This document shows positions 1 to 64,000 of a stretch of 64,000 nucleotides of DNA, piece after piece. The stretch is taken from the sequence record MW845759.1; one strand, written 5' to 3'. The position numbers and the translations under genes were made by a program. Under the pieces are notes generated by a model. It saw only the letters and a program-made list of their open reading frames with translations. It was not told the origin of the DNA and searched no databases. Positions within the stretch are counted from its first letter, which is position 1. Each line of letters opens with the position of its first letter.

Positions 1-1
1 C

Positions 2-430
2 GTTGGGGAACGTTTTGACTTCATCGCTAACGCCGGCTTGCACTATCCCATCAAAGCCACGCCTGAACAGGTGGTTGAGCGTGAGAACTCTATTAGCGAT
101 AGTCTGCACAGTATCCGTATTCCGGCTGTGTCTCAGTTGTATCTGTTAGAGCAGGTACACCGCCACCACCTCGTGTATCGTTACTGGCTGTTTGTCCCAG
201 AGCCTTGCCCGGCTGAAGGGTATCAGGTTAACCCTGACCGGACGACCGTCATTAATGGCAGAACCGTCAAGTGGGATGCAGACAGTGCATTTGCCCACAA
301 TCGTCTTTTTGTGCTGCGCCGTGACCAGGACGGGTTCACTTACGAATCCGGGTTTGTCGAAGCAGCCGGAAAGAAAGTAGCTGTACCTGCAATGATGGAA
401 CTCATCAACCGCCACTGGCCACAACGTTAG
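2..430 (+). CDS. Hypothetical phage protein, 5'-truncated by the window edge
   Basis: Frame is open from base 2 (VGERFDFIANAGLHY...), so the TTG at 38 in the ORF track is probably internal. Confidence 0.7.
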   Translation, partial: VGERFDFIANAGLHYPIKATPEQVVERENSISDSLHSIRIPAVSQLYLLEQVHRHHLVYRYWLFVPEPCPAEGYQVNPDRTTVINGRTVKWDADSAFAHNRLFVLRRDQDGFTYESGFVEAAGKKVAVPAMMELINRHWPQR

Positions 431-463
431 TCGATTTACTACTCTAATAATCGGAGATATCTC

Positions 464-964
464 ATGACCGCAATCTTAACGCACGTTACCACCGAAGGCG
501 AACAGGAACTGCTACCTTTCGCTAAGATGTCGGGTAACTACTCAGACCACGACCGGATGTTTAAGTTAGGCGATATCCTGACGGGGAATATCCGCGCCAT
601 GCAACAGAATGGCATGATGGATTTACAGAAGTACAAATACGTTTACGTTCACGACTTTGTTCGGGACGACGGTAAAATCATCGACGATTATCACGAACGT
701 TCCAGTGATATCTCCATCACCATGTTCGGTTCGAACGAAAACCTTGCTATCAAACAAGTATACTCTCCAGACGAAGGTTACACTTATTCCTTCGAACAGA
801 ACGGCGGATTGGACGGAACCATCTGGGGATTAACCGTACAAGGTGGGCAAGCGGTAGTTCAGCCAATTGAGCGGGGTGGTAGAAATGACAGCATACTGCC
901 GGGTCACCTGCGCAAACCCTTTGAAGCTTTACTCGGTTACATGAACCACGGGATGAAACTGTAA
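464..964 (+). CDS. Hypothetical protein (166 aa)
   Basis: GGAGA SD upstream; stop overlaps the next start (TAATG). Confidence 0.85.
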   Translation: MTAILTHVTTEGEQELLPFAKMSGNYSDHDRMFKLGDILTGNIRAMQQNGMMDLQKYKYVYVHDFVRDDGKIIDDYHERSSDISITMFGSNENLAIKQVYSPDEGYTYSFEQNGGLDGTIWGLTVQGGQAVVQPIERGGRNDSILPGHLRKPFEALLGYMNHGMKL

Positions 965-1464
965 TGGCAACTATCCACACTCTTTCTGGTGCAGTTAAAT
1001 TACCTACCGATGTTTCCGCACACTTCCGCTCGGCACACACCTTGGCCAGAACTATCGATACACAAGTTTACCAGCCGCTGGTCATGGCTTTAGAAAAGCA
1101 ATCGATGCGTGCGGACGTGTCCAACATCGTGCTGGTTGAAACCATGACCATGGATGTTGCTGAAGCCATTACGCTCTCGTACAGCATGGGCTTTAATCTC
1201 CCACTGGAATTAGCTGCGGAGGTTCGTGGTTTGGAACTGGAAAATGGGGAAGTGATGCTCATTACCGGTAAGCTCGAACGAGTAGACGCTGAGCTGGTCA
1301 GAATGCGCCGGTCTATCATTATCACCCCGACCCAAATCAATGCGATGTCAGTTGACGGTAATATGCTTGATGAGTCGCTGGCGTTCATTCTACAAAAACA
1401 GATGATGGAATTCAAAGGACTATACCCGCATCATCCAGTCAGTGATGCTGTGAAAGCACTGTAA
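964..1464 (+). CDS. Hypothetical protein (166 aa)
   Basis: Translationally coupled to the previous ORF; followed by a hairpin. Confidence 0.85.
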   Translation: MATIHTLSGAVKLPTDVSAHFRSAHTLARTIDTQVYQPLVMALEKQSMRADVSNIVLVETMTMDVAEAITLSYSMGFNLPLELAAEVRGLELENGEVMLITGKLERVDAELVRMRRSIIITPTQINAMSVDGNMLDESLAFILQKQMMEFKGLYPHHPVSDAVKAL

Positions 1465-1471
1465 TAAAATC

Positions 1472-1493
1472 GGGGGTTTTTTACGAGACCCCC
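1472..1493 (+). terminator. Hairpin GGGGGT/ACCCCC
   Basis: Inverted repeat directly after the stop at 1464; weak U-tract. Confidence 0.45.
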
Positions 1494-1528
1494 TCTTACT
1501 ATACATCCACTGCTATGGAATTATTCTA

Positions 1529-2455
1529 ATGTCACATCTCGAAAATCAATTACGTAACTTTCACATGTCGTCGTCACAGTCTCTTTTACTTCGCCAGCTT
1601 GGTGTATTGGATAACGATGCGGTTCTCGATTCCTCAGATACCACTGCAATTGAACGCAAAGCAATCCTGCAACTGGCGCAAGATGTTCTGAACGGGAAGA
1701 AGCTTTATCAGGTCAGAATTTCATCCGACGGTGAAGGTCCACGGCCACCGGCGAAACGCAAGCTGTGTAAACTTGATTTGGGCGGCTACGTTTATACCGA
1801 CAGTTATGCCGTCAGCACGATGACGTTTGCGCTGGTGTTCGGCATGGCCATCAGAACCTACGTCCATGAAAACCAGCACTGTATCTGCGTCGCCGAAGAT
1901 GGGGAAATCCAGTTTAACCTGTCAATGCTGGGCATCCAATATATATCTGTGTCGCAAGCTTTCACGGCGATGCCACAGCACGAAGAAATTTCTGACAAGC
2001 TGGGCCAGATCACCGCGTTCATCAAAGCAACATTACTGGCGCGGGGCAGGGTTAAATTCAATATAAACGGTGGGCTGGGTTGGGAGCAAGACCGCCATGT
2101 GCTCGCGCACTATATTCCTCGCCGGGGTACGTGGAAAGAATATAAGCAGTCGATGATTGTTAAGCTGCCTTTCCTTGGCGAGATGAGACAAATCGATATG
2201 CTGGTTGATTTATCGGACATTGTTTCCGATGCTCTCCCACGCGTTACGTTCCTGTACCAAAATATCGACGGCGATATTATCTCGCTCGAAAAACTGACGC
2301 CTGTACCGACCTGCAAGCCTGAAGACTACACTACCGATGTTATCTTCAGTCAGTACCACGACACGGTACTGCTTACTGCCGCCCTGTTCGATATCAAAGA
2401 TAACGTGCAGGAAATCGAACTCCTCAACACCTTCAAATTCTATTACAAGGGCTAA
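1529..2455 (+). CDS. Hypothetical protein (308 aa)
   Basis: Long ORF with phage-like composition; no motif recognised. Confidence 0.85.
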   Translation: MSHLENQLRNFHMSSSQSLLLRQLGVLDNDAVLDSSDTTAIERKAILQLAQDVLNGKKLYQVRISSDGEGPRPPAKRKLCKLDLGGYVYTDSYAVSTMTFALVFGMAIRTYVHENQHCICVAEDGEIQFNLSMLGIQYISVSQAFTAMPQHEEISDKLGQITAFIKATLLARGRVKFNINGGLGWEQDRHVLAHYIPRRGTWKEYKQSMIVKLPFLGEMRQIDMLVDLSDIVSDALPRVTFLYQNIDGDIISLEKLTPVPTCKPEDYTTDVIFSQYHDTVLLTAALFDIKDNVQEIELLNTFKFYYKG

Positions 2456-2458
2456 GAC

Positions 2459-3352
2459 ATGTCTCAACGTTTTAATAATTACTTCAGAGATTACAACCAC
2501 GTTCCGGATAAACGTGCGTTGATGCTCCGCACCGCGGGTCGTCTGATGATTGCCATTCTTTTCGACAAGCCGATTATTGTTATCGGTACCGATTATGACA
2601 ATCTGGAAGGCGAAGCGCGCGAAGGCGAGCTGGACGTTTCACTACTGGAGCGTCGTTTCCAGAATCGTACTAGCGTCAGTAAGATCGATGTGCCGGAATT
2701 CATCCCGGAAGAAATGCGCCACTGGCAAAATCACCCTAACTACAAAAACATCGACCTGCGTGCTGCGGTTGAATCCTCACACGCGGCTTTCGGCCTGCCA
2801 TTCCTCGAGCACTTCGGCGAGTTCTTCGAGCAGGTTGACGAACTGACGTGGAAAGTCGAACAGGGCCAACTGGTCTGTATTGATAAACCGGGTCTGCAAG
2901 CGGCTGCGCGTGAGTGGCTGGCCGCGTTCCGTGAGTCTCCGTACTACAGTGCAAAAGAAGCGGCGATGAATATCTCTCGCGACTTAACCACGTATATCGG
3001 GTTCATTGAAAACGGTGTACTGGACGAGCACGAGCGTACCCACACACTGAAGTCGGCACATCTGTACTTCATGCGCATGTTCCGTTGGCTGCCTCTGCCT
3101 GAAGCGTCAGACGGTTATGCGCTGTGGCGTCAAACACTGGAAGAAGACCTCGGCTTCCCGGACGAAATGTCCAGTGACTGGCCGCAGGTTTGGCCGTGTG
3201 GTCCGGTCGGGCATCCGGATGAACTCTTCGACCGCCAGTTCCCGATTGTCAAAACCGATACCAACCTCGGCGGCTTCGGTCAGGATGTCCACGGTGGTTA
3301 TGCGTTCTATCTGCCAGAGTACGTGGTAGCGCAGTATATGTTCGACTGCTAA
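2459..3352 (+). CDS. Hypothetical protein (297 aa)
   Basis: Starts 3 nt after the previous stop; ends at a terminator. Confidence 0.85.
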   Translation: MSQRFNNYFRDYNHVPDKRALMLRTAGRLMIAILFDKPIIVIGTDYDNLEGEAREGELDVSLLERRFQNRTSVSKIDVPEFIPEEMRHWQNHPNYKNIDLRAAVESSHAAFGLPFLEHFGEFFEQVDELTWKVEQGQLVCIDKPGLQAAAREWLAAFRESPYYSAKEAAMNISRDLTTYIGFIENGVLDEHERTHTLKSAHLYFMRMFRWLPLPEASDGYALWRQTLEEDLGFPDEMSSDWPQVWPCGPVGHPDELFDRQFPIVKTDTNLGGFGQDVHGGYAFYLPEYVVAQYMFDC

Positions 3353-3355
3353 TAC

Positions 3356-3390
3356 AAAGACCCCACTTCGGTGGGGCTCTTTATTTTTTT
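3356..3390 (+). terminator. Rho-independent terminator
   Basis: CCCCAC-TTCG-GTGGGG hairpin followed by a T-rich tract. Confidence 0.9.
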
Positions 3391-3462
3391 ATGAGATGGC
3401 CGTCTAGACGCACATTTTTTACAGTTCACCCGTTTGATATAGTAGAAAGGAGAGATTGCGCA

Positions 3463-3837
3463 ATGAAAAACTTTTTTGACTACTTGAGGGCGGGTGAGAT
3501 TCCTCGTGAAGTGGTTTACGACCGAAGCAAGTATAATACCTTCATGGCTTTTTTAGTTACCTCTCCGTACTTCAAGACTTTTTCCGATGAAATGACAACC
3601 GTGGAGGAACGGGTTCAGTTCGACCTGCCTGACGTAGTAGAGTGCCACTCAGCATTGTCGTTAGCTGACGTGTCTACAATGATAAAAAATCAAGACCATC
3701 TGGACTACTTACTGCGGTCACTGGTCGATAAGCTACTGCGTGGAGAGGATACATATGAGTCAGTCTTCGCAGCATTGCTTGACTACTATTACATGGTTCG
3801 TAACTATAACCGTTTCCCACTGAATACTGTACACTAA
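3463..3837 (+). CDS. Hypothetical protein (MKNFFDYL...)
   Basis: AAGGAG SD precedes ATG 3463; the 3391 start overlaps the terminator. Confidence 0.75.
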   Translation: MKNFFDYLRAGEIPREVVYDRSKYNTFMAFLVTSPYFKTFSDEMTTVEERVQFDLPDVVECHSALSLADVSTMIKNQDHLDYLLRSLVDKLLRGEDTYESVFAALLDYYYMVRNYNRFPLNTVH

Positions 3838-3859
3838 CTTCCGCGTGAGGAGAAAAACA

Positions 3860-4246
3860 ATGGGTAGAAAGATTAGCCCGGTGGATGTGGTTCGACTCCA
3901 CCCGGACGACCTTGCCAACATCAAACCGAAATCAGAACTGGATAAGAAATTCCTGACGGGAATTGAGTGGGGCTTTGCTCTGCATCCGGACGAGGTTCGT
4001 AACACACAGCAGCCATCCCTGAAGGGTCCAGTTGAAATTGACTGGCGTACCACTGCAGGACATGAAGATGTTGTGGAGGCGATTAATGCGGTCACCGTTA
4101 GTAGCGAAGACCTGCCAATTGCCGGTCCTGCTGAGCACCTGATTTCACTGCGTCGTTTCATTAACGCACAGGCCGAAGTTGTGCGTAACGGTGAAGCATG
4201 GCAACTCGGTACGGCACTTCACCTGAAGTCGGTATTCGGTGGATGA
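3860..4246 (+). CDS. Hypothetical protein (MGRKISP...)
   Basis: GAGGAG SD precedes ATG 3860. Confidence 0.8.
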   Translation: MGRKISPVDVVRLHPDDLANIKPKSELDKKFLTGIEWGFALHPDEVRNTQQPSLKGPVEIDWRTTAGHEDVVEAINAVTVSSEDLPIAGPAEHLISLRRFINAQAEVVRNGEAWQLGTALHLKSVFGG

Positions 4247-4297
4247 AAAAAGAAAAGACTACTCTCCCGTTGGGGAGAGTAGCTACTCTTATTTTTT
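4246..4297. terminator. Bidirectional terminator between convergent genes
   Basis: CTACTCTCCC-GTTG-GGGAGAGTAG (4259-4282) with an A-tract on the left and a T-tract on the right. Confidence 0.85.
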
Positions 4298-5108
4298 ATA
4301 CTGCGAAGCGACCACCGCTACGGTAGTTATCACGGTTACCTTGGTCATCGTTGTGGATGAGTGCGCGCTTACACACAAGCAGCTGGTCATCGTACGACTG
4401 TCCGGCATCGCGGTACTCTTCCACGAAGTCTTTGAACTTATCGAACGACACACCGTTTTCTAAACGGGCGATGTCCAAGTCCAACGACAGGTGGTTGTAG
4501 ATGTACTGCTTGGTCGCCCACGATGCCAGTTGCGCCACAGCGGGGTAGAACGGTTGTTTAATCTCGTTCAGCTCTGGCGAGAACTTGGTACGCACTTTTA
4601 AACGGGTACCGTACTGGAACATCCCCGGGTCTTTAATCGACACGGTGTTCGGGCCCAGCACAATCACTTCAGAGGAAGTCAGTCGTGGCATCGCGGAGTG
4701 GGAGTTCAGCATTTGTTCGGTACTGGACACTACCCCTGAAGTCGAACCGGTTAAGTACGACCCGGCAGGTGGCATGGTGTAGGCTTGTCCGGCTACTGGC
4801 GTTCCGGCTAAATGGGCAGCGATAATATCTTTGCCGCCTGTCTGCTCTTCCGAAATCCGGTAGATGCGGGTAAACTGGTCGTGCGGGTCTTGCTCGTAGG
4901 TCAACCCCGAAAGTTCGATTTCTTTTAACTGGCCGAATTGGGACAGGTCGGGGATAACAGTATCCTTTAAGACCTTCTCCACAATCTGGTTTTCAATCGA
5001 AGCCGGTGCGCCAAATAAACGCATCCCGGGTTCAATGAAAGTCGCGTCCAGAATCGGTTTCGGGATATTCCGTCGAATCATTCTGAGGCATGCGTCGATG
5101 GCACTCAT
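4296..5108 (-). CDS. Conserved phiKZ-like protein, probably virion/neck-associated (270 aa)
   Basis: Lone minus-strand gene with GGAG SD; function inferred only from composition and context. Confidence 0.6.
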   Translation of the reverse strand: MSAIDACLRMIRRNIPKPILDATFIEPGMRLFGAPASIENQIVEKVLKDTVIPDLSQFGQLKEIELSGLTYEQDPHDQFTRIYRISEEQTGGKDIIAAHLAGTPVAGQAYTMPPAGSYLTGSTSGVVSSTEQMLNSHSAMPRLTSSEVIVLGPNTVSIKDPGMFQYGTRLKVRTKFSPELNEIKQPFYPAVAQLASWATKQYIYNHLSLDLDIARLENGVSFDKFKDFVEEYRDAGQSYDDQLLVCKRALIHNDDQGNRDNYRSGGRFAV

Positions 5109-5226
5109 TATAAGCTCCTGGAAGTCGTTGTGCGGGGTTCATAGCATCTGGATAACCCTACCCCACACGGGAAATGTTTTTTACAACACCGACCCATTCT
5201 TTGGGGGTTCAGTCAATCTAATTAGA

Positions 5227-5246
5227 AACATATATTATCTGTAGGA
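5227..5246 (+). promoter_or_regulatory. Putative early (virion RNAP) promoter
   Basis: AACATATATTATCTGTAGGA matches a motif seen at six intergenic sites and resembles the phiKZ early consensus TATATTAC. Confidence 0.6.
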
Positions 5247-5269
5247 AGCAGTATACATGTGGAGTTTCT

Positions 5270-5617
5270 ATGTCTGAAATTATTCTATACATACCTCCGG
5301 TAGATTTAACAGCAATGGGCCGCGTTTACGCAGTGCGCTATTTGTCACTCATCGAGCTGGCCCGAGCCATAGAGAATTTGATTTACCCGGGGCGTCACTT
5401 AGACATAAGTGATGCGTACAATACTTTCGCCGAAGCGTTCTTCTCAACTGACCTATGGTACATGATTTCCATCTTAGGTGAAGAAGCGCCTCTGCTATTC
5501 AAAGAAATTAACGGAGCACTAGTCGCATGTACAACTTTAAATTCTACCCAGCTGACGTACATGGTTGGTTCTGGGATGCGATTCAGAAAACAGGTTATGC
5601 CGATGCGCTGCGCATGA
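5270..5617 (+). CDS. Hypothetical protein, first of a coupled cassette
   Basis: GGAG SD; ATGA overlap with the next gene. Confidence 0.75.
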   Translation: MSEIILYIPPVDLTAMGRVYAVRYLSLIELARAIENLIYPGRHLDISDAYNTFAEAFFSTDLWYMISILGEEAPLLFKEINGALVACTTLNSTQLTYMVGSGMRFRKQVMPMRCA

Positions 5618-6135
5618 GGACACGTGATCAGGAGCAAATGACTGTTGACATGCTCAACTGTGCACTGTTCCACACGTTCAAATCCGTTGAAGCAATCGTT
5701 GGCTTTACACCGGAAGAGTTGTTAGCGAAACACATTAACCCTGAGCTGCTGTTTGAAATGATGCAGGCCAATGGGGAAGCCCGTCCAGTTCGCCATGTGG
5801 TTGTGAAAACAGTGCGCTCACAACTGTTTGACCCGACTGCGCCATTGATGCATGTTCCGGATGTGATTGTCCGTCGCCCGGAAGATGTGGAACTGGCGTA
5901 CATGGCATTTAACAACGCGTTCCTTGGATTCCGTGACCAAATAGAATTAATGATTCGCCGTGTGTTGGGTGACAAGTTCAACCGCTATGCTATAGCTGAG
6001 CTGTCAATTGTGGCCGACGCTCAAGAACGAGTCCGTGCGCTGAATCTTAAAATCCACGGCGACATCCGACACAAATTTTACATGGAACAATTCCCCGATG
6101 GCCGATTTAACAGCGGAAAGGGTGGTGGGCATTGA
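5614..6135 (+). CDS. Hypothetical protein (MRTRDQEQM...)
   Basis: ATG at 5614 overlaps the TGA of the previous gene; preferred over the 5527 start. Confidence 0.75.
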   Translation: MRTRDQEQMTVDMLNCALFHTFKSVEAIVGFTPEELLAKHINPELLFEMMQANGEARPVRHVVVKTVRSQLFDPTAPLMHVPDVIVRRPEDVELAYMAFNNAFLGFRDQIELMIRRVLGDKFNRYAIAELSIVADAQERVRALNLKIHGDIRHKFYMEQFPDGRFNSGKGGGH

Positions 6136-6490
6136 TGTAATTCTAACCACCGCATGGTCAACCCTGATTTTGGACGATGATGAACGAGAGTACCATTTAT
6201 TCTCTCACTACCAGCGTCACGTTCTTTTAAAAGACATCTTGCACGGCTTATTCCCAAACTATTTAGAAACCTTCAATGAGTGGGGGGCGTTCGACATGGC
6301 TTTCACTCATCGGTTGGTTTGCTCATACATCCGTGAAGCGCGGATGGAGTTATCCCGACTCATCGGCCTTGAGTTAATGCGGGCCATGCGCGGGTGTATG
6401 GGTATCCCGAAAGGGTATCGCGTTTACTATCGTATCGACGGAAAAGCGCTTCGCTATTATCCGCACCGGTCGAGGAGGTATGATGGTTAA
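6098..6490 (+). CDS. Hypothetical protein
   Basis: Fills the gap in the cassette; true start may be GTG 6122 or 6125. Confidence 0.7.
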   Translation: MADLTAERVVGIDVILTTAWSTLILDDDEREYHLFSHYQRHVLLKDILHGLFPNYLETFNEWGAFDMAFTHRLVCSYIREARMELSRLIGLELMRAMRGCMGIPKGYRVYYRIDGKALRYYPHRSRRYDG

Positions 6491-6878
6491 GCTTACCCAC
6501 CGGGTAATTTATTTCGACTTGTCTCCCGTCTATCAAGCATTACGTGCTCCGATGACTAAGGCGGGTGGGGACAGTGTAGATTTTTACCTGTCTATTGGTG
6601 AGTATGACCACTTGGTCCGGCAGATTGTTCTGCTTGAATTGCTCACCCGCACCGGACACATTACGTTTTGTTCGGCGCAGTTAGCATTGAAGCGCTATGC
6701 GCGGGACATGGACTTTATCCTCTGTTTCCCGCAAGCCTTCAATCTGTTAGAAAGCGAATTGGGTAATTCACGTGATGTCTTCCACGCGGTGGAGGACGCT
6801 ATCCCGGTACCTATCAATCCATACACAATGATGGAACCTGTGACAGGTTCTATCTGGGCATTTATCACAGGAGCCTAA
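6480..6878 (+). CDS. Hypothetical protein
   Basis: GAGGAGG SD; overlaps the previous stop. Confidence 0.8.
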   Translation: MMVKLTHRVIYFDLSPVYQALRAPMTKAGGDSVDFYLSIGEYDHLVRQIVLLELLTRTGHITFCSAQLALKRYARDMDFILCFPQAFNLLESELGNSRDVFHAVEDAIPVPINPYTMMEPVTGSIWAFITGA

Positions 6879-6879
6879 C

Positions 6880-7383
6880 ATGCAAGACACTCGCGACGAG
6901 TATTATCTGATTCCGGACTACCAGACTTTAGTAGGGCAGTTAACGGAATTCGACCCGGGCTCTCTGCTCGCGGCGGTTTGTGAAGACGTCAACAAGATGC
7001 TCAACTATGTGTTGATGCTGCGTGAAGATAACGACGAAATCCCCACCATGATGGAAAGCACCATGCAGTATATCCATCGTGAAATGGCAGAACGTAAAGT
7101 TATCCTGACGACGGAACAGGCGCTGGAGTACGGACGCTTAGTGGGTCAGCTGGTACGTGCGTACATCAGTGCGATTACCGGCACCTATTTTTGGTTCACT
7201 CGTCATGCACAGTGGGTAGCAGCCCGTTACTGTGGCGATGGTTCTGGCTCAGTGGAGTTCGTGCTGCGTTACGGCGTGGTTAAACTGCCTGAGTACGAAG
7301 ACCCGGCGGTGGTTCGTGCGCTCGGTCCGGAAGTGTCGACGAAACTCGACATGCTGGCTGGCCGCCTGGGAGCGAGCCTATGA
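6880..7383 (+). CDS. Hypothetical protein
   Basis: AGGAG SD; ATGA overlap with the next gene. Confidence 0.85.
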   Translation: MQDTRDEYYLIPDYQTLVGQLTEFDPGSLLAAVCEDVNKMLNYVLMLREDNDEIPTMMESTMQYIHREMAERKVILTTEQALEYGRLVGQLVRAYISAITGTYFWFTRHAQWVAARYCGDGSGSVEFVLRYGVVKLPEYEDPAVVRALGPEVSTKLDMLAGRLGASL

Positions 7384-7925
7384 CACGTGTTATGTATTCA
7401 GCGATGGATGCAATACACGCCTACGGTATTGAGAGCTTCGCGGCTCTCATTCGCGAAAACCTTGTTGTTGGCCTTGATGGGGTCAATGTCGAGGTTTTCG
7501 ACGATGCCAATTTTTATCGCGTGTTTGCCTACGCGTATATCGCGGGTGCCATGAGTGGCAGTTCACAGGTCTTCTTAGAAGCTTTCGGTGTCGACAACGT
7601 TGAACCCTTAGACCTTCAAACGGGGCCGTTGGTTGTGAACTGGAACCCGCCCGGACAACCTGAAGACATCGTTGGATTTACGTTGGGCGATGATGATCCT
7701 AACGATTTAATCGATAACGACTTCAGCACTTTTATTCTCCCATTCACCATTGATTCAACGGAAGCGGATACAGTCGAAGTGACCAGTCGCTATGTTGAGC
7801 TGCTGAACAAAGAACTGTTCTCGCAGACAGGTCTGGTCAGTGTGATTAAATCGATGTTCCCGGGTAAGTACGTTGACTACAGAGGCGACGACCTCTTTAC
7901 CATGGTTGTCGTATGTGACGTATGA
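7380..7925 (+). CDS. Hypothetical acidic protein
   Basis: Coupled by ATGA overlaps on both sides. Confidence 0.85.
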   Translation: MTRVMYSAMDAIHAYGIESFAALIRENLVVGLDGVNVEVFDDANFYRVFAYAYIAGAMSGSSQVFLEAFGVDNVEPLDLQTGPLVVNWNPPGQPEDIVGFTLGDDDPNDLIDNDFSTFILPFTIDSTEADTVEVTSRYVELLNKELFSQTGLVSVIKSMFPGKYVDYRGDDLFTMVVVCDV

Positions 7926-8359
7926 AATTAATCCTGACTCTTGAAGACATCATTCCCCGTAAGAACGTTACGGAGACGGTTGGCTTCATGCTAAAGGAAG
8001 GTATGCGTGAGCCGGTGGCTCACGCGCTTATCTTTATTTTAGCGCAAACCTTTGTTAGTAACCTCACGGTCAATGCTCAGGTCGGTGAGGGTGAGTTTGC
8101 CATGTTTACGGCACCGCCGATTAGCTGTGGCAAGCTTGCGGTCATAATCAAAAGAATGTTTCCGAACGATTCGATTATTCCGATAAAGATGTGGGGGACG
8201 GGGTGGGGTGATTTCCAACCCAGCTATTTTAATTATGATAGACTCGTCACCATTCTTGGCGCGATGGACATGCTCTATCGCAAGGATGTTATTATCGGTC
8301 AAGTTATTAAAGGACCATCGGATACCCTCATCACCGTGGAACGCCCTTTTTCATTATGA
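7922..8359 (+). CDS. Hypothetical protein
   Basis: ATGA overlap with the previous gene. Confidence 0.8.
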   Translation: MKLILTLEDIIPRKNVTETVGFMLKEGMREPVAHALIFILAQTFVSNLTVNAQVGEGEFAMFTAPPISCGKLAVIIKRMFPNDSIIPIKMWGTGWGDFQPSYFNYDRLVTILGAMDMLYRKDVIIGQVIKGPSDTLITVERPFSL

Positions 8360-8416
8360 CCTAACTTTTTACATTTTATTCAACCTGTATAAGTGCAGGT
8401 TAACCAGAGGTTGAAA

Positions 8417-9028
8417 ATGAGTAAGTACAATATCGTTATTGTGGGGCCGGTGTATCAGGACCACGGTATCATCGATTATCTGCAGGACTCCGAGCCGTTC
8501 ATGGAGTTAATGGAAAATTGGCAGCGCCAGTTACAAGTCTGTCTGGTTAACCTCAGTAAAGAAAACCTCGAAGCCATCGTTCCAGGCGAAGGGGAGTTCT
8601 ACGAAGAGCTGGCGTCGCGTATTTCCAACTCCATCCTGCAGCAGTATAACTTCGTCGTACCGTTAGACATCCGCATCCGTCTGCACGATTTCATGAAGAC
8701 CGTGTCGGACGAATACCGGGCGTGGGAGTTTGACCAAGGCATCTCTTCAGATGTGCGTGAGGATGACTACACCGAAGGTCTGCGCATTATTCATGGCCTG
8801 CACAAAAACAGTGCCGGGCATGCGGAAGACGCCGGGCTGCTGTCCGTTTACTTTGCCGATCGTGTGGCGCGTGGTGTTGCTCAGTCGATTCACGAAGGGT
8901 ATAAAGACCCGCTGGCATTTTTTATGAAGCGACACCAGAAAGATTTCAAAGGGGGACTGATGCGCCTCACGTTCAGTGATAAATCGCGCTTAGTCAAGTT
9001 CCAACTCTCCCTCACGATGGAGGATTAA
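8417..9028 (+). CDS. Hypothetical protein (MSKYNIVIVG...)
   Basis: GAGG SD before ATG 8417. Confidence 0.8.
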   Translation: MSKYNIVIVGPVYQDHGIIDYLQDSEPFMELMENWQRQLQVCLVNLSKENLEAIVPGEGEFYEELASRISNSILQQYNFVVPLDIRIRLHDFMKTVSDEYRAWEFDQGISSDVREDDYTEGLRIIHGLHKNSAGHAEDAGLLSVYFADRVARGVAQSIHEGYKDPLAFFMKRHQKDFKGGLMRLTFSDKSRLVKFQLSLTMED

Positions 9029-9436
9029 ATGTTTGATATCAGCACCGTGCCCCATGGCTCGGTAGTCAACATCACGTACGATACGCCACTGCTCGGTACC
9101 GAGCAGTACGTTGAGGTGCTCGGCACTTCCTGCGGCTACAAGATGGCCATGGAGATTGAGGACGTCAACGCTATTCACCAGAACATCTACTCTTCCCTTG
9201 AAGCGCAGCCGACCAATAACCTGACGGCGTACAACTTCATTGTGTTCGTAGACAGTGAAGGTAAGCAGCGTGTTGCGGCTGATGCGTGGATTCGTAACAT
9301 CACCGTGGTGAAAAAGATTAAAGCACAATGCACCGTTGAGATTGACAGCGTCGATGAAATCGAACACATTCGTAAAGCCCTCGCCGCGCGTGGACTGAAT
9401 GATGTCGTCATCACGGTCATTGAAGTACAAGGTTAA
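9029..9436 (+). CDS. Conserved phiKZ-like core hypothetical protein (gp49-like position)
   Basis: GGAGG SD; biased codons; beta-rich SH3-like N-terminus; lies upstream of the polymerase. Confidence 0.7.
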   Translation: MFDISTVPHGSVVNITYDTPLLGTEQYVEVLGTSCGYKMAMEIEDVNAIHQNIYSSLEAQPTNNLTAYNFIVFVDSEGKQRVAADAWIRNITVVKKIKAQCTVEIDSVDEIEHIRKALAARGLNDVVITVIEVQG

Positions 9437-9460
9437 GGGGCTCCGGCCCCTTTATTTTTT
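9437..9460 (+). terminator. Rho-independent terminator
   Basis: GGGGC-TCCG-GCCCC followed by a T-tract. Confidence 0.85.
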
Positions 9461-9484
9461 GGCACACACAGCAACCGGATACCC

Positions 9485-9781
9485 ATGAACCGCATAGAAG
9501 GCGTTGTAAGCGCGTATAATACCGACCCCGAGAAACCCACCGTTACTGTAACCGCTACTGATACGGGTCGTGACTATACGGCACGCATTTGGTTTGACCG
9601 CAAATTCTGGCGGGGGCTTCGCATCGGTGACACAGTCATCTTGCAGAAGAACAAACAGGATGAGTACCACCTTAAAACGTTGCTGAAAGTCGGCGAAGGC
9701 GAAGGGCTAGACTTCGGTAAGAAGTTCCCAAAACCGTGGTCGCCGCCTGAGGGTCAAGAAGACCAATACCGTATTCAGTAA
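9485..9781 (+). CDS. Small putative OB-fold nucleic-acid-binding protein
   Basis: IEGVVSAYN...LRIGDTVIL pattern resembles cold-shock/S1-like barrels. Confidence 0.5.
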   Translation: MNRIEGVVSAYNTDPEKPTVTVTATDTGRDYTARIWFDRKFWRGLRIGDTVILQKNKQDEYHLKTLLKVGEGEGLDFGKKFPKPWSPPEGQEDQYRIQ

Positions 9782-9824
9782 TTTAGTATGCAGAATAATG
9801 ATTGCTTGACTGAGTCTAACTCAG

Positions 9825-9867
9825 CCCAGACTCCCTAACGGGGTCTGGGTTTCTTTTTCTTTTTTTA
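9825..9867 (+). terminator. Rho-independent terminator
   Basis: CCCAGAC(T)CCC-TAAC-GGGGTCTGGG followed by a T-tract. Confidence 0.8.
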
Positions 9868-9884
9868 CGCTTGGCTGGTTTAAT

Positions 9885-10409
9885 GTGTCGAATAAACCTA
9901 ACCGCGGTGTCATCATGAAATTAAAAACGATTTACAACTTCTTAAAGCTGGACACATTCTCAGGCACCGTGATTAAAACGGGCACCACTAACTTACGTCA
10001 TCGTGACGATCCGCATCTGGAAATCGTTTCGCTTGACATCACGATTCAATCCGACTCCGACCCCGAAGCGCACTTTATCTACCACATGGGGATTCTGGAG
10101 TTCATGCACTCGATTAAAGAGCATAGCGTGGCGGTGGGTGACCACATCACCATACGCAAATACCCGCTGCAAACCATTTACGGTGTGAAGCGTTTCGAAT
10201 CAAAAGCGAAGATGTCTGCGAATGAGAAACTTGCGGTAAACTGGCTGGTAGACCATGGCATTAAAGAACTGCAGCGAAAGTCCAAGCTGCTCCGCATGCG
10301 CTCTGGTGGTGATGACATCACCGCGATGCAACTGGAAACCCATGCGCTGCGTGCCATCCTAATTAAGTCCCGACTGATGGAGAGAAAAAATGAACCGACC
10401 GCGTGCTAG
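9885..10409 (+). CDS. Hypothetical protein with an OB-like N-terminus
   Basis: FSGTVIK...VAVGDHITIRK; start may be ATG 9915. Confidence 0.7.
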   Translation: MSNKPNRGVIMKLKTIYNFLKLDTFSGTVIKTGTTNLRHRDDPHLEIVSLDITIQSDSDPEAHFIYHMGILEFMHSIKEHSVAVGDHITIRKYPLQTIYGVKRFESKAKMSANEKLAVNWLVDHGIKELQRKSKLLRMRSGGDDITAMQLETHALRAILIKSRLMERKNEPTAC

Positions 10410-11019
10410 TACCGAATATGGGATCATTACCTCTATGCTGATCGACTGTATTGATGAGCCGGTACTGGTACTCAATATTCAGCATGTTGACAACGTGGAG
10501 GCAAGCACGACTCATCGGATTCGTTTTAATGACCTGCGTACGCTTAAACGTATTCCGGGTATCGGCGATAAAGTCTCTATGACTAAATTCACGGGTACGT
10601 TTGAAGCGAGCCTTGAACCGGCGATTGTCAACCTGACCGATGAAAGTCCGGGTGGTTACGGGGCAACGGCCATGGTGTGGATTTGGCTGGGTGCGCTTGA
10701 GCTTTCCCTGCGCCGGAAACTGCGCGAGACGGTTGCGATGGGTGTTATCAATAAACAAACCGAACTGTGGACGCGGGAACTCGGTGCGTTACTTGATTGG
10801 CAACTGGGTAAAGGACTCACGTCTTACTTCGGCCGTTTAGAGCCGGGAGATGTTGGTTGCGTTGACCAGCTCTATTACGCTGAAAAGACCACCATCCACC
10901 ATCGTGGTTGGAACAGGCAGGGCGAAACCAAAGAGCTGCAAGATAGAAAGATTGACGACACCGGCGTTTATTTCATCACACGTAATAATCTGTGCTGGCC
11001 GTTGTTAGTAAAATGTTAA
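10390..11019 (+). CDS. Hypothetical protein with an OB-like N-terminus
   Basis: GGAGAG SD; contains PGIGDKVSMTK. Confidence 0.75.
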   Translation: MNRPRASTEYGIITSMLIDCIDEPVLVLNIQHVDNVEASTTHRIRFNDLRTLKRIPGIGDKVSMTKFTGTFEASLEPAIVNLTDESPGGYGATAMVWIWLGALELSLRRKLRETVAMGVINKQTELWTRELGALLDWQLGKGLTSYFGRLEPGDVGCVDQLYYAEKTTIHHRGWNRQGETKELQDRKIDDTGVYFITRNNLCWPLLVKC

Positions 11020-11039
11020 AAGGGCTTCGGCCCTTTTTT
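11018..11039 (+). terminator. Rho-independent terminator
   Basis: AAAAGGGC-TTCG-GCCCTTTT. Confidence 0.85.
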
Positions 11040-11088
11040 ACGACTGAGCCCCTTAGTTTAGAGGCTGTAAAAAGATTAGAGGGTCTAC

Positions 11089-13290
11089 ATGTCTATTGAT
11101 TACGAATCACCTTTCCGTTTAGACAAGGAAGAGTACGACCGCGATATCGACGTTGTCGATGCGTACTTCGAACAAATTAGTCACTACATCGACAACCAAA
11201 CTGGGCATGAGTATGATATTGAAACCATTCGCTTTAACGTCAATGAGATGTTTAAAGATGGTGGTGAGTTAGAACACAAGTTTCCAAACGTTCGCATGTT
11301 CGTTCGTAACCAGAAGACTGGTGACCGCGAAGAGAAGTTCGTTACAATTGATAAACTCTTCAAAACGGTTATTGCGAAAGAACTGATTAGCGCACCATCT
11401 TTAACCTTCTACCTGCCTGAAACCGTCAAACGCTCCAAGCTGTCTGAGTTCATGGAACAGAACGTGGCGAAGCGTGCGGTAATCAAAGGGGAAATGTTTG
11501 CTGCCAAAGCAGCGGGTAACGCGGTACTGCACATCAACAAAAAGAACGAGCAGAACGCCGTTAAGACCCTGAACAACGGTTCGTCCGGTGCATTCAGTTC
11601 ACCGTACACCATTCTGTACAACCAGTCGTCGCACTCGGTACTGACGTCAACCTGCCGTACGGCAACCTCGTTTGCAAACGCAGCCAACGAACGTCTGTTG
11701 GGTGGCCGTCGTCACTACGACACCCCGAACCGTGTTATCGACCACTTCCTGTCAATCGGTACCCTCACTGACTTCCGTGAGTTCGGTCAGATTGTCGAAG
11801 AGTTTAATCTGCACATTCCAACCGTTGATGAAACGATGGAAGTTATCCATTACTCGTCTAACGATTACTGGATTAACCCAGAAGCAGATAAGAAAATCCG
11901 CCAGTACGTTGAGAACACTCCGGGTCTGGAACGTGCGGCATTGGTTTACATGGGTGACCTGTTCCATCTGGCCAAGTTTAACGACGGTATGATGCGTGAC
12001 TTCTTCACAGCACTGATTAGCAAAGCAGTGTTTGAAGAAGAAGTGACCGATTGGGATGCAGCACTGAAGACCATCGACGGCGACATGAAAATTGTTCTGT
12101 CTCAGTTCCGTACGGACGTGGTGCCAGTGGGTAAATCCTTCGGGGACGTGCGCAAGAAAGATGAAAACACCGACAAGTGGCTGCCGTGGGATCAACAAGA
12201 CGAATTCAAACAACTGATTCGCACTGGTTTGTTCCTGCAGAAAACCATCGGTAAGTATTCGAAGTTCATTAAGGTTCTGTTGACCAACAAGAACCTGCCT
12301 GTCAACATTGCACGTATGCCGGATGTGGTACGTAAAGTGGGTGTGGTATCCGATACCGACTCCACGATGATGACAGCACAGTGGTGGGCTACATGGTATA
12401 CGGGAACCTACTTCGGTGAAGAGGCCACTCGTGTGTCCGACATGATTATCTATTTGGCAACGCAGCACATGCGTCACCTTATGGCCAGCATGTCCAAGAA
12501 TATGGGCGTTCACACCGACCGTATCTTCTTGTATGCAGCGAAGAACGAATTCAAATTCGACTCCTTTGCATTGACCACTAAAGCCAAGCACTACTTCTCA
12601 TTAATTACCGCTCAGGAAGGGCAGTTGCTGGAAGACCCAGAGCTGGAAGTAAAAGGTGTGTCCTTACGTACCTCGAACATTCCGCCGGTTGTAATGAATG
12701 AGTTTAAGAAAACCATCAAGCAGTTCTGTAAGACGGTGGCCTCGGGCGAACAGATTGAAATCTTGCCTGTGCTGCACCGCGTTGCAGAAATCGAACACGA
12801 GGTGGCCAGTACCGTTAAAGCCGGTCGGTCAGATTACCTCAAAACCACCAACATCAAAGACCGCAGTGCGTATGCGGACGATGATGAAAAGAACTACCAC
12901 TACCACCGCATGTACAACACCATCTTCGGGCCGAAGTATGGTTACATCGATGAGCCGCCGTACGAAGCTGTACGCCTGCCGGTCAACCTCGAGAACAAAA
13001 CCCAAATCGCTGATTGGTTAGCTTCGATTGAAGACCCTATCATCAAAGCGGGTGCGGAGAAGTGGTTTGAAGAAAACCCGAAACGTAAATACACCACCCT
13101 GATGCTGCCAGACTATCTGGTAAGCAACTACGGGATTCCGGCTGACTTGGTCAAGGCAGCGAACTCACGTCGTACTGCCTTTGCTACCGTGGAGCCGTAC
13201 TATCACGTACTGGAGTGTTTGGGTGTGTTTATGATTGACGAAGATCGTACCCGTCTGTTAAGTGACTACTACGGGGAGATGATCGATTAA
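11089..13290 (+). CDS. Split family-B DNA polymerase, palm/fingers/thumb subunit (phiKZ gp50-like)
   Basis: Motif B-like K-x3-N-x2-S-G (AVKTLNNGSSG), motif C-like VSDTDS, then KHYF and LEVKG; no exonuclease motifs. Confidence 0.9.
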   Translation: MSIDYESPFRLDKEEYDRDIDVVDAYFEQISHYIDNQTGHEYDIETIRFNVNEMFKDGGELEHKFPNVRMFVRNQKTGDREEKFVTIDKLFKTVIAKELISAPSLTFYLPETVKRSKLSEFMEQNVAKRAVIKGEMFAAKAAGNAVLHINKKNEQNAVKTLNNGSSGAFSSPYTILYNQSSHSVLTSTCRTATSFANAANERLLGGRRHYDTPNRVIDHFLSIGTLTDFREFGQIVEEFNLHIPTVDETMEVIHYSSNDYWINPEADKKIRQYVENTPGLERAALVYMGDLFHLAKFNDGMMRDFFTALISKAVFEEEVTDWDAALKTIDGDMKIVLSQFRTDVVPVGKSFGDVRKKDENTDKWLPWDQQDEFKQLIRTGLFLQKTIGKYSKFIKVLLTNKNLPVNIARMPDVVRKVGVVSDTDSTMMTAQWWATWYTGTYFGEEATRVSDMIIYLATQHMRHLMASMSKNMGVHTDRIFLYAAKNEFKFDSFALTTKAKHYFSLITAQEGQLLEDPELEVKGVSLRTSNIPPVVMNEFKKTIKQFCKTVASGEQIEILPVLHRVAEIEHEVASTVKAGRSDYLKTTNIKDRSAYADDDEKNYHYHRMYNTIFGPKYGYIDEPPYEAVRLPVNLENKTQIADWLASIEDPIIKAGAEKWFEENPKRKYTTLMLPDYLVSNYGIPADLVKAANSRRTAFATVEPYYHVLECLGVFMIDEDRTRLLSDYYGEMID

Positions 13291-13298
13291 GGAACAAT

Positions 13299-13649
13299 AT
13301 GGAGAAGTTTTATTTCTGTAAGGAGATAAGTGATGAGGCCCCGGAGTTATCCGGGGTTGCATTCCCAACTCCTGCAATGGCAGTCTACACGTTTCTGCTT
13401 TACGGTCACCCGACCTTTAAGCACATGTGTAAGCTGACCCCACGTCCACCATCGAATGCTTACGTGCTTACGACTGCACGCCCGCATGAAGTGGTGGAGT
13501 TCATGCTCTGTGAAACAGAGACTGTGACTGAGGTTGGAGGTAAGAAGATGTATGGGGATGACAATACCAAAGTTGATGCGAATTGCGGACTGACCGTTCG
13601 CGAGCTGTTGGAGTATCATCGCTTACCTATTTGTATCGAACGACACTAA
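13299..13649 (+). CDS. Hypothetical protein (116 aa)
   Basis: AAGGA SD; follows the polymerase; ends at a terminator. Confidence 0.75.
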   Translation: MEKFYFCKEISDEAPELSGVAFPTPAMAVYTFLLYGHPTFKHMCKLTPRPPSNAYVLTTARPHEVVEFMLCETETVTEVGGKKMYGDDNTKVDANCGLTVRELLEYHRLPICIERH

Positions 13650-13655
13650 TTGACC

Positions 13656-13688
13656 CCCTATCTCGGTTTTCCGGGATAGGGATTTTTT
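13656..13688 (+). terminator. Rho-independent terminator
   Basis: CCCTATCTCGG-TTTT-CCGGGATAGGG followed by a T6 tract. Confidence 0.85.
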
Positions 13689-13765
13689 AGACAAACCCGC
13701 ATCAATCCTCGAAAGTGGTTTTTTGGAGTGATGGTTTTATCTCTTATTATATGCAACTTCCCTTC

Positions 13766-13793
13766 ACGGGGGAGGGGCCTACGGGGGAGGGGG
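13766..13793 (+). repeat. Tandem ACGGGGGAGGGG x2 (15-nt period), G-quadruplex motif
   Basis: G5-A-G4-CCTAC-G5-A-G5 read directly from the sequence. Confidence 0.85.
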
Positions 13794-13930
13794 TAATATG
13801 TATATATATGGGGATAATTAGGTAGTAGTAAATTGATCTATTAATTTAATAAATATTTAGGTTATTAACTTAGTAGATCAGATCCCAAGTAACTAACTAG
13901 ATCGATCTAAAAAACTTAAAAGATAAACCT
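13794..13930. other. AT-rich non-coding tract with clustered GATC sites, candidate unwinding element
   Basis: GATC at 13835, 13876, 13881, 13900 and 13904; GATCTATTAATTT at 13835. Confidence 0.5.
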
Positions 13931-13954
13931 ACCTACCCCAGAAGGGTAGGTAGG
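13911..13954 (-). terminator. Terminator for the minus-strand gene 13959-15020
   Basis: 11-bp stem CCTACCTACCC-CAGAA-GGGTAGGTAGG; A-rich tract on the left reads as a U-tract on the minus strand. Confidence 0.75.
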
Positions 13955-13958
13955 GTAG

Positions 13959-15020
13959 TTATGATCCGATCACTTTATTTAACTTACTAAAGACATTCTG
14001 ATCCAAGGTCAGTCTTACCGAAGGAGGTAGACGTTCAGTGAACCGTAACTGGAAGAAGTTCCTCAGTTCTCTGACGAGTGTCGGGTAGTAACGGGCCATT
14101 ACCGGATTGTCGTATTGCACCACATACGCCATAAAGTTCAGGTTCACCAGTTGGTAGAACCAGCGCTGTTGGTTAGTCTGGGAATACGATTCATCGGCGA
14201 GTAACCCTAACGCACTGCCTTTCCCGTTGAAGTACATCAGGAGGTGGTTCATTACCACACCGGGTAGCGGGTTCCCTTCCTTTAACCGTTGGGCGATAAT
14301 CCGCACATTCCGGTCAACGTGGGGAGAGAGCATCGGGATAGGGTAATCGTTGAACGGGTCATCCTTTTCGATGTCCTGCCCGTTAGCAAAGAAGCGGTGT
14401 CGGTTGAATACCGCCAAGTCCATGTACGTTGGCAGCATTCGATAAACAACATACCGATAAAGATATGTATAGAGGTTAATGCCTCCGTGCTCTTTGTTCC
14501 GCTGGTAGTATTTGTAGGCTTGGAAGTATTGCCAGACAAGTGCTACGATATTGATTTCGATATAGCTGATTCCGCGCCCGCCGTTCTTAGTACCCATCTG
14601 CCAGTTCAGGTTGGTATAGTCGTGGTATAGGTAACGAACCGGCTGCAGTTCTCGCCACGGGGTATTGGGGTCGATTGGTTGAATCGATAAGGCAATCAAC
14701 TCCGCTTGTCCCTGAATAAACTCCCCCACGTGGATTTCACCGGGGTGGCCGGGAGAGACTAAACGCATGGCGTTGCCGATACTGATGAACTTGCGTCGGC
14801 AAGCCCAATAAATGTCGTCGTACTTTGCGTCGGGTGCGAACCCAATGGTGGCAAGTATCTTGGCCAGTAAGTGGTCGGAATCCACACGGGTCTGCATCAT
14901 CTCGACGCGGTTACGAATACGTCTCTGATTATTTTTTACAACAGATGCAATAGTTATGGACGTAGGGTCTACGTTGCGGGACTTTATGATGCTCTGCTGG
15001 ATATCCGCACTACTGAACAT
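13959..15020 (-). CDS. Conserved core protein between the DNA polymerase and chimallin (phiKZ gp52-like position)
   Basis: 353 aa; GAGGAG SD; synteny. Confidence 0.7.
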   Translation of the reverse strand: MFSSADIQQSIIKSRNVDPTSITIASVVKNNQRRIRNRVEMMQTRVDSDHLLAKILATIGFAPDAKYDDIYWACRRKFISIGNAMRLVSPGHPGEIHVGEFIQGQAELIALSIQPIDPNTPWRELQPVRYLYHDYTNLNWQMGTKNGGRGISYIEINIVALVWQYFQAYKYYQRNKEHGGINLYTYLYRYVVYRMLPTYMDLAVFNRHRFFANGQDIEKDDPFNDYPIPMLSPHVDRNVRIIAQRLKEGNPLPGVVMNHLLMYFNGKGSALGLLADESYSQTNQQRWFYQLVNLNFMAYVVQYDNPVMARYYPTLVRELRNFFQLRFTERLPPSVRLTLDQNVFSKLNKVIGS

Positions 15021-15155
15021 GATGATATCTCCTCAAGGGTGGTCATACTATCGCACGGCGACACTCTAAAATTTTACAGATAGATTTTATTCTATTGAAC
15101 CAGAGCGCTTAAAACCGTTCTACATGTTTGGGTAATGTTATTGAAAGATTATTCA

Positions 15156-15175
15156 AACATATTTTATTCTCATGA
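15156..15175 (+). promoter_or_regulatory. Putative early promoter of chimallin
   Basis: AACATATTTTATTCTCATGA matches the shared 20-mer motif. Confidence 0.6.
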
Positions 15176-15225
15176 GTTAACTCAAAGTAAATCATTCAAT
15201 CTCTATAAAACAGGAAATAAATACC

Positions 15226-17013
15226 ATGGTAGAATTTCACGACGAAAAGAAAAACGCTAACACTTCCTCTGCAGACAACAACGCTGCAACGGGTAACGTG
15301 TCTGGCTTCTCTGTTGGCACCGCTAACGAGATGAACATGGCCTTTGAGTGGAGCTCTGTAAACTCGCAGGCTGGTAAGTTCGTAGAAGTGATTAAAGAAG
15401 CCGCCAAAGAAAACCAGTATCTGGCGAACTTCCAAGTCGGTACCGTTGATGCGGTAACTGGCGAATTCGGTTCTGCGGCATACGTCGCTGGTGAACTGCG
15501 CGGCATCCCGCTGTTCGGCATCGTGTTCTTCGAGAAGGGTCTGTCCCTGCGTCTGGTGGTAAACAACAATCAGGAAGATTACTACTCCATCGCTTCCCTG
15601 ATTAACAAAGACGTTATCGCCACTGTTGCGAAAACGCTGAAAACTACCCACAGCCTGTCTCAGGACCCGCGCTTCATCAGCATCAACACCATCCCGGATC
15701 TGGACCTGGCTCTGACTCGTGAGCGTGCTCTGTCCATCATGGGTCAGATGATGACCAGCATCTTCGGTCGTGCTTCCGGTATTCTGGGTAAACTCGTCAT
15801 CACCAAAAATGACAAGTTCATCGCTCAGGTCGGCGGCATCGGCGAAGGCGCAGTTCTGGATGTGAACGGTCACGCACAACGTGCTGACTTCGGTATCAAA
15901 CTGTCTCACGTTCCGCTGCAGCAGAACACTACCCCGACTCTGATGTCAGGTACCAATGCTCAGCAGTACCCGAACTGTGCGGCCGCTGGTTACGCTAACC
16001 TGCGCTACACCGGTCTGGTGAAGAACGCAGACGGTAGCATCAAAGACATGCGTCAGATTGCCCCAGAGCTGATTATCAGCCTGATGGACTCTTCTACGCT
16101 GACTGCGAACGCGCCGTTTGAGCGTCAGATTCTGATGCTGGCAGTGGCTGCGAAAACTGCAGCGATGGGTGGCTGGATGGACTTCATCAAGAACTCCCTG
16201 GACGGTAAGACGCGTAAAATCTCTGCACTGGCTCAGAACGTGAACTGGGGCAAAGACGTGTCTAACACCGACTGGAAAGCGATGGACAAATCCGTCGAAG
16301 CAGCTGAGCGCTTCCTGCGTGAGTTCTGCTACGAAACCGCGGGTCTGGTCGTTGAGCACCGTGCAGGTAACGGTATCGGCGGTCTGATTGGTCTGATTGC
16401 AGAAGTTGCACAGAACAAACAGCACGCGCTGGAAACTCTGCTGGCTCTGCTGGACAACATGTTCCCGGTTGTTGAAGGTAACAAGTTCTCCGACGGCCTG
16501 CGTATTGCGTTCGGTGGTCCGACTGTAACACTGTCTGCATCTCACATCGTCTCCGGCGTTGTACCGACCGTGGCAGGTGTGTACCGTGGTTCTAACGGCA
16601 TGCGTTCATACTCCGATATGGACCTGCTGCGTACTACCACTGCGCTGGGTGACGACCGTGCTGAAGTGCTGAAATACTTCCGTGCTCAGTCGTACAAACA
16701 TCGTAACATGCAGCCTAAGCAGCAGCGTATCTACCTGGCTCAGCTGGCTAACAGCCTGTTCTCTGGCAACGATCCGATTCCGACCGGTGAAGGTGTTCAG
16801 ATTTCCATCAACACCACCTTCGCGAAGTTCCTGTACGAAGCGGTTGATGCGTGTGGCCTGCTGCAGCTGACCGGTGTGAACGCAATGTCTGTTGCGGATT
16901 CCGTACCGTTCTACAACAACACTGGCGACCTGTTCGTAATGTCTGGTGTTGGTGGCGTGTCTACCAACAACGCGTTCGACTTCGCTCAGCAGTCTGGCTA
17001 TTTCAACATGTAA
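15226..17013 (+). CDS. chmA: Chimallin, major phage-nucleus shell protein
   Basis: 595 aa; strong high-expression codon bias; directly upstream of the NADFDGD-containing nvRNAP subunit as phiKZ gp54 is of gp55; flexible N- and C-terminal segments. Confidence 0.85.
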   Translation: MVEFHDEKKNANTSSADNNAATGNVSGFSVGTANEMNMAFEWSSVNSQAGKFVEVIKEAAKENQYLANFQVGTVDAVTGEFGSAAYVAGELRGIPLFGIVFFEKGLSLRLVVNNNQEDYYSIASLINKDVIATVAKTLKTTHSLSQDPRFISINTIPDLDLALTRERALSIMGQMMTSIFGRASGILGKLVITKNDKFIAQVGGIGEGAVLDVNGHAQRADFGIKLSHVPLQQNTTPTLMSGTNAQQYPNCAAAGYANLRYTGLVKNADGSIKDMRQIAPELIISLMDSSTLTANAPFERQILMLAVAAKTAAMGGWMDFIKNSLDGKTRKISALAQNVNWGKDVSNTDWKAMDKSVEAAERFLREFCYETAGLVVEHRAGNGIGGLIGLIAEVAQNKQHALETLLALLDNMFPVVEGNKFSDGLRIAFGGPTVTLSASHIVSGVVPTVAGVYRGSNGMRSYSDMDLLRTTTALGDDRAEVLKYFRAQSYKHRNMQPKQQRIYLAQLANSLFSGNDPIPTGEGVQISINTTFAKFLYEAVDACGLLQLTGVNAMSVADSVPFYNNTGDLFVMSGVGGVSTNNAFDFAQQSGYFNM

Positions 17014-17034
17014 TAACCGACTGTGATTAAAGAC

Positions 17035-17078
17035 GGGAGAGGATAAAACCTCTCCCCCTTTTCATCTGCTATTTTTTT
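17035..17078 (+). terminator. Terminator/attenuator after chimallin
   Basis: GGGAGAGG-ATAAAA-CCTCTCCC followed by T-rich sequence. Confidence 0.75.
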
Positions 17079-17091
17079 CGTTGGAGTAAGA

Positions 17092-18714
17092 ATGAGTGAG
17101 CAAACTGCTGAATACTACGGTATTTCAGGCGAGATAGAAAACCTCGACAATTACTACTTCCAGTTAATGCTGGAGTCGCGTGCAAAGGGAATTAAACCGC
17201 CCGTAGTTATCAACGACATTGCACGTGAGTTCGACAGTAGCGTCGTCACGGAACACATCGACGCGTTATTGCAGAACCGTATTGTCAATGAGAAGTTGAA
17301 CAACACGCCGATTTGCAGCATTCATTGCGAGCACCCAACCGCGCACCGTTATAACCTTGGGAATAAATGCCCAAGCTGCGGTTTCGTGGTCACGGAAAAC
17401 CGACTTGAGTCGGAAGTGTGGCTGCAAGCGCCGACCGAAATGCAAGCGTTCATTAATCCGCGTTTCTGGTTATTGTTTAATGCGAACTTTGGCGGCCTGA
17501 CGCAGCTGAAGAAGTTCGAACGTGCCAACTATACGTTGGAGCGTGGTGCAGACTTGATGATGTGGTTGATTGACCCGCATTATAAGCTGCCCGACCAAGT
17601 CCCATCCCGAATGCAGTCTGCTATCGCCGTACTGGAAGAGAACTGTTATGTCCGCGGGATGGAAAACTTCTACGAACACCATGGTCGTGTATTTGAAATT
17701 CTGGTTAAGAAAGAGAACTGGGATAAAATCATGAACGTGGGTAGAAATACCAATGGTGAGCCGGAACGTGACCGGGAGCGTTGGATTAAGTTCTTTGCTG
17801 AACAGGCGGGAGCGATATTCTCCAGACACTTACCGATTATCACGTCGAAGTTTATCGTGGCGGAAGAGACACAGCGTGGACTGAGTGTTGACCCGGTATT
17901 TGTGGGGGCGATTGATGCGGTGAAAACCATTGCGTCTATCTATACCCGCCAGACACCGCTCGATGTTCGTTTCCTGTTGGGTCGTGCGATTAAAGCCAAC
18001 CGTCAGCTGGCGTATTTCTACAACGATCTGCGCAAAGAAACACTGTCGCAGAAAACAGGGGTCTACCGTTCGAAAGTCAGTTCAACCTTTATTCCGTTTG
18101 GTGGACGTGCAACAATTTCACCTATCTCCGAGCCACATAGCACTTGGGACTTGCATGCACCTTGGCGCTGGATGGTAAACTTAATGTCTATCGACATTGA
18201 GAATAAACTGATGAGTCGTGGGTATACTGCTCGTGAGTGCGAAACGCGAATCGCATTTGCATGTATGCAATACGACCGTGAGATTGATGAGATTCTGGAC
18301 GAACTCATTGCGGAATCGCCGGGTGGCAAAGGCATCATGGTTGTGATGCTGCGTAACCCGACGCTGGTACAGCTGTCCGTCGAAACCTTCTGGATTACCA
18401 AAGTCATCAAAGATGTGAATCAGTGTTCGATTCGTATCTCTGTACGCGCCATCAAGATGATGAACGCCGACTTCGATGGTGACCAGTTGATGGTGTGGCG
18501 TCCAGTGGATAAACGCGAAATGGACTTGGCAATGGGTTACCGTCCGGACAATGGTTTCATGTCTGCGACGAACGTAGATGAAGTTGCCCACGGGATGGTC
18601 TTGCACAATGAGGTCATCAGCATGCAGAACAACTTCCTTGCCGATGAGGAAGAAGACACTGCAATGGGCACACCGCTCGACGCCGTATTATTAGAAGCTC
18701 TGGCTAACCACTGA
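17092..18714 (+). CDS. Non-virion RNA polymerase beta'-like N-terminal subunit (phiKZ gp55-like)
   Basis: Catalytic NADFDGD motif; Zn-binding C-x3-C...CPSC; GGRATISP; LRNPTL. Confidence 0.93.
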   Translation: MSEQTAEYYGISGEIENLDNYYFQLMLESRAKGIKPPVVINDIAREFDSSVVTEHIDALLQNRIVNEKLNNTPICSIHCEHPTAHRYNLGNKCPSCGFVVTENRLESEVWLQAPTEMQAFINPRFWLLFNANFGGLTQLKKFERANYTLERGADLMMWLIDPHYKLPDQVPSRMQSAIAVLEENCYVRGMENFYEHHGRVFEILVKKENWDKIMNVGRNTNGEPERDRERWIKFFAEQAGAIFSRHLPIITSKFIVAEETQRGLSVDPVFVGAIDAVKTIASIYTRQTPLDVRFLLGRAIKANRQLAYFYNDLRKETLSQKTGVYRSKVSSTFIPFGGRATISPISEPHSTWDLHAPWRWMVNLMSIDIENKLMSRGYTARECETRIAFACMQYDREIDEILDELIAESPGGKGIMVVMLRNPTLVQLSVETFWITKVIKDVNQCSIRISVRAIKMMNADFDGDQLMVWRPVDKREMDLAMGYRPDNGFMSATNVDEVAHGMVLHNEVISMQNNFLADEEEDTAMGTPLDAVLLEALANH

Positions 18715-18724
18715 GGAGTATTAC

Positions 18725-19309
18725 ATGAGCATGTGGGACCAACCCGGTACAGCTTTTACGAAGATTACCGGTGACGCTGCGAACTTCCTGAACAGTACAT
18801 TCGATATCAATTCGTTTGCCACTGACTTCGTGGATAAAGTTAAGCAGCAAGTCCAAAAAGTAGCCAGCATTGAGTTGTTCCGTCTGACCTCTGCAGCAGC
18901 GCGTAAGATGCGTTTCTCCAGTGGTGCAGATATCGTGCGTCAGTTAGAACAGTTAGGCGAATTCCAAATGGCCCCGCCAGTCATGCAGCCGTTCTTGGTT
19001 GCGATGCCTGAGTACCGTACGTTGTACAACAACAATATGGCAGCAGGGTTTGAAAATGGATTCTCCAAACACGATCAGTTCCGCGGTAATGCGTATATGC
19101 ACACCGATGCAAACTATCGTGAAGCGACCGACGGCATGGTAACTGAATATCATCCGACTCACCTGTTTAACTGGGTGCTGCCGGAAGAACGTCAGGACAA
19201 ACTCTCTCGCATCAATAAAGTTGATTTGCAGATTTGCTGGAGTCGCGCGCGTGATTTGGACTGGGAAGATTCCGATCCCTACTCCGAATACAACGCGTCC
19301 TGCTATTAA
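18725..19309 (+). CDS. Conserved hypothetical protein (194 aa)
   Basis: GAGGAG SD; follows the nvRNAP subunit. Confidence 0.8.
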   Translation: MSMWDQPGTAFTKITGDAANFLNSTFDINSFATDFVDKVKQQVQKVASIELFRLTSAAARKMRFSSGADIVRQLEQLGEFQMAPPVMQPFLVAMPEYRTLYNNNMAAGFENGFSKHDQFRGNAYMHTDANYREATDGMVTEYHPTHLFNWVLPEERQDKLSRINKVDLQICWSRARDLDWEDSDPYSEYNASCY

Positions 19310-19314
19310 ATAAC

Positions 19315-19341
19315 AAGAGGGGTTTCGGCCCCTCTTTTTTT
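19315..19341 (+). terminator. Rho-independent terminator
   Basis: AAGAGGGG-TTTCGG-CCCCTCTT followed by a T-tract. Confidence 0.85.
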
Positions 19342-19354
19342 CTGAGGTTTCGAT

Positions 19355-19729
19355 ATGTCTGATATTGTAGTGGGGACACTCTCTACTCGTGGCTGGGCTG
19401 TTACTGCTGAAGAAAAAATCCGTGAAGTGATGAACAACTATACCGAAGCGGGTTTCAGCCAGTCCGTTCTCTATCAAGGGAACATTAAATCTCTCGAACA
19501 TGCGCGCTTTCGTACCGAACAGGATATGGATGCCCTGCGTTCAGAGGTGAAGAAAGACCTCGAATCGTTGTACGGCAACATCTTCCCCGATGGCGTACTG
19601 GTGAACACCCAAGTGGTGCAAGAAGACGAAAGTGATGTCCGCTACCGCCTGTATATCGAAGTGGAAGTGACCGAAGGCGAAAACCGTTATTCTATCGAAA
19701 AATACGTTAATGTGGAGAACAAAGAATGA
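19355..19729 (+). CDS. Conserved small protein, possibly T4 gp25-like baseplate fold
   Basis: 124 aa with helix-helix then beta-strand pattern; fold call is weak inference. Confidence 0.5.
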   Translation: MSDIVVGTLSTRGWAVTAEEKIREVMNNYTEAGFSQSVLYQGNIKSLEHARFRTEQDMDALRSEVKKDLESLYGNIFPDGVLVNTQVVQEDESDVRYRLYIEVEVTEGENRYSIEKYVNVENKE

Positions 19730-20328
19730 CCCGTGAACTCAATGAAATTGAAAAGTTTCAACTGGAAGAGGTAAAGGATTTGGAAAAGACCTTCGTCGAT
19801 TTGACAGGCGCCACCCGCTATTCTGACTCCACCTTCCGCCGTCTGGGTTTACCTATCCTGACCGGTCTGCTGGATGATACCTTCAACCCACTGCTGTGGG
19901 CTGAGTTCATCGGTTCGAACTACGTACCGCTGGAAATCCTGACCGATGACCTGCGCTCCGTACTTTTTACATTACCCCCACTCCTTATGCCGGGACCAGC
20001 CATCATTGCGCAAGATAACCAACAGTCGTTGTCTGACGCCTCTACCGAGATTGCATTGCAAGGTGCAATTATCGCAGAGAACGGCGGTATCCTGATTAAC
20101 CAGCTCATCAACGGTGCAGCTGGCGCAATCGACCGTGCTATGTACGGGATCAACTTCGAACGTGCTCGCCAGACCATCACTACGCTGAATGAAGTCTTCG
20201 AGCATTACGGTATCAATGGCCGAATTGAATATCCAGAAGGGCTGTCTGAAGTCTCGCTGGAAGAGAAGGCCGCTGCTGCGCCTAAGGAACGTGAACGTTA
20301 TGCCATTGACGATGGAGACGCATTATAG
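19726..20328 (+). CDS. Conserved hypothetical protein (200 aa)
   Basis: ATGA overlap with the previous gene. Confidence 0.8.
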   Translation: MTRELNEIEKFQLEEVKDLEKTFVDLTGATRYSDSTFRRLGLPILTGLLDDTFNPLLWAEFIGSNYVPLEILTDDLRSVLFTLPPLLMPGPAIIAQDNQQSLSDASTEIALQGAIIAENGGILINQLINGAAGAIDRAMYGINFERARQTITTLNEVFEHYGINGRIEYPEGLSEVSLEEKAAAAPKERERYAIDDGDAL

Positions 20329-21439
20329 TGCGGTCACTAAACTCGTCGGCTGTAAAAGAGTAGCCTTTTTTGGCGATGTGCACCTGCTTCATGGGCGGGT
20401 GCCCACCTCTCACATTGCCGCGACACTGACGACATTAATCAGTGAATTAAAAAATACAGCAGATGCCATTTATATTGTAGGGGACTTATTCGACGACTCG
20501 AAACACCTTCGTTCTGAAGATACCCACGACGCACTGGACTTCATTGCTTGGTTATTAAAGTGGTGTAAGGAAACCAACACGGCGCTGCGTATTTTGGAAG
20601 GAACCCACTCGCATGACCACGGCCAATCAAAGTTTGTGCCGCGTATCAACAAAGCGATTGGGGCTGATGTGCTGTATTTAGACGGGATTGGTATTCACTA
20701 CGACCCGGTTCTGGAAATGACCGTAGGTTGGGTTCAGGACGATTACAACACCAAAGCGAGCGAGACAGAGCAGGAAATGGCGGAGCTCATGAAGACGCGT
20801 GGTATTGACAAAGTGGATTTCTTTGTCATGCATGGGTGCTTTCATTTCCAGCTACCTGTTTTTAGCGAGAAATCGTTTAATGAAAAGTTTTGGGTTAAGC
20901 GTGCGAAACGAGTCATTGTTATTGGCCACGACCACCGCCCGAAACTCAACGGTATCATTCGCGTCACTGGGAGTCCAGAACGCCTCTCCATGGGAGAGGA
21001 GGAAGAAAAAGGTATTACCATCGCGGACTTTACGGATGAGCATACCCGTCTGTACTTTCGTGTCAACACCGAGGCATGCATGCAGTTAACCGTGCGTGCC
21101 ATGGATGATTACGATGCGCACTATCAAGCGTGTCTGGCTGCGTTAAAACGCATAGACGAATCCCCGAACCCGCAGGTGGGGCGTCTTAAGATTGAATATG
21201 CATTCGATAGTCCAATCGCCGAGCACGTTGCGCGGTGGAAAAAAGAATACATATTTAATATCAAGGGAGACAAACTTCGCGACCCGAAAGTTGAGAAGCT
21301 TTTAGTCGAGGCGTTTAGTCACACGTCGGAAGTCGAAACTATCGACCAAGACAATGTGCAGTCCATCATGCTCGCTGAAATGGCTGAGCTGGACTATGAC
21401 CCGAACATTGTGTCGGAGATTATAGAAGCAGTACGATGA
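20312..21439 (+). CDS. sbcD: SbcD/Mre11-like metallophosphoesterase nuclease
   Basis: Motifs GDVH, GDLFD, GTHSHD, MHG, GHDH and GS in order; start at ATG 20312 (METHYS...). Confidence 0.85.
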   Translation: METHYSAVTKLVGCKRVAFFGDVHLLHGRVPTSHIAATLTTLISELKNTADAIYIVGDLFDDSKHLRSEDTHDALDFIAWLLKWCKETNTALRILEGTHSHDHGQSKFVPRINKAIGADVLYLDGIGIHYDPVLEMTVGWVQDDYNTKASETEQEMAELMKTRGIDKVDFFVMHGCFHFQLPVFSEKSFNEKFWVKRAKRVIVIGHDHRPKLNGIIRVTGSPERLSMGEEEEKGITIADFTDEHTRLYFRVNTEACMQLTVRAMDDYDAHYQACLAALKRIDESPNPQVGRLKIEYAFDSPIAEHVARWKKEYIFNIKGDKLRDPKVEKLLVEAFSHTSEVETIDQDNVQSIMLAEMAELDYDPNIVSEIIEAVR

Positions 21440-21448
21440 GGAGAGCTA

Positions 21449-22270
21449 ATGGCTCTATCGACAGTTGATCGGGTATTTGGGTTAGAGTATCCCATGTCCA
21501 TTGCAACGTCCCTTGCGTTTGAGGGTTTGCTCCATACGGGCGAACATGCAGCTGATAAAGGTGAGCCGCCGGTTCACAACTTCCGCGCTATCTTTGTGAA
21601 TGTGCGTACATTATTTCGTAACGTTTATAACGCGTTCGAAGATAAAAAAGCAGAACTAGATGCAGATATTGCCCTTGCGGCAATCGAAGAAGATGTTAAA
21701 ACCATTCGGGAGACGGTAGCCGCCGTCTCCCCTTCGACCATATGTGTCTTCTACCTCTGCCAGTACAAAACCATCAACAAAGAATTCCCTCAGGCCAAGT
21801 TCAAGAATCCCTCCACGCCGAACCAGACGCACTACAATTCCGTTGAAATGGATGTGTACCGTCGGGTAGTGAAAGACGAGCTTTTCGAAGCGAAGCTTTT
21901 CGATGTGGAGATTTCAAACAACGTGGATACGGTTTGTTTAACTCACTTACCGATAGATCTGCTTTGGCAGAAGAACTTCCCTAAACTGGCGTTGCTGGAA
22001 TCCCACACAGGTAAAGTGAAAGGGCAGCTTGAATGGTACACCAAGCTGAACGGGAAACCGGAGAACGTTCCTTTTAACAAAGCAACCTTAACCTTGTACG
22101 GAGACGGGGTCATGTTTGCACCAGAGGATTTGAAATCCCGCCGCGTGTTAGAGAAGGTGGCAGCGAAATTTAGCTGGAACCAATCGACGACAATGAGCCG
22201 CATTAAATCCACATTACGTATCGCCAACGAACCGTTCTTGATTGAATATATTGACCGGTTAAGCAAGTAA
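21449..22270 (+). CDS. Conserved protein, possible PIN/5'-flap-like nuclease fold (phiKZ gp66-like position)
   Basis: IFVNVRTLFRN...CVFY...LTHLPIDLL beta/alpha pattern; synteny. Confidence 0.5.
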   Translation: MALSTVDRVFGLEYPMSIATSLAFEGLLHTGEHAADKGEPPVHNFRAIFVNVRTLFRNVYNAFEDKKAELDADIALAAIEEDVKTIRETVAAVSPSTICVFYLCQYKTINKEFPQAKFKNPSTPNQTHYNSVEMDVYRRVVKDELFEAKLFDVEISNNVDTVCLTHLPIDLLWQKNFPKLALLESHTGKVKGQLEWYTKLNGKPENVPFNKATLTLYGDGVMFAPEDLKSRRVLEKVAAKFSWNQSTTMSRIKSTLRIANEPFLIEYIDRLSK

Positions 22271-22338
22271 CTCGAAATTTTTACGTCACCTACAATTGAT
22301 GTGTAGCGCGACACCAACAACTAAAAGGACCTGTCATC

Positions 22339-23025
22339 ATGTCGTTTAACCACAAGTTTCTTAAAGACAAAACTCTTCTGCCGAAAACCAAACCAGACGC
22401 ACGCGGCCAGCAAAAATCCATGTCCATTGAGCCGAACATGTTCAATGGCGAGTGTGAAGGTCTGACCTTCAAATACTTCTTTGGTAAAGGCGAAGGCATT
22501 TACCCATCCATGAAGTACGCCACCCTGCGTGCTATTTGTGATGCGCTGGAAGATGCCCTGCGCAACAAAGAAGCGAGCAGCCTCGAGTTCGAAATCACCA
22601 ACAGTCAGAACAAACCGGCGGCCATGATTGTTGTCGGCCGTGGCGAAGATCTGATCCCGTTCATTAAACTGGGCGGCGATGTCAACGGACAAAAGAAAAT
22701 GGCCGGCTTCACCTGGTACGCAGACAAAGGCGTTCGCCTGTTGCGTAAAGGTCAGCCGGTTCCGGATCTGGAAATCCATGAGCGCATTGCGCGTACCTTC
22801 GTGAAAGAATTTAACGTCTTCCTCGAAGCGCTGCGTGATGTGTATAACCCACGTGACTGGAACGCCAACGGTGGCGGTCAGCAGTCTGGCCGTGGTCAGT
22901 ACGGCGGCGGTGGCCAAGGTGGTGGTCAACGTGGCGGCCAGTATCAGGGCGGTGGTCAGTCAGGCGGTCAGGGCGGCGGTGGCTCTATGGCATCGGCAAC
23001 CAACGAATTCGACGAAATGTTCTAA
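22339..23025 (+). CDS. chmC: ChmC-like nucleus-associated nucleic-acid-binding protein with a Gly/Gln-rich disordered tail (phiKZ gp67-like)
   Basis: Two genes upstream of the PicA-like gene and directly before the gp68-like gene; C-terminal GGGQ/RG repeats ending NEFDEMF. Confidence 0.65.
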   Translation: MSFNHKFLKDKTLLPKTKPDARGQQKSMSIEPNMFNGECEGLTFKYFFGKGEGIYPSMKYATLRAICDALEDALRNKEASSLEFEITNSQNKPAAMIVVGRGEDLIPFIKLGGDVNGQKKMAGFTWYADKGVRLLRKGQPVPDLEIHERIARTFVKEFNVFLEALRDVYNPRDWNANGGGQQSGRGQYGGGGQGGGQRGGQYQGGGQSGGQGGGGSMASATNEFDEMF

Positions 23026-23040
23026 TCGGTGACGGCACAG

Positions 23041-23073
23041 GGGAGGGCTCGCCCTCCCCTACACTGAAAGTGT
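23041..23073 (+). other. Tandem hairpins without a U-tract
   Basis: GGGAGGG-CTCG-CCCTCCC then ACACT-GAA-AGTGT. Confidence 0.55.
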
Positions 23074-23078
23074 ATTGA

Positions 23079-23098
23079 AATATATGTTATCATCGTGA
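23079..23098 (+). promoter_or_regulatory. Putative early promoter
   Basis: AATATATGTTATCATCGTGA. Confidence 0.65.
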
Positions 23099-23119
23099 AT
23101 AAACCCGAGGAGAAATCTA

Positions 23120-24760
23120 GTGAATATTGAGAAGATTCGCGAAAGTGTAGTGATTAGCCACAATGGTGAAACCATTACTTTCAATAACGTGCCGCACATC
23201 AACCGGAAGAAGAACACAGTCAAGATTCGCATGGACGATGAAGGGGATTTCCTTTCACGTGACCAACTGCTGTTCCTCGAACTGAATCGTCTTTGGGGTA
23301 CTTTCTCGGATAAAGAGATTGCCGAAGTTTGGGAGATTTATCAGAACGTACAACTGCTGGTCACTGAGCCGGACGAAGTACGCTTTAATGTATTGCCTGA
23401 CATGCTGCGTCGTTTGGTAGAGATTCACTCTGTCGACCGCATCATTGCGTTGTACCCTCAGCATCAGGTGTGGATTCCGAAGAAACTCGAAAATAACTTC
23501 GACAACATTTCGCCGAACTACACCGAAGCCATGACGTATCTGGTCTCTGACTATTATAACCTCATGGTGTTTACGCTGGCACTGAAACCATTGATTCCGG
23601 TCTTCGCCGCAATCGGTGCGTATCCTCCTGTGAAAATGAACTCACAGTCTGCCCGTCGCAAAATCGTGACCTTAACCAACGATTGTTTCGAAATCCTGCT
23701 AACCTCTAAACTGGGGAACCAGCCAGCGATTCAGAAACTCCGCGACTCATTACCACACACCATCGTCAAGATTCAGAAAGAAGCGGGCGCGCAAAACTCG
23801 AATACGCCGTCCCTGACTCTGATTGCCGTTGTGGAAGGTTATGGGTTGGACGCGTTGGAAGAATACATTACCGCTTTCACGGTGGTGAACATTCTGGCAC
23901 TGCAACCGGTAGGCGCGGATTTCAAAGAAGGTGTGATGGATGAGAACTCCATCGTAAGCCGCATCTTCTATGGCATTCGTCCAGAAGTATTGAACGGCTT
24001 TGCTGATAAGATGTCCGCCCACAACGTAACGGAGAAACCGCATGCGTCCACCATGAAACTCAATGGCGAACGTGGCAAGACCTCAGTTATTGATACGGTG
24101 AATGCACGCTCCACTGCGCCGATTAAGGAAGCAGAACGTACCGGGTTTTATTTCACCGAGTACCGTAAGGCGCTGAAACGTATCGATGCGGATATCCCAC
24201 CGGCACGCTGTAAGCAACACATCGACGGGGTTGTCGAACACCACCCACGTCCGTTCTCGGAATTGCACGAATGGCTGGTTGCAGTAGTATTGCACCGGCA
24301 TGCACACCGTGGGACGTATAAAGATGTTGACATGCAAAGTTATATGCATGGCATGGGGATTGCGCAGGCTATCTGGGCAAGCTATGGGTTCCATTCGGCT
24401 GCAGCACTGCTAAGCTGCGCAGCGTTACCGGGTCGTGATGGTTTGGAATATCCGTTCCTGCCAATCGATGCGAGTATCAAAGAAAAGTCGGAAATATATT
24501 ATCCTCAAGCATACCGTGCCCATAAAGGTCAGGAAATCATCAGTCCACTGCGTGAATCCGTCATGCTGTTGATTCGTGATTACATCAACCCGTTTAGTTT
24601 TCATTTGAAGACCTCGCCCGAGGTCGCAGCGATACTTGGCGTAGAACCCGAAGTGAAGGGTTATATTCCGGGTAAGAACTTGCAGATGGAACTGGCTGAA
24701 ATGCTGCTTATCCAGGCCAGACAGAAGCACCGTGAAATGCATCCGTTGGCCGCTGAATAA
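23120..24760 (+). CDS. nvRNAP promoter-specificity subunit (phiKZ gp68-like)
   Basis: 546 aa all-helical character; GAGGAG SD with GTG start; synteny within the nucleus block. Confidence 0.7.
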   Translation: MNIEKIRESVVISHNGETITFNNVPHINRKKNTVKIRMDDEGDFLSRDQLLFLELNRLWGTFSDKEIAEVWEIYQNVQLLVTEPDEVRFNVLPDMLRRLVEIHSVDRIIALYPQHQVWIPKKLENNFDNISPNYTEAMTYLVSDYYNLMVFTLALKPLIPVFAAIGAYPPVKMNSQSARRKIVTLTNDCFEILLTSKLGNQPAIQKLRDSLPHTIVKIQKEAGAQNSNTPSLTLIAVVEGYGLDALEEYITAFTVVNILALQPVGADFKEGVMDENSIVSRIFYGIRPEVLNGFADKMSAHNVTEKPHASTMKLNGERGKTSVIDTVNARSTAPIKEAERTGFYFTEYRKALKRIDADIPPARCKQHIDGVVEHHPRPFSELHEWLVAVVLHRHAHRGTYKDVDMQSYMHGMGIAQAIWASYGFHSAAALLSCAALPGRDGLEYPFLPIDASIKEKSEIYYPQAYRAHKGQEIISPLRESVMLLIRDYINPFSFHLKTSPEVAAILGVEPEVKGYIPGKNLQMELAEMLLIQARQKHREMHPLAAE

Positions 24761-24799
24761 TTATACGCACTTTATAAAGAACATATCGAGGAGTAATCA

Positions 24800-26521
24800 A
24801 TGAAACTGCTGCAACTTCAACTGTATCCGGTCTACGAAATCCCAGAACAGATTCGTCGCCGTATTGCGTTCAACGCCGGTACGGAAGATTTGACCAAGCT
24901 GAGCGATGTGATTGTTCAGAATGGTTCGAGCGCCACCAGTGCGTTTGACTACGGCGAAGCGATGGGGAAAATCGTGGGCTTTGACCCGCTGCCGGGTAGC
25001 TTTGAAACGCCTGTGCTGGATATCTCCGGCCAGAGCAATGTGGTCACCCCATTCCGTTTCGAGCAACGCAGCCGTATCTACAACTTCGTGGCCGTTGTGG
25101 TGGTTAACCCGATTAACGAAACTCGCTCACAAGAGATTCGTTATATCCTGACCGGTTACACCTCAGAAGCCGACCCAACGTTGGCGAGTCTGCTGCCAGA
25201 CGACATGGTGTTGTACATCAACGACATCTATGGCGTACGTCTGAGCTATAAGTACGACTCACTGGGTAACCGTTATGTTGACCCGAACTCGTTCCAGATG
25301 GTTGACAACTATGTGCTGTCGAACACGCTGGTTACGTCGCAGGGAACTGAATTAACGCTTGACCCGATTGCGCTGACTAAGGCAGCCAAGACGGTAAGCA
25401 ATCTGGATGTGAATGTGGGGGCAGGTGAAGAGCTGCAGTTCAACGTCACCTCCGATCAGGTTCTCGGCCCGTCACTGCAATCAGAAGCACAACTGCTGAC
25501 TGCACAACTGACCCGTCCTGAATCGTTCATCGGTGCGATGTCCACCGGGTATCTGAACTCGCTGCTGAATGAGCAAGAGTCCAACTCCCTGTCCGGCATC
25601 AATGCGTTCTTTGATAATGGCACGCTGTCACTGGAAGGTGAAATGCGTCGTCTGGGTGTGGTGAAGTCGTATAAGAACCACAACTTTGCCAACGCCCTGC
25701 GTACTGCGCTGTCCCGCCAGAACTTTGTGCAGGATGCGTACCGTCAGTCACAGGATGCCAAGTTCCGTTTAGGTGACCTGCGCTCCGTGCTGTTTAACCC
25801 GCAAGACCTGAACCGCATGTTGCAGGACTCACTGAGTACGGCAATGCGTAACATGTCTCTCGGCATCGACAAAACGGACAGCTGGACCAACATGCGCGGC
25901 ATCGGTACTGATGCATCACTGATTGCCTACGATGTGGGCATGCGTATGGGTCAGGTTATGGCGAAGAACCTGATTAACGGGATTCGTCTGACCTTTGATA
26001 ACCGCATGGCGAACTTTGATACGCAGCCGCAGTTGGCTGTGGTACCAGACTCCGCAGAGTCCGTGAGTGAAGGGGGTATCCCGGCGCTGATGGCTCGTAA
26101 CTTCATGCGTGAAATGATGCAGACCTTTATTCAGGCTACGCGTCACAACGCTGTTCGCTGCAAGATGGTGGTTATCTCTCGTCTGGGTCAGGTGACCCGT
26201 GTGGAAATCACACCAGACGGGGAGGCAGTCACCGAGTATTACACCTTCGCGTCGTTCATGTCATCCCGTATGCATATCGGCCTGACGTACGACAACACGT
26301 ACAACAACACCGTGGCTAAGAACACCAGTACGTTGTTCTCCACAATCCAGCACGGCTTTGATGAGTATACTCGTCGCGATTCCTCGAACGCGGTGATGGT
26401 CTCAATGTCGGCTATGTCGTCACCGTCTAACGGGTTTACGATTCCGGACACTCCGGTTTCCCAGCCCGCTTCTAGCGGGGACTTCTCGTTCGGCAATGAC
26501 GTTACCGGATTCAAACTTTAA
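24800..26521 (+). CDS. picA: PicA/Imp1-like phage-nucleus protein import factor (phiKZ gp69-like)
   Basis: 573 aa directly after the gp68-like gene; conserved core-block order. Confidence 0.7.
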   Translation: MKLLQLQLYPVYEIPEQIRRRIAFNAGTEDLTKLSDVIVQNGSSATSAFDYGEAMGKIVGFDPLPGSFETPVLDISGQSNVVTPFRFEQRSRIYNFVAVVVVNPINETRSQEIRYILTGYTSEADPTLASLLPDDMVLYINDIYGVRLSYKYDSLGNRYVDPNSFQMVDNYVLSNTLVTSQGTELTLDPIALTKAAKTVSNLDVNVGAGEELQFNVTSDQVLGPSLQSEAQLLTAQLTRPESFIGAMSTGYLNSLLNEQESNSLSGINAFFDNGTLSLEGEMRRLGVVKSYKNHNFANALRTALSRQNFVQDAYRQSQDAKFRLGDLRSVLFNPQDLNRMLQDSLSTAMRNMSLGIDKTDSWTNMRGIGTDASLIAYDVGMRMGQVMAKNLINGIRLTFDNRMANFDTQPQLAVVPDSAESVSEGGIPALMARNFMREMMQTFIQATRHNAVRCKMVVISRLGQVTRVEITPDGEAVTEYYTFASFMSSRMHIGLTYDNTYNNTVAKNTSTLFSTIQHGFDEYTRRDSSNAVMVSMSAMSSPSNGFTIPDTPVSQPASSGDFSFGNDVTGFKL

Positions 26522-26532
26522 AGGATATCTCG

Positions 26533-27951
26533 ATGAGCAAGCTGAACATTATTGATTACTACCGCGCCCAGTTGGACTCGCTGGGTTTTGGCGATAAAGA
26601 TGCGTTCTTGTATCACAAGGACGAAGGGCAACTGACTGACCCGGTGACATTTAAGTACGCCGGGGAAACACGTCAGATGGTGCTGCCAACGTACCAGATG
26701 ATTAAAGCGGGCTTAGTGGATGAGGTGGGCAACGAATGCCACGCCTTCCACCCGCTGTGTGAATCTGTCATGACCGGCGAATCAGGGACGATTCGCTTCC
26801 TGAAACAAGCCATCAAAAATCAGCTGTACGTGAAAGGTATCTCCTTTATTACCTACATGCTGAAAGCGCTGGCCGAAGGGAAGTCTTCTCGCTCTGCCAC
26901 CTTTAAGAAGTTTGTGGCGGCAATGACCGAAGGCGTGAAAGATCCGAAGATTGATGATAAGCTGCTGCGTAGCTGGACGAACGTGGCAACGTACATCAAA
27001 GACCGGATGGATAAGAAAACGCGCCTGATGCTCAGTATTCAGCCCGACCAGAAAATCGACGGGGTGAAATATCTGCGTGCAGCGAACTATAAGCATGCAT
27101 TCAGTGAAGAGCAGGATGACGGTACGGCAACGTACTTCGGTGTGCGGTTGGAACGTAAGCAGGATAAGGTGATTATTCACAACCTGCTGACCACCGTGTT
27201 CGGTTGGTATCCAGAAGAGATGGGGTCGAATGACCAGCGTGCGTACTACGGGTCATTGATTCGTGGTTGGGCAGAGTTCGTGTTGAAGTTCAATGCCCAT
27301 GCGAAAGGTCTGAAGGACATCGTGCCGGAATACGAACTGCTGAACGATGCGTGGTTGCCAGATCTGGATAACCTCAGTGAATACGACGGTAAGATTCAAA
27401 CCTTACCGTACAACACCGGTAGCCGTGACTCCGAAGTGGAAACCACCAAGCGTGATTTCCGGGTTGGTGGGCAGCAGACTTATAATGAGCCAGCTGCGCA
27501 AACAGTTACAGAAATTCGTCGGACTGAAAACGGTCTGATTGACCCACTGTCACTGTTGTCACCGACCACTGCCCCGCAGTCGGGTAACGTGTTCATTAAT
27601 GGTACCCGTCAGGTTGACCTGTCGCAGTACACACCGCTCGAACAGAAACTGATTAAAGAAGGCCGTACGCATGCACAGCCCTCTAAAATCGCCGCTATCC
27701 CATTGTCACAAGCGCTGGGCGGTGGCCATGTCTCTCGCCAGCAGGGTAGTGCAGCCGACTTCTTCGGTAGCAACAGCGGTAACGTATTCGCCACCACAAC
27801 CAGTAACAATAACCCGTTCGCTGGTAACGTAGGCAATCCGTTTACCTCATCCGCAAACAGCAATCCGTTTGCAGGCGGTAATACCAACAACAATCCATTC
27901 GGCGGTTCTACTGGCGGTAACGACGGTAGTCTGTTCAGCGGCATGTTGTAA
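26533..27951 (+). CDS. Conserved nucleus-block protein (phiKZ gp70-like) with an NPF-repeat C-terminal tail
   Basis: 472 aa; HPLCES motif near the N-terminus; four NPF repeats in a low-complexity tail. Confidence 0.75.
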   Translation: MSKLNIIDYYRAQLDSLGFGDKDAFLYHKDEGQLTDPVTFKYAGETRQMVLPTYQMIKAGLVDEVGNECHAFHPLCESVMTGESGTIRFLKQAIKNQLYVKGISFITYMLKALAEGKSSRSATFKKFVAAMTEGVKDPKIDDKLLRSWTNVATYIKDRMDKKTRLMLSIQPDQKIDGVKYLRAANYKHAFSEEQDDGTATYFGVRLERKQDKVIIHNLLTTVFGWYPEEMGSNDQRAYYGSLIRGWAEFVLKFNAHAKGLKDIVPEYELLNDAWLPDLDNLSEYDGKIQTLPYNTGSRDSEVETTKRDFRVGGQQTYNEPAAQTVTEIRRTENGLIDPLSLLSPTTAPQSGNVFINGTRQVDLSQYTPLEQKLIKEGRTHAQPSKIAAIPLSQALGGGHVSRQQGSAADFFGSNSGNVFATTTSNNNPFAGNVGNPFTSSANSNPFAGGNTNNNPFGGSTGGNDGSLFSGML

Positions 27952-27953
27952 GC

Positions 27954-27991
27954 AAAAAATAAATAAGGGGCTAACCACCCCTTATTTTTTT
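27954..27991. terminator. Bidirectional terminator
   Basis: AAATAAGGGG-CTAACCA-CCCCTTATTT between convergent genes. Confidence 0.85.
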
Positions 27992-28310
27992 AAACAACAG
28001 CGGAGTCCAGAATGGATGCCACGACGCCGATGTCCGGAATCAGTAAGGTTTCCATGTCGGGGGTGAATTCCATGGGGTTACGGATGTTGTTTAAAAGCAT
28101 CGTTGGAAAGATAAGTTCGCTGGGAATATCGACTAAGCTGCAGTACGCATAGAAGCTATGCATCTCCGGATACGAATAACGCGGGTCTACAGCCCTTGCT
28201 TTCGTGCTCGGATGATTACGCAGATAGTCAAGGTGGTCAATTATGAGTTGGCGTTCAATGGTACTAAGCGCTGGTATCGCCGCCTCGTATGTCACAAAGT
28301 TATCAAGCAC
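27990..28310 (-). CDS. Small LysM-like baseplate protein (P2 gpX / T4 gp53-like)
   Basis: AAGGAGG SD with GTG start; LLNNIRNPMEF...LLIPD pattern. Confidence 0.55.
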   Translation of the reverse strand: MLDNFVTYEAAIPALSTIERQLIIDHLDYLRNHPSTKARAVDPRYSYPEMHSFYAYCSLVDIPSELIFPTMLLNNIRNPMEFTPDMETLLIPDIGVVASILDSAVV

Positions 28311-28335
28311 AACTTCCTCCTTTAAAAATAATTAG

Positions 28336-28355
28336 CATATATGTTATCTTGGTGT
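28336..28355 (+). promoter_or_regulatory. Putative early promoter
   Basis: CATATATGTTATCTTGGTGT. Confidence 0.65.
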
Positions 28356-28377
28356 AAACCTGTGAGGAGTATCAAGA

Positions 28378-30591
28378 ATGCAATCCTATACCGAGTTAAA
28401 GAGCACCCACGCAGACCGTGAGGCAGCTGTCGATATGATTTCAGGCTCGCGTGCAGCAATGCAAGGCGGTCATATGAAATCGGCAGTGCCGGTGGATAAC
28501 CCACATCACACCCTGCATTTTACGGGTGCGGACACTGAGTACGAGAAGTATGTGTTTAACCACGTCGTAGAAGACCAAGGTGAAGTCTACCAGTACAATT
28601 ACAACGGTCGTTTTCTACGCGCCATCTTTACCCGTACCGCCTGTCGTAGTGACGCAACACCGCTGCAGCGCGCAATCTTTTTCCGTCGGTCGGCATTAGG
28701 CGATGGCGGGCGTCCCGTTATCGACCTGATTGAAACCACCGGTTATACCGACCACGACCACGTCTTTACCTCACCACAAAAGGAAACGCCGAAACTCCAG
28801 CGCCTTTTGCGTGGAGAGACCAACATTCTGGACTTAGGGGATAACCTCACCGAACTGAACTGTCAGAAAGATGGGGAGTTCGCAGATGGGGTGAATCTGT
28901 TAACGGTACCGGTATCGCATCCTGAGAACATTGAAGATGCGTACTTTATCTCCAAGACCGCAGCGGCGATGATGCACGGTTACGGCTATCGCCGCATTAC
29001 CGTGGTGTTGCGTGATGGAGACACCCTGTTGGATATCATGGGCTACCGCACCGCCGATGGGCGTTGGGTGCCGAAATACTTCCCAGAGATTGGTGAAGCG
29101 ATCCCTAACAGTGGGCTGGTTATCGCCAAACGTCTGTACGATCCGTTGTACGCCGCTATCGACATGTCATCCGGTGAACTGCAGCACCCGTCACCGTTCT
29201 TTGACCGCTGTGAATACGTGGATGCAGACCCGGAGTACGTGGCGAACCCAACCGAAGAAAACGGGTCTCGCGTTATTGACATTAAAGTGTGGCGTAACGA
29301 TGCCATGGTGAAGAACGGTGTCAATAACATTCGCTGTACTGAAGAGAACAAGCGTCTGCTTGATGAATACGCACTGGGCCTGAAAGATTACTACACGTCC
29401 ATCCTGCGCTTCTACTTCTCAGTAAAAGAAGATGTGATTTGGTCACCGAAAGCCAGCTTGCTGATTCGTACAGCGCTAGCATCGGACTGCCATGAAGTTT
29501 TCCATGAGTTCCAGCGTGATATCCGTGATGAACTGACGAAGTCTGTCCGTCGTCATGAGAACAAGCAGGACTACGTGGACAGCAACATGAAGAAACTTCA
29601 GGAAGCGCCGGAGCGCAACCTGAAGGAAGCAGTCACCAACTACACCATCGAAATCGTGGTGCGTTACCCTATTCCGGTTACCGTGTCGTCGAAGATTACC
29701 GACCGTTCAGGTACTAAGGGTATCGTGGGCGCGGTAATGGATGATGAGCTGATGCCGCTGGATGAGTTCGGTCAGCGGATTCACTGTCTGCGTAGTGCGA
29801 ACGCCGTTATGCGTCGTTCAACCTATTCGGCGCCGTACCACATCTTCTGGTCTGCCGCTTCTGAGCAGTTAAAGATGCGCATGAAACCAATGCTGGAGGA
29901 AAACCGGGTAGACGATGCGTGGGCTGAGCTGCTCGAGTATCTGAACTGCTATAATGAGAAATGGTCACGTGCCATTGCTCTGACGCACCAGACAACCGAG
30001 CAACGGATTAAACTGTTTGAACAGATTTATCAAACCAGTATCCGTATCCACCTGCCACATGAGCTGCCGAAATCCGGGATAGATATATGTGATAGCCTTG
30101 GTAGATTCACACCGAAGCGCACCAAACTGTTAATGACCGACTATAACGGGAAGAAGCAGTGGACGAAGAACACGTTTTACGTGGGCTACGTAGAAACCTT
30201 ACGTCTGGATAAAACCGGCCGTGAGTTCTCCTCAATGTCATCCATGTACACAAACTACTTGGGTGCGATTGATGCCAGTGGTGCCGGTGCCGGGAACTAC
30301 CCGATGAAGTATAAGGCCATTAAGTTCGGCGGGGAGTCTGAACGTCGACTGCTCGAAGGCTACCGTAAAGGTACCTTTGATGAGATTCACAACCGTGCAA
30401 ACTGTCCGGATGTACATCGCGCCGTGGTTCGTGGGCTGTATGAATCCCACACGCCGACTTCACCGGGGTATCTGATTGACCGTAAGCAGTTCCCGATGGG
30501 TTATTCGCAGATTGATAAACTGGTGGACAACATTCACCGCTGCGAAGGTTTCCGTTTAGTTAAACCACTTCGCGAGGATGTAGCTGCATGA
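28378..30591 (+). CDS. nvRNAP beta-like C-terminal subunit (phiKZ gp71-73-like), uninterrupted
   Basis: EDAYFIS; SSKITDRSGTKGIV (compare beta KxxxRHGNKG); KFGGESE (compare RFGEME). Confidence 0.92.
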   Translation: MQSYTELKSTHADREAAVDMISGSRAAMQGGHMKSAVPVDNPHHTLHFTGADTEYEKYVFNHVVEDQGEVYQYNYNGRFLRAIFTRTACRSDATPLQRAIFFRRSALGDGGRPVIDLIETTGYTDHDHVFTSPQKETPKLQRLLRGETNILDLGDNLTELNCQKDGEFADGVNLLTVPVSHPENIEDAYFISKTAAAMMHGYGYRRITVVLRDGDTLLDIMGYRTADGRWVPKYFPEIGEAIPNSGLVIAKRLYDPLYAAIDMSSGELQHPSPFFDRCEYVDADPEYVANPTEENGSRVIDIKVWRNDAMVKNGVNNIRCTEENKRLLDEYALGLKDYYTSILRFYFSVKEDVIWSPKASLLIRTALASDCHEVFHEFQRDIRDELTKSVRRHENKQDYVDSNMKKLQEAPERNLKEAVTNYTIEIVVRYPIPVTVSSKITDRSGTKGIVGAVMDDELMPLDEFGQRIHCLRSANAVMRRSTYSAPYHIFWSAASEQLKMRMKPMLEENRVDDAWAELLEYLNCYNEKWSRAIALTHQTTEQRIKLFEQIYQTSIRIHLPHELPKSGIDICDSLGRFTPKRTKLLMTDYNGKKQWTKNTFYVGYVETLRLDKTGREFSSMSSMYTNYLGAIDASGAGAGNYPMKYKAIKFGGESERRLLEGYRKGTFDEIHNRANCPDVHRAVVRGLYESHTPTSPGYLIDRKQFPMGYSQIDKLVDNIHRCEGFRLVKPLREDVAA

Positions 30592-32699
30592 AAAAGGGCT
30601 TAGCCGTACATGTGCGGGACCTGCGTAACCTGACCAAGGACCAAGTCTGGAGACTGAACGGACGTTACGATGTAACGTTCGATGACGGCGTGACCCTCCC
30701 CATGGGGGGTCGCCACATTAAACTAAGCTGGCCGTACTGGGCGTTCTCTCGCCTGTACGATTTTGTACCTACCCCTAGCACCCTCACGTACCAACGTGAA
30801 GAGGTGTCCACGGACAAGAAGCATCTGGAACTGCTGGGGGTAATGTTCCGTTTGGCCAAACATCATGGCATCCCTATTGCCGATATCCGTTATGTGTTAT
30901 CCGAACACGGGTACACGGATGCGTACAACGGTTCTGTTGAGAACCTGATTGCGTACATCTCAACGGTTGACGTGGATACCTTCTTAGACATCTGGCGTCA
31001 CCCCCGTATGGATGTGGTGCGCGATTTGGCCCGTCGTTATCCGGAAGGGTACGATGAAGAAGGTAATGACATGGTGGAAGCGGCGTATCAGGAAATCGAG
31101 ATGATTTTCGATGATCCAGCGATGCGCTACAACATGGCAGTAATGTCGGTTCGTGACCACACCGTCAAAGGCGATACCATCCTGCAGGCATTTGTTCGCG
31201 GGAAGCTGTCAGAGATTGACTCGCGTGTGTTCAGTAATCAGGTCTGGTCCGGTCTCTTTACCGGTCTGGACGATGCTGGTCGTGTGAAGGAATCGTGCTC
31301 GACCTCGCGTTCGCATCTGTACAACACAGATAACATCGCTGATGCTGAATATACCAGCCGTAAATTCCAGCTGGTGTCCAACGTCCTCATGCGCTATACG
31401 CCGGGGGACTGTGGCACCCATCACCACCACCGTAAGACCTTTACGGATACCCGCTCACAAGAGCTGGTATTCAATGCGATGGCGGGGATGTACTTTAAAC
31501 TGGAAGGACATCAAGAAGGGCCGTGGATACGCTTTAACAAAGGCGAGTTCAAGCAGTACGTGAACAAGCCACTGGTCTTCCGCTCTGCAATGACCTGTAA
31601 ACTGCTGGCGAAGCAGTCTATCTGTTCTATTTGCATGGGCGATATGGTCGACAACATGTCTGACGACACTGCACCGGGTCACTTGGCTCTGACTTCCATT
31701 TCGGAGAAGGGGTCACAGGGGATTCTGTCCACCAAGCACTTGGACTTCCTGCGCAAAGTGTTGCAGCTAGTGTTTACCTCGACAATGGAGCGTTTCATTA
31801 CGCTGTTCAAGCACAGTACCGTGAAAGCGGTGCGTTTGCAGAACAAACCGTTGCAGGGTAAATGGGATGACTATGAACTGACAATTCAGGATAAGATCCA
31901 CTCCGAGCTTATTCAGATTGCCTACCATAGTTCGTTGTCTGAACTGGATGAAACGGCCTTACCTGACATCAATGCGTTGACCTTTGTACGCGTCGATAAA
32001 GAAGGGAACGTCCTCGATGAGGAGTCCATCAACGTGCGAATGGGGGTGTGCGGGAACTTCTCCCCAGACTTCCTGAAGCACTATCTGCGCAACAAAGACA
32101 AGCTGCGTATCGTTGGCAAATCTGTACATATCCCTCTCGCCGGTTGGAACGTGAACCGCCCTCTGTTAGTTTATACAAATCGCTCAGAAAGTATGGCGGA
32201 GTTTGTATCAGCAATGGAAGCGAAGATTCGTTCCGCGTCGGTTGATGGTGAAGACCGTTTAGTGAAGTCGAAGAAGATGGAAGGCAACCAGCGTTCTGCT
32301 TTCTTCAAGAACAAAAACGGTGTGGTAAAATCCATCTCTTTGGTGGACCAGCGTGGTGCCACAGAACAGCAATGTACCGATGCCATGTTTGACATGTATC
32401 AGTTCATTGACCGTAAACTGAAAGGTATCCCGATGGCGCACATCGGTATTACGTTAGCCGTCTCCCGTGTCGAATCCCCAACCAACTCCTTCCCGGCAGT
32501 TGGCTTCGATGCCGAAGACTACAATACGCAATCCGGTAAGCGTTTCTTAGACCACAACACCATCATGGGTCGTCGCTCTGCTGCCCCAATGCTTTTCTAT
32601 GAGGGTCAACAGGACTACCTCGACAACATCGGCTTTTGGACTGACAGAGTTCGCCCGGCGTCGTTATACGACGGGGCGTTCTTTGCAGTTAAGAAATAA
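30588..32699 (+). CDS. nvRNAP beta'-like C-terminal subunit (phiKZ gp74-like)
   Basis: GDCGT; RSAMTC...CSICMG Zn site; ISEKGSQGILSTKH trigger-loop equivalent. Confidence 0.9.
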   Translation: MKKGLAVHVRDLRNLTKDQVWRLNGRYDVTFDDGVTLPMGGRHIKLSWPYWAFSRLYDFVPTPSTLTYQREEVSTDKKHLELLGVMFRLAKHHGIPIADIRYVLSEHGYTDAYNGSVENLIAYISTVDVDTFLDIWRHPRMDVVRDLARRYPEGYDEEGNDMVEAAYQEIEMIFDDPAMRYNMAVMSVRDHTVKGDTILQAFVRGKLSEIDSRVFSNQVWSGLFTGLDDAGRVKESCSTSRSHLYNTDNIADAEYTSRKFQLVSNVLMRYTPGDCGTHHHHRKTFTDTRSQELVFNAMAGMYFKLEGHQEGPWIRFNKGEFKQYVNKPLVFRSAMTCKLLAKQSICSICMGDMVDNMSDDTAPGHLALTSISEKGSQGILSTKHLDFLRKVLQLVFTSTMERFITLFKHSTVKAVRLQNKPLQGKWDDYELTIQDKIHSELIQIAYHSSLSELDETALPDINALTFVRVDKEGNVLDEESINVRMGVCGNFSPDFLKHYLRNKDKLRIVGKSVHIPLAGWNVNRPLLVYTNRSESMAEFVSAMEAKIRSASVDGEDRLVKSKKMEGNQRSAFFKNKNGVVKSISLVDQRGATEQQCTDAMFDMYQFIDRKLKGIPMAHIGITLAVSRVESPTNSFPAVGFDAEDYNTQSGKRFLDHNTIMGRRSAAPMLFYEGQQDYLDNIGFWTDRVRPASLYDGAFFAVKK

Positions 32700-32702
32700 A
32701 CT

Positions 32703-32729
32703 GAGGGGCCACGTGCCCCTCTCTTTTTT
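32703..32729 (+). terminator. Rho-independent terminator
   Basis: GAGGGGC-CACGT-GCCCCTC followed by a T-tract. Confidence 0.8.
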
Positions 32730-34442
32730 GTGAGGGGCAAGATGTTCGTCATTAACGTCATGCATACCAGTATGGGCTTTCGCATCGAAGTGCCTGTACG
32801 GGTTATCGAATTAGCTATTTTAAAGTTCGCTGATGAAAACTTGCACGCGCCTAAGATGGGGCGCGACCATGGGAGAATAACCGTCGAAAAGGGGGACGCC
32901 TATTACGTACACGTTCCCTCAATGAACTGGTTCTACTTCCACAAGGACTACTTCCATCGCATTAAGCAGATTGTCCTGAATACTGCGATTGAGTACAACA
33001 AGCAAGTGGAGGTGAAGGAACACACCTACCAACGTAAGGAACCGTACAAGTGCGAATTCGATAACTACGGCTTTCAGATGGAGGTAACCGACCCTGAGTC
33101 GCGTTTCTTCTATCAGAACGAAGTGGTGGAAAAAGCACTTGACCCGCTGTACCTGCAAATCATCTTTGCGATTCAAACCGGACGTGGGAAAACCAAGTCG
33201 GCGCAGAAGGTGATGGTAAAGCGCGGCGTACGTACGGTTCTGATTCACCGGCCGACTTACGTTGATAAGTGGAAGTTCGACTGTATTGAAGATGAGTCTG
33301 GGCTGCGGGTAGATGACAAACACGTCTACGTGGCGAAAGGGACGCAGGGTATTTATGACCTGATTGAGGATGGCCGCAGCGGTAAGTTAGACCGGATGGG
33401 GATAAAGGTAGTCATCTTGCCCACTGTCTCCCTGTTTAACTTCATGAAAGAAGCGATTGCAACCATGGCTTCCAGCCCGGTTGACTTCGAGTCGTTCTAT
33501 GATGATATCGGTGTCGGTCAAGTGGTGTACGACGAAGTGCACGAACACTTCTTACTCGTGTACCTCAGCGGGATTCTGTTGAACCCGCCGTACTCACTGG
33601 AGATGTCCGCTACCCTGAAGCCGGGTGCTGCGAAGAAGTTTATCGCTGACCGGTATCTCGAACGTTTCCCTCTACGTTTTCGTGTCTCGGTACCGTATAT
33701 CCCGGTGGTTGATATTCGTGGGCTGTATTACAGCATTGACGACCCGGGCTTTATTCGCCGTGTGGCCAGAATGTCGCCGTACAACCACAAACTGTTCGAG
33801 CAGCAGCTCCTCAAACACAAACTCGAAGATTCGTATTTCTCGATGGTGTTTGATATCCTGAAGCGGTCGTACCTCGATAAGTATGAGTCCGGTCAAAAGG
33901 CGTTGGTGTTCTTTGCTCTGGTTGAGATGTGTGAAGCATTCACGAAGTATGTGAAGCATCGCCTTCGTAACGGAGACGGGCCACCAGGCTTGACTGTGGC
34001 GAAGTACAATGCGGGGGACAGCTACGACGAGTTCATTGCTGCAGACATCGGGGTCTCGACTCCGGGGAAAGCAGGTACGGCAATTGACATACCCGGTTTG
34101 GTGGTCGCTATCGTGACCATTGCTATCGATGACCGTCAGTTGAATGAACAAATTGCAGGCCGCCCGCGTGAAGTGACGAAGTGGGATTTGACACCGAAAG
34201 TGTTCTTCCTGCATTGCAGTGAAATGCCAAAGCACTTGCAGTATTTGGCCTCACGGCAAGAGTCGCTTAAGGAAGTAGTGAAGTCATTTACGACCTCCTT
34301 CTCCCCTTACGTTATAAGGAAAACGCATGCTAGCTCCTCCTTCTCCAGCAGTGCCCCTTCCGCCGTACCAAGGTTTAAGTCTATCAAGTCTCCTCGAAAA
34401 GGTTTTACGGGCTTACCCGGCCGTCGAGGACGTCGTCGTTAA
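32730..34442 (+). CDS. SF2 DExH helicase (phiKZ gp75-like)
   Basis: Motif I QTGRGKT, motif II DEVH, motif III SAT, motif VI QIAGRPRE; start may be ATG 32742. Confidence 0.9.
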   Translation: MRGKMFVINVMHTSMGFRIEVPVRVIELAILKFADENLHAPKMGRDHGRITVEKGDAYYVHVPSMNWFYFHKDYFHRIKQIVLNTAIEYNKQVEVKEHTYQRKEPYKCEFDNYGFQMEVTDPESRFFYQNEVVEKALDPLYLQIIFAIQTGRGKTKSAQKVMVKRGVRTVLIHRPTYVDKWKFDCIEDESGLRVDDKHVYVAKGTQGIYDLIEDGRSGKLDRMGIKVVILPTVSLFNFMKEAIATMASSPVDFESFYDDIGVGQVVYDEVHEHFLLVYLSGILLNPPYSLEMSATLKPGAAKKFIADRYLERFPLRFRVSVPYIPVVDIRGLYYSIDDPGFIRRVARMSPYNHKLFEQQLLKHKLEDSYFSMVFDILKRSYLDKYESGQKALVFFALVEMCEAFTKYVKHRLRNGDGPPGLTVAKYNAGDSYDEFIAADIGVSTPGKAGTAIDIPGLVVAIVTIAIDDRQLNEQIAGRPREVTKWDLTPKVFFLHCSEMPKHLQYLASRQESLKEVVKSFTTSFSPYVIRKTHASSSFSSSAPSAVPRFKSIKSPRKGFTGLPGRRGRRR

Positions 34443-34704
34443 GTTGTGTGAAGACTCGGCCACGCGCCGAGCTTTCCACTATTACATGGTGACTGAACAC
34501 TTTGCCGGTATGCAGATTACGCAGCGGGGCAAGACGTACTACGTCACGCGTGTCAGCAGTATCCGCAATACCGCCGGTTATGAGCAGTATAGTTGGGTGC
34601 TCTGGCACGATGACAAATCCGGTACGTCGGTCGACGAGAACCCGAAGGTTGCTTACCGCCTGTATTCACACAAGTGGTTTGACTGGGTAACCGTTAAACA
34701 TTAA
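34327..34704 (+). CDS. Hypothetical protein overlapping the helicase 3' end
   Basis: AAGGA SD before ATG 34327; ends just before a terminator. Confidence 0.6.
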   Translation: MLAPPSPAVPLPPYQGLSLSSLLEKVLRAYPAVEDVVVKLCEDSATRRAFHYYMVTEHFAGMQITQRGKTYYVTRVSSIRNTAGYEQYSWVLWHDDKSGTSVDENPKVAYRLYSHKWFDWVTVKH

Positions 34705-34710
34705 TAACAC

Positions 34711-34750
34711 GGGGGACACTCTATATGTCCCCCACTACCCTTATTTTTTT
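34711..34750 (+). terminator. Rho-independent terminator
   Basis: GGGGGACA-CTCTATA-TGTCCCCC then a delayed T-tract. Confidence 0.65.
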
Positions 34751-34770
34751 GATAAAAGGAAATAGCCGAT

Positions 34771-35385
34771 ATGTCTCGTCGTAAGAAGAAAGCTCCCCAT
34801 AACCCACGTAACGGTGCCCGCGCTGAAATTTACAGTGGTGTTCGCGCCGTGCTGCGCTGCGAAGACAAGTGGAAAGAACATGCTGCCCGCATTGGTACCA
34901 TGATTGAGCAAGAGCGTGTCGCCGTTGCCAAAATGGAAGACGCTGAAAAGAAAACCGTCGCTACCGAAGCGCTCGATCGCATGTATGCAGCCTACCTCGG
35001 CTGGCTGCAGCATTTCAACGACCAATACGCTGCGGCGTCTGAGAAAGCTGACGCTATCGGCACCAAAGCGCTGGACACCGTCAATCAGAAAGACATCAAG
35101 TGGAAAGACCTTGACATGATGCTGATTGAGCCGACCTCCCAGCTGCTTGAGCTGGATTCGGAAATGACCAACATGCTCATGACCGCGTCGACCACCATCA
35201 TGCCGGCAATTGCCGAGTACCAAATTAAAACCGGCGACGGCAAAGACAATGCCGAAATCGCCCATGTGCTGGAAGCGATGAACGCTCAGCCGCTGCCGGA
35301 ACCGGGCTTCGAAGCGGTAGATGAAGACACGACTCGTGAAGATCGTGCTGAAGATGCGTTTGACCGCGCTTCCGCCCAGGCTTAA
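34771..35385 (+). CDS. Hypothetical coiled-coil protein with a basic N-terminus
   Basis: AAGGA SD; MSRRKKK...; helical. Confidence 0.85.
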   Translation: MSRRKKKAPHNPRNGARAEIYSGVRAVLRCEDKWKEHAARIGTMIEQERVAVAKMEDAEKKTVATEALDRMYAAYLGWLQHFNDQYAAASEKADAIGTKALDTVNQKDIKWKDLDMMLIEPTSQLLELDSEMTNMLMTASTTIMPAIAEYQIKTGDGKDNAEIAHVLEAMNAQPLPEPGFEAVDEDTTREDRAEDAFDRASAQA

Positions 35386-35405
35386 TCTGTAGGGGTAACT
35401 CACCA

Positions 35406-37568
35406 ATGAGTCAGGAAACTGAAAACCACGGCCGCCCAGTATTGGGTGGACCTGTTCACCAGGCCGATGAGATTTTGCCGGCTGCTGAAGACCACGGCTT
35501 CAAAAAGATTGACGAAGAAGATTACGATCCGGAAGCTGCCCGTAAACTGTGGTTAGCTGATCGTGAAAAGAGACGTTTAGCGGCACAGGGAGTTTCAGAT
35601 GGTGGTGAAGGTAGCAATAGTGGGGGGCATGCCTCGCCAAATGCGCGCGTGGTCAATCCAAGCACTCCTGTTAGCCGGGGTGCAGATAGCGACCGAGCAG
35701 GAAGTGGTGGAGGACAGGAAGTCGAGACAACCGTTCACCGACACATCGATCCAATCCCTGAACAGTCTGTTCAGCAGCCCGTGGTCCGAGAAGCTGCCCC
35801 AGCATCCGCCGCACGAATTTCTCCACAACCAGTACATGAAGCTGACCTTGCCCCGGCACAGCCGCAGCATGCGCCGGCCCAAACGCAGGAAGTGAAAGAT
35901 GGCCAACAGCAAAAAGCCCCGCAAGCGCAAAGCGCACAAGTCGTTTTTCAACACGGAGAAGCTGGAGAGGCGGAACGAGTCCAACCAGCTCCATCTGCAG
36001 CAGCAGACCGCCCAGCTGTCCAGCCGACTGCAAACGTTGCGCCATCAGAGTCCGGTGCGGATGACCACGATGAGAACGCGACGCGTCGCGTAGCGTCGCT
36101 TCTGGAATCGCCGGTTCAGCAGGGTGAACGTAGTGAGCTGATGAAACTGCTGGATGATGATCCGGTGGGGATGTTGGCAGGCATGGCGCTGGTAGGGGGT
36201 TTACGTAATCTCGCCCAGTCGTCTACCGGCTTTAACAAGTTCTTCCGTTCGCTGGAACGCAGCAAAGATGGTGCCCCGGTCTTCCGTAATCCGCAAGAAG
36301 AAGATGTCTATAACCGCATTATGCAAATCATGCAGATTGCGTCTCCTTCGATGCAGAACGGTAATCAGGCCCAGTCCGAAGCCGCGCTGCGCGACGATAT
36401 CCAGTGGAAACAGCATCTGGATACCGGCACCGACGAACCGTTTGTCATTAAGAACCACCCCCAACAGGGTGCGGGGCTGATGAAGCTCGTGTACCGTCGC
36501 CAGAATTCCGGTGCCCCGGTCACGGTGTTCCTGCCAGCGTCCGGGTTCTTCATCACCTCGAAGTCTCCGCATGAAAACGACTTCTGTGACTACGACGTGG
36601 CGCAGACCATGGATACCAATCAGGTGGGCCTGTCTACCTTCGGTATTCTGCTGTCAGCTTCATCCGGTCTGTATCTGAAGCACATGGTTAACTTCGCGCT
36701 GAAGTTCGTGGTCGATACCACGTTGGATGTGGGCGGTGGCGATATGCACCAAACCCTGTACAACAAAATCGATGAGCGCGATTACTGGCTGGTTGTCATG
36801 GCGTGTACCATTGCCAAATACCCGGGCGGTATTCCATGGCTGATGGCATGTACTGAACCGCAGTGTACCTTCGAAGAAGAGCAGAAGCTGAACATCGCCC
36901 GTAGCATCCGCTACGCGAACGGCATCTTCTCCCCGTCCCAGCTCGACCTGATTAACCGTCAGCGTAATAAAGAGCCGATGACCTTCGTTGAGCAAGAAGC
37001 GTACCGTAAGGCCCACAAAGTTGACCCGTCGTCTAAATGGGTTGATGGTGACCTCACCTTCCGCTTTGCGCACGCGTCCATTGCGCGTTATATCGACACC
37101 TCTGAAGAGTGGGTGGCCGATATCAACCAGTCCACGACCGAAGCGTTGGGTAACTATGCGACAGAGCAAGAGCGTAACAGCTACATGCGCACTGCCGCAG
37201 AGACCCGACGTCTGACCCGTTATCTGCACTTCATCGAATCAATCACCGGCAAGGCCGAGGGTGACGAAGAGCCGTACGTTGAACGTGACCCGGTGAAAAT
37301 CCGCGAAGTCTTGGTAGCCATGTCTTCTGACCGTGCCTTTGTGTCGCGCTTTGAAGCAGCTATCGAACACTTCAACGAACGTAGCCGTCTGGCCATATTC
37401 GGGTACATGTCGCACAAGTGCCCAGCTTGTGGGGCGGCGACAGGCGAGAAAGAAGGCGCGTTCCGTGGTATCGTTGAGATTTCACCGGACAGACTTTTTT
37501 TCGTGCTCTCTCGAGTGGTGTACGAGATTCAGAAACTCTTAGCAGATCAATACGAAAGTATTGGCTAG
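35406..37568 (+). CDS. Tail/baseplate-hub assembly chaperone-like protein with a long disordered N-terminus (phiKZ gp77-like position)
   Basis: P/Q/A-rich first ~230 aa; FLPASG motif and CTEPQC...CPAC Zn pairs resemble T4 gp26/gp51-type chaperones. Confidence 0.55.
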   Translation: MSQETENHGRPVLGGPVHQADEILPAAEDHGFKKIDEEDYDPEAARKLWLADREKRRLAAQGVSDGGEGSNSGGHASPNARVVNPSTPVSRGADSDRAGSGGGQEVETTVHRHIDPIPEQSVQQPVVREAAPASAARISPQPVHEADLAPAQPQHAPAQTQEVKDGQQQKAPQAQSAQVVFQHGEAGEAERVQPAPSAAADRPAVQPTANVAPSESGADDHDENATRRVASLLESPVQQGERSELMKLLDDDPVGMLAGMALVGGLRNLAQSSTGFNKFFRSLERSKDGAPVFRNPQEEDVYNRIMQIMQIASPSMQNGNQAQSEAALRDDIQWKQHLDTGTDEPFVIKNHPQQGAGLMKLVYRRQNSGAPVTVFLPASGFFITSKSPHENDFCDYDVAQTMDTNQVGLSTFGILLSASSGLYLKHMVNFALKFVVDTTLDVGGGDMHQTLYNKIDERDYWLVVMACTIAKYPGGIPWLMACTEPQCTFEEEQKLNIARSIRYANGIFSPSQLDLINRQRNKEPMTFVEQEAYRKAHKVDPSSKWVDGDLTFRFAHASIARYIDTSEEWVADINQSTTEALGNYATEQERNSYMRTAAETRRLTRYLHFIESITGKAEGDEEPYVERDPVKIREVLVAMSSDRAFVSRFEAAIEHFNERSRLAIFGYMSHKCPACGAATGEKEGAFRGIVEISPDRLFFVLSRVVYEIQKLLADQYESIG

Positions 37569-37957
37569 AGAATGGCAGCTTAAGCCACGAAACCCTTATC
37601 AACACGCTTAAGCTTGACACCACCTCTCTGTTTAAGCGTCGAGATCATCGGGCGGTAACTTACCAAGAGGCGTACGACGAGCTGATGGCATCGTACGATG
37701 CCTCGTTAGGTTTGGACACGGGTCGATTCCATGTGGCGATGTCCAGTCAGGAAGATCCTCTGGCTAACTCGCTGTATCAGATATGGGTGGAAACGTTTAT
37801 TAGGGAGGATGTCTATAAGTATCTGGGGTTAAACTTCCAGCAGTTCTTAGACCAGCCGCGCTGGGTTATTGACATGCAGCTGAAGTCCATCAAACGTCGT
37901 CATCAAGACGAGAGTGCGTTGGCAACCGAGATACAAAACAGCCTTCCGAAAGACTAA
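37502..37957 (+). CDS. Downstream ORF, probably expressed as a -1 frameshift extension of 35406-37568 (track start ATG 37685)
   Basis: Frame is open from 37478; no ATG/GTG/TTG before 37685; slippery T TTT TTC at 37496-37502. Confidence 0.6.
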   Translation, partial: RALSSGVRDSETLSRSIRKYWLENGSLSHETLINTLKLDTTSLFKRRDHRAVTYQEAYDELMASYDASLGLDTGRFHVAMSSQEDPLANSLYQIWVETFIREDVYKYLGLNFQQFLDQPRWVIDMQLKSIKRRHQDESALATEIQNSLPKD

Positions 37958-37960
37958 CAC

Positions 37961-37989
37961 GGTGCCCTTCGGGGCACCTTTCTTTTTTT
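37961..37989 (+). terminator. Rho-independent terminator
   Basis: GGTGCCC-TTCG-GGGCACC followed by a T-tract. Confidence 0.9.
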
Positions 37990-37996
37990 GTCGCCT

Positions 37997-38003
37997 TGGT
38001 ATG
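37997..38003 (+). promoter_or_regulatory. Putative late (nvRNAP) promoter TGGTATG
   Basis: Same 7-mer at 57505 and 62373; contains the phiKZ late TATG element. Confidence 0.5.
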
Positions 38004-38028
38004 TATCCACCATTAGGACCCCGCAGCC

Positions 38029-38892
38029 ATGAATGATTTATACGACTTCTACGCCAACTGTTTAATCGAAGTACGGCATCCTGACCGTGCTGCGCCGTTG
38101 TGCGAGTTGGTGATGATGGCCATCGATAACGATTATGAACCTGCGCTCGAGCAGATTTATAATTTAGAGATGGATGATGTTGCAGCACACATCGACACGC
38201 TTGAGGGTTGGATTATTAGCTGTGCGGTAGGGTTAGGTCATCGGCTGGGTATCGCTTTTGATATTGACTCGTGCTACCGCAACCCGCGTGTTCCGTTGTT
38301 AGTGTTAAAAGCCGTACTCGAGGACTTAGAGGACTTCGAAGACTACGAGCACCTGCAGGCGATTGCCGAGTCAGGCGAACCGGAAGTGATTATTCTGGAG
38401 AACATGATTCGTTACGTGCGTGCCGATGAGTTCTTCGAAATCGGGACCGTCATTAAACTGATTGAACCGCGCCTGATGATTGTCATTGGTAACTTCCTCA
38501 ATGCCCGTGCCCTGACTGACCAAGCTACCGCGATTGATGATGCGGAACTGGGTCGTATGGCGAAGTACATCCTCGCTTATCCTGAGAACCCGTCAGTCTG
38601 GGCGTTCCAGAATGCGGCACGGACCACGGAACCGAATGTCTTGGCCACCACGCTGGTCTTTGAAGACACCGGGGTACCGGAGGAGCGTCTGCTTGAAATC
38701 TACGCGGTCGGGTTAACGCTGTACGACCACGATAACTTTGCAGACGCTTACACGGCGTTGGAAGAACGTCTGGCAATCATCAATAACGACGGCTTGCCTC
38801 CAATGCCTATCTTAAAATCGGCAGCGGAAGTATTGAAGACGATTTACGAGGTAAATGATGGACAAGCTGCATTATCTGATAGCGGCCTGTAA
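38029..38892 (+). CDS. Conserved acidic protein (phiKZ gp79-like position)
   Basis: AGGA SD; lies upstream of the vRNAP subunit. Confidence 0.8.
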   Translation: MNDLYDFYANCLIEVRHPDRAAPLCELVMMAIDNDYEPALEQIYNLEMDDVAAHIDTLEGWIISCAVGLGHRLGIAFDIDSCYRNPRVPLLVLKAVLEDLEDFEDYEHLQAIAESGEPEVIILENMIRYVRADEFFEIGTVIKLIEPRLMIVIGNFLNARALTDQATAIDDAELGRMAKYILAYPENPSVWAFQNAARTTEPNVLATTLVFEDTGVPEERLLEIYAVGLTLYDHDNFADAYTALEERLAIINNDGLPPMPILKSAAEVLKTIYEVNDGQAALSDSGL

Positions 38893-40153
38893 CAGTCAGG
38901 CATGGAAGCGACTGACATGGCGCATGTCTATCTTCAACGTGTGCCGTTGGCCTGAGGGGGTCACCCCGAAAGCGTACGACCTGAACTTCATTGACGGCGT
39001 TCCGCACTTCTGGAATGTGGATGAAGACTCACTCGGGAACTGGGAAGCGATTGCCGGCACGAAGAAGGACGAAGAGTTGTTCTGGCCGGAAGAAGAGATA
39101 GCCATTAAAGCGGGGGATTATCCGGGACTCAATAAAGACCTGACTACCTCGGCTGGTCGCTACGTCGCCAACTGGATTGTCGTGTACTTCTCGGTGGGCA
39201 CCCGCTTACCCTATCTGGAAGAAGGGAAGTCTTTCCTTGTATACGAGAAAGAATTGTACTCGCGTTGTCTGGCATATGGCACGGATAGCCCTGACGACAA
39301 AGAGGCCCTGCGTCCAAGCCACGTAGCCGCCTTTATACAGGGCCTCAGCGAGATTGCGCCGATGTGTAAGGCGATTGCCCCAACCGGGACACTGCGCTCG
39401 TTACAGACGCACCCAGACCTCTATAAGGTGCGTGATGCGTTGCTTGAGAAACACAAGGACGAGTTAGACGACCCGGCGGTCATCGTGAAGATTCAGAAGG
39501 TGTTGGATGACATGGACACCGAATGGTTGCAAGGCGACCAGTCCATCGAATTCTACAGCTCGAAGAAGTCCCGCATGCGTCGCCGTAAGTTACTTATCAT
39601 GCACGGGATTGAAGCGTCCTTTAAAGAAGGGGGCGACTACACCCTGATTCCGACCTCGCTGATTGAAGGTGGCGACCTGACCAAACTCGTTGAGAAATTC
39701 AACGGCGTACGTGAAGGCTCGTTCTCTCGTGGTGCGGAAACGGCGAAGGGTGGCGAGCAGGTGCGAATCATCCAGATGATCTTCCAGAACCACCGGATTA
39801 CCGATGATGATTGCGGCACGAAACTTACCCATTTGGTGTTCATTAACGAAGCCAATGTCAAACGCTATGTTGGGATGAACATGGTGGAAACGGGTAAGAA
39901 GACGCAATTAACGGAAGAGATGCTCAAGGGCTTGATGGGTAAGGCAATACGCATTCGACGCCCTATCTTATGCCAACGAGGTCACGTTGACACTTGTGCC
40001 GGCTGCTCCAGCGCTGCGAAGTCGAAAGAAGAACGAGCGATTGCCGCGGATATCTCCGGGGCGATGTCAAACGTTATGCTTAACGCGATGGGCGCAATGC
40101 ACGGCCGAGATACCGTGGTGGCCGAATTTAAACCCCGATTCCACATTACCTAA
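38855..40153 (+). CDS. Virion RNA polymerase beta'-like subunit fragment (phiKZ gp80-like)
   Basis: GVREG...RG...TAKGG, DDDCGT and CQ...CAGC Zn motifs of the beta' middle region. Confidence 0.88.
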   Translation: MMDKLHYLIAACNSQAWKRLTWRMSIFNVCRWPEGVTPKAYDLNFIDGVPHFWNVDEDSLGNWEAIAGTKKDEELFWPEEEIAIKAGDYPGLNKDLTTSAGRYVANWIVVYFSVGTRLPYLEEGKSFLVYEKELYSRCLAYGTDSPDDKEALRPSHVAAFIQGLSEIAPMCKAIAPTGTLRSLQTHPDLYKVRDALLEKHKDELDDPAVIVKIQKVLDDMDTEWLQGDQSIEFYSSKKSRMRRRKLLIMHGIEASFKEGGDYTLIPTSLIEGGDLTKLVEKFNGVREGSFSRGAETAKGGEQVRIIQMIFQNHRITDDDCGTKLTHLVFINEANVKRYVGMNMVETGKKTQLTEEMLKGLMGKAIRIRRPILCQRGHVDTCAGCSSAAKSKEERAIAADISGAMSNVMLNAMGAMHGRDTVVAEFKPRFHIT

Positions 40154-40163
40154 GGATTTAGTC

Positions 40164-40766
40164 ATGGGAAACCAAGATAAAAATAAGCAACAGTCTACTC
40201 AACAGTCTGCTACCACCACCGTTCTCGACACCGCGGGTGAGCAGTCACTGGCACAAAGTGATGCACGTCCTCAGCTGACCGCAGAGACCACCCCGGCTGT
40301 TGACCCACAGACTGTTGCCCCGGCCGGTTCTATCAATGCTGAAGAGCAGAACGATCTGAAACTGCTGGGCCAGTTGCTGGAAGAGTACGCGGCGAACTCC
40401 GGTACGCACGTTGACCTGAACAGCTCTAAGTCTCAGGTGGCTTTCAGCAAACTGCATCATGCGTTCCGCCTGCTGTTCAAACAGCGCGGTACGGCCTTTA
40501 AGCAGGGCTTTGCTATCCTGATTAAAGTTGTGGTTGACGCGAAGACCAAAGCGTTCCACCCGAAAGTGGTAAACTACCACCTGAACAACCTGAACCCTGA
40601 TGAGCAGACTGCGTTCATCGTGTTCATCAACCTCGTCAGCCGTTTCGCACGCTTTGACAACAAAGCCAAGTTCGCGAAAAACACCAACGTGTCTCGCCTG
40701 ACTGAGCTGGTTGCTGACCCGGAACTGAAAGGTCTGCTTGACGAAGTGTTCCTCGTCAAGCACTAA
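40164..40766 (+). CDS. Hypothetical protein (MGNQDKNK...)
   Basis: AAGGA SD at ATG 40164; biased codons. Confidence 0.85.
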   Translation: MGNQDKNKQQSTQQSATTTVLDTAGEQSLAQSDARPQLTAETTPAVDPQTVAPAGSINAEEQNDLKLLGQLLEEYAANSGTHVDLNSSKSQVAFSKLHHAFRLLFKQRGTAFKQGFAILIKVVVDAKTKAFHPKVVNYHLNNLNPDEQTAFIVFINLVSRFARFDNKAKFAKNTNVSRLTELVADPELKGLLDEVFLVKH

Positions 40767-40819
40767 AAAAATAAAGGCTACTACCTTCCCTTGCGGGAAG
40801 GTAGACCTTTTTCTTTTTT
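40767..40819. terminator. Bidirectional terminator
   Basis: CTACCTTCCC-TTGC-GGGAAGGTAG (40781-40804) with A and T tracts. Confidence 0.88.
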
Positions 40820-42620
40820 AAGCTGCTACTTCGTCGATAGTGGTAACCACTTCTTCATTGGCGGCCGCCATACGACGCCGGAATGCTTCCAATACCACTT
40901 CTTTATCTGGCATCAGGAACATCTCGTTTGCAATCTCCATTGCGTTTACACGACCCGCAGTCAGGTTAACCCCAGCACGACGCCGGACTTCTTCGCTCAC
41001 GCCTTCAATTGAGATAAGCTCAATGATGGTGGTTTCACGAGATTGGTTCGCCATGTTCGTACAAGACGGATAAGCCTGTGTTAAGTCGGCATCGGCCGTT
41101 TGACCACGGAAAGCGGTCAGTAAGGATGGAATCTCTTTCACGACATGTAAACCGTTCTCGGCGTTCATGTGCGCAGGCAAGGTGACAATCCAACCGTCTG
41201 TTCCGATAACCTCCTCATCAAAGTCGTTCTTAATCGCATTCCCCACCGAGCCGATAACCAGACCTTGGTTCCAGAGGAAATAGGTGAACTCGTTACAGAT
41301 ACGTTTAGGCAACGACGGGAAGATATCGTACATCGACACACCCGACAGAATCGAGAGTGCTGAGGACAGGTCGTTCGTTAAGCTATCCAACAGCAGGATG
41401 AGTAAGTTATCCATGATGTTGTACGCGCAGTATTCGAGTGGGAAGTCTCGCTGCGCGGTGATGTGCCAATCGACGTTGTCTTTGTACTCCAGTCCTGGGA
41501 TATCTAATTTGCCTACCCCCACTTCCCCTTCCAGAATGGCTGAGAGTTTGTAGGTCGGACGGTTACCTTCGTGTGTACGGATTTTCTTGAACAGACACAT
41601 GGCATCTACGGCATAGAACGATGCCTGACAGTACAGTACGTGCCACTGGTCTGCCGGTGATTTGGTCAGTGTCTTCGATTCGGTTTTCTTCGAGGCTTGG
41701 TCACGCTTGTACCAGACATTACGATACTTCTGCGGAACATCCGGATGACAGAAGACGTCTTCGTACGGAATACCTTCAGCATCCAACTCCTTCATCATAA
41801 TTGTCAAGTCGTAGTCGATGTTCCACGCCACGAGCAGGTCAGGTAACAGGCGATGGACTTCGTGGAACATGGCCACGATACATTGTGCAGGCGTGGCACA
41901 ACGGTGGACAAATAACTCGTACCCGTTCTCCTTAATCAGGTCACGGTATTCAACTTCACCTTTCGGAAGTTTCTTGCCCTTTTTATTTTTAGTGAATGGA
42001 ACACGACTGAGTAATTCAATCGTTTTCTTTTCAATGGCTTCATGCCCGCCCTTGATACGGTCGAAGTATTCCGCATGCGCAAAGAAGTGAATCTCTTTGT
42101 CGCAAACAAAAGAGACCATCTCCATGCGTTTCGAACCGTCGTCTTCTTTGGTTTCGACGTCGAATACGCAAGCGCGGTTCAGAGACTGGGCTTCTGGCCA
42201 CTTCTCTTTGTACTTCTGTTTAATCCAGCTGGTCACTGGCAGGTCAGCCCAATACACGAACGGGCTGCGACAGGCCATTTTCAAACTGAGTTTCGGATTT
42301 GGGAAGCTGTTACCCAATGCCATTTGAATGGTCTGGGACATCTTCACGTCGGTTGTGTGATACTCTACACACTTCTCACGCAATTCGTATTCTTTCTTCT
42401 CCTGATGGTTTCGGAAAGAAGGGCCCTCACGTGTGACAAAAATAGGACGTTTTACGTTCTCACGCATTACCAGTCGCGGGATTTGCCGGCCATCTTTAGT
42501 ATGGACGACCTCCTTAATGACGACCAAGTCGTTTTGCTTTATGGCATCGGTCGAGTAGGCGACGGACTTACATTCTTTGCCAACGACATCCTCGGGGTTA
42601 AAGTGTAAGTTGCTTACCAT
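40818..42620 (-). CDS. Split family-B DNA polymerase, 3'-5' exonuclease plus motif A subunit (phiKZ gp82-like)
   Basis: ExoI FDVE, ExoII AWNIDYD, ExoIII YNIMD, and motif A DADLTQAYPS. Confidence 0.88.
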   Translation of the reverse strand: MVSNLHFNPEDVVGKECKSVAYSTDAIKQNDLVVIKEVVHTKDGRQIPRLVMRENVKRPIFVTREGPSFRNHQEKKEYELREKCVEYHTTDVKMSQTIQMALGNSFPNPKLSLKMACRSPFVYWADLPVTSWIKQKYKEKWPEAQSLNRACVFDVETKEDDGSKRMEMVSFVCDKEIHFFAHAEYFDRIKGGHEAIEKKTIELLSRVPFTKNKKGKKLPKGEVEYRDLIKENGYELFVHRCATPAQCIVAMFHEVHRLLPDLLVAWNIDYDLTIMMKELDAEGIPYEDVFCHPDVPQKYRNVWYKRDQASKKTESKTLTKSPADQWHVLYCQASFYAVDAMCLFKKIRTHEGNRPTYKLSAILEGEVGVGKLDIPGLEYKDNVDWHITAQRDFPLEYCAYNIMDNLLILLLDSLTNDLSSALSILSGVSMYDIFPSLPKRICNEFTYFLWNQGLVIGSVGNAIKNDFDEEVIGTDGWIVTLPAHMNAENGLHVVKEIPSLLTAFRGQTADADLTQAYPSCTNMANQSRETTIIELISIEGVSEEVRRRAGVNLTAGRVNAMEIANEMFLMPDKEVVLEAFRRRMAAANEEVVTTIDEVAA

Positions 42621-42707
42621 AGCGGCCCTTCTTATTCGGTTGCTCGATTCTGGATTCTTGGGTATCTATACTAGAGTATTCAATTGTAAAAAATTTTAAG
42701 GACTCCC

Positions 42708-44051
42708 ATGGGACACTGGTTAAATCTTGCTGGCAGACTCGCGAACCGCCAGCATGTAGCGTCGGAATCTATCAAATTCCAAAACCGCGATAAGTTTGAA
42801 AAGGTTGCTGCAGCCGTTGCCGAATTCCGTCAGAATAACTACAGCCGTACCGCGTACGAAACCTCAACTATTCCAACTGTGATTCTGGAATGCTTTGGGG
42901 TCAACACACGTCTGTGCGATGGCAGTGAACTGGGTCTTGCCGACCAACGCTTAGCCGCCGTTCATCCTCCTGAACTCGACAAGAACCACCCGCTGGTTCC
43001 GGAGTTCCAACGCATTGCGTATAAAGGGAACAACGATTTAACCGTTTATAGCAAATTTGCCAAAGACGGTGTAATTATCGGTGAAGTAAACGACGCGGAA
43101 GCCCGTGTCAGTGGCGATTACAGCAAGGTTATTTGTCAGCTGTACGTCACTCCTCCTCTTTTTGCCGATGAATCGTTTACCAACGAAGAATTGGCAGCGA
43201 TTATCCTGCACGAGGTTGGACACATCTATACCTACTTCAAGCTGATTGGTCGTACGTTGCTGACGAACATGATTGCGGATGCCGCAGCTAACCGCCTCAT
43301 GAAACTCGAAGACCCGAAAGAGAAGATGAAGGTCGTGAGTGACGTGGAGAAGCTGCTCAACACCAAAATCGGTCAGCCGGAAACCCTGCTGGAAGAGTAC
43401 CGTAAAGAGCCGCTGTACATGCACCTCGTGACGGAGCTGTCTCAGCCACGTATCAACGCGGTGGCTTCTAACGGTTACGTGAACCGTAACTGGGAACGTC
43501 TGGCGGATGACTTTGCAGCGCGCTGTGGCGCAGCGCAGTATCTGGCGACCGGGCTGTATAAGCTCGAAACCTCGCCAATGTACATCGCCCGTAACAACTC
43601 CTTTATCGACTTCGGCACTCACATCGTTACGCAAGTGGCGCTGGTTGGTTTCATTATCTGGAATGCCTACTACTCGCCTATCATCGTGGCCGGGTTGTGT
43701 ATTCTGGGGCTGGTGATTACTGACCCGCAAGACTACATCTACGACCAACCGCAAGAGCGCTTTACAACGCTGCGCCGTACTATGGTCGAAGAGCTGCGGG
43801 TGTACGAAGGCGTTAACAGCAAAGAAGCCAACGAATACCGCAAGCGTATCCTGCGCGAAATCGGTGTGGTTGACCAACTGCTGTCGCAGACCACCGATAA
43901 GGCAAACGTCTTTAAACTGTTCCACGACTACCTGACACCGTCGGGCCATCGTGAACGTAAAGCCATCAGCTTCCAGCAAGACCTCGAGACCTTCTTGACG
44001 TCTGACCTGGCTGTCGCCTCTGCCCGTCTGAATCTTGCAGGCGCAAAATAA
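42708..44051 (+). CDS. Virion head protein with an M48-like Zn-metalloprotease motif and hydrophobic helices
   Basis: ILHEVGH (HExxH), downstream ERLADDFA, two hydrophobic segments, N-terminal ASES. Confidence 0.7.
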   Translation: MGHWLNLAGRLANRQHVASESIKFQNRDKFEKVAAAVAEFRQNNYSRTAYETSTIPTVILECFGVNTRLCDGSELGLADQRLAAVHPPELDKNHPLVPEFQRIAYKGNNDLTVYSKFAKDGVIIGEVNDAEARVSGDYSKVICQLYVTPPLFADESFTNEELAAIILHEVGHIYTYFKLIGRTLLTNMIADAAANRLMKLEDPKEKMKVVSDVEKLLNTKIGQPETLLEEYRKEPLYMHLVTELSQPRINAVASNGYVNRNWERLADDFAARCGAAQYLATGLYKLETSPMYIARNNSFIDFGTHIVTQVALVGFIIWNAYYSPIIVAGLCILGLVITDPQDYIYDQPQERFTTLRRTMVEELRVYEGVNSKEANEYRKRILREIGVVDQLLSQTTDKANVFKLFHDYLTPSGHRERKAISFQQDLETFLTSDLAVASARLNLAGAK

Positions 44052-44072
44052 CCCTATCATCGAGGAACTATC

Positions 44073-44513
44073 ATGACACACAAAGTCACCATGGGTGCGT
44101 TGATTTACGATTTCAAACGCAAGAACGAAGGTAAAGGCGTGGCCGCCGGTCAAGCGCTGACCACGCTGGTTGCTATCTGTCTGGCGTACAATGCGCCACT
44201 GCCGAACAACGGCATCAACGGCGGACAGGAAGCTGCGCGTACTACCCTGCGTCCGTACATCACCGATATTGCCTCGCGCGTGAACGAAATCATGCACATT
44301 GATTTCACCACCATTGACTCACTGTCGATTGCGCTGTATTGCAACCGCTATGAGCAAGCGTGGAACCCGCGTGGGGCCATCGACGCATTCAGCATCCAGC
44401 AGATTGTTCACGAAGGTATCGGTTCTGATATCTGGCAGACCGTGAAACTGTGGCTTGACCGTTTCCTGGATGCGATTGCCTTCTATCAGCTGGAACAGCG
44501 CGAAGGGGAGTAA
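44073..44513 (+). CDS. Putative virion protein (146 aa)
   Basis: GAGGA SD; located in the head module. Confidence 0.75.
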   Translation: MTHKVTMGALIYDFKRKNEGKGVAAGQALTTLVAICLAYNAPLPNNGINGGQEAARTTLRPYITDIASRVNEIMHIDFTTIDSLSIALYCNRYEQAWNPRGAIDAFSIQQIVHEGIGSDIWQTVKLWLDRFLDAIAFYQLEQREGE

Positions 44514-44517
44514 GTAA

Positions 44518-46218
44518 ATGACTGGAACGACTGGATTGGTTGCTAACCCAATGTTCCGCCTCGGCCAGTTGGGTGAGCTCGCTCGTCAAGAGCAGGCGAC
44601 CGAACTGAAGACGGCCGGGGAGGTCATCGACTTCCTCAAACGCACCGACGTGGTTGCTGAACAGAACATGAAGGTGCTGCAAGCGCTGGATGAAGTGATG
44701 GCAGAAATTCGTAGCTACGGCCTGAATCAGGACACGTTCGTTGCGGTAGAGTCGATTCGTCCGGGAACTATCCCCGCGGCTGTGCGTGGGGTGCTCACCA
44801 GTAACTACTCACGAACCCACCGTGAAGAGACCCTGGTCGCGTTGGAGTCGTACTCACAGGTCGGTAAATACGGCATCCTGTTACTGCTGATTGGCGCGGT
44901 TATCAAAATCCTCGGCTGGATTGTGAGTAACGCCAGTGCTGCTCAGGGGGGCGAAGGTAGCGGGGCGGACGATTACAAATCCGAAGCGGACGGGCGTACC
45001 GAAGGGGCTTCTTTAGGCGATGGTAGTATTCTGGAATCCCTGAAGTCGAGTTCGGTGCGTGATGCGTATGTGTCCGTGTTCGAAAGCGCCAAAGATGAGA
45101 AGGCGAAGAAAGCCCTCAATGACGTCGCCGCAATTCTCGATGCCCGTGTGCAAGAAGTGCAGGGTGAGAACTACTTCAACAATCTGTCGGCTGCGGCCAC
45201 AGGCGGTAAGTCGTTCTTCGGCCCGATTCTGCGCAAAGCCGTTGCCGGGGATATCAGTCAGCGTGAAGCCACCCTCGAACTGATTACGCAGGTGGTGGCC
45301 ACCGGCGCCCCGTCGGCTATCTTCAACGATCGCGCTGCACAAAGTGCGTGGGCAGCCTTACCGAAAGGGGCGAAGGAATGCGGTGTACGTTTTGCAACAG
45401 GTTCACTGTTCAAACGTTATGCCAACAACCTGAACAACCTGAACGGTGATGCTCAGCGTTTTGAGAAGACACTGGACAGCGTCATGAGCAACCTGTTAAA
45501 GGATGCTGGGGCTGACCAGCGTGATGCCCAGAACTTGGCACATGAGTTCATTACTGAAGTGTCTACGGTCTCTGCTGCGGTGTTCTCGATGCTGGAACGC
45601 GACTCGAGCGGTAACCCAACCATGTCGACGGAACTGTCGTCTGTCGGTTATCGTATCAAGCCGGACTTCGCCAAGAAGCTTATCGGTTATACCGAAGCGA
45701 CGGGCACTACCGGTTCGTACGAGTTCCGTTACGTGACATCGTCGGCGTTCATGTGTTCTGAGCTGTTGGTGGACTTGGTGAAGGACTCCGGGATGTCTGA
45801 CACAGACCACCCGTCGTTACTGCGTTCACTCGTGATGCTCGGCCCTGATGATTTGGAATCGAACCCGCGTACCGATATTGAAAAATACTCGGCACTGCAG
45901 AAACGCTTTCAAGCGCTGTACGAGAAGTTCGATGAGTTCGGTACGAAGTTCAACAAGACCGGTAAGAATTTCCCGATGTTTGTGAAATTCGAAGAGAACA
46001 TCTTTGAGCTGATTTCCAAAAACCAGCGTGATGCAACCTTTGGTAAAGACACCGGCCTGTTTGAAGTGGGGGCGGCAAGCGAAGGTGCAGGCTCAAGCTT
46101 CTTCAAAGGAGCGAAGGCCGTTATGGCGGTTTGTCGTGACTTCGCGAAGGTGGGTGGGGCGTTGACGAAGGTAGTTGACCGCCACAACAAATGCCCGTGG
46201 ACGAAAGCAAAGAAATAA
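44518..46218 (+). CDS. Internal head/ejection protein with a propeptide and a transmembrane-like segment
   Basis: AVES and ALES sites followed by GILLLLIGAVIKILGWIV. Confidence 0.7.
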   Translation: MTGTTGLVANPMFRLGQLGELARQEQATELKTAGEVIDFLKRTDVVAEQNMKVLQALDEVMAEIRSYGLNQDTFVAVESIRPGTIPAAVRGVLTSNYSRTHREETLVALESYSQVGKYGILLLLIGAVIKILGWIVSNASAAQGGEGSGADDYKSEADGRTEGASLGDGSILESLKSSSVRDAYVSVFESAKDEKAKKALNDVAAILDARVQEVQGENYFNNLSAAATGGKSFFGPILRKAVAGDISQREATLELITQVVATGAPSAIFNDRAAQSAWAALPKGAKECGVRFATGSLFKRYANNLNNLNGDAQRFEKTLDSVMSNLLKDAGADQRDAQNLAHEFITEVSTVSAAVFSMLERDSSGNPTMSTELSSVGYRIKPDFAKKLIGYTEATGTTGSYEFRYVTSSAFMCSELLVDLVKDSGMSDTDHPSLLRSLVMLGPDDLESNPRTDIEKYSALQKRFQALYEKFDEFGTKFNKTGKNFPMFVKFEENIFELISKNQRDATFGKDTGLFEVGAASEGAGSSFFKGAKAVMAVCRDFAKVGGALTKVVDRHNKCPWTKAKK

Positions 46219-46262
46219 AAGGTAACCTACCCCCGCGGGGGTAGGTCCTTACTTTATTTTTT
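46219..46262. terminator. Bidirectional terminator
   Basis: ACCTACCCC-CGCG-GGGGTAGGT (46225-46246). Confidence 0.85.
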
Positions 46263-49178
46263 CTGGTCGTGACGGTTGTAGCTAATCACCACATCGTCTT
46301 TCAGACCGATGCTACCGTCCGGTTCGATTTCCAGCTTCTTACCGAGGGTGGCACGGGCCGCCGGACTGAGTACCGTAAAGATACGCATGTCTTTGTCGAC
46401 ACCCATTCCTTCCATCTCCGCGGTGATAATCGACGCTTTCAGTGCACTCTTCAACTCTTCGGTCAAGTCGGAGGTGGACACGGTCATGTTCGACGCTAAC
46501 CAGTTGGTAATTACCGAACGGGTCTGCTCACGGATTGCTTTGATAAGGTCGCTGTTCTGACGGCTCGCGGCAGTGAGGTAGTAATTCACACTGAAGCGGT
46601 TCTCGGCTTTGATCGGTGCAACGGTGCCGTCGCCTAAACGCGCATCGATGTAGCCCATCGTGGTTTGTGGGATATAGTAACCGGTAGTACGCTCCAGCAA
46701 TTCTTTCTGAATCTTTGGCACGACTTCGGTAACTTGTTCCACCACGTAGGCAGCAACGCTCTCACGGTAGGCCCTGACTTCCTTCGTGGTCGAGAACAGA
46801 TAGCGCGCATCGAAGACCCCCATCTCACAACGGAAGCGGACTTTGCGCGGCTCAGCGATTATCGACTTCCCGTACGCGTCCTTCACCAATGAACCGGCTT
46901 TAAAGCGAATCTTCTGCTCACCAGTCAGCTCATCAATCACCGGGTCACCTTTACGGTGTTTGTACTGGAAGATTATCGGCGGGTCTTGCGTTTCGTCGAT
47001 GGTGTACAATGGCACCCCGCCGGCATCACGCTCCAACACATCCTGATCCCATACCGCTTTCACGTCCTGTGAATAACGCAGGTAGTTGATGGAGTCCGTC
47101 ACCGGTCGCGACTTACACCAATACGCAGTCAAGGCTTTCCCCAAGACCAGTTCCAGTGTTTCGTGAGTCACGCCAATAGCGTCGCGAGTTGGCGGAGTAA
47201 TCAACGTATCCAGCTCAGCACGCTCGTAATCCCGAGGGAAGTAGTTCGAGCAGCCGTAGAACACGTTCATGTCCACGTTCAACGCCATCGGCAGCAGCAA
47301 GGTGTTGTCGCCGACCTTGAAGTTCGTCATGATCATCTCATCGTTACGGTCAACGTCAAGATTGGTTGCTAAGTCGAACTCAAAGACACGTTCATCATCC
47401 AGATAGCCAACCAACGTCCCGTTCACATACGCACGGTCCGCGGCATAGCCTCGTGGGACAAAGGAGATTTGCGCCCAACACTGGTCATCTGCCAACGCTT
47501 TATACGCAACCGATGAACGGGTGATAACCCGTAGCTTATAGCCCTCTTCGGTACGCACCACTTCGTAATTACCGGTGACCACTTGTAGCTCGGTTTTGGA
47601 GTTGGTGGTCATAAAGCGCTTGGAGGCAATCTCCGGCTTCGCCAGATGGTAGACACGCACGCTTAACGCATCGTTGTTACGGTCCGCCACGTAATGGAAC
47701 GGTGTGTAGTAGTAACTGGCCGCATTGGCGGCGGCCACCAAGTCACGGTTGGTCAGAAAGCGTTGCCCTTCGGTCATGGTCGGGTCAACGACTAAGCCTG
47801 TTCCGTCACTGCGGTAAATGGTTTCCGGCAGGATGGTTGCACGGTTGCCATTAAAGCGCACGGTGGACAGGTTTTCGAGTTCTTCCCAACTGAAGTATAG
47901 CGGGGCAGACAGCGTACCAATCGGCGAGCTGACTTCCTTCAGAGTCGACTCGGGCATCGACGAGGACAAGTGATACGTACGGGACGTCACAAAGTCAATC
48001 GGCTTTGTCAGGCTCAGACCATACAGCGCATCGGCAGCAGACTCGAGCTGCACTTCACTGATAGGGGCCTTACGGGCACCGATGGAGTTCGAGATAACCC
48101 GTTCACGGAACTCTTCCAGTGACAACGGGTTACGTCCACCGACAGTGACCGCCTGGGAGATGACACGGCGCACAGAGAGCGATTTAAACGGGTTAGAGTA
48201 GTTCTCATCCGTCTCTTCGTTCAAGTCTGCCATGTACAGCTGGAAGTCGTCTGCCAGATAGTTACCGAGGTCTAACGACAACGGCCCTAACGTAGTGTAA
48301 ACGTCCACGCGGATATCGCCGGTCACCAGTCCTGAGTTAATGTAGACCTCAGGAATCTTCACCGCTAAGACATTCGACCCCAGTTCCATCACCGCGGTCG
48401 GTACCGACGGGTCATAGACTTCTTTCGAAAACGTTTGCGCCAGCTCTTTCCACTTATTGCCGGTTGCACTGTTACGCATCCATGCACGGGCATAGAAGAA
48501 CTTGTTACTGAACGGGTAGGTACGCTTCCAACCGGTGTCAGGGAGGATAACGTCCGTGGCGGTGGTGATCGAATACTGCATCATCGGGATTTTGATACGC
48601 AGCAAGTTCGTGCCACCGTCCGAGGTGGTCAAGTCCCAGTCCAAGGCGTTGGTGTCCACTTCTTTCACCGGGTTATCCGGCTCAGTGACCCACAACACCT
48701 CAAACGAGTCAAACGGCAGTACCTGTATCTCGATAGCGTACTGCATCGTGAAGGTATAGCCCGCAACTTTAACGTACGAGTCCCGAGGAATGATAATCCG
48801 ACGCGTCCCCGCAGTCTCGAGCGGCATGGCTTTGGTGCGTAAGGAGTCCACGTCCACGTACAGCAGCATGTGGGTGGTTGACGGCTGCGCAAAGATATCT
48901 ACCGCGTCCCGGTCCGACATGTGGCGGTACAAGTCTTCCCACGTGGTGGCCATCGACGGATACATCTTCGGTAATAACTGCCGCATCCCTTCAATGGACG
49001 AATGACCTAACATGACACCCATTTCAGCAATAAACGCGACCGGGTCAGTAGGGTCAGCTAAGGTCATCCCCGGCTTATTGACGGACTGGCGTAACGTGTT
49101 TAACGACAGCATCTGCATCAATGCGGGGTTGTGTGCCACGGTGAGCACTTTACCTGCGAGGTCCTGAATCGTTTGCAT
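46254..49178 (-). CDS. Large baseplate wedge-like structural protein (974 aa; phiKZ gp87-like position)
   Basis: GGRNPLSLEEFRERV resembles the baseplate-J/gp6 signature; beta-rich repeats. Confidence 0.65.
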   Translation of the reverse strand: MQTIQDLAGKVLTVAHNPALMQMLSLNTLRQSVNKPGMTLADPTDPVAFIAEMGVMLGHSSIEGMRQLLPKMYPSMATTWEDLYRHMSDRDAVDIFAQPSTTHMLLYVDVDSLRTKAMPLETAGTRRIIIPRDSYVKVAGYTFTMQYAIEIQVLPFDSFEVLWVTEPDNPVKEVDTNALDWDLTTSDGGTNLLRIKIPMMQYSITTATDVILPDTGWKRTYPFSNKFFYARAWMRNSATGNKWKELAQTFSKEVYDPSVPTAVMELGSNVLAVKIPEVYINSGLVTGDIRVDVYTTLGPLSLDLGNYLADDFQLYMADLNEETDENYSNPFKSLSVRRVISQAVTVGGRNPLSLEEFRERVISNSIGARKAPISEVQLESAADALYGLSLTKPIDFVTSRTYHLSSSMPESTLKEVSSPIGTLSAPLYFSWEELENLSTVRFNGNRATILPETIYRSDGTGLVVDPTMTEGQRFLTNRDLVAAANAASYYYTPFHYVADRNNDALSVRVYHLAKPEIASKRFMTTNSKTELQVVTGNYEVVRTEEGYKLRVITRSSVAYKALADDQCWAQISFVPRGYAADRAYVNGTLVGYLDDERVFEFDLATNLDVDRNDEMIMTNFKVGDNTLLLPMALNVDMNVFYGCSNYFPRDYERAELDTLITPPTRDAIGVTHETLELVLGKALTAYWCKSRPVTDSINYLRYSQDVKAVWDQDVLERDAGGVPLYTIDETQDPPIIFQYKHRKGDPVIDELTGEQKIRFKAGSLVKDAYGKSIIAEPRKVRFRCEMGVFDARYLFSTTKEVRAYRESVAAYVVEQVTEVVPKIQKELLERTTGYYIPQTTMGYIDARLGDGTVAPIKAENRFSVNYYLTAASRQNSDLIKAIREQTRSVITNWLASNMTVSTSDLTEELKSALKASIITAEMEGMGVDKDMRIFTVLSPAARATLGKKLEIEPDGSIGLKDDVVISYNRHDQKK

Positions 49179-50398
49179 TATAAAAGCCCTGCTTGTTTCA
49201 GCACGTATTCATAGTCGGTCTGATAGACCCACCACGACAACTGCCGACGAATGGTATCGATACGAGGGTAGCCGTAATAGTTAAACAGCGGCAACTCGTG
49301 CATTTCCAACTTACGTAAGAAGCTCGCACCAATCGGCATGAACTCATCGTAGTTCGGGTCCGGAATCATGTCCGGGTTAAAGATGGCAACCGTACGGTTA
49401 AACATGTCCATGTACAGCGGGTCATCGTAACGTGCCCCAATCATCTGCCAGTTAATGGTGATGGTGACGTCGTCACTTAATTGCGGTTTGGTGTTATCGA
49501 CGCTCGCCATGGCCCCGGCGTTGTTGTTGGTCGGCCACATGATGCACCCACAGGTGAAGCGCTGGATGTTGCCCAGCGAATCGTAGTTGATAGTGTAGAT
49601 GCGTGACTGGTAATCGATACGGCGTTGAATGGAGTTAATGATGCGCGGTTTGAACCGGCCTTTACGGACCCCGGCCATGTATTCCAGCCACACGGTCATC
49701 ATTTTCATAATCGGGTTACCGACCATGTTGTTGAAGGTGGTGGAACCGGAGTAGGCGTAGTTCACTTCCCACGTCGAGTCAACAATCCCCCACTGTTCAC
49801 GTTCGATACCTTCATTGGATAACCAGCTGTCAACCGAGTTGTCGGGCGGACCTGAGAAGCTGACCAGTGACGAGCTGAGTAATGGTATGAAAGCCTGTAA
49901 ATTGTCAAACGGCACTTCCGGGCGAAACGGTTTACCCAACATGGGTTCATCGTTGGCAGCAAAGCCAAATGGGAACAAGGGGTCAAGAGCCGCAAGGATG
50001 GAATAGTCCAGCGACGCTGTGTCCTGCGCACACATATTCGCAAACCGGCGGGATTGTGAGATATTGTTGTAATCGAGGTTTAAATCGGGCCTTACGATAA
50101 ACGACACCCCGCCGTATTCGCGGTTCACGGGCAGTGGGTTGTTCGCCATCCTATGGTTGAACCCCATTAAGGGGTTAGTGAGCCGCTGAGCTGCTATCCC
50201 CATGCCCTTAGATAACCCGATACGGTTTTTCCACGTGGTCAATTCATCGTTGAGATTGTACGGAGTTACCGGGTTAGTGGTAGACGTACGACTTTCTAAG
50301 TAACTCGCGAGAGACGGAATCTCTGCCCCTTCACCTGTGGCATCCGAGGTTTCTTTTCTTAACGCTTCAATCTCTGCCTGTTGTTTATAATCGGCCAT
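49178..50398 (-). CDS. Virion structural protein, tube-like/baseplate (406 aa)
   Basis: TAATG-coupled to the wedge gene; beta-rich. Confidence 0.6.
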   Translation of the reverse strand: MADYKQQAEIEALRKETSDATGEGAEIPSLASYLESRTSTTNPVTPYNLNDELTTWKNRIGLSKGMGIAAQRLTNPLMGFNHRMANNPLPVNREYGGVSFIVRPDLNLDYNNISQSRRFANMCAQDTASLDYSILAALDPLFPFGFAANDEPMLGKPFRPEVPFDNLQAFIPLLSSSLVSFSGPPDNSVDSWLSNEGIEREQWGIVDSTWEVNYAYSGSTTFNNMVGNPIMKMMTVWLEYMAGVRKGRFKPRIINSIQRRIDYQSRIYTINYDSLGNIQRFTCGCIMWPTNNNAGAMASVDNTKPQLSDDVTITINWQMIGARYDDPLYMDMFNRTVAIFNPDMIPDPNYDEFMPIGASFLRKLEMHELPLFNYYGYPRIDTIRRQLSWWVYQTDYEYVLKQAGLL

Positions 50399-50422
50399 TT
50401 TTCAACTCCGGAGTTAAAAATG
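50396..50422. promoter_or_regulatory. Palindromic shared ribosome-binding region of divergent genes
   Basis: CATTTTT(C)AACTCC|GGAGTTAAAAATG; GGAG reads on both strands. Confidence 0.7.
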
Positions 50423-51568
50423 AAAAAAGATGTTGAGACAACACTTGTCTCTTTCTTAACCAAGTTCCCTGATTTCATCAGGCAGCGCCATGATAGCCTC
50501 GAAGAGTTCAATGCGCAGCTGTATAACGAATATCTGACCATGGTCGAACAATCGTTGTCCTCGCTGGACTATCTGCCGGGCATTCTGGACACTATTCAGG
50601 TTCTGCTCGCGGGCAACCAGTTAACGGCAATATCACTGCTGGTTGGTGTGCCTGATGTCGATATCGTGGGGACGCTGGATAAGATTTCTACTAAGCGCTC
50701 ACCGCTTGACGCGGCCGCTCGTACCGGTTCACGCTTAGGTGCAGCTTTCGCCGCTGGTGAATCGACCCGTCTGGGACTGCCGTCATACGATAAACTCATC
50801 CCTGCGGTTGAGTCTGTTCGTGGCGTGCGCCGCGTTGCTCGTGAATCTACCGAGAACGTGGAAGACATCCTGCTGAACGGCGATAAAACCGCGAACATGG
50901 GTATCGGTAAAGACGCACTGAAACAGATTAACGACATGGACAAGCTGTCCACCGGTAAGATGTTCTCCTGTGTGTTTGAGCGTGACGGTAATAAAGCAGA
51001 ACTGATGCTGCGCCTGCGTCTGGCCGTTAAGTCTGCCCCGACTGCTGCCATGCGCACCTTTATCGCCTTCAGCGACCAAACCAAAACCTTCTCCGAGCGC
51101 TGGATTAAAGCAAGCGTCGGTCAGCTGGGTTATGCCAAAGACATCTTCTTCTCCAACGACCTGATTGACGAGTACCGTAAAAATCGCTATCGCGATAAGA
51201 CCGGTTACTACAAGCAGCTCATGGAACGTCGTAACGGCAACTGGCTGTCTGGTCTGTTGAGCTTCTCCCCTTCTATCAACAACGCCTCCGCGGTCATGAT
51301 TGTGTCCCGTGACACGCTCGACAGCCTGCAGGCCGAGATGGGTGGGGATTTCGACGACTACAATGTGCGTAAGCGCGTGTTCGAAGATACGCTGACTGTG
51401 TACTTCGTGGTTATCGATACCCAGTGGAACCGCGTGGTGATTTATACCCGTGGCATGGACGGTTCTATGGAACTGGACAAATCGGACTTCGTGAAATCCA
51501 AGTCTGGCGGCTCGAACGTCAACTCGATTATCGAAGCGTATCGTTCTGGCGCACAACCGACACTGTAA
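50420..51568 (+). CDS. Virion head protein with internal AxES sites
   Basis: AGES, AVES and ARES; start at ATG 50420. Confidence 0.75.
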   Translation: MKKDVETTLVSFLTKFPDFIRQRHDSLEEFNAQLYNEYLTMVEQSLSSLDYLPGILDTIQVLLAGNQLTAISLLVGVPDVDIVGTLDKISTKRSPLDAAARTGSRLGAAFAAGESTRLGLPSYDKLIPAVESVRGVRRVARESTENVEDILLNGDKTANMGIGKDALKQINDMDKLSTGKMFSCVFERDGNKAELMLRLRLAVKSAPTAAMRTFIAFSDQTKTFSERWIKASVGQLGYAKDIFFSNDLIDEYRKNRYRDKTGYYKQLMERRNGNWLSGLLSFSPSINNASAVMIVSRDTLDSLQAEMGGDFDDYNVRKRVFEDTLTVYFVVIDTQWNRVVIYTRGMDGSMELDKSDFVKSKSGGSNVNSIIEAYRSGAQPTL

Positions 51569-51578
51569 GGGCGGTGAA

Positions 51579-52499
51579 ATGAACATTACCAATGTATTAG
51601 GTACGATGCTGCCGAGCTTTGAAAGCTCGCAGTTGAAAGACAGTGTGCGTGATAACGCAAACGCCATCACCAACGATTTGCTGCCGCAGTATCAAACACT
51701 GCGCGAAGTCATCGGCACCAACTTCAAATCTGCCGACGTCAAAAAGATGTCGAAAGAGATTACCGGGTATCTGCACGACACGAAACTCGAACTGAAGAGC
51801 CTGCACAATCCGACCATGGTCGATTACATTATCGAAGTCATGAAAAACATCGGTACGCTGCAGGGCTTCCTTATCGAACGTATCGATGCGGACATCGGCA
51901 AAAAGGTGATGACAGCCCAGCTGTCATTTAACAAACAAACGCTGCTGCACCTGATTGACCTGATTGAGTTCTACGGTCAGTACACCGCGACGTTGATTAA
52001 CTGGCTGACGCACGAAGAGCTGCAGGCCGTTGACACCAACATCAAAACGCAGGGTGTGGCGCCAACCGATCTGAAATACCTGCAGATGCGTATGGCGACC
52101 TTCGGGGTGGCGACGCGTATTCTCGGTACGCCGGTCAACAAACTGAAAGCGGACTACGGCGAAATTCCGGACGCCATGTTCACAGAAGAAACCTTCTATG
52201 AGCTGACCCGCGCGTTTGGCCAGGACAAGACAGACCCGATGGGAATGTCCTCTGTACCGTTCCCGCTGTCAGTTATCTACCGCATCCGTATGAACATCGC
52301 AGAACGTCAGATGGACCATCTGGACGAGCTGAATGCGGCTGCGAAGGCCACTGAGCTGCGTCTGATGCTTTACCGTCGTCAAGCCGCTGACGGTACAGGC
52401 GATGCGTACACTGAAGACCTCATCGAAGCACAAGAGAAACGTTTAAACGATCTCAAGTACAAACGTGAGCGTCTGGAGAAGAAGTATGGATTACAGTAA
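51579..52499 (+). CDS. Virion head protein (306 aa)
   Basis: Head module; C-terminal coiled coil. Confidence 0.75.
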   Translation: MNITNVLGTMLPSFESSQLKDSVRDNANAITNDLLPQYQTLREVIGTNFKSADVKKMSKEITGYLHDTKLELKSLHNPTMVDYIIEVMKNIGTLQGFLIERIDADIGKKVMTAQLSFNKQTLLHLIDLIEFYGQYTATLINWLTHEELQAVDTNIKTQGVAPTDLKYLQMRMATFGVATRILGTPVNKLKADYGEIPDAMFTEETFYELTRAFGQDKTDPMGMSSVPFPLSVIYRIRMNIAERQMDHLDELNAAAKATELRLMLYRRQAADGTGDAYTEDLIEAQEKRLNDLKYKRERLEKKYGLQ

Positions 52500-53028
52500 A
52501 GCAGTCCGCGTGATTGACGATTATATGGATAAGCTGCAGAAGCATCCCATCATGGTGCATGATGACGAGGTTATCCATAACGTTTTAGCCGCTGCTGCCG
52601 TTGTTCTTCCGCGCTTCAAGCTGATGTGTGTTGAAACAGTCCAGCGCGTATTATATGACGACTTCAAACAGTTAGGGTATACGTTCAATGCGTTTTATAA
52701 TGAAACCATTGCATTCGTCCTTGACGGTAAACGTCGTCAGTCAGGAACAGGCAGCTACGCGTCGATTATTCAGGCTTACCTGAATGACATCACCAGCACC
52801 GTTCACGCCGACGATTTCGGCAGTTTGGGTGCGGCGATTTTAAACTCGACGTTTGGCCGGTCAGGAACGGTACGTTCAATGGGTCCGATGGATCGCTCAA
52901 TAGAGCCGGACACTCGCGCATTATCTTATGCAGACCACGAATTACTGGCACAATGGATTACGCGTGTAAACGGTCTTTCCGACATGGTTACATCGTTATC
53001 CGTTTTCTTGAAGATCGCACGTCCCTAA
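52486..53028 (+). CDS. Putative virion protein (MDYSKAV...)
   Basis: GGAGAAG SD before ATG 52486. Confidence 0.7.
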   Translation: MDYSKAVRVIDDYMDKLQKHPIMVHDDEVIHNVLAAAAVVLPRFKLMCVETVQRVLYDDFKQLGYTFNAFYNETIAFVLDGKRRQSGTGSYASIIQAYLNDITSTVHADDFGSLGAAILNSTFGRSGTVRSMGPMDRSIEPDTRALSYADHELLAQWITRVNGLSDMVTSLSVFLKIARP

Positions 53029-53087
53029 GGGGGCCCCTTTCTAGGGGCGTGTAGTTTACTTTGGTTAACCAAACAGGAACCACAAAT

Positions 53088-54383
53088 ATGAACTTTATGC
53101 AAAAACGGGCAGCTCGTGAGTCTATTGAAGACGGCGCTACCGACGCAGGTATCAGCAACATCTCTACCGGCGAAGACAACCTGGACGTACAGCTGGCCGA
53201 AGTTGCTCCGCTGGACCAACAGATGGATCAGCTGGCTGGCGACGGTGAAGTTCTGGCTGCCGATACCGAACGTACCGAAGCTGCGATCGACAACGCTTCT
53301 GAAGCGCTGGCCGCAGGCGAAGAGCTGCCGGAAGAAGAGCTGGCTCCAGCAATCGTTGCGGGTGAAAGCATCCGTAAGCGCTGGAAACTGGAAACCCCGC
53401 AGGTTGCACGTGAAAGCTTCCGCCGTGGCCGTGGTCTGACCCGTTCCGCCTGCGAAGGCTGGAAAGAGAACCTGAAAAAGCTGTGGCAGGCATTCATCGA
53501 AATGGTGAAAACTGTTATCCGCAAAGCGAAAGAGCTGAAGCTGAAATATTTCAACGTCGGTAAATCTGCGGTTAAGCGTGCCAAAGCGTACGAAGAGAAA
53601 CTCAAAAAGCTGGGCAGCAAAAAGCAGAAAGACGAAATCTCTGGTAGCTTCGTTGACAAACTGTCGGTCGAAGGCAAATTCGATCCTGAGCAGTCTGCTT
53701 CTATCGCCAAAGACGCGACCTCTGGCAAAGCCAAAGGCGCGATCAGCAAACTGTCAGCACAGGCTGATAAAGCTGCGCTGTTCGTTGTATCTGCTTCTGA
53801 CGGCGGTGATGCCTCCTTCTCCGATCCAGCTGGCGCGGGCGTTGAGCTGTTCGGTACTGCTGGCACCAAACTGCGCGTTCTGCCGCAGTTCGACGATGCT
53901 ACCGGTATCGACAAAATGCAGACCATCATGGCTCTGCCGGGCAACGCCTACATCCAGACCGCCTCTAAAACTCTGGCGATCAAAGACGGCGAAGCAGTCC
54001 TGCAGGTTGTTGCGTTTACCACTACTGGTGATGCGAACGATGAGAAAAACGTTCCGACTCCAGACGCGGGCAAACTGCGCTCTGCAAACTCCAGCCTGAA
54101 AGTAATCGGCGAAAGCTTCGAGAAAGTCCTGAAAGACTTCGATGCTTACGACCGTGAGCTGGAAAAACTGGAGAAGGCCGCAGACAAAGCGTCTAAAGCG
54201 TTCGATAAAGCGACCGAAGACGGTGACCGTACTCTGCTGTCTAACGCACGTACCATCGCTGATCAGGCGGTTCGTAACTACCAGGCTCTGAACCGTGGCG
54301 TACAGCACGTAGGTCGTACTGTTATCGCTGGCCTGTCTGGTTACATCGGTGCCGGTATCGGCGCATACGGCAACAGCAAGTAA
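53088..54383 (+). CDS. High-copy internal head protein, paralogue 1 (SPN3US gp53 / phiKZ gp93 family)
   Basis: Starts MNFMQKRAARESI; acidic propeptide; repeated AxE(S); strong codon bias. Confidence 0.8.
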   Translation: MNFMQKRAARESIEDGATDAGISNISTGEDNLDVQLAEVAPLDQQMDQLAGDGEVLAADTERTEAAIDNASEALAAGEELPEEELAPAIVAGESIRKRWKLETPQVARESFRRGRGLTRSACEGWKENLKKLWQAFIEMVKTVIRKAKELKLKYFNVGKSAVKRAKAYEEKLKKLGSKKQKDEISGSFVDKLSVEGKFDPEQSASIAKDATSGKAKGAISKLSAQADKAALFVVSASDGGDASFSDPAGAGVELFGTAGTKLRVLPQFDDATGIDKMQTIMALPGNAYIQTASKTLAIKDGEAVLQVVAFTTTGDANDEKNVPTPDAGKLRSANSSLKVIGESFEKVLKDFDAYDRELEKLEKAADKASKAFDKATEDGDRTLLSNARTIADQAVRNYQALNRGVQHVGRTVIAGLSGYIGAGIGAYGNSK

Positions 54384-54454
54384 TTGCTGCGCTGTTAAGA
54401 TAACCGTCCAACTTCATTAATGAGGGGCCATGTGGCCCCTTAGAGGAATCGATA

Positions 54455-55723
54455 ATGAACTTTATGCAACAACGTGCTGCGCGCGAATCTATCGCTGACG
54501 ACATCATCCTGGTTGACGCAGTTGACCTGCCTCAGGATTCTGTTGAAGGTATCCTGGCCGACGTACAGTCTGACACCAAACAGATCGACAGCCTCGACGC
54601 TGACGGTCAGCTGATGGCAGAAGATGGTGACGAAACCGAAGCACAGCTGTCTGTGCTGGACGAAGCTCAGGCTGCGGCCGACGGCGAAACTCCAGAAGAC
54701 GGTTCTGATCCAATGGAAGCGGACGAAGACATGAGCGAAGATGCTGCGGAAGCAGTTGAAGTGGCTCAGGAGTCTATCCGTCGTCGCTGGTTCCCGAACA
54801 AGCCTTCCGTCGCACGCGAAAGCTTCGGTGCTCAACACCGTCGTACCGCGGTTCGTGAAAGCCTGTGGGATACCATCAAGCAGTTCCTGAAGAATGCGAT
54901 CGAGTGGCTGAAAGCCCAGTATCGTAAACTGAAAGATCGCTGGCTGAAATTCAGCAACAAAGGCAAATCCATCCAGAAAAAATCCAAAGCTTTCGATGCT
55001 GCGATCCGTAAACTGGGCGCGAAGAAGAAAGACGAAGTTTCTGGCGCGTTTGTCAAGCAGCTGTCTCTGGGCAAAGCGTTCAAAGGTAACGACACTGGTG
55101 TGCTGAGCCACGAGCTGGGCCGTGTGACCGGCTTCCAGGCATTCCAGACTGGCGTGCTGGACGAAGTGACTAAACTGGTTGACTCCGTTGCCGGCGCTGG
55201 CTCTAATGCGGTTGCTGTTACCGCGATCATGGATCAGGTCAGTAAAGAAGCTGAGAATGCAACCACTGACAACTCTTCCATCATCGGTGGTAAGTTCGTC
55301 AAGGTTGAGAACTCTGAGTCTGACGCTGAAATGGCAACCGTTTCTCTGATCGACGACGAAGCCGAAGCTGAGTCCGAAGTTCCGACCCCGACCATTCAGC
55401 AGCTGAACTCCATCAACACCTTCTTCAACAAGCTGGGCATCGAAATCGAGAAGCGCGTTAAAGCGTACCACTCGAACGAACAGAAAGCTGAAAAATACCG
55501 TACTGGTATTGAAAAGGTTCTGCGTAAAGTCGACAACATCAAAGTTGGCGAAGACAAAGAGCTGACCGAAGCTGTGCGTCAGCTGCGTGTGGCGGTCAAC
55601 GGTTGTAACTCTATGGTTTCCTTCGTTGAGCGTGTTTCTGCGCACATCCTGTCTACCCTGACTGCCGGCACCAACGGCTATCTGGCTGCAGGTATCGCTG
55701 CGTACGACAAATCCAAAAGCTAA
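54455..55723 (+). CDS. High-copy internal head protein, paralogue 2 (SPN3US gp54-like)
   Basis: Starts MNFMQQRAARESI; collinear with paralogue 1 through the C-terminal GYxxAGIxAY. Confidence 0.8.
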   Translation: MNFMQQRAARESIADDIILVDAVDLPQDSVEGILADVQSDTKQIDSLDADGQLMAEDGDETEAQLSVLDEAQAAADGETPEDGSDPMEADEDMSEDAAEAVEVAQESIRRRWFPNKPSVARESFGAQHRRTAVRESLWDTIKQFLKNAIEWLKAQYRKLKDRWLKFSNKGKSIQKKSKAFDAAIRKLGAKKKDEVSGAFVKQLSLGKAFKGNDTGVLSHELGRVTGFQAFQTGVLDEVTKLVDSVAGAGSNAVAVTAIMDQVSKEAENATTDNSSIIGGKFVKVENSESDAEMATVSLIDDEAEAESEVPTPTIQQLNSINTFFNKLGIEIEKRVKAYHSNEQKAEKYRTGIEKVLRKVDNIKVGEDKELTEAVRQLRVAVNGCNSMVSFVERVSAHILSTLTAGTNGYLAAGIAAYDKSKS

Positions 55724-55747
55724 TCATTGATTGGCCGATGGTGAGTA

Positions 55748-55787
55748 AAGGGGCCTTCGGGCCCCTTTTCTTTTTTTTAATTTTTTT
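55748..55787 (+). terminator. Rho-independent terminator
   Basis: AAGGGGCC-TTCG-GGCCCCTT followed by a long T-tract. Confidence 0.92.
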
Positions 55788-55790
55788 ACG

Positions 55791-55810
55791 GATATATGTC
55801 ATCGTAGTGA
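55791..55810 (+). promoter_or_regulatory. Putative early promoter
   Basis: GATATATGTCATCGTAGTGA. Confidence 0.6.
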
Positions 55811-55855
55811 GCATTCAACCGTTATTACTCTTAATCTCTAACTGAGGAATCATTC

Positions 55856-56380
55856 ATGACCGTTCGTCAATCTAAAGCTCGTAAAGAAAAACTGTCCCTG
55901 CACGTACTGGATATCGCTAACGCGTATACCGATGCCAATAATCAAACCGTGTTAGAGTTTGATGGTAAGCATGCCCGTGAAGTGCGCGTTACTAAAGAAA
56001 CCGCCCATGCCATTCTCGGCTGGTTGTCTGGTTGGATTGAAGACGGCTATCAGGTTAACCTCGAATTCAACGACGTGATTCTCGACGCGTCCCGCCCGAA
56101 AAGCAAACGCACTGATAAGCACGAAGAGCGCCTGCGTGAAATCATGGCGGTCATTAACACCACGACGCAGATCAACATCGACACGGGCAGCTTCGCCTGC
56201 TATTTCTCGGTAGGTGACACCGATAAAGAGATGGAACCAGAAGTGGTGCATCGTCTCTTAATCGATACCGAATCCCGTATCGACTTTACCGAAGAGATGG
56301 CGTACCTGTACGTTATTAAGCCGGTGCGTCAGGCATTCCTGTCCCAGTACACCCGTGCGCCAATTGAAGAGGAAGCATAA
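55856..56380 (+). CDS. Hypothetical protein (174 aa)
   Basis: GAGGA SD; downstream of the early-type promoter. Confidence 0.85.
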   Translation: MTVRQSKARKEKLSLHVLDIANAYTDANNQTVLEFDGKHAREVRVTKETAHAILGWLSGWIEDGYQVNLEFNDVILDASRPKSKRTDKHEERLREIMAVINTTTQINIDTGSFACYFSVGDTDKEMEPEVVHRLLIDTESRIDFTEEMAYLYVIKPVRQAFLSQYTRAPIEEEA

Positions 56381-56925
56381 TGGACGAGTTAAAAGGGTTC
56401 TATCAGCCAGAGCGTATTCAATGGCATACGCTGAACGACTATGCCGTGGAACACAACACCACATTACAACTGCATCAGTACCTGCTGCTGCGCGACAAGC
56501 ACGTCAGTCAGTACGTGCGTCCTTACGACCATCTGGCCATTTTGATTTGGATTAAGATGGCGCTGCGTAAACTGAAACAAGAACCGGACGTTATTATCGC
56601 TCCGCTGTTCCTCAACGAACTGACCGCTATCGCGTGGCCAGAGGAGCTGGTTGACCGTGACTTCATTCTCGGGTGCACGGAAGGTTCAGTTGTGCCGGTA
56701 GTTGAACTGGTTGATCAACGTCATATCCACATGCTGTCAACCATGGACATCGAACTGGCTATTCCACGTCAGATTGAAGGGCGCTACGTGGGGATTGAGT
56801 TCTTCGAAGCCGACCCACCGAATGAATCGCATTACGTACATTCTCGTTGGCCAGAACACTGGCGGGTGAAAGTTGGGGCAGCCATCGGTCAAACCAACGT
56901 TAACATTGTCGAGGTGTTAGAGTGA
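56380..56925 (+). CDS. Hypothetical protein (181 aa)
   Basis: TAATG coupling. Confidence 0.85.
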   Translation: MDELKGFYQPERIQWHTLNDYAVEHNTTLQLHQYLLLRDKHVSQYVRPYDHLAILIWIKMALRKLKQEPDVIIAPLFLNELTAIAWPEELVDRDFILGCTEGSVVPVVELVDQRHIHMLSTMDIELAIPRQIEGRYVGIEFFEADPPNESHYVHSRWPEHWRVKVGAAIGQTNVNIVEVLE

Positions 56926-57458
56926 GCGACGGACGAGATATGAAGGACACGATGCACACCACGTTGTCCGGGTACATGGTTAAGACGTTTCAAGACCAAG
57001 CGTACTTCGAGCATTACTTTGACCTTGGACCTTACGGTAAAGCATTCTTATCGCCGATTGAACACATCGGTATTCTGACGTGGCACAAGATTCTCATGTC
57101 AGGATTCGGGGATATGGACTTGCTCATTCGTAACGATGCGGCTGAGCAACTTAAGTTCCTCAAAATCGACTGTGGTATGCCGAACGACTTCGATTTACTG
57201 AAGAAATTAACAGGCGGCTATGGGCTAATGGCTGTGGGTCTGGGTTATCAACTGGCCGACAACTCCGACGGCCGCCCATTGTCGTATCACGACACTACGG
57301 TGTCTTTGCAGCCTAGTCGATTCTACGATGAAGAGATTTGGGTATTGACCCCGACGTTTAATCCTAAAGGTGCATTTGACTTCACGAGCAAGCCCCTTAA
57401 AGAGCAGCCGTTCGGCAGACCGGCCCTTGCCGCGGATGACGTTCGTCGTTTACGCTAA
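56922..57458 (+). CDS. Hypothetical protein (178 aa)
   Basis: GTGA overlap with GAGG SD. Confidence 0.75.
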   Translation: MSDGRDMKDTMHTTLSGYMVKTFQDQAYFEHYFDLGPYGKAFLSPIEHIGILTWHKILMSGFGDMDLLIRNDAAEQLKFLKIDCGMPNDFDLLKKLTGGYGLMAVGLGYQLADNSDGRPLSYHDTTVSLQPSRFYDEEIWVLTPTFNPKGAFDFTSKPLKEQPFGRPALAADDVRRLR

Positions 57459-57464
57459 CAATCT

Positions 57465-57495
57465 AACCACCCTTCGGGGTGGTTGTTTTTTTTTT
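57465..57495 (+). terminator. Rho-independent terminator
   Basis: AACCACCC-TTCG-GGGTGGTT followed by a long T run. Confidence 0.92.
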
Positions 57496-57504
57496 CGTTT
57501 CAAA

Positions 57505-57511
57505 TGGTATG
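57505..57511 (+). promoter_or_regulatory. Putative late promoter TGGTATG
   Basis: Lies between a terminator and a structural operon. Confidence 0.5.
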
Positions 57512-57536
57512 AGGCGCTTATTAGAGGACACTCCCC

Positions 57537-59024
57537 ATGCTCCAGTATTTTGAAATACCGTCATTGGACGCAACGATGCGTAAGTCCATGGCCGACGGTA
57601 TCATCGCACGCGTCCTCTTAGAGTCAGGTATCGACCCTAAGAAAGTCATCTACACCGATGACCTCGACAACGTGCAACAGCCCGGTGCGACGATTGGTGA
57701 TACGTCAGAGATTCTGTACGCGTCCCCGGATATGGTTGAAGTTGAAATTGTTGAAGAACGTGATGAGATGGAACGTATCGCGCGGGGTGTGGGTCTGCAT
57801 CGTGAGCGCTACTTCTTTGAGAACAAACCCGACCACGTTCGGGCGTGGGCTTCTCGCGTGTTCTACAACGTCACGGTAAATATCAAGCGACGTTCTAAGT
57901 CACGGACAGACTTACACCGTTGGTGTAACCGTCTGAACTCCCTGATTGACATGGGGCGCTACTCCACGATGATGGAGTCGGAGTCGTACTACTTGATTCC
58001 GATGGATGCTTTGCGACTGTTGAATGCCTGTTACGTGGCCGCAGAAACCCGCGTACCACGCCACGCGTCGTTTAAAGAGTACCTGAAGGATTACTTCGGC
58101 GACGAAGTGACGGTGACAGCCGACGTGGTCGGTAACAAGAACCGTTTAGCGGTTCGTCATTCACCTACCCGCGTGGAAGTGGTGTACGATGTCAGTGGGC
58201 CACAAACGCAGAAAGAAGAGAATGACTGGAGCGCGACCTTCTCCTTCAACTACCGTTATCAACGGCCGGAAGAAGTGCTGGTTGAACACCCGTACATTTT
58301 GAACCAGACTCCGATTGCGAAAGAGTATTTCCCGCAACCAGAACCACCGTTCTTGTCGAACGAGGAATTGGTTGAGCGCGGTATCTATCAAAGCCAGCAA
58401 GACGCCTTGGCGTACGAGGGTACCCGTCCTCCGATTTTGCAGCTGCCGTACCTGCTGTCGGATGAAGACCAGTTCCTGAAACTCCACCGTGTCCGTTCCC
58501 AATCCGAGATAGCCATTTTCGGTACCGACATTGCGTTTGGTATTGAGAACATGTCGAACCCTGATGTGCTTAGTACCGAACAGGTGCCGTATACGTGGCA
58601 GCAGGTTATCAAAGACTATATCACGTATTGCCGCGAACGTGACCCATCCGGGCAGTGCTGCATCTTCCAATACCAGCTGTACAAAAACGGCTTCTACATT
58701 GAACCGTCCAAATATCGCTGGGATGGCGAGTGGTTAATTCTCGAAGATGAGATTGACGTCACGGCGCAGTATTACGCACTGGAAGTCCTGCGTACGGATT
58801 GGGGCAGTTTCCCGAGACAGTGCTTATCGATTATTGATAAGTTCCCGGGACTCATTGACTGGATTATCGACTGGCTGATTCCCGGCAAGATAAACCCCCG
58901 CCCAGTGAAACCCACTGTGCCGGATGTCATTGACCACATCGATATTAACCGCCCAGACGCTGGCTTCTGGTTAACTATCTTTAACACGAGCATTATCGAC
59001 GCTCGCAGAATGGGAGAACGCTAA
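57537..59024 (+). CDS. Conserved virion structural protein (phiKZ gp98-like position)
   Basis: 495 aa; first gene of a coupled four-gene operon. Confidence 0.7.
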   Translation: MLQYFEIPSLDATMRKSMADGIIARVLLESGIDPKKVIYTDDLDNVQQPGATIGDTSEILYASPDMVEVEIVEERDEMERIARGVGLHRERYFFENKPDHVRAWASRVFYNVTVNIKRRSKSRTDLHRWCNRLNSLIDMGRYSTMMESESYYLIPMDALRLLNACYVAAETRVPRHASFKEYLKDYFGDEVTVTADVVGNKNRLAVRHSPTRVEVVYDVSGPQTQKEENDWSATFSFNYRYQRPEEVLVEHPYILNQTPIAKEYFPQPEPPFLSNEELVERGIYQSQQDALAYEGTRPPILQLPYLLSDEDQFLKLHRVRSQSEIAIFGTDIAFGIENMSNPDVLSTEQVPYTWQQVIKDYITYCRERDPSGQCCIFQYQLYKNGFYIEPSKYRWDGEWLILEDEIDVTAQYYALEVLRTDWGSFPRQCLSIIDKFPGLIDWIIDWLIPGKINPRPVKPTVPDVIDHIDINRPDAGFWLTIFNTSIIDARRMGER

Positions 59025-60355
59025 TGCAATTTATTCAAGCCGGTGGTCGGCAAAAATCTGAAGTCGTGACGGTCGAACCGCCCCGCCCTGAGATTACCAA
59101 GGCCAAAGACGGGGTCGTTGAGAAAACGAATATCACGACCGAGCCGAGTCGCACCACGGTAGTCGACTTAGAACGCATTTCCAAACGGCACTTGCTGCAG
59201 TATACGTCAGGCTCGCCGTGGCCGGTTGACTACTACCATCGTCTGTCAGGGATGAATGACCCCAAGTCGTTCTTTGACCCGTCGGTGGATAACGCAACTC
59301 AGCAGTACGAAGAAATCAAGTCACTGGTTCTGCGTGTTGGGTCGGCGTTAAGTTGGAGTCAGGGCACCAATAAAGAGTTCACGGTATCTGGGGAAGCGAC
59401 GCTTGCCAACAGCATCATCCCGACCGAAGGCGATATCTTCATCGCGGACATCGGGGATGCTCGCCGCGGTATCTTTGCGGTAAACTCGACGCAACGTAAT
59501 GCGTACAACAAAATCGCCACCTATCAAATCACGTACACCTTGCTGTACGAAGTAACACCAGAGTCCGATCGGGTGTTGCGCGATGCGGTAGTGCGAACGT
59601 TCCACTACGTCGCTGACCGAGCATGGGTATCAGAAGACACCTTGTTAACGCAAGATGAATTCAATGCCTTCTTGAAGATTCGTGAAGAACTGGAATACTT
59701 CGAGAACATGTATGTGCGCATGTACTACGACCAAGAACTGGGGTCACTGCGCCAACCGGTTACCGCCCGCAAGAACTACGACGTGTTCCTGACCCAGTTT
59801 GTTCGTGATATTGGTCTTAACCGTACGCCGGATGAACTGACCATCTATCCGCATACGCCGTATCGTCATGACGAGATGTTCACCGTGTGGAAAGCGCTGG
59901 TGTGGCATAACGCCTCGATGTTACCGCAGTGTCATCGGGATGGGAAATGGTTCCAAGTCCAAACGTTCCGTACCTATCAGGTGCCAAACACGGTGGGCTG
60001 GTCACGAGTCCAATCCACGGTCTTCTTTGACAGTCAACTGCGTCTGAAGAATATCCCTGATGTAGTGCCTGACTTCGACCCCGTAGAGGACCGTAGAAGC
60101 GATTTTGAGGGTACCTTATTAAAAGACCTACCGATGTTCGTTAAACCGACATTAACGCCTTATGTGTTCACTGAGGCGTTTTACGGGGGGTCTTACGCTT
60201 CGGTACTAGAATATGCACTCCAACTCTATCTGAATAAGGCTAAACTCCGGGCAGATATCCCTTTAAAACTGGCAGACGAAGTCAAGCGCTTACCGCTGAC
60301 GGCCCAGTTTTATTTCGCCCCGGTGGTTTACCTGCTGCTTAAATACGTGAGGTAA
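59024..60355 (+). CDS. Conserved virion structural protein, possibly neck/head-closure-like
   Basis: IPTEGDIFIADIGD beta-barrel pattern; TAATG coupling. Confidence 0.65.
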   Translation: MQFIQAGGRQKSEVVTVEPPRPEITKAKDGVVEKTNITTEPSRTTVVDLERISKRHLLQYTSGSPWPVDYYHRLSGMNDPKSFFDPSVDNATQQYEEIKSLVLRVGSALSWSQGTNKEFTVSGEATLANSIIPTEGDIFIADIGDARRGIFAVNSTQRNAYNKIATYQITYTLLYEVTPESDRVLRDAVVRTFHYVADRAWVSEDTLLTQDEFNAFLKIREELEYFENMYVRMYYDQELGSLRQPVTARKNYDVFLTQFVRDIGLNRTPDELTIYPHTPYRHDEMFTVWKALVWHNASMLPQCHRDGKWFQVQTFRTYQVPNTVGWSRVQSTVFFDSQLRLKNIPDVVPDFDPVEDRRSDFEGTLLKDLPMFVKPTLTPYVFTEAFYGGSYASVLEYALQLYLNKAKLRADIPLKLADEVKRLPLTAQFYFAPVVYLLLKYVR

Positions 60356-60357
60356 TA

Positions 60358-60894
60358 ATGAGTACCAAGTCGCCTGCTTTCTACCTGTTCCATTCGTGGT
60401 ACGGATGGCGTGTGCCGGAATATGCCACGCTGACCCAGTACGCTCGTGAAGAGCATGGGTTGTTTCTGCCAGAAGACCGCAACAAAGCGAAAGCAATTCT
60501 GCTGAATAAAAAGACGGTGTTCATGACCGTCGCGCAGGCGGCTGAATACTTAACCGACGGCGGGTCACTGGATATTAACGACCCGGACAACGATGCCCTG
60601 CCCGTTTACCAGATGATAATGGAACATCTGAACAACTGGCTCACGTACCTGACCAGTCCGAGTCTGATTGTGCGCAAAACGCCGATTGTGGGCTTGCGCG
60701 AAATGAATGTGCTGGCGAATAACCTGTTTCCTGTGGCGAACCGTAAGGGTTACTTCAAGAAGCCGGAGATTACAATGTCCATGCAACTCGCTTCGTTCTT
60801 TAATGACGTGAAACCGATGGTACAACAACATCGCTTCAATGACCAGTTGATGTTGATGATTGAAAGTGCGTATCGGCGTCGTGGGGGTCGCTAA
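60358..60894 (+). CDS. Conserved hypothetical protein (178 aa)
   Basis: GAGG SD; coupled. Confidence 0.8.
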   Translation: MSTKSPAFYLFHSWYGWRVPEYATLTQYAREEHGLFLPEDRNKAKAILLNKKTVFMTVAQAAEYLTDGGSLDINDPDNDALPVYQMIMEHLNNWLTYLTSPSLIVRKTPIVGLREMNVLANNLFPVANRKGYFKKPEITMSMQLASFFNDVKPMVQQHRFNDQLMLMIESAYRRRGGR

Positions 60895-62183
60895 TGTTCG
60901 CCAGATTTAAATCGATTGTGGCCAAGCATATTGCCAAGGCCGTGGGTAGCCCTAAGTTCACCTACACGGTAGTTCTGAAGGCAAACGGGGTCGCTGTGAA
61001 GGCCATGAAGGTTCACTCGATAACCCGCCGCTCTGAGTTCGTACGGACAATAGGTACCACCACGTTTATCACGATACTCGTCCCGATGTCGCAGTTGCGT
61101 CTGTTGCTGTCCAACACCTACGGCAATCTGACCTGCACGCTGGGGACGTTCATCAGTGGACGGCTCAGTAAGCGAGAAGTGTTGTACGGGGTAGTGCAGA
61201 ATGCACAAGACCTCGACTTGTCAGCACCGACCAAGAACATCGGTCAGGGCGATGACATGGACTTCTCGGTAGTCACGTTAGAGCTGATGTCCGAGACCGT
61301 GTGGAATTTACGCATGGTGCAGCACGGGCTGAACATTCAACGAAACGACCCACTCACAGTTTGCCGGTTCTTGCTGGCACGGACAACAAGGGCACAGGAT
61401 GCGCAGAAAGGGGATACGGAAGCGTTGCAGTATGCAGAAGAGCCGCAGACGCCGTATGCGTCGATTGTGGTTCCTGATGGAACCCCGTTCCGCGGTATCT
61501 TCGACTACCTGCAAAACCGCTATGGCGTGTACTCTCAAGGGTTGGGGGTGTTTAATTACCAAGACATCTGGTTTCTCTTTAAACCGTGGAACAAAGCCCG
61601 CTTTCAGGAAGATGACTACCGCTTGGTTATCTACGCTTTAGCGGCCGATGACATGGCGCAACCCGAACATACGTTTCGTATCGACGGGAAGACCTACTAT
61701 GTCGTCGTAGCAGGCGATACAAAGCTCGTAGACCAACGCGACCAGTCCGCCCTGAACGAAGGTACCGGTTATCGTGTCGCCTCTGTACGCGCGTTAGACG
61801 GCCGTACCGTGGACTTGTCATCCGACGGCCCACAGTCAACGACCTCTGAGGCGTTTGTCAGTGCCTCGAACCCCACCCCGCATAACTCGAAGATGACCAA
61901 TGCCAACTTCGGTCAGCAGAAGTTCACTGACAGCGATAAAGCCCTGCGCAGCGAGTTTGCCCGTAAGGGTGGGCGTTATCTCTCGGTGACGTGGTCAAAC
62001 GCGATGTTCGGTGCAGTGCGTCCGGGTATGGGGGTACAGTACAACTACGCCAACGACGGTGGGATGTTTACCAAGCACGGAACTATCATCGGGGAGATTC
62101 ATCACACCGCTCTTGATGGTGGAGGAACGGCTGGTGAACAGTATGTTTCCAATGCAGAAATCTTGCTCTGGATTGCAGATTAG
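60894..62183 (+). CDS. Baseplate hub-like structural protein (gp27/VgrG-type, inferred)
   Basis: IVVPDGTPFRGIFDYLQNRYG...LFKPW and C-terminal VRPGMGV patterns typical of hub proteins. Confidence 0.55.
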   Translation: MFARFKSIVAKHIAKAVGSPKFTYTVVLKANGVAVKAMKVHSITRRSEFVRTIGTTTFITILVPMSQLRLLLSNTYGNLTCTLGTFISGRLSKREVLYGVVQNAQDLDLSAPTKNIGQGDDMDFSVVTLELMSETVWNLRMVQHGLNIQRNDPLTVCRFLLARTTRAQDAQKGDTEALQYAEEPQTPYASIVVPDGTPFRGIFDYLQNRYGVYSQGLGVFNYQDIWFLFKPWNKARFQEDDYRLVIYALAADDMAQPEHTFRIDGKTYYVVVAGDTKLVDQRDQSALNEGTGYRVASVRALDGRTVDLSSDGPQSTTSEAFVSASNPTPHNSKMTNANFGQQKFTDSDKALRSEFARKGGRYLSVTWSNAMFGAVRPGMGVQYNYANDGGMFTKHGTIIGEIHHTALDGGGTAGEQYVSNAEILLWIAD

Positions 62184-62325
62184 ATTTTTTACAACAGGCT
62201 ACTTAGATATAAGTCAGCCAGGGGATACCTAGGTTTGGGAGGGGGGTTTTTAACGAGTGACGAGCGTAGCGAGACACGACCTCCTTATTCCTAAGTAATC
62301 CTGTAAGGGATTACGCTTAAGTAAG

Positions 62326-62358
62326 CTCTCCCTCCGGGGAGAGTCCTTATTTCTTTTT
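62326..62358 (+). terminator. Terminator-like hairpin
   Basis: CTCTCCC-TCCG-GGGAGAG followed by T-rich sequence. Confidence 0.7.
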
Positions 62359-62372
62359 ACGTTATTTTCTAA

Positions 62373-62379
62373 TGGTATG
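62373..62379 (+). promoter_or_regulatory. Putative late promoter TGGTATG
   Basis: Third copy of the 7-mer, 35 nt upstream of the ATG. Confidence 0.5.
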
Positions 62380-62413
62380 TTACCCAAAACCCATTTAATA
62401 AGGAATTATCCGA

Positions 62414-63169
62414 ATGAGCGTTACTACAGATATCGTTCTCTATAAACTCTCTGCTGACCTCATCAAGAAGATTGATGAATTCGAAAAGGCAACGTTCGGT
62501 AAAAACGCCAGCAAGCTCTGGGACCGTATGCTGAAAGTTCTGCCGCAGAATGCCGCGGAGTTAGAGATTCTCGGTGTGCAGGCAACCAACCGTGACAGCA
62601 CTATTGTTATCCTGTATAAGGCTGACGGTGTGGAAGGCGGTAAGACCTTGCAAATCGCGGACACGGGTACCGTCGGCAATATGCTGTTCCTGCACGCAGT
62701 GGCGTTTGCCCCGGCGTATCAGGCGCTGGGTTCGATCTACGACATCGATTACATCTATCAGCTGGCCAACACCATCTCTGGACGTATCGTGCCGAACGAG
62801 TTTGACAGCTATCCGCAGTACGTGAAACGTATTCGCCCAGAAGACTTTGACGACGTTGTGTCGCTGGACGTGTTCCGCTTCGAGCTGATTGGTGAAAACC
62901 GCACCGATGACTTCGTGACCTACCTGAAGGCCATTGTGCGCTACCACGCTGAGATGTCAACCGAAGACATGTCGAACAACCACAACGAACTGTACCCGGT
63001 TCTGATGTACGGTAACCGTGTCGCCTTTGCGACCTACATCCCGTTCCCGGCCCGTATCGTGGCACCGTACCACGACAACACCATTCTGCCGGAACCGCTG
63101 GAACTGGGGCTGGTCTTCACCGATGCAGTGAACGCTATCAGCGAACAACGCTACCATCTGCAGCACTAA
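62414..63169 (+). CDS. Hypothetical protein (251 aa)
   Basis: AAGGA SD; biased codons; own terminator. Confidence 0.85.
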   Translation: MSVTTDIVLYKLSADLIKKIDEFEKATFGKNASKLWDRMLKVLPQNAAELEILGVQATNRDSTIVILYKADGVEGGKTLQIADTGTVGNMLFLHAVAFAPAYQALGSIYDIDYIYQLANTISGRIVPNEFDSYPQYVKRIRPEDFDDVVSLDVFRFELIGENRTDDFVTYLKAIVRYHAEMSTEDMSNNHNELYPVLMYGNRVAFATYIPFPARIVAPYHDNTILPEPLELGLVFTDAVNAISEQRYHLQH

Positions 63170-63183
63170 TAAATAAAAGCCGA

Positions 63184-63225
63184 CTACTACCCCTTTTGGG
63201 GTAGTAGCGGTTATTTCCTTTTTTT
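63184..63225 (+). terminator. Rho-independent terminator
   Basis: CTACTACCCC-TTTT-GGGGTAGTAG followed by T-rich sequence. Confidence 0.85.
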
Positions 63226-63244
63226 CCTAACGAAAAATATTTCA

Positions 63245-63264
63245 GATATATATTACTTTCATGA
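63245..63264 (+). promoter_or_regulatory. Putative early promoter
   Basis: GATATATATTACTTTCATGA contains TATATTAC exactly. Confidence 0.7.
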
Positions 63265-63311
63265 ACGAGATGCATTATCTCACCTAATCTAAATACTTGT
63301 GGAGCTTTCAA

Positions 63312-63590
63312 ATGACTATTACCCGTACTCTGATTCATGTTGTTGCTGTTCTGGCTGTCGCTGTATTCTTCATCCTGTCTCCATTCGCTGTAATGGATTT
63401 ACTGGGTGGCAATGATAACGCCATCGTTGCAGGCTTAGGCGGTGCACTGTACATCGTTACTGCACTGGGCTTTGTATTCTCAGATTCACTGGAACTGAAC
63501 TTTGGTCCGTTCCGCATGTACCGCAACTTTGTAGATAACAATCGCTACGTAGCTCCAGTCTGGCGTTACGTGTTCTCTAACGAAGACTAA
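63312..63590 (+). CDS. Small membrane protein with two transmembrane helices
   Basis: GGAG SD before ATG 63312; two long hydrophobic stretches. Confidence 0.75.
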   Translation: MTITRTLIHVVAVLAVAVFFILSPFAVMDLLGGNDNAIVAGLGGALYIVTALGFVFSDSLELNFGPFRMYRNFVDNNRYVAPVWRYVFSNED

Positions 63591-63630
63591 TACCCTTACT
63601 TAACTAAAACCAACTAAAAGGATTACCGCC

Positions 63631-63804
63631 ATGAAAAATGATAACCTCGATATGCTGCTGAAACTGTCTGGTAAAGAACTCGCTGCTGTGATGGCACAGG
63701 TAAAAGCTGAGAAAGCAGCAGGCCAACGTCTTCCGGCGGTAAGTCCAGTGAAAGCATACCTCTCAACTGACTTCCGTCCTAACCGCATTCTGAATAAGGC
63801 ATAA
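63631..63804 (+). CDS. Small basic protein (57 aa) absent from the ORF track
   Basis: AAGGA SD; translated by hand as MKNDNLDMLLKLSGKELAAVMAQVKAEKAAGQRLPAVSPVKAYLSTDFRPNRILNKA. Confidence 0.7.
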   Translation: MKNDNLDMLLKLSGKELAAVMAQVKAEKAAGQRLPAVSPVKAYLSTDFRPNRILNKA

Positions 63805-63808
63805 TCAC

Positions 63809-64000
63809 ATGTACTTCTTAAACGACAAAGGTGCAGCTCGCCTCGCTGAGCTGAAAGTAGGTGCAGGCGTTGAGCTGACTCTGCAGGCCGGCAAACAGAT
63901 TATCGACCGTGGCGGTAATCTGGTACGCAAGTTTAAACTGACTAACCACGGAAAAGTACATCACGTCGAATTGGCTATGGACGAGTACAGTCTGGTACAC
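63809..64000 (+). CDS. Hypothetical protein, 3'-truncated and absent from the ORF track
   Basis: ATG 4 nt after the previous stop; open to the window end (MYFLNDKGAARLAELKVG...); host-like codons. Confidence 0.65.
   Translation, partial: MYFLNDKGAARLAELKVGAGVELTLQAGKQIIDRGGNLVRKFKLTNHGKVHHVELAMDEYSLVH

What the first reader, a model, noticed from the sequence alone, without database searches (positions are those of the whole stretch)
13650..14003. Candidate replication origin beside the DNA polymerase: G-quadruplex/CSB-II-like repeat, AT-rich unwinding tract and GATC cluster
Seen in the sequence: the largest non-coding gap in this gene-dense window (13650-13958) is bracketed by two opposed terminators. 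Inside are a 15-nt-period tandem repeat ACGGGGGAGGGG x2 (G5-A-G4-CCTAC-G5-A-G5, a canonical four-tract G-quadruplex pattern), a TATGTATATATATG run and a very AT-rich tract. There are eight GATC sites in about 170 bp (13835, 13876, 13881, 13900, 13904, 13963, 13968, 14000; the last three fall in the end of the adjacent gene), against fewer than one expected at uniform composition. GATCTATTAATTT at 13835 is one mismatch from the E. coli oriC left 13-mer GATCTATTTATTT. Established knowledge: Gn-A-Gn tracts (mitochondrial CSB II, the ColE1 RNA II G-stretch) stabilise R-loop primers, and GATC-rich AT 13-mers form the Dam/SeqA-regulated oriC unwinding element. Inference: this may be a transcription-primed origin. 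I know of no mapped origin for this phage family. Alternatives are a packaging site or a DNA anchor on the nucleus shell.
Basis: partly seen in the sequence, partly recalled or inferred. Interest (0 to 1): 0.82.

Follow-up and report, generated by a model that had tools for sequence, protein, structure and literature searches.

The report
Orphan promoter with G-rich non-coding leader
The gap beside the DNA polymerase of this nucleus-forming jumbo phage holds a conserved phage-type promoter that appears to launch a structured non-coding RNA; the RNA runs through the genome's only G-quadruplex motif, its most AT-rich stretch and its only GATC cluster, so it is a real and unusual element, but whether it starts DNA replication is still open.

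Summary
The window is Erwinia phage pEa_SNUABM_38 (Derbicusvirus, a nucleus-forming jumbo phage). The 309-bp gap holds the genome's only four-tract G-quadruplex motif, its lowest-GC 150 bp and its only GATC cluster.

New finding: the gap is a transcription unit. CTTATTATATG (13743-13753) matches the TATG(+1) promoter of the phiKZ non-virion RNA polymerase. In about 15 sequence variants from several related genera the same promoter sits at this spot. It is followed by a hairpin that begins at the G of TATG. That hairpin shows compensatory changes, forms G-U pairs only on the + strand, and often carries GNRA or UNCG loops. A GGGGGAG-type purine tract follows.

The second G-tract pair, the AT-rich block and the GATC cluster are confined to Derbicusvirus. 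The GATC positions are not kept in Phobos. The promoter-to-3'-hairpin distance stays at 202-205 nt.

Best reading (0.4): a stable non-coding RNA aimed at the convergent gp52-like gene. The Dam/SeqA/oriC analogy is weak, and GC skew is uninformative. No experiment exists.

The parts
13656..13688 (+). Intrinsic terminator of the 116-aa gene (CCCTATCTCGG-TTTT-CCGGGATAGGG plus T-run)
   Evidence: 97% identical to CR5 and 89% to Phobos
13691..13742 (+). Spacer upstream of the promoter, ending in GGTTTTATCTC. It corresponds to the 'hairpin-TTTTAT' that precedes the promoter in Phobos and in the other genera.
13743..13753 (+). CTTATTATATG: predicted phage non-virion RNA polymerase promoter. TATG is 13750-13753 and the predicted start is G13753.
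   Evidence: Invariant in 5 Derbicusvirus phages. (C)CCTATTATATG or TATAnnTATG occupies the same place in about 15 variants from relatives. phiKZ consensus T(-3)ATG(+1) comes from PMC7598289 and PMC12809450. TATG is enriched 22-35 nt upstream of start codons in this genome.
13753..13794 (+). 5' hairpin flush with the predicted start: pyrimidine arm CTTCCCTTC (13757-13765) pairs with the G-tracts
   Evidence: Folds. Phobos changes (C to U, U to C) keep pairing to G. The + strand folds at -17 kcal/mol and the - strand at -6.5.
13766..13793 (+). ACGGGGGAGGGG x2 (period 15), the only canonical four-tract G4 motif in the genome. The second copy (13783-13793) corresponds to the GGGGGAG(A/G)G purine tract conserved in the other genera.
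13797..13810 (+). TATGTATATATATG: two further TATG motifs with G at 13800 and 13810. The ATG at 13798 sits 7 nt after GGAGG and opens a 7-codon mini-ORF (13798-13821) that is not conserved (12 codons in CR5, 3 in Phobos).
13811..13927 (+). AT-rich block, specific to Derbicusvirus. Together with 13794-13810 it forms the lowest-GC 150 bp of the genome.
   Evidence: 88% identical to CR5 but 55% to Phobos, which is the neutral level. Absent in other genera.
13833..13881 (+). Long imperfect hairpin whose base is GATC(13835) paired with GATC(13876). Phobos has a different-sequence hairpin (TTACCTAGTAA-ATAG-TTACTAGGTAA) at the same distance from the start, about +104.
   Evidence: (I1)
13867..13924 (+). 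Three copies of AACTnAnnAGAT at 24- and 22-bp spacing, plus the perfect palindrome TAGATCGATCTA (13898-13909). Four of the genome's 12 TAGATC/GATCTA hexamers lie in 13835-13909.
   Evidence: (D1). The spacing changes by a 4-bp deletion in Derbicus and EarlPhillipIV.
13928..13954 (-). Terminator of the 353-aa gene (11-bp stem, T-run on the - side only). On the + strand it is a strong hairpin without a U-run. It ends the 202-nt unit.
   Evidence: Unit length is 202/203/203/205/202 nt in five phages.
13959..15020 (-). Convergent 353-aa gene, homolog of phiKZ gp052 ('structural head protein'), with its own TATG 24 nt upstream of the ATG. Its last codons carry GATC 13963, 13968 and 14000.

Best explanation
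The gap is a small stand-alone transcription unit read by the phage's own non-virion RNA polymerase. Its product is a stable non-coding RNA rather than a protein or a host-type origin.

Proposed steps:
1. Transcription starts at G13753 of CTTATTATATG.
2. The RNA begins with a hairpin flush with its 5' end, followed by a Shine-Dalgarno-like purine tract. Both are classic 5' stabilisers.
3. In Derbicusvirus the RNA continues through about 115 nt of AU-rich sequence with one long hairpin, then reaches the strong 13928-13954 hairpin, 202 nt from the start.
4. That hairpin has no U-run on the + side, so some RNA probably reads on, antisense to the gp52-like head-protein gene.

The promoter points into the 3' end of that gene in every genus examined. 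I therefore take convergent/antisense action on that gene as the most likely role.

Status of each step:
- Shown: the sequence features, their conservation, hairpin covariation and strand asymmetry.
- Inferred: promoter identity (extrapolated from phiKZ), the start site, the RNA 3' end and the function.
For: - No conserved ORF, tRNA or Rfam family in the gap.
- The core 13743-13810 is 100% identical to CR5 and 93% to Phobos, against 52-71% at third codon positions.
- The module 'terminator - (C)CCTATTATATG - hairpin - GGGGGAG(A/G)G - stop of the gp52-like gene' recurs in about 15 variants from Wellington-, Machina-, Seoul- and phiEaH2/Asesino-type phages, whose neighbouring protein is only 41-46% identical.
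- The hairpin starts at the G of TATG in all 15 variants. It is more stable on the + strand in 15 of 15, with a mean difference of 6.3 kcal/mol.
- In a loop-centred alignment, 64 of 64 cells pair and 7 of 8 pairs show changes on both sides. Slid controls give 33-61% pairing. There are 11 G-U cells. Loops are GAAA, UACG or UAAC.
- TATG(+1) is the phiKZ nvRNAP promoter. In this genome TATG sits 22-35 nt upstream of many start codons, right after terminator T-runs, at 1.9 times the background density.
- A second exact CTATTATATGCAAC precedes a gene at 153.8 kb, and its TATG is kept in CR5 and Phobos.
- Unit length is 202-205 nt in five phages, although the middle of the Phobos unit has diverged to the neutral level.
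- A 5' hairpin plus an SD-like tract makes sense for an RNA that must survive in the cytoplasm, not for a primer used inside the phage nucleus (inference).
Against: - No transcript data exist for any phage of this clade.
- Promoter specificity is extrapolated from phiKZ.
- At the phiKZ gp051/gp052 junction there is only a bidirectional terminator. 3' ends map at 43796/43799 and no start site is recorded.
- The + side of the 13928-13954 hairpin lacks a U-run, so a discrete 202-nt RNA is not predicted by the canonical rule.
- No complementarity of 14 nt or more to other parts of the phage genome.
- This reading does not explain why the genome's only G4 motif, its lowest-GC stretch and its only GATC cluster coincide here.
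- It also does not explain why a Derbicus-specific AT-rich block and a separate - terminator were placed between the promoter and the supposed antisense target.
Confidence: 0.4

Rival explanations
1. Transcription-primed (R-loop) replication origin, as the reader proposed but with phage rather than host factors. The nvRNAP starts at G13753. The G-rich RNA, over a C-rich template and with the non-template strand able to form a G4, forms a persistent hybrid. The adjoining AT-rich block melts, and the RNA 3' end primes the phage family-B polymerase, as at the T7 primary origin, T4 oriF/oriG, ColE1 or mitochondrial CSB II.
For: - Promoter, G-tracts and AT-rich block lie in the right order on the right strand.
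- The site holds the only G4 motif in the genome, its lowest-GC 150 bp and its only GATC cluster, all within 200 bp of each other and next to the DNA polymerase gene.
- In Phobos the AT-rich block has diverged to the neutral level but keeps its low GC (28-30%) and its length. That pattern is expected for an unwinding element defined by composition.
- The phage nucleus excludes most host proteins, so initiation by a phage RNA polymerase is plausible a priori.
- No origin is described for jumbo phages in a 2026 review.
Against: - Outside Derbicusvirus the same promoter module has a single purine tract and no AT-rich DNA downstream (GC percentile 0.1-0.6). phiKZ, Goslar and pVa-21 lack the module altogether.
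- GC and AT skew follow gene orientation, with no inflection here.
- The RNA-level 5' hairpin with tetraloops and the SD-like tract look like cytoplasmic stabilisers.
- GATC positions turn over in Phobos.
- The repeat spacing is not kept in Derbicus.
- There are no replication data.
Confidence: 0.3
2. A DNA-level protein-binding site, such as a packaging (pac) site, a partition or shell anchor, or an operator. It would be built from the TAGATC half-sites and palindromes and would merely sit next to an unrelated promoter.
For: - Four of the genome's 12 TAGATC/GATCTA hexamers lie in 75 bp, including the perfect 12-bp palindrome TAGATCGATCTA.
- Rare palindromic tetramers cluster in the Phobos gap too, with 3 GATC and 4 CTAG.
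- The block is 88% identical to CR5, above the neutral level.
- The P1 pac site is a known GATC-rich phage site (general knowledge).
Against: - The hexamers do not match the P1 TGATC(A/G) elements.
- The sites are not conserved in Phobos or in other genera.
- No terminase or DNA-binding gene is adjacent.
- The element lies 13.8 kb from the start of all deposited records, which is uninformative.
- Part of the GATC count comes from the base of an RNA-compatible hairpin.
Confidence: 0.1
3. The promoter is an extra late promoter for the chimallin/RNA-polymerase operon downstream. It would read antisense through the gp52-like gene, and the Derbicus-specific AT-rich block would be a tolerated leftover, such as a decayed small gene from a region where relatives carry 3-4 small genes.
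For: - Terminator-then-promoter is the usual operon boundary in this genome.
- The next + strand genes are chimallin and an RNA polymerase beta subunit.
- Relatives carry variable small genes between the polymerase and the gp52-like gene.
Against: - Chimallin has its own early-class promoter at 15074.
- A 1.3-kb antisense leader is unusual.
- The AT-rich block is 88% identical to CR5, and its length is kept to within 3 nt even in Phobos. That argues against junk.
- No frame in the block is open.
Confidence: 0.1
4. A host-type oriC-like origin that works through DnaA, Dam methylation and SeqA on GATC-containing 13-mers.
For: One 13-mer lies 1 mismatch from the oriC L 13-mer, two more lie at 2 mismatches, and there is a GATC cluster.
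Against: - No TTATNCACA box lies in the gap. The nearest look-alike, TTATCCCCA (reverse complement of 13809-13817), is not kept in CR5.
- The 13-mer-like sites are in mixed orientation, 56-77 bp apart, and one is coding.
- They are absent in Phobos.
- phiKZ-type phages replicate in a compartment that excludes most host proteins and do not depend on host transcription.
Confidence: 0.02

Closest known systems
phiKZ late promoters for the non-virion RNA polymerase (for example p119L)
   Same: TATG with the start at the G. Placement directly after terminators. The sequence downstream of the start matters.
   Different: Here 8-12 nt upstream of TATG are also conserved (CCCTATTA). The transcript has no ORF. 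A hairpin begins at +1. No start site has been mapped in this clade, and phiKZ has no start site at the homologous junction.
T7 primary origin (phi1.1A/1.1B promoters plus an AT-rich region) and T4 oriF/oriG (promoter plus downstream unwinding element, R-loop primer)
   Same: Phage-polymerase promoter(s), possibly three TATG motifs, are followed by the most AT-rich DNA of the genome. The phage has its own family-B polymerase.
   Different: No evidence of replication starting here. The AT-rich block is genus-specific. The T7 and T4 origin transcripts are also mRNAs, whereas this one is non-coding.
Mitochondrial CSB II and the ColE1 RNA II G-stretch
   Same: A Gn-A-Gn tract lies on the RNA-like strand a few tens of nt downstream of a promoter. 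A structured 5' RNA is present.
   Different: The four-tract arrangement is not conserved beyond the genus. In relatives the tract reads GGAGAGAG or GGGGAAAG, which looks more like a Shine-Dalgarno sequence than a G4. No RNase H or primer-processing evidence.
E. coli oriC unwinding element (GATC-containing 13-mers; Dam/SeqA)
   Same: AT-rich DNA with clustered GATC, and one 13-mer at 1 mismatch.
   Different: No DnaA boxes. The 13-mers are not tandem or direct. Host factors are probably excluded from the phage nucleus. The GATC sites are not conserved in Phobos.
5' mRNA stabilisers (5'-terminal stem-loops such as ompA hp1; STAB-SD of cryIIIA) and cis-antisense RNAs of convergent phage genes
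   Same: A hairpin flush with the 5' end plus an SD-like purine tract without a conserved start codon. The promoter is aimed into the 3' end of a convergent gene.
   Different: RNA stability and antisense effect are untested. In Derbicusvirus the target mRNA ends before the AT-rich block, so the overlap depends on read-through.
Phage P1 pac site
   Same: A cluster of GATC-containing hexamers within about 160 bp of phage DNA in a Dam+ enterobacterial host.
   Different: The hexamers are not TGATC(A/G). There are not two opposed arrays around a cleavage site. The element is not in or near a terminase gene.

Membership tests
phiKZ-type nvRNAP (late) promoter | 5'-TATG-3' on the non-template strand with transcription starting at the G | tested here: inconclusive
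   TATG at 13750-13753 is invariant in 5 Derbicusvirus phages and in all relatives. The hairpin begins at that G in 15 of 15 variants. The start site itself is not mapped.
phiKZ-type nvRNAP (late) promoter | The same motif is used upstream of late genes in the same genome | tested here: met
   TATG lies 22-35 nt upstream of many start codons, after terminator T-runs. Density is 4.6 per kb against 2.4 per kb in the genome.
Transcription-primed origin (T7 primary, T4 oriF/G, ColE1, mtDNA OH) | A promoter directed into the origin region | tested here: met
   Predicted promoter at 13743-13753 on the + strand. This is an inference from sequence, not from RNA data.
Transcription-primed origin (T7 primary, T4 oriF/G, ColE1, mtDNA OH) | G-rich RNA-like strand and/or an easily melted AT-rich element downstream of the promoter | tested here: met
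   G4 motif at 13768-13793 on the + strand. Lowest-GC window at 13794-13943. This holds only in Derbicusvirus and not in other genera.
Transcription-primed origin (T7 primary, T4 oriF/G, ColE1, mtDNA OH) | RNA-to-DNA transition or replication start mapped at the site | not testable with these tools
   Needs nascent-strand or marker-frequency data.
Transcription-primed origin (T7 primary, T4 oriF/G, ColE1, mtDNA OH) | Strand-compositional switch at the site (supportive, not required) | tested here: not met
   Cumulative GC and AT skew follow gene orientation, with no inflection at 13.8 kb.
oriC-type origin (DnaA/Dam/SeqA) | A cluster of DnaA boxes TTATNCACA | tested here: not met
   There are 7 matches in the genome and none near 13.8 kb.
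oriC-type origin (DnaA/Dam/SeqA) | Three tandem direct 13-mers GATCTnTTnTTTT | tested here: not met
   No exact match to the consensus in the genome. There is one site at 1 mismatch and two at 2 mismatches. They are in mixed orientation, 56-77 bp apart, and one is coding.
oriC-type origin (DnaA/Dam/SeqA) | A GATC cluster conserved in relatives | tested here: inconclusive
   The cluster is unique in the genome. It is kept in CR5, Derbicus and EarlPhillipIV. In Phobos it is replaced by other GATC and CTAG sites.
Iteron-type origin | Three or more direct repeats in helical phase, next to a Rep gene | tested here: not met
   Three 12-nt repeats at 24 and 22 bp. The spacing is altered by a 4-bp deletion in Derbicus. 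The repeats are absent in Phobos. No Rep-like neighbour.
Canonical intramolecular G-quadruplex motif | Four G>=3 tracts with loops of 1-7 nt | tested here: met
   G5-A-G4-CCTAC-G5-A-G5. It competes with a -17 kcal/mol hairpin. Folding as a G4 was not tested. The motif is not conserved outside the genus.
P1-type pac site | Two arrays of TGATC(A/G) flanking a cleavage site, in or near the terminase gene | tested here: not met
   The hexamers are TGATCT, AGATCA, AGATCC, AGATCG and CGATCT. The neighbours are the polymerase and a head-protein gene.
Any Rfam RNA family | Covariance-model score at or above the gathering threshold | tested here: not met
   The best hit is NsiR1 at 25.9 bits against a threshold of 39, and it lies on the terminator. 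Nothing else comes close.

The most novel reading that the evidence does not exclude
This is the first identifiable replication origin of a nucleus-forming jumbo phage. A dedicated non-virion-RNA-polymerase promoter would make a G-rich, hairpin-capped RNA that forms an R-loop (helped by the G4) at the edge of the genome's most meltable DNA and primes the phage polymerase. The simpler promoter-hairpin-purine module of related genera would be the ancestral form.
Probability: 0.3. Interest if true: 0.85.

Novelty: new variant of a known kind. Interest (0 to 1): 0.62.

Why it matters
No replication origin has been mapped in Chimalliviridae, and very few non-coding RNAs are known there. How replication starts inside a protein-shelled nucleus that excludes host factors is an open question.

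This element gives a precise target of about 200 bp, with single-nucleotide predictions for the start site at G13753, the hairpin pairs, the G-tracts and the TAGATC sites. These can be tested by RNA end-mapping, marker-frequency sequencing and Cas13-selected mutants.

Even if it is 'only' an RNA gene, it would define an extended promoter class (CCCTATTATATG) for the jumbo-phage RNA polymerase, whose promoter specificity beyond TATG is unexplained. It would also be a conserved orphan transcript shared by Erwinia, Salmonella, Cronobacter and related phages.

Tried and rejected
- Coding potential: only 20-36-aa ORFs, with start codons not conserved. The SD-plus-ATG mini-ORF is 7, 12 or 3 codons in different phages. 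Rejected.
- tRNA or known RNA family: none.
- Sigma-70 promoter: TTGGAG-N16-TATTAT scores 8 of 12, below the scan threshold. Its -35 is not conserved, and phiKZ-type phages do not use host RNAP. Rejected.
- Early-class promoter: the consensus TTTCAGATATAT(A/G)TTAC-N4-RTG was found by k-mer analysis. No match with 4 or fewer mismatches lies in the gap. My first reading of ATATATGTTA sites as TATG promoters was wrong. They belong to this early class.
- GC skew as an origin test: uninformative because it follows gene orientation.
- Homologs of the G-tract repeat: 30 IMG/VR hits to GGGGGAGGGGN5GGGGGAGGGG, of which only Derbicus, CR5 and Phobos are related. BLAST of the gap finds only those five phages. 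Two metagenome scans added no new variants.
- Trans-target search within the phage genome: no complementarity of 14 nt or more.
- Phage-encoded Dam: a crude (D/N/S)PP(Y/F/W) scan plus Pfam on the one candidate found nothing. This is not a full proteome search.
- phiKZ start-site tables: no start site at the homologous junction, only 3' ends.
- Other large 'gaps' as better origin candidates: the 860-bp gap at 136.5-137.4 kb contains unannotated repeat ORFs, and the genome-end regions have no repeats.
- Type III antitoxin-like (ToxI) repeats: considered for the AACTnAnnAGAT repeats, but there is no Rfam hit.
Full report
IDENTITY AND CONTEXT

The window is identical to positions 1-64000 of Erwinia phage pEa_SNUABM_38 (MW845759.1, 224,179 bp, genus Derbicusvirus). 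The finding sits between two gene blocks. On the left are a divergent family-B DNA polymerase (11089-13290, PF20286, E = 2e-297) and a 116-aa gene (13299-13649). On the right are a convergent 353-aa gene (13959-15020, - strand, phrog_3938), a chimallin-like nuclear-shell protein (15226-17013) and an RNA-polymerase beta subunit. The 353-aa protein is the homolog of phiKZ gp052, annotated 'structural head protein'. The order polymerase - small genes - gp52(-) - shell protein is kept in phiKZ, Goslar and pVa-21.

- Both terminators are found by the scan: 13656-13681 on the + strand and 13954-13928 on the - strand.
- ACGGGGGAGGGG occurs twice with period 15.
- All eight GATC positions are exact.
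- GATC is four-fold depleted in this genome (215 observed, 875 expected) and CTAG twelve-fold.
- The only place in 224 kb with four or more GATC in 200 bp is this one, with eight.
- Intergenic DNA elsewhere has 0.67 GATC per kb, against 16 per kb in the gap.
- The G-tract repeat is the only canonical four-tract G-quadruplex motif on the + strand of the genome and the only one with G>=4 tracts on either strand.
- 13794-13943 is the lowest-GC 150-bp window of the genome, at 26%.

Three genome-wide extremes thus fall within 200 bp. Three of the eight GATC sites are in the last codons of the 353-aa gene and are conserved as protein.

CONSERVATION

Only five distinct phages carry a homologous gap: pEa_SNUABM_38, Derbicus, EarlPhillipIV, CR5 and Phobos.

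| Segment | Identity to CR5 | Identity to Phobos |
|---|---|---|
| Core 13743-13810 | 100% | 93% |
| AT-rich block 13811-13927 | 88% | 55% |
| Third codon positions of flanking genes | 62-71% | 52-59% |

The core is under strong constraint. The AT-rich/GATC block is constrained within the CR5-Derbicus clade but has turned over completely in Phobos. Even so, Phobos keeps several properties:
- low GC;
- a different-sequence hairpin at the same distance from the core;
- a cluster of rare palindromic tetramers, with 3 GATC and 4 CTAG;
- the same overall length, with 202-205 nt from the core G to the end of the 3' hairpin in all five phages.

WHAT THE CORE IS

I fetched the 3' flank of the gp52-like gene from 21 IMG/VR and 13 metagenome loci. 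This showed that the core is not peculiar to Derbicusvirus. In Wellington-, Machina-, Seoul- (SPN3US-like) and phiEaH2/Asesino-type phages the neighbouring protein is only 41-46% identical. Yet their short 80-90-bp gap reads: bidirectional terminator - TT(T/A)T..(C)CCTATTATATG - a 7-9-bp hairpin - (A/C)GGGGGAG(A/G)G-like purine tract - stop codon of the gp52-like gene.

The hairpin differs in sequence between lineages but always pairs.
- It begins at the G of TATG in all 15 distinct variants.
- It is more stable on the + strand in 15 of 15, with a mean difference of 6.3 kcal/mol, because G-U pairs would become A-C mismatches on the other strand.
- In a loop-centred alignment of eight variants, 64 of 64 cells pair and 7 of 8 pairs show changes on both sides. 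Sliding the partner by 1-3 columns drops pairing to 33-61%. I built that alignment around the loop, so it leans towards the structure. The strand asymmetry and the slid controls do not depend on that choice.
- The loops are often GAAA, UACG or UAAC, which are typical RNA tetraloops.

This is good evidence for a + strand RNA whose 5' end is at or next to that G.

PROMOTER ASSIGNMENT

The promoter of the phiKZ non-virion RNA polymerase is 5'-TATG-3', with transcription starting at the G. [quoted passage not shown]

In this genome TATG lies 22-35 nt upstream of many start codons, immediately after terminator T-runs. One such TATG precedes the gp52-like gene itself. Its density is 1.9 times background.

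A second exact CTATTATATGCAAC lies at 153,831 (- strand) upstream of a small YdgH/BhsA-like gene. Its TATG is kept in CR5 and Phobos.

A separate early class, TTTCAGATATAT(A/G)TTAC-N4-RTG, resembles the phiKZ early consensus. It has no match in the gap, and one copy lies upstream of chimallin at 15074.

I therefore read CTTATTATATG (13743-13753) as a phage late-type promoter with a start at G13753. This is an inference, since no start site has been mapped in this clade. In phiKZ the homologous junction is only a bidirectional terminator, with 3' ends at 43796/43799 and no start site.

RE-READING THE G-TRACTS

In Derbicusvirus the 5' hairpin is formed by CTTCCCTTC (13757-13765) pairing with the G-tracts. 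It folds at -17 kcal/mol on the + strand and -6.5 on the - strand. The two differences in Phobos, C to U and U to C, keep pairing to G. The second ACGGGGGAGGGGG copy corresponds to the purine tract of the other genera. The 'tandem repeat' is thus the 3' arm of the 5' hairpin plus the conserved purine tract.

The four-tract G4 is real, but it is a genus-specific by-product or elaboration. Relatives have GGAGAGAG, GGGGAAAG or GGGAGAGGG, which resemble a Shine-Dalgarno sequence more than a G4. No conserved start codon or ORF follows. The well-spaced ATG at 13798 opens 7, 12 or 3 codons in different phages.

WHAT THE TRANSCRIPT DOES

The data do not settle this. A 5'-flush hairpin plus an SD-like tract are classic stabilisers of cytoplasmic RNAs. 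The one constant across genera is that the promoter fires into the 3' end of the gp52-like gene. For these reasons I rank 'stable non-coding or antisense RNA' first, at 0.4.

The weak points of that reading are these. It does not explain the coincidence of G4, lowest GC and GATC cluster. It does not explain the conserved 202-nt length. It does not explain why Derbicusvirus put an AT-rich block and a separate - terminator between the promoter and the target. The + side of the 13928-13954 hairpin has no U-run. No trans target exists within the phage genome.

THE ORIGIN HYPOTHESIS

Strengthened: there is now a specific, conserved promoter on the correct strand, so the RNA is G-rich over a C-rich template and runs straight into the most meltable DNA of the genome. 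That is the geometry of the T7 primary origin, T4 oriF/oriG, ColE1 RNA II and mitochondrial CSB II (general knowledge). Turnover of sequence in Phobos, with AT-richness and length retained, is what one expects of an unwinding element.

Weakened:
- The AT-rich block, the G4 and the GATC cluster are genus-specific. DNA downstream of the module in other genera is not AT-rich.
- phiKZ, Goslar and pVa-21 lack the module altogether.
- GC skew is uninformative.
- The Dam/SeqA/oriC analogy is poor. There are no DnaA boxes. The 13-mer-like sites are scattered and in mixed orientation. The GATC positions are not kept in Phobos. No Dam-like gene was found in a crude scan. Host proteins are largely excluded from the phage nucleus.

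I give the phage-factor version of the origin hypothesis 0.3 and the host oriC-like version 0.02.

A DNA-level protein-binding site is a further possibility, at 0.1. Four of the genome's 12 TAGATC/GATCTA hexamers lie here, including the palindrome TAGATCGATCTA. The site does not match the P1 pac architecture.

VERDICT

The decisive experiments are RNA end-mapping and early-infection marker-frequency or nascent-strand sequencing, followed by promoter, hairpin, G-tract and AT-block mutants.

Noticed in passing
window 13299-13649: The 116-aa gene just upstream of the gap is only 65% identical in DNA to Derbicus, while its flanks are 96-98% identical. It is 59% identical to CR5 and 55% to Phobos. 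This is a hypervariable or swapped small gene next to the element (phrog_26882, function unknown). Relatives carry 3-4 different small genes at this position.
   Followed up: partly
genome 153,348-153,868 (outside the window; L012 3348-3868, - strand): A second exact CTATTATATGCAAC is followed by a non-coding leader of about 280 nt that is strongly conserved in CR5 and Phobos. The leader includes ACCCCCTAC...TAGGGGG and an invariant TTCGGCCGATAAATGATTCG. It lies upstream of a 68-aa YdgH/BhsA/McbA-like protein gene (PF07338, E = 5e-13). It is a candidate structured leader or second non-coding RNA.
   Followed up: partly
window 15074, 23080, 28337, 55793, 63240; 5234 (-); more elsewhere in the genome: A promoter class TTT(C/A)(A/G)GATATAT(A/G)TTA(C/T)-N4-(A/G)TG resembles the phiKZ early (virion RNA polymerase) consensus TATATTAC. 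One copy sits 150 nt upstream of the chimallin start codon.
   Followed up: partly
window 5177, 14932, 62185; genome 85609, 223374, 223324 (-): TTTTTTACAAC(A) recurs six times, mostly 50-290 nt upstream of genes. One copy lies inside the 5' end of the gp52-like gene and points towards chimallin. It may be another promoter class, perhaps the middle class.
   Followed up: no
whole genome: GATC occurs at 0.25 and CTAG at 0.08 of expectation, while most other 4-bp palindromes are near expectation. CTAG is less depleted in intergenic DNA (1.06 per kb) than in coding DNA (0.28 per kb), but GATC is equally depleted in both.
   Followed up: partly
genome 136,524-137,383 (outside the window; L011 36524-37383): The largest annotated 'gap' of the genome (860 bp) contains two unannotated - strand ORFs (132 and 128 aa) built of 12-nt periodic CCnGAACAn repeats, which would encode Pro/Glu/Gln-rich tandem repeats.
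   Followed up: partly
L067 13770-13801 (phiKZ 43769-43800): At the phiKZ gp051/gp052 junction the bidirectional terminator CCCCCTCC-aattta-GGAGGGGG is flanked by TTTATG on one strand and TTATATG on the other. Terminator tails and TATG promoter motifs therefore overlap in phiKZ. Its 3' arm has the same GGAGGGGG character as the purine tract studied here.
   Followed up: partly
L012 4860-4885 (genome about 154,860-154,885): Another purine run, CTGGGGAGAGGGGGC, lies in the 300-bp divergent intergenic region that also carries an early-class promoter (154,971). It is not preceded by TATG, and any relation to the element is unknown.
   Followed up: no

Follow-up and report, generated by a model that had tools for sequence, protein, structure and literature searches.

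We analysed a window of 64,000 nt from sequence record MW845759.1, the genome of Erwinia phage pEa_SNUABM_38, in which an open reading frame at 26533-27951 (+ strand) encodes a protein of 472 aa that is 100% identical to that of pEa_SNUABM_38. The protein matched PHROG 3520 (E = 4.9e-130), SPN3US gp32 (45% identity, E = 2e-98), and PhiPA3 gp064 (E = 2e-7). Judging from this homology, it is an orthologue of PhiKZ gp70 and PhiPA3 gp64 and would be nuclear-shell-associated. A profile search of the gp70/gp64 family yielded 1613 representatives, 1300 of them at E <= 1e-10. The possibility that the protein is Rhc (RNase H-clamp) was also considered, and was dropped on the outline of the paper concerned. 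PhiPA3 gp64 was localised to the nuclear shell, as was PhiPA3 gp63 (PicA) (PMC10643120). PhiKZ gp70 has been listed among nuclear proteins, and Imp1 and PhiKZ gp70 co-expressed in E. coli did not co-purify (bioRxiv 10.1101/2024.03.27.586873). By analogy with these homologues, the gp70-like protein of pEa_SNUABM_38 may reside in the nucleus or at its shell.

The assigned genes preceding it are encoded on the + strand. A 595-aa protein at 15226-17013 is probably the ChmA (chimallin)-like shell protein, based on gene position and on matches to PHROG 8316 and PHROG 4795 (‘nuclear shell protein’, E = 1.6e-7); a phmmer search of it against PDB sequences gave no match. A ChmC/Imp6-like protein (228 aa, PHROG 3284, 22339-23025) with a G/Q/Y-rich tail and an acidic end is followed by a PHROG 3209 protein (23120-24760), assigned by synteny only to the slot of PhiKZ gp68 and PhiPA3 gp62 (fifth nvRNAP subunit), and by a PicA/Imp1-like protein (573 aa, PHROG 3141, 24800-26521), recognised by its PHROG match and synteny. 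Homology and synteny thus bear out the original prediction that the tailed protein is encoded beside a PicA-like import factor. Downstream, a bidirectional intrinsic-terminator hairpin (27961-27987) with an 11-pair stem and T-runs on both strands separates the gp70-like gene from a convergent small gene (27990-28310, - strand). Two nvRNAP large-subunit genes come directly afterwards (28378-32699, + strand), one beta-like (28378-30591) and one beta'-like (30588-32699), assigned from PHROG 3295 (RNA polymerase beta subunit, E = 7e-250) and the SPN3US annotation. The order gp68, PicA/Imp1, gp70, small reverse gene, nvRNAP beta is present here and also in SPN3US, PhiPA3, 201phi2-1, RAY, Eowyn, RP12, RTH11, and pVa-21.

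In the gp70-like protein, a disordered linker connects a folded N-terminal domain to a low-complexity tail. The N-terminal domain (aa 1-295, 26533-27417) is predicted to be mixed alpha/beta, with an AlphaFold2 pLDDT of 85-97. A Foldseek search against PDB returned nothing better than E = 0.5 for this domain, and a wide search with VIA gave no credible structural relative, the top match being a designed helical protein (Z = 5.7). There were zero Pfam matches for the gp70-like, PicA-like, gp68-like, ChmA-like, ChmC-like, and JADA-like proteins, the last of which is described below. The linker (aa 296-408, 27418-27756; pLDDT 36-70) contains two short conserved helical motifs, TPLEQKL.. (approximately aa 368-375) and ..SLxxALGG (approximately aa 389-397). 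AlphaFold2 predicts helices at aa 368-375 and 391-394, and the alignment shows both motifs to be kept across the SPN3US group.

The tail (aa 409-472, 27757-27948, followed by the stop codon at 27949-27951) comprises 64 aa of uncharged N/G/S/T sequence carrying eight Phe stickers in DFF, NVF, four NPF, and SLF motifs. The residues quoted in the original prediction were confirmed as the exact end of the ORF, with these motifs and 2 charged residues. The NPF motifs lie at 27811-27819 (aa 427-429), 27835-27843 (aa 435-437), 27862-27870 (aa 444-446), and 27892-27900 (aa 454-456). The composition is N14 G12 S9 F8 T6 A4 P4 D2 V2 L2 M1. The tail ends in ..NDGSLFSGML and includes just two Asp, and only two FG dipeptides occur among the eight Phe. 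Every Pro is preceded by Asn and followed by Phe, and successive Phe are 1, 8, 10, 8, 9, 10, and 12 residues apart. When the tail composition was shuffled 200,000 times, four NPF motifs never arose (the maximum was three, in 12 shuffles), four PF arose in 26 shuffles, and Phe spacing at least as even as that of the tail was seen in 2.3% of shuffles. AlphaFold2 predicts the tail to be disordered, with a pLDDT below 50 for residues 411-472. Tandem Repeats Finder detected no DNA-level tandem repeat in 27600-28000, which indicates that the repeat is maintained at the peptide level. An antisense ORF at 27609-27944 was rejected as a mere mirror image of the NPF repeat.

The stickers of the tail are under selection. 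Among five homologues with 69-99% identity, 15 of 16 sticker columns were invariant compared to 11 of 56 spacer columns (Fisher p = 9e-8), and all four NPF motifs were invariant.

The original prediction had proposed a survey of homologue C-termini for such repeats. A low-complexity sticker tail was found in all 183 surveyed homologues, and NPF repeats were missing from most of them, a mixed outcome for a prediction against which absence of the repeats in homologues was to count. Mean entropy in these 183 representatives was 3.24 bits for tails versus 3.91 bits for the folded part. Tail chemistries included NPF, S/M-F, FGG, LLGG, GLGGGG, Q/P/Y/M, and R/D/S, and the tail class switched at least 30 times on a FastTree phylogeny of the family. 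NPF tails were present in the Derbicus/CR5/Phobos clade and two uncultivated branches. PhiPA3 and 201phi2-1 retain a lone A-N-P-F close to the C-terminus, and SPN3US an L-P-F. Other lineages (P0022, P0025) possess genuine FGG repeats, many Pseudomonas-type tails are Y/G/Q/P-rich, and about a fifth of the representatives (39 of 183) carry R/D tails of high charge. No close relatives of an R/D-type protein were identified in a scan of viral contigs. An S/G-L-F tail initially ascribed to Wellington-type phages was a wrong assignment; that class belongs to uncultivated relatives.

Only two ORFs in the whole 224-kb genome contain two or more NPF motifs: the gp70-like gene and a gene outside the window, at 72991-74538 of the record, whose product has four NPF in N/G/S spacers. 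A genome scan of annotated genes found N/G/S-type polar low-complexity regions only in these two proteins and in the ChmC-like tail. Its predicted fold, its architecture, and its location behind an nvRNAP subunit gene led us to identify the second NPF protein as a probable orthologue of JADA (PhiKZ gp124). Its model consists of an N-domain (pLDDT of approximately 85 for residues 1-108), a disordered linker of about 115 aa that contains the four NPF (approximately 30 for 109-224), and a C-domain (approximately 90 for 225-516). The C-domain had PDB entry 9rp3 as its top match both in Foldseek (probability 1.00, E = 4.5e-4) and in VIA-align (Z = 10.4, rmsd 4.3 over 228 residues, model residues 221-516). 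As the VIA Z score is just ~1.4 above that of unrelated helical bundles, support for the JADA fold is moderate. The gene is located directly downstream of, and co-directional with, a PHROG 2943 ‘polymerase’ gene, whose relatives in PhiPA3, 201phi2-1, and PhiKZ are gp123 homologues. JADA has been described as encoded directly after an nvRNAP subunit and as having two domains with a long disordered linker; it is essential, predicted to be DNA-binding and transcription-related, and an immune trigger, the activator of Avs5 (Pa36 gp316, PhiKZ gp124), which forms foci at early-infection vesicles (PMC12931631). At the sequence level, tblastn matches of the JADA-like protein were confined to SPN3US-group phages, and an hhalign comparison of the SPN3US-group profile to 201phi2-1 gp204 yielded a probability of 0.9% and only a short Y-x-x-H-E-L motif.

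The disordered regions of several proteins co-vary across the family. The dialects of the gp70-like tail and the JADA-like linker formed the pairs NPF/NPF, SLLGG/LLGGG, RLGGLGG/LRLGGLGG, GLGGGG/GLGGGG, and FGG/FGG, with further matches in RAY (MYPQQ/MYPQQ), PhiKZ and PhiPA3 (M/G/Q/P), and RTH11 (GW). In 17 clade representatives, which we chose ourselves to reduce the non-independence of related phages, the compositions of the two regions correlated better within a phage (r = 0.65) than between phages (r = 0.36), a match reached in five of 200,000 permutations. By this objective metric, the co-variation was weak in RP12, JM-2012, RTH11, and two FGG clades, and several G/L-type dialects are hard to separate on composition alone. 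A prediction made in advance was borne out in Vibrio phage pVa-21: the gp70-like tail there is of the R/D/S type, and the JADA-like linker proved to be R/D/S-rich as well, with a 12-mer in common. The shared gp70-like and JADA-like peptides differed synonymously at nine of 36 nt in pVa-21 and four of 39 nt in RAY, and exact DNA matches between the two regions of pEa_SNUABM_38 did not exceed 9 nt. The peptide match is therefore not accounted for by recent gene conversion.

The tail of the PicA-like protein follows the same pattern. Its last ~35 residues (approximately 26417-26518) form a polar tail with GF, SF, and GF stickers, and PicA-like tails co-varied with gp70-like tails at a level reached in none of 200,000 permutations. 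In some lineages, FGG repeats occur in the gp70-like, PicA-like, and JADA-like proteins alike. The ChmC-like tail, whose chemistry does not follow that of the other tails, served as a negative control (same-phage r = 0.62 versus cross-phage r = 0.65, p about 0.74). The termini of the ChmA-like protein hold a few x-Phe stickers in an N/S/T/G context; as they co-vary weakly, ChmA was not counted as a firm member of the set.

The reading to which we incline, by a little more than even chances, is that the tail belongs to a lineage-specific cohesion code, a copy of which is worn by each of several nucleus-linked proteins in a given phage. Eight Phe-centred stickers, 8-12 residues apart in uncharged N/G/S/T spacers, could make many weak contacts. 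The code would be carried by the gp70/gp64-like C-terminal tail, the JADA/gp124-like interdomain linker, and the PicA/Imp1-like C-terminal tail (F-type); the ChmA termini would bear a faint trace of it. Contacts between matched regions would gather these proteins in one assembly, possibly at or in the phage nucleus, as shell-associated PicA puncta and/or an nvRNAP-linked hub; both the attraction and its location are our extrapolation from the matched sequences. Alternatively, within the same proposal, the contacts might be with one co-evolving partner. The same gene block offers a precedent: in PhiPA3, condensation is driven by the N/G-rich ChmC tail, which is also needed for localisation to the shell (PMC11077065). 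By analogy, the NPF tail might phase-separate or target the protein to the shell. Counting against the proposal are the disagreement between reported localisations (PhiPA3 gp64 at the shell, PhiKZ gp70 nuclear, JADA in early-infection vesicle foci) and the failure of PhiKZ gp70 to co-purify with Imp1 from E. coli, as well as the weak co-variation in some clades, the non-independence of related phages, and the lack of detectable sequence homology between the SPN3US-group protein and Pseudomonas-phage JADA.

The conserved tripeptide itself could point elsewhere: the stickers might be short linear motifs, with the matched regions all docking on one co-evolving folded receptor, such as the PicA/Imp1 body, nvRNAP, ChmA, or a host protein, and not on each other. 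NPF is a defined motif, strictly conserved including its Pro, and the tails of PhiPA3 and 201phi2-1 keep a single A-N-P-F, that of SPN3US an L-P-F; the gp70-like and JADA-like genes both adjoin nvRNAP subunit genes, and a published AlphaFold screen linked PicA to other nuclear factors. We nevertheless regard a shared receptor as unlikely. The dialects span NPF, GLGGGG, Q/P/Y/M, and R/D/S repeats, so that a single pocket would need many rebuilds to accompany the 30 or more changes of class on the tree. The analysis identified no candidate receptor, and Imp1 and gp70 did not co-purify. That low-complexity regions evolve fast, change class frequently, and here have poorly conserved spacers would fit a neutral appendage with no specific function, shaped by mutational or slippage drift or by gene-conversion homogenisation. 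This is the least probable of the explanations and was already disfavoured by the nearly invariant sticker columns, the retention of a tail in 183 of 183 homologues, the ChmC-like tail that does not track the switch in the same genomes, the synonymous differences in shared peptides, and the absence of a DNA-level repeat.

Two further explanations assign the tail a role in transport. Because PhiPA3 gp64 and gp63 (PicA) are both at the shell, the PicA-like tail has the same chemistry, FGG repeats occur in three proteins of some lineages, many Pseudomonas-type tails are Y/G/Q/P-rich, and the spacers resemble those of FG domains in being polar and uncharged, the tails might constitute a selective phase of the FG-nucleoporin (or PEX13 YG) type within or beside a pore in the shell, a route for protein cargo carried by PicA or for departing mRNA. 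We consider this quite improbable, given the shortness of the tail (64 aa, eight Phe) relative to FG domains of hundreds of residues, the 39 highly charged R/D tails among 183, the listing of PhiKZ gp70 among nuclear and not pore proteins and its failure to bind Imp1, JADA foci that form at early-infection vesicles, and the lack of any known pore in the phage nucleus (bioRxiv 10.1101/2024.03.27.586873). A tail could also act as an import ticket, whereby cargo such as the gp70-like and JADA-like proteins matches the tail of PicA and is captured through it. The reported nuclear location of PhiKZ gp70, the predicted DNA-binding, transcription-related nature of JADA, and the co-variation of the PicA-like tail with both proteins would fit. 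Other nuclear cargos lack such tails in the genome scan, published genetics place cargo recognition on folded surfaces of Imp1 (bioRxiv 10.1101/2024.03.27.586873), and PhiPA3 gp64 remains at the shell, which makes an import ticket very unlikely. Overall, the evidence suggests a lineage-specific cohesion code over a proven nuclear-pore-like gate.

A cohesion code of this kind bears on the passage of proteins and mRNA through the protein shell around the phage nucleus, for which PicA/Imp1 is, to our knowledge, the sole established import factor. Both gp70/gp64 and JADA/gp124 are conserved, and the matched code ties them to PicA/Imp1 through a concrete hypothesis of multivalent like-with-like contacts, connecting the import machinery with transcription-associated genes, both of which neighbour nvRNAP subunit genes. 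The family also constitutes a rare natural series, in which one cohesive role is seemingly filled by NPF, FG, LLGG, Q/P/Y/M, or R/D chemistries, and which may be useful for learning the low-complexity features that confer specificity. In a bolder and rather doubtful version, the co-evolving sticker code of PicA/Imp1, gp70, and JADA (faint in chimallin) would give rise, at the shell of the nucleus, to a selective phase private to the phage, into which only proteins of the phage's own dialect partition. Such a phase would act like a nuclear-pore or PEX13-type meshwork, and fast dialect switching would put it out of reach of host sensors such as Avs5 or of related phages in the same infection.

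Several known systems resemble the tail in part. The original prediction had pointed to NPF as the ligand of EH domains, which are eukaryotic. The EH-bound motifs of Eps15 and EHD proteins share with the tail the tripeptide, its multiple copies, and a disordered context. The analogy fails, as a six-frame search of the 99%-identical Derbicus phage genome found no match to the EH domain PF12763 at E <= 1, and NPF is one of many interchangeable sticker types, with unrelated stickers substituting for it in homologues.

Evenly spaced aromatic stickers, uncharged polar disordered spacers, and association with the boundary of a compartment that holds DNA or is competent for import are common to the tail, FG-nucleoporin domains, and the PEX13 YG domain. 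The spacers and predicted disorder typical of FG-nucleoporins are present here (2 of 64 residues charged, pLDDT < 50), and the long domain with many FG-type repeats is not. FG domains consist of hundreds of residues, whereas the tail is approximately ten times shorter, has NPF and not FG, GLFG, or FxFG, and is replaced by Leu, Met, or R/D tails in other lineages. Our literature search found no paper tying the phage nucleus to FG repeats. Of the multivalent docking or selectivity element originally envisaged, the disordered, multivalent character, the selected stickers, and the chemistry shared with the PicA-like tail hold; a selectivity barrier of the FG-nucleoporin kind is not supported, in view of the size of the tail, the R/D tails of the family, and the co-purification result.

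The partner protein, as opposed to the NPF tail itself, has JADA as its nearest known relative. The JADA-like protein shares with JADA the C-domain fold (9rp3), the domain-linker-domain build, and the slot after an nvRNAP subunit; it is smaller (515 versus ~720 aa) and has no detectable sequence similarity to the JADA of Pseudomonas phages. Published work on JADA is silent on the composition of the linker and on its match to the gp70 and PicA tails. Among homologues of the gp70-like protein itself, PhiKZ gp70, PhiPA3 gp64, 201phi2-1 gp126, and SPN3US gp32, which represent the nuclear-shell-associated protein of Chimalliviridae, have homologous sequence, the same slot between the PicA/Imp1 and nvRNAP beta genes, and the same build, in which a folded domain of ~300 aa precedes a low-complexity, disordered tail. 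The chemistry of that tail differs, being NPF here, M/Q/P in PhiKZ and PhiPA3, and Q/N/Y/P in 201phi2-1.

ChmC (PhiPA3 gp61, PhiKZ gp67, also known as Imp6) is a shell-associated protein encoded in the same block and likewise ends in an uncharged tail rich in Asn and Gly. The disordered C-terminal Asn/Gly-rich stretch spans approximately 40 residues in ChmC, and its counterpart here has 14 Asn and 12 Gly among 64 residues. The ChmC tail lacks Phe stickers and is followed by an acidic Ser/Asp/Glu-rich cluster, an end that the ChmC-like protein of this phage keeps, whereas the gp70-like tail has no such cluster. ChmC possesses a Whirly RNA-binding domain, and the gp70-like domain has no known fold. 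The ChmC tail keeps one chemistry across clades, while the gp70-like tail co-varies with its partners.

The window was 100% identical, at the same coordinates, to the first 64 kb of Erwinia phage pEa_SNUABM_38 (pEa38; genus Derbicusvirus), a nucleus-forming jumbo phage. ORF 26533–27951 (+) encodes 472 aa and was assigned to PHROG 3520 (function unknown). Its product was 45% identical to SPN3US gp32 and matched PhiPA3 gp064 directly (E 2e-7); the PhiPA3 and 201phi2-1 records label their own copies "similar to PhiKZ gp70". The order gp68-like, PicA/Imp1-like (import factor), gp70-like, small reverse gene, and nvRNAP beta was conserved in SPN3US, PhiPA3, 201phi2-1, RAY, Eowyn, RP12, RTH11, and pVa-21. 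A profile search yielded 1613 representatives (50% clustering), and the gp70-like proteins therefore form a large chimallivirus family. PhiPA3 gp64 localises to the nuclear shell and was also identified through proximity labelling and ChmB pull-downs (PMC10643120; PMC11077065). PhiKZ gp70 was counted among nuclear proteins and was not recovered with Imp1 (gp69) upon co-purification from E. coli; gp67 of PhiKZ is Imp6 (bioRxiv 10.1101/2024.03.27.586873). The small reverse gene (27990–28310, −; PHROG 3455) was kept at the same spot in SPN3US, 201phi2-1, RAY, Eowyn, RP12, RTH11, and pVa-21. A hairpin (27961–27987) between it and the convergent gp70-like gene has an 11-pair stem and a T-run on each strand, and resembles an intrinsic terminator that acts in both directions.

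The NPF-repeat tail of the original prediction was confirmed: the 64 residues quoted there are exactly aa 409–472 (nt 27757–27948). Their composition is dominated by N (14), G (12), S (9), F (8), T (6), A (4), and P (4), with two charged residues, and all four prolines lie within NPF. Four NPF motifs were reached in 0 of 200,000 shuffles of the tail's own composition, and the observed evenness of spacing of the x-Phe motifs (stickers) was matched in 2.3% of shuffles. No tandem repeat was found at the DNA level in the tail region. AlphaFold2 (29-sequence alignment) confidently folded residues 1–295 (pLDDT 85–97) and gave pLDDT < 50 for residues 411–472; a structural search with the folded domain returned no credible relative. 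Across five homologues (69–99% identity), 15 of 16 sticker columns were invariant versus 11 of 56 columns in the intervening spacers (Fisher p-value 9e-8), indicating selection on the stickers rather than the spacers. The tail is thus a disordered, multivalent sticker region under selection. An antisense ORF overlying it (27609–27944, −; 111 aa), with L-P-P-x-N-G-L-L repeats, merely mirrors the NPF repeat in translation and is almost certainly no gene.

A survey of homologue C-termini, the first check put forward with the original prediction, upheld the tail but not its motif. All 183 usable representatives carried a low-complexity C-terminal stretch (entropy over the final 70 residues averaged 3.24 bits vs. 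3.91 in the folded part). NPF tails occurred in the Derbicus/CR5/Phobos clade and on two more uncultivated branches (seven motifs in P0048, four in P0049). Other lineages had S/M-F or L-F tails, true FGG repeats (P0022 and P0025), LLGG or GLGGGG (SPN3US-like phages), Q/P/Y/M/G (most Pseudomonas-type phages), or R/D/S/Y mixed-charge repeats (39 of 183). Tail class changed at least 30 times, and the NPF class alone at least three times, on a FastTree built from the folded domain, so conservation does not lie in NPF as such. The 183 representatives have in common a sticker-and-spacer tail of interchangeable chemistry. The proposed analogy with EH-domain ligands was dropped for this reason and because a six-frame search for PF12763 (E ≤ 1) found no EH domain in the 99%-identical Derbicus genome. 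In alignment A1 and the survey, most members of the family have small residues at the C-terminal end, capped by a single hydrophobic or aromatic one (..G-G-I, ..N-S-V, ..G-F-x-W). Tails of the R/D type finish in S-[LI]-x-D-[LMF]-[LI], resembling the S-L-x-x-A-L-G-G that precedes the tail in pEa38, and a single A-N-P-F occurs near the C-terminal end in PhiPA3 and 201phi2-1.

We rebuilt the full 224-kb pEa38 record and scanned every ORF of at least 80 aa for NPF. Only two contained two or more: the gp70-like gene and one for a 515-aa protein (record 72991–74538, outside the window; PHROG 8185), in which four NPF lie among N/G/S spacers (aa 113–157). No polar low-complexity segments other than the ChmC-like and gp70-like tails were present inside the window. 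The 515-aa protein was modelled as a helical N-domain (1–108), a disordered linker (109–224; pLDDT ~30), and a confident C-domain. The top match of the C-domain by both aligners was PDB 9rp3 (Foldseek probability 1.00, E 4.5e-4; VIA Z 10.4, 228 residues aligned), which is JADA, gp316 of phage Pa36. JADA, the PhiKZ gp124 orthologue, is essential, early, and abundant, has two domains with a long disordered linker between them, is always encoded directly downstream of an nvRNAP subunit gene, activates Avs5, and has been observed as foci at the vesicles of early infection (PMC12931631). Directly upstream of the 515-aa protein lies a PHROG 2943 'polymerase', a relative of PhiKZ gp123, and downstream lies a virion structural gene. 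As sequence homology with Pseudomonas-phage JADA was not detectable, the putative assignment as JADA-like is based on fold, architecture, and synteny.

Several observations concern neighbouring or orthologous loci. The PhiPA3 JADA/gp124 orthologue (L058:1918–4024; record about 125917–128023) is annotated as 261 aa (gp140), with the reverse CDS gp141 covering the remainder; a second + strand open frame of 519 codons overlaps the end of the first, and the gene looks frameshifted or mis-annotated in that record. The product of the virion structural gene in pEa38 (record 74934–77720, −, outside the window; L005) carries, close to the C-terminus, an acidic repeat rich in D/N/G/L (D-D-x-A-G-x-D-D-D-L-N type). 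Elsewhere in that record, ~860 bp lacking an annotated CDS (136524–137383, outside the window; L006) contain low-complexity ORFs with P-E-Q-P repeats (+) and Cys/Gly/Ser-rich sequence (−), and could represent a repeat region or a gene missed by the annotation.

Gp70-like and JADA-like proteins were paired in 17 SPN3US-group genomes and in PhiKZ, PhiPA3, 201phi2-1, RAY, Eowyn, RP12, RTH11, JM-2012, and pVa-21. The tail and the JADA-like disordered region were alike in chemistry within a phage and unlike between clades, each lineage having its own dialect (tail/JADA-like region): NPF/NPF in Derbicus/CR5/Phobos, SLLGG/LLGGG in Wellington-like phages, RLGGLGG/LRLGGLGG in ChrisDB/Caitlin, and GLGGGG, FGG, M/G/Q/P, and G-W-G in both proteins of phiEaH2-like phages, two uncultivated clades, PhiKZ and PhiPA3, and RTH11, respectively. 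In RAY, both were of M-Y-P-Q-Q type with a common 13-mer; the RAY gp4 region (L060:2027–4510) lies at the extreme N-terminus and not in an interdomain linker, so position within the protein is not a conserved feature. For Vibrio phage pVa-21, whose tail is of R/D/S type, the JADA-like linker proved R/D/S-rich, as predicted in advance, and had a 12-residue peptide in common with the tail. Taking the lowest-entropy 60-mer per protein in 17 clade representatives of our choosing, composition correlated at 0.65 within phages versus 0.36 between them (reached in 5 of 200,000 permutations), a measure that does not separate several Gly/Leu dialects from each other. This rule gave a weak match for RP12, JM-2012, RTH11, and the FGG clades, where it took a neighbouring Q/P or Ala-rich segment. 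Shared 4-mers in eight SPN3US-group clades gave 5 of 40,320 permutations. A literature search found no description of this co-variation, although it may have been described elsewhere.

PicA-like C-tails tracked the gp70-like dialects: GF/SF in the Derbicus clade, GLGG, SLLD, or GLGGG in L-type clades, SFGSFG in FGG clades, and R/D/S in pVa-21 (0 of 200,000 permutations over 12 clades; 452 of 200,000 against JADA-like regions). ChmA termini carried a faint echo (e.g., S-F-G-G and A-F-G-G in an FGG clade), weakly suggesting co-variation. ChmC-like tails had one chemistry in every clade (G/N/Q with G-R-G-G-Y and an acidic aromatic end) and did not co-vary (0.62 within vs. 0.65 between, p-value ~0.74), which rules out a genome-wide low-complexity bias. 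Recent gene conversion was likewise ruled out as the cause of the matched peptides, since their coding sequences differ synonymously (9 of 36 nt in pVa-21, 4 of 39 nt in RAY), and in pEa38 the two regions share no exact DNA match >9 nt and differ in their NPF codons. With the neighbouring disordered tail as negative control, the gp70-like tail thus co-evolves in chemistry with two other nucleus-linked proteins. In all clades examined, the G/N/Q/Y stretch of the ChmC-like protein (gene 22339–23025; loci L048–L052) gives way to a conserved acidic-aromatic C-terminus, [DE]-F-[DE]-[DE]-hydrophobic-hydrophobic, which could be a separate docking peptide.

We infer that matched regions are attracted to each other, or to a single co-evolving partner, which would assemble the gp70-like, JADA-like, and PicA-like proteins at the phage nucleus. 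We prefer like-with-like cohesion over binding to the pocket of a folded, co-evolving receptor because the dialects (NPF, GLGGGG, Q/P/Y/M, R/D/S) are too diverse and switch too often for a single pocket to follow easily, and because the nearby ChmC tail has been shown experimentally to form condensates and determine localisation. As both the gp70-like and JADA-like genes adjoin nvRNAP subunit genes, there are hints of a connection to middle and late transcription. Since Avs5 senses JADA, the disordered partner network of JADA may also matter for immune evasion. The tails could instead form a barrier like that of FG-nucleoporins, as the original prediction had it; this is not favoured as the default reading, given the short tail, the existence of R/D-type lineages, the report of PhiKZ gp70 as nuclear, and its negative pull-down with Imp1. 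If true, a barrier resembling that of FG-nucleoporins would be the most interesting outcome.

Follow-up and report, generated by a model that had tools for sequence, protein, structure and literature searches.

A very likely programmed −1 frame change links the phiKZ gp077-family gene of Erwinia phage pEa_SNUABM_38 to the reading frame downstream

Organization of the locus

The window analysed here is a 64,000-nt stretch of sequence record MW845759.1 from Erwinia phage pEa_SNUABM_38. Positions 35406-37568 of its plus strand hold pEaSNUABM38_00040, a frame-0 gene of 720 codons ending in TAG (37566-37568), the product of which is a member of the phiKZ gp077 / PhiPA3 gp074 / SPN3US gp39 family. 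This product matches the PHROG 8054 profile over its full length (E 3.6e-285), and profile and synteny with homologs of gp078, gp079, and gp080 together place it in the phiKZ gp077 family (PHROG 8054/4585; 962 representatives), an assignment backed, like the synteny, by the notes and gene order in the PhiPA3 GenBank record. The first ~235 codons of the gene form a low-complexity stretch and the conserved domain begins at about 36123. An AF2 model of the large protein has a pLDDT of 93, with the last 21 residues modelled as a confident terminal helix. The neighboring genes encode RNA polymerase subunits, a helicase, a DNA polymerase, and proteins of unknown function.

Downstream of the large gene is an annotated ORF of 90 codons (pEaSNUABM38_00041, 37685-37957, plus strand), and the stretch between the two (37569-37684) is annotated as intergenic. 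No terminator was found between the two ORFs; an intrinsic terminator at 37961-37988 (plus strand) closes the transcription unit 3' of the second, and its stem is also found in CR5, Phobos, and EarlPhillipIV.

Near the 3' end of the large gene, the in-frame codons CTT TTT TTC (37494-37502) contain a run of seven T's (37495-37501) and, on the near-invariant Phe-Phe codons 698-699, the plus-strand slippery heptamer T TTT TTC (37496-37502). The heptamer is of the form X XXY YYZ, in phase with the gene, and allows re-pairing of both tRNAs. The −1 frame is free of stops from 37478 up to its stop codon at 37955-37957, and its first ATG, GTG, or TTG is the ATG at 37685. Entered at the heptamer, this frame constitutes a plus-strand extension of 151 codons plus stop (37502-37957) that includes the annotated 90-codon ORF. 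The two frames overlap on the plus strand at 37502-37568, where frame 0 has 21 codons and the TAG and the −1 frame has 22 codons. The initial annotation of this DNA had described the heptamer, the open frame at 37478-37957, and the lack of a start codon before 37685, and all of these statements hold. It had also predicted products of 720 and about 850 residues, in agreement with the 720 and 699 + 151 = 850 residues expected here.

No other in-phase X XXY YYZ heptamer on either strand of the 64-kb window both lies in an open stretch of 200 or more codons and has 100 or more stop-free −1 codons after it. Because it is unique in the window and also conserved in relatives, the combination of heptamer and open −1 frame exceeds chance. 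Phenylalanine is encoded in the window by TTC more often than TTT (660 vs. 398 codons), and TTT is the first codon in only 13 of the 52 Phe-Phe pairs. We also considered recoding at the helicase/34327 overlap but rejected it, as that ORF has its own ATG and Shine-Dalgarno (SD) sequence.

Conservation and coding selection in both frames

The close relatives of this phage (the SPN3US/Derbicus/phiEaH2/Machina clade) provided 24 loci with about 15 distinct sequences. The run of seven T's followed by C is invariant in all 24, and the X XXY YYZ phase is kept in 15/15 distinct sequences. Every locus has an open −1 frame, and the frame-0 stop always ends 67 nt past the C, giving a frame-0 tail that is always 21 codons long. 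The codon immediately 3' of the site is CGT, CGA, or CGC, all of which read as Arg in the −1 frame, as opposed to Val, Glu, or Ala in frame 0. Using tblastn, the −1 piece matches 66 phage records from its first residue at 45-52% identity, and in SPN3US the frame-0 and −1 matches overlap by 64 nt in a −1 relation. In 119 homologs, conservation at each of the two Phe columns is 90% or higher.

A more distant set of 16 loci, including a phiKZ-type phage, PhiPA3, and others, carries a run of five to eight T's on the same near-invariant Phe-Phe pair without exception. At 15 of these loci a homologous ORF of 164-234 codons lies in the −1 frame; the exception is RTH11, whose extension is, as deposited, in another frame relation. 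The X XXY YYZ phase is retained in 12/16 because the codon before the run ends in T, be the amino acid Gly, Ala, Thr, Val, Leu, or Arg. Against the TTC preference seen in the window, the first Phe codon is TTT in 12/12 distant loci with the standard Phe-Phe layout, and in two lineages, where the second Phe codon is TTC, six T's suffice for a heptamer. Three distant relatives have no canonical heptamer: PhiPA3 and D6 (G/A TTT TTT) and pVa-21 (T5 only). Homology across the distant family stops at the slip site, and the fused extension is absent from the best 150 of the 962 family representatives. The heptamer and open −1 frame of the initial annotation thus recur in homologs, at 24/24 clade loci, with the −1 ORF at 15/16 distant ones.

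Substitution patterns among these sequences show that coding selection acts in both frames. In the overlap, synonymous diversity in frame 0 is 0.21-0.23, down from about 0.48; there the second codon position of frame 0 is the most variable class and substitutions fall on third positions of the −1 frame. Pairwise amino acid identity in the overlap is 0.69 for the −1 frame and 0.63 for frame 0. The stretch annotated as intergenic likewise codes in the −1 frame: substitutions at 37569-37684 have a three-base periodicity (0.46/0.30/0.62) and the translation has invariant residues, which accords with the earlier remark that its 39 codons read like protein.

These data bear on another reading of the locus, in which there are two separate genes, the small ORF being translated alone, either from the ATG at 37685 or by reinitiation or coupling past the frame-0 stop, and the open −1 frame upstream of it being incidental. 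The locus is entered in GenBank as two genes, the ATG at 37685 has a weak GAG 3 nt ahead of it, and some lineages (such as D6, Phobos, and FBKp24) have an ATG or TTG shortly after the frame-0 stop. However, a conserved start is absent. The clade has no start codon in common for the −1 ORF, the first canonical start ranging from +36 to +183 nt and the first ATG from +105 to +372 nt, which at three loci is about 123 codons in; a single clade locus has a −1-frame TTG upstream of the T run. In the phiKZ-type phage KEN49 the first canonical start leaves just 86 of the 171 extension codons. Moreover, the most conserved block of the extension is upstream of the annotated ATG, position 1 of the PHROG 7580 profile falls 19 residues upstream of it, and −1 coding selection begins at the first codon past the run, which is upstream of the frame-0 stop. 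We consider independent translation of the small ORF to be very improbable.

It is more improbable still that the layout is artefactual, either because the run was mis-sequenced and the ORF is continuous or because the −1 ORF is open by chance. A continuous ORF does appear in SEGD1, one of the 66 matching records, where a single 795-codon CDS is annotated that has the exact length predicted for the long form. Against this, more than 30 independently sequenced lineages have the two-frame layout, the length of the frame-0 tail is conserved and its terminal helix confidently modelled, and homology of the extension across the phiKZ gp077 family is at odds with a chance open frame. A sequencing error in the T7 run, raised in the initial annotation as a possible objection, is excluded, since the run is identical in genomes sequenced independently between 2012 and 2021. 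SEGD1 itself keeps the seven T's; compared with SPN3US it has one single-base length difference and 21 mismatches, 10 of which are clustered shortly upstream of the run, and no difference downstream. The single ORF in this record looks like a local assembly problem.

Ribosomal slippage as the favored mechanism

The site, the open frame, their conservation, and coding selection in two frames are properties of the sequences themselves. A programmed −1 frame change joining the 720-codon gene to the downstream ORF, as proposed in the initial annotation, is strongly supported by these comparative data and is very likely. The comparisons also strongly support extending it to the whole family of nucleus-forming jumbo phages, the phiKZ type included. 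Three points are inferences: slippage by the ribosome, its occurrence as a minority event, and the function it serves, the last being the weakest step.

We propose that one mRNA would give rise to two proteins with their first 699 residues in common. The majority of ribosomes would stay in frame 0 as far as the TAG at 37566-37568 and produce the 720-residue form ending in the 21-residue helix. A minority, with two Phe-tRNAs on UUU UUC within U UUU UUC, would slip backward by one base and continue in the −1 frame to 37957, producing a form of ~850 residues in which a helical domain of 151 residues substitutes for the last helix. If the protein is a baseplate-hub assembly factor, a fixed ratio of short to long form would serve assembly as in lambda G/GT. 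To this explanation as a whole, comprising a ribosomal −1 slip, a minority long form, and gp077 as a probable baseplate-hub assembly factor, we assign a probability of about 0.68.

Of the features that mark programmed −1 sites, the locus has the in-phase heptamer and a long −1 ORF running from the site with coding selection and no conserved start. No stimulator was found, be it an RNA structure at 5-9 nt past the site or an SD-like element ahead of it. The initial annotation had pointed to a small hairpin, and a 5-bp stem with a 9-nt loop is indeed present on the plus strand at 37509-37527 (TCTCG at 37509-37513 and CGAGA at 37523-37527), beginning 6 nt past the heptamer. Its proposed role as a stimulator did not stand up: no covariation was found in it, every variant weakens the stem, and it is broken in four relatives. 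An alignment fold of the downstream region reaches −4.2 kcal/mol without a covarying pair, and at 15 loci the downstream sequence folds no better than shuffled sequence (z-scores −1.2 to +1.3). Lacking covariation or excess stability, any downstream fold was dropped as a candidate stimulator. A search of Rfam gave no match at the site. An upstream SD-like stimulator was similarly rejected, as the clade shows just a GGA in an invariant Pro-Asp codon pair and the distant relatives share no such element. In E. coli, heptamers without a stimulator yield 2-10 times a 0.055% background (PMC4066793). Because bare heptamers are this weak, the efficiency of the slip may be very low, or another mechanism may contribute.

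The most serious rival is transcriptional slippage, in which phage or host RNA polymerase would add one U on the template A-run so that both parts come to share a frame. It predicts an identical protein outcome by a different mechanism. A pure homopolymer of five to eight T's is present in all lineages, and the frame relation of RTH11, as deposited, is easier to fit in this way. phiKZ-like phages transcribe with their own multisubunit polymerases. The missing ribosomal stimulator adds to the case, given the weakness of bare heptamers in E. coli (PMC4066793). On the other hand, transcription should be blind to phase, yet the phase of the run is conserved (15/15 distinct clade sequences and 12/16 distant loci); two lineages build the heptamer from six T's by using TTC as the second Phe codon, and selection has not favored longer runs. 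Known bacterial sites of transcriptional slippage usually have runs of nine or more, in comparison with which runs of 5-7 (T7 here, T5-T8 in relatives) are short. We regard transcriptional slippage as unlikely and favor ribosomal slippage over it.

Ribosomal slippage at this locus has several known counterparts. As in lambda G/GT and P2 E/E+E', the −1 slip would take place at an X XXY YYZ heptamer that precedes the upstream stop by about 20 codons. Also as in lambda, the C-terminally extended product is predicted to be minor and to share the N-terminus of the short one, the downstream part lacks its own start, and the layout is conserved while the sequence diverges. A strong stimulatory structure is not needed in lambda G/GT. 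In contrast to lambda, where the upstream part is about 140 residues, it is 450-730 residues here; the heptamer is U-only, and the gene does not lie between tube and tape-measure genes. E. coli dnaX (tau/gamma) likewise uses a −1 shift on a homopolymer-rich heptamer to make, in a set ratio, two proteins that share their N-terminal part. There, frameshifting gives the shorter product and is accompanied by a strong SD-like element upstream and a hairpin downstream, whereas here the shifted product would be the longer one and no stimulator was found. In IS3/IS911 orfAB, a short homopolymer-type motif links two overlapping frames, and in some IS elements the same motif acts by transcriptional slippage; these sites differ in having A-rich motifs, usually a pseudoknot or hairpin, and transposase genes.

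A possible role in tail or baseplate assembly

The initial annotation had taken CxxC pairs in the large protein and a helix motif in the extension as marks of a lambda-type tail assembly chaperone. This does not hold up, there being no family link, a protein five times larger, and the wrong neighbors. Searches of Pfam, PDB, and Foldseek gave no link to lambda-type chaperones (Foldseek chaperone matches had E 0.4-2 and a probability of at most 0.13). The large protein is not a member of the lambda G/GT chaperone family, though the recoding layout is the same.

Among named families, only that of T4 gene 26 (PF12322, T4_baseplate) could be linked at all to the large protein. Of 91 gp077-family members, 3 match PF12322 with a best E of 0.0011 (below curated thresholds), making it the only Pfam family matched by more than one member, and 2 match PHROG 150 ‘baseplate hub’ (best E 1.7e-4). 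Foldseek against BFVD gave ‘Baseplate hub assembly protein, T4-like’ (E 2e-4) and ‘Baseplate protein’ (E 4e-20); with predicted structures on both sides, the alignment to BFVD entry A0A6J5KPC0 (E 2e-4) has a TM of 0.49 on the target. The similarity to T4 gp26 is thus weak, at E about 1e-3 in sequence, and Pfam searches with the large protein of the window itself matched neither PF12322 nor chaperone families. T4 gp26 is only about 200 residues long, and T4 gene 26 is said to yield two related polypeptides, the second from an internal start, not a frameshift. T4 gp26 is considered to assist hub assembly as a chaperone or cofactor and not to be a structural part (PMC9024508).

Other searches named no function. 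Neither piece nor the family profiles found anything usable in PDB by sequence, and matches of the extension to primase small subunits (E about 0.7) and MvaT (E 0.12) were put down to chance. A Foldseek search of PDB with the confident model found no solved homolog (best E 0.29), and the extension model (pLDDT 61) matched only unnamed small jumbo-phage ORFs. With the window proteins, Pfam and NCBIfam gave only sub-threshold matches in low-complexity sequence, to MNSV_P7B and DNA polymerase III tau/gamma; the tau/gamma match (E 0.06) falls in the low-complexity N-terminus and is not meaningful.

Because of the weak link to T4 gp26, a role in tail or baseplate assembly is a live possibility, and the phiKZ gp077 family probably consists of virion assembly factors (for the baseplate hub) with a distant relationship to it, this being the weakest step in our reading. 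The gene context of nucleic-acid enzymes counts against an assembly role. More speculatively, the short and long forms may be the pair of chaperones for tail or baseplate assembly in nucleus-forming jumbo phages, with a hub assembly fold like that of T4 gp26 as their basis, a suggestion we regard as doubtful. If true, the G/GT principle would have independently arisen, or been retained, in a second, unrelated family of assembly factors, and factors of the T4 gp26 type would be functional analogs of lambda-type chaperones.

A literature search covering open-access papers and preprints found no published frameshift in a gp077-family gene, in keeping with the impression in the initial annotation that none had been reported for phiKZ-like phages; the proteins called ‘gp77’ in the literature found are other proteins. 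If the frame change is real, the locus is mis-annotated in every deposited genome. Records currently give the extension as a ‘hypothetical protein’ that is truncated and has arbitrary starts; those of phiKZ-type phages mostly leave it unannotated and call spurious small ORFs on the opposite strand. The site would be a rare case of −1 recoding without a recognizable stimulator, or else a rare case in which a phage multisubunit RNA polymerase slips.

The phiKZ-like (Chimalliviridae) phages, a group under intensive study that is also used in phage therapy research, have the gp077 family among their core genes, and the recoding signal offers a concrete way to approach a protein of unknown function. 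Retention of this family-wide signal across very deep divergence (about 13-25% protein identity) indicates a need for both forms and probably for their ratio.

A probable slippery site near the end of the gp077-family gene

The window matches Erwinia phage pEa_SNUABM_38 (MW845759.1, Derbicusvirus), a 224-kb jumbo phage, exactly and with coordinates unchanged. On its plus strand, a large ORF (35406-37568, 720 codons, stop TAG) encodes a homologue of phiKZ gp077, PhiPA3 gp074 and 201phi2-1 gp136 (notes in the PhiPA3 record), and the gene is syntenic with homologues of gp078, gp079, and gp080. Its codons CTT TTT TTC (37494-37502, plus strand) carry a run of seven T's (37495-37501) and the in-phase heptamer T TTT TTC (37496-37502). 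The -1 frame is open on the same strand over 37478-37957, and its earliest ATG, GTG, or TTG is the ATG at 37685, the GenBank start of a 90-codon "hypothetical protein"; the +1 frame is closed. Re-reading the window thus confirms what the initial annotation had seen in the sequence, namely the heptamer, the open -1 frame, its late start, and a downstream hairpin. On both strands of the window, no other in-phase X XXY YYZ heptamer within a long open stretch has 100 or more open -1 codons after it. We found no terminator between the large ORF and the extension (the -1-frame ORF from the run to 37957), and an intrinsic terminator lies 3' of the extension at 37961-37988 (plus strand). We put the likelihood of a programmed change of reading frame at the run above 90%.

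The neighbors of the large ORF are transcription and replication genes. A 125-codon ORF at 34327-34704 shares 116 nt with the end of the helicase gene; it starts at an ATG of its own, and AAGGA lies 6 nt before that codon. It is annotated from 34486 only (72 codons) in the window's record and in its long version in EarlPhillipIV and SPN3US, and its PHROG 9835 match begins at profile position 48. Recoding at this overlap was rejected as a start-site issue, given the ORF's own ATG and AAGGA. For the RNA polymerase beta-subunit gene (38855-40153), the annotated start at 38924 is probably too late; the PHROG 2962 match runs from profile position 23, and relatives start ∼22 codons earlier, into the preceding gene.

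Conservation of the run and the extension

The -1 piece alone (37502-37954) has tblastn matches in 66 phage records, beginning at query residue 1 (the run) in essentially all of them, with 45-52% identity beyond the genus. In SPN3US (gp39/gp40), the large-protein match overlaps the -1-piece match by 64 nt in a -1 relation. Our sample of close and mid-range relatives comprised 24 loci (∼15 distinct sequences) from Derbicusvirus, Seoulvirus, Erskinevirus, Machinavirus, and IMG/VR contigs. All 24 have T7 followed by C at the run, an open -1 frame, and a frame-0 TAG stop ending exactly 67 nt past the run's C; the heptamer and open frame on which the initial annotation built its proposal are conserved in every locus of this sample. 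The first canonical -1-frame start varies from +36 to +183 nt (one locus has it upstream of the run) and the first ATG from +105 to +372 nt, and annotators have therefore picked differing starts. The best-conserved block of the extension sits in the stretch annotated as intergenic, and the start of the small protein's PHROG profile precedes the annotated ATG (37685) by 19 residues.

The large protein has 205 tblastn matches among phages and 962 representatives in a 50%-clustered protein library. Homology within the family stops at the slip site (query position ∼462-465 of 481), and none of the 150 best matches carries a fused extension. More distant relatives were sampled at 16 loci, three on metagenomic contigs and the others from 13 phage genera (phiKZ-type KEN49, PhiPA3, D6, Simmy50, SA002, FBKp24, Haymo, Xoo-sp14, RsoM3USA, Aeromonas D3, Proteus 10, Vibrio pVa-21, and RTH11). 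Every locus has a run of five to eight T's on the same Phe-Phe, both columns of which are at least 90% conserved among 119 homologues. Each also has a counterpart of the window's extension, a homologous ORF 164-234 codons long that spans from the run to beyond the frame-0 stop (in the -1 frame in 15/16). Where the distant loci have the standard Phe-Phe layout (12 loci), TTT encodes the first Phe, although in the window TTC is the more frequent Phe codon and only 13 of 52 Phe-Phe pairs open with TTT. Six different amino acids are encoded just 5' of the run by a codon with a final T, which preserves the heptamer phase in 12 of the 16 loci; PhiPA3 and D6 (G or A at the first position), pVa-21 (T5), and RTH11 depart from it. 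In frame 0, Thr-Leu follows Phe-Phe in 10 of 15 distant tails compared, which places the short, frame-0 product under selection as well.

The KEN49 record annotates just the last 45 of 171 extension codons. Two small opposite-strand ORFs annotated inside its -1-frame extension region (3893-4391 of locus L028) are probably spurious gene calls.

Two records stand apart. In the deposited sequence of Xanthomonas phage RTH11 (OQ790161.1), there is a single frame discrepancy at the homopolymer: the extension is in a frame relation to the upstream ORF unlike that of all other relatives, and the annotated large ORF continues for 68 extra codons. Either a miscall or real variation may underlie it. Enterobacteria phage SEGD1 (KU726251.1), which shares the species Seoulvirus SPN3US with phage SPN3US, retains T7 and has both parts under one 795-codon CDS, exactly the predicted length of the long, shifted product. 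Relative to SPN3US, its gene carries 21 mismatches and one single-base length difference. The latter and 10 of the former lie close together a short way upstream of the run, and downstream of it there are none. We read the single CDS as a local assembly problem, a natural fused variant being possible.

Coding in the overlap and mechanism of the probable frame change

Approximately 30 nt past the run are nearly invariant across genera, though the proteins are only ∼45% identical. The first variable column past the site (CGT/CGA/CGC) gives Arg throughout in the -1 frame and Val, Glu, or Ala in frame 0. Frame-0 synonymous diversity is 0.385-0.587 upstream (20 ten-codon windows) versus 0.21-0.23 past the site (two windows). 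The most variable column class of the overlap is the frame-0 second position, equivalent to the -1-frame third position; amino-acid identity between pairs is highest for the -1 frame (0.69), followed by frame 0 (0.63) and the third frame (0.50). Past the frame-0 stop, -1-frame substitutions show ordinary three-base periodicity. From these signatures of diversity and periodicity, we infer that both frames are translated from the run onward.

The hairpin TCTCG-N9-CGAGA of the initial annotation exists at 37509-37527 (plus strand) and its pairing is intact in 92% of cells, but there is no covariation and all six variant cells disrupt the pairing. The alignment past the run folds at -4.2 kcal/mol with no compensatory pairs, the window's 98 nt past the run fold no more stably than shuffled sequence (z = 0.12), 15 loci share no common structure (z from -1.2 to +1.3), and an Rfam search gave no match. 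Because no ribosomal stimulator was found near the run, bare heptamers are weak in E. coli, frameshifting at only 2-10 times background (PMC4066793), and the RNA polymerases of these phages are their own, we retain transcriptional slippage at the run as an unlikely alternative. The codon phase of the run is conserved, however, and in two lineages six T's alone suffice for the heptamer; for these reasons we favor ribosomal -1 slippage as the probable mechanism.

The large protein and its two predicted forms

An AlphaFold2 model of residues 240-720, built with a 119-sequence alignment, has a pLDDT of 93 and a pTM of 0.92. We found no solved homologue, the best Foldseek match of the model (m150026d453fa) in the PDB having an E value of 0.29, and the conserved domain (36123-37502) is a candidate new fold on the basis of the model. 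It contains two near-invariant Cys pairs (model residues 243/248 and 433/436) and, as modeled, possibly a zinc site. Residues 1 to ∼235 (35406-36120) form a low-complexity segment enriched in Ala, Gln, Pro, and Glu, which distant members (453-731 residues) lack or have in strongly diverged form; this segment caused an NCBIfam tau/gamma match, which we rejected as spurious.

The initial annotation likened the protein to the lambda G/GT chaperones, but the protein falls outside their families. Its sole named links are a BFVD match of the model to "Baseplate hub assembly protein, T4-like" (E = 2e-4) and weak matches to PF12322 (3/91 relatives) and PHROG 150 "baseplate hub" (2/91), weak but mutually consistent pointers. 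Two GenBank records annotate the same baseplate hub guess. T4 gp26 is viewed as a hub assembly chaperone or cofactor (PMC9024508).

As the initial annotation supposed for phiKZ-like phages, no prior report of gp077-family recoding was found in the searchable literature, which covers few subscription journals. An all-helical structure is predicted for the extension (pLDDT 61 overall, ∼80 in the last 65 residues). Every search and fold took the large protein and the extension as separate sequences. In the model of the large protein, Phe-Phe starts the last helix, so the long form would swap this helix for the extension.
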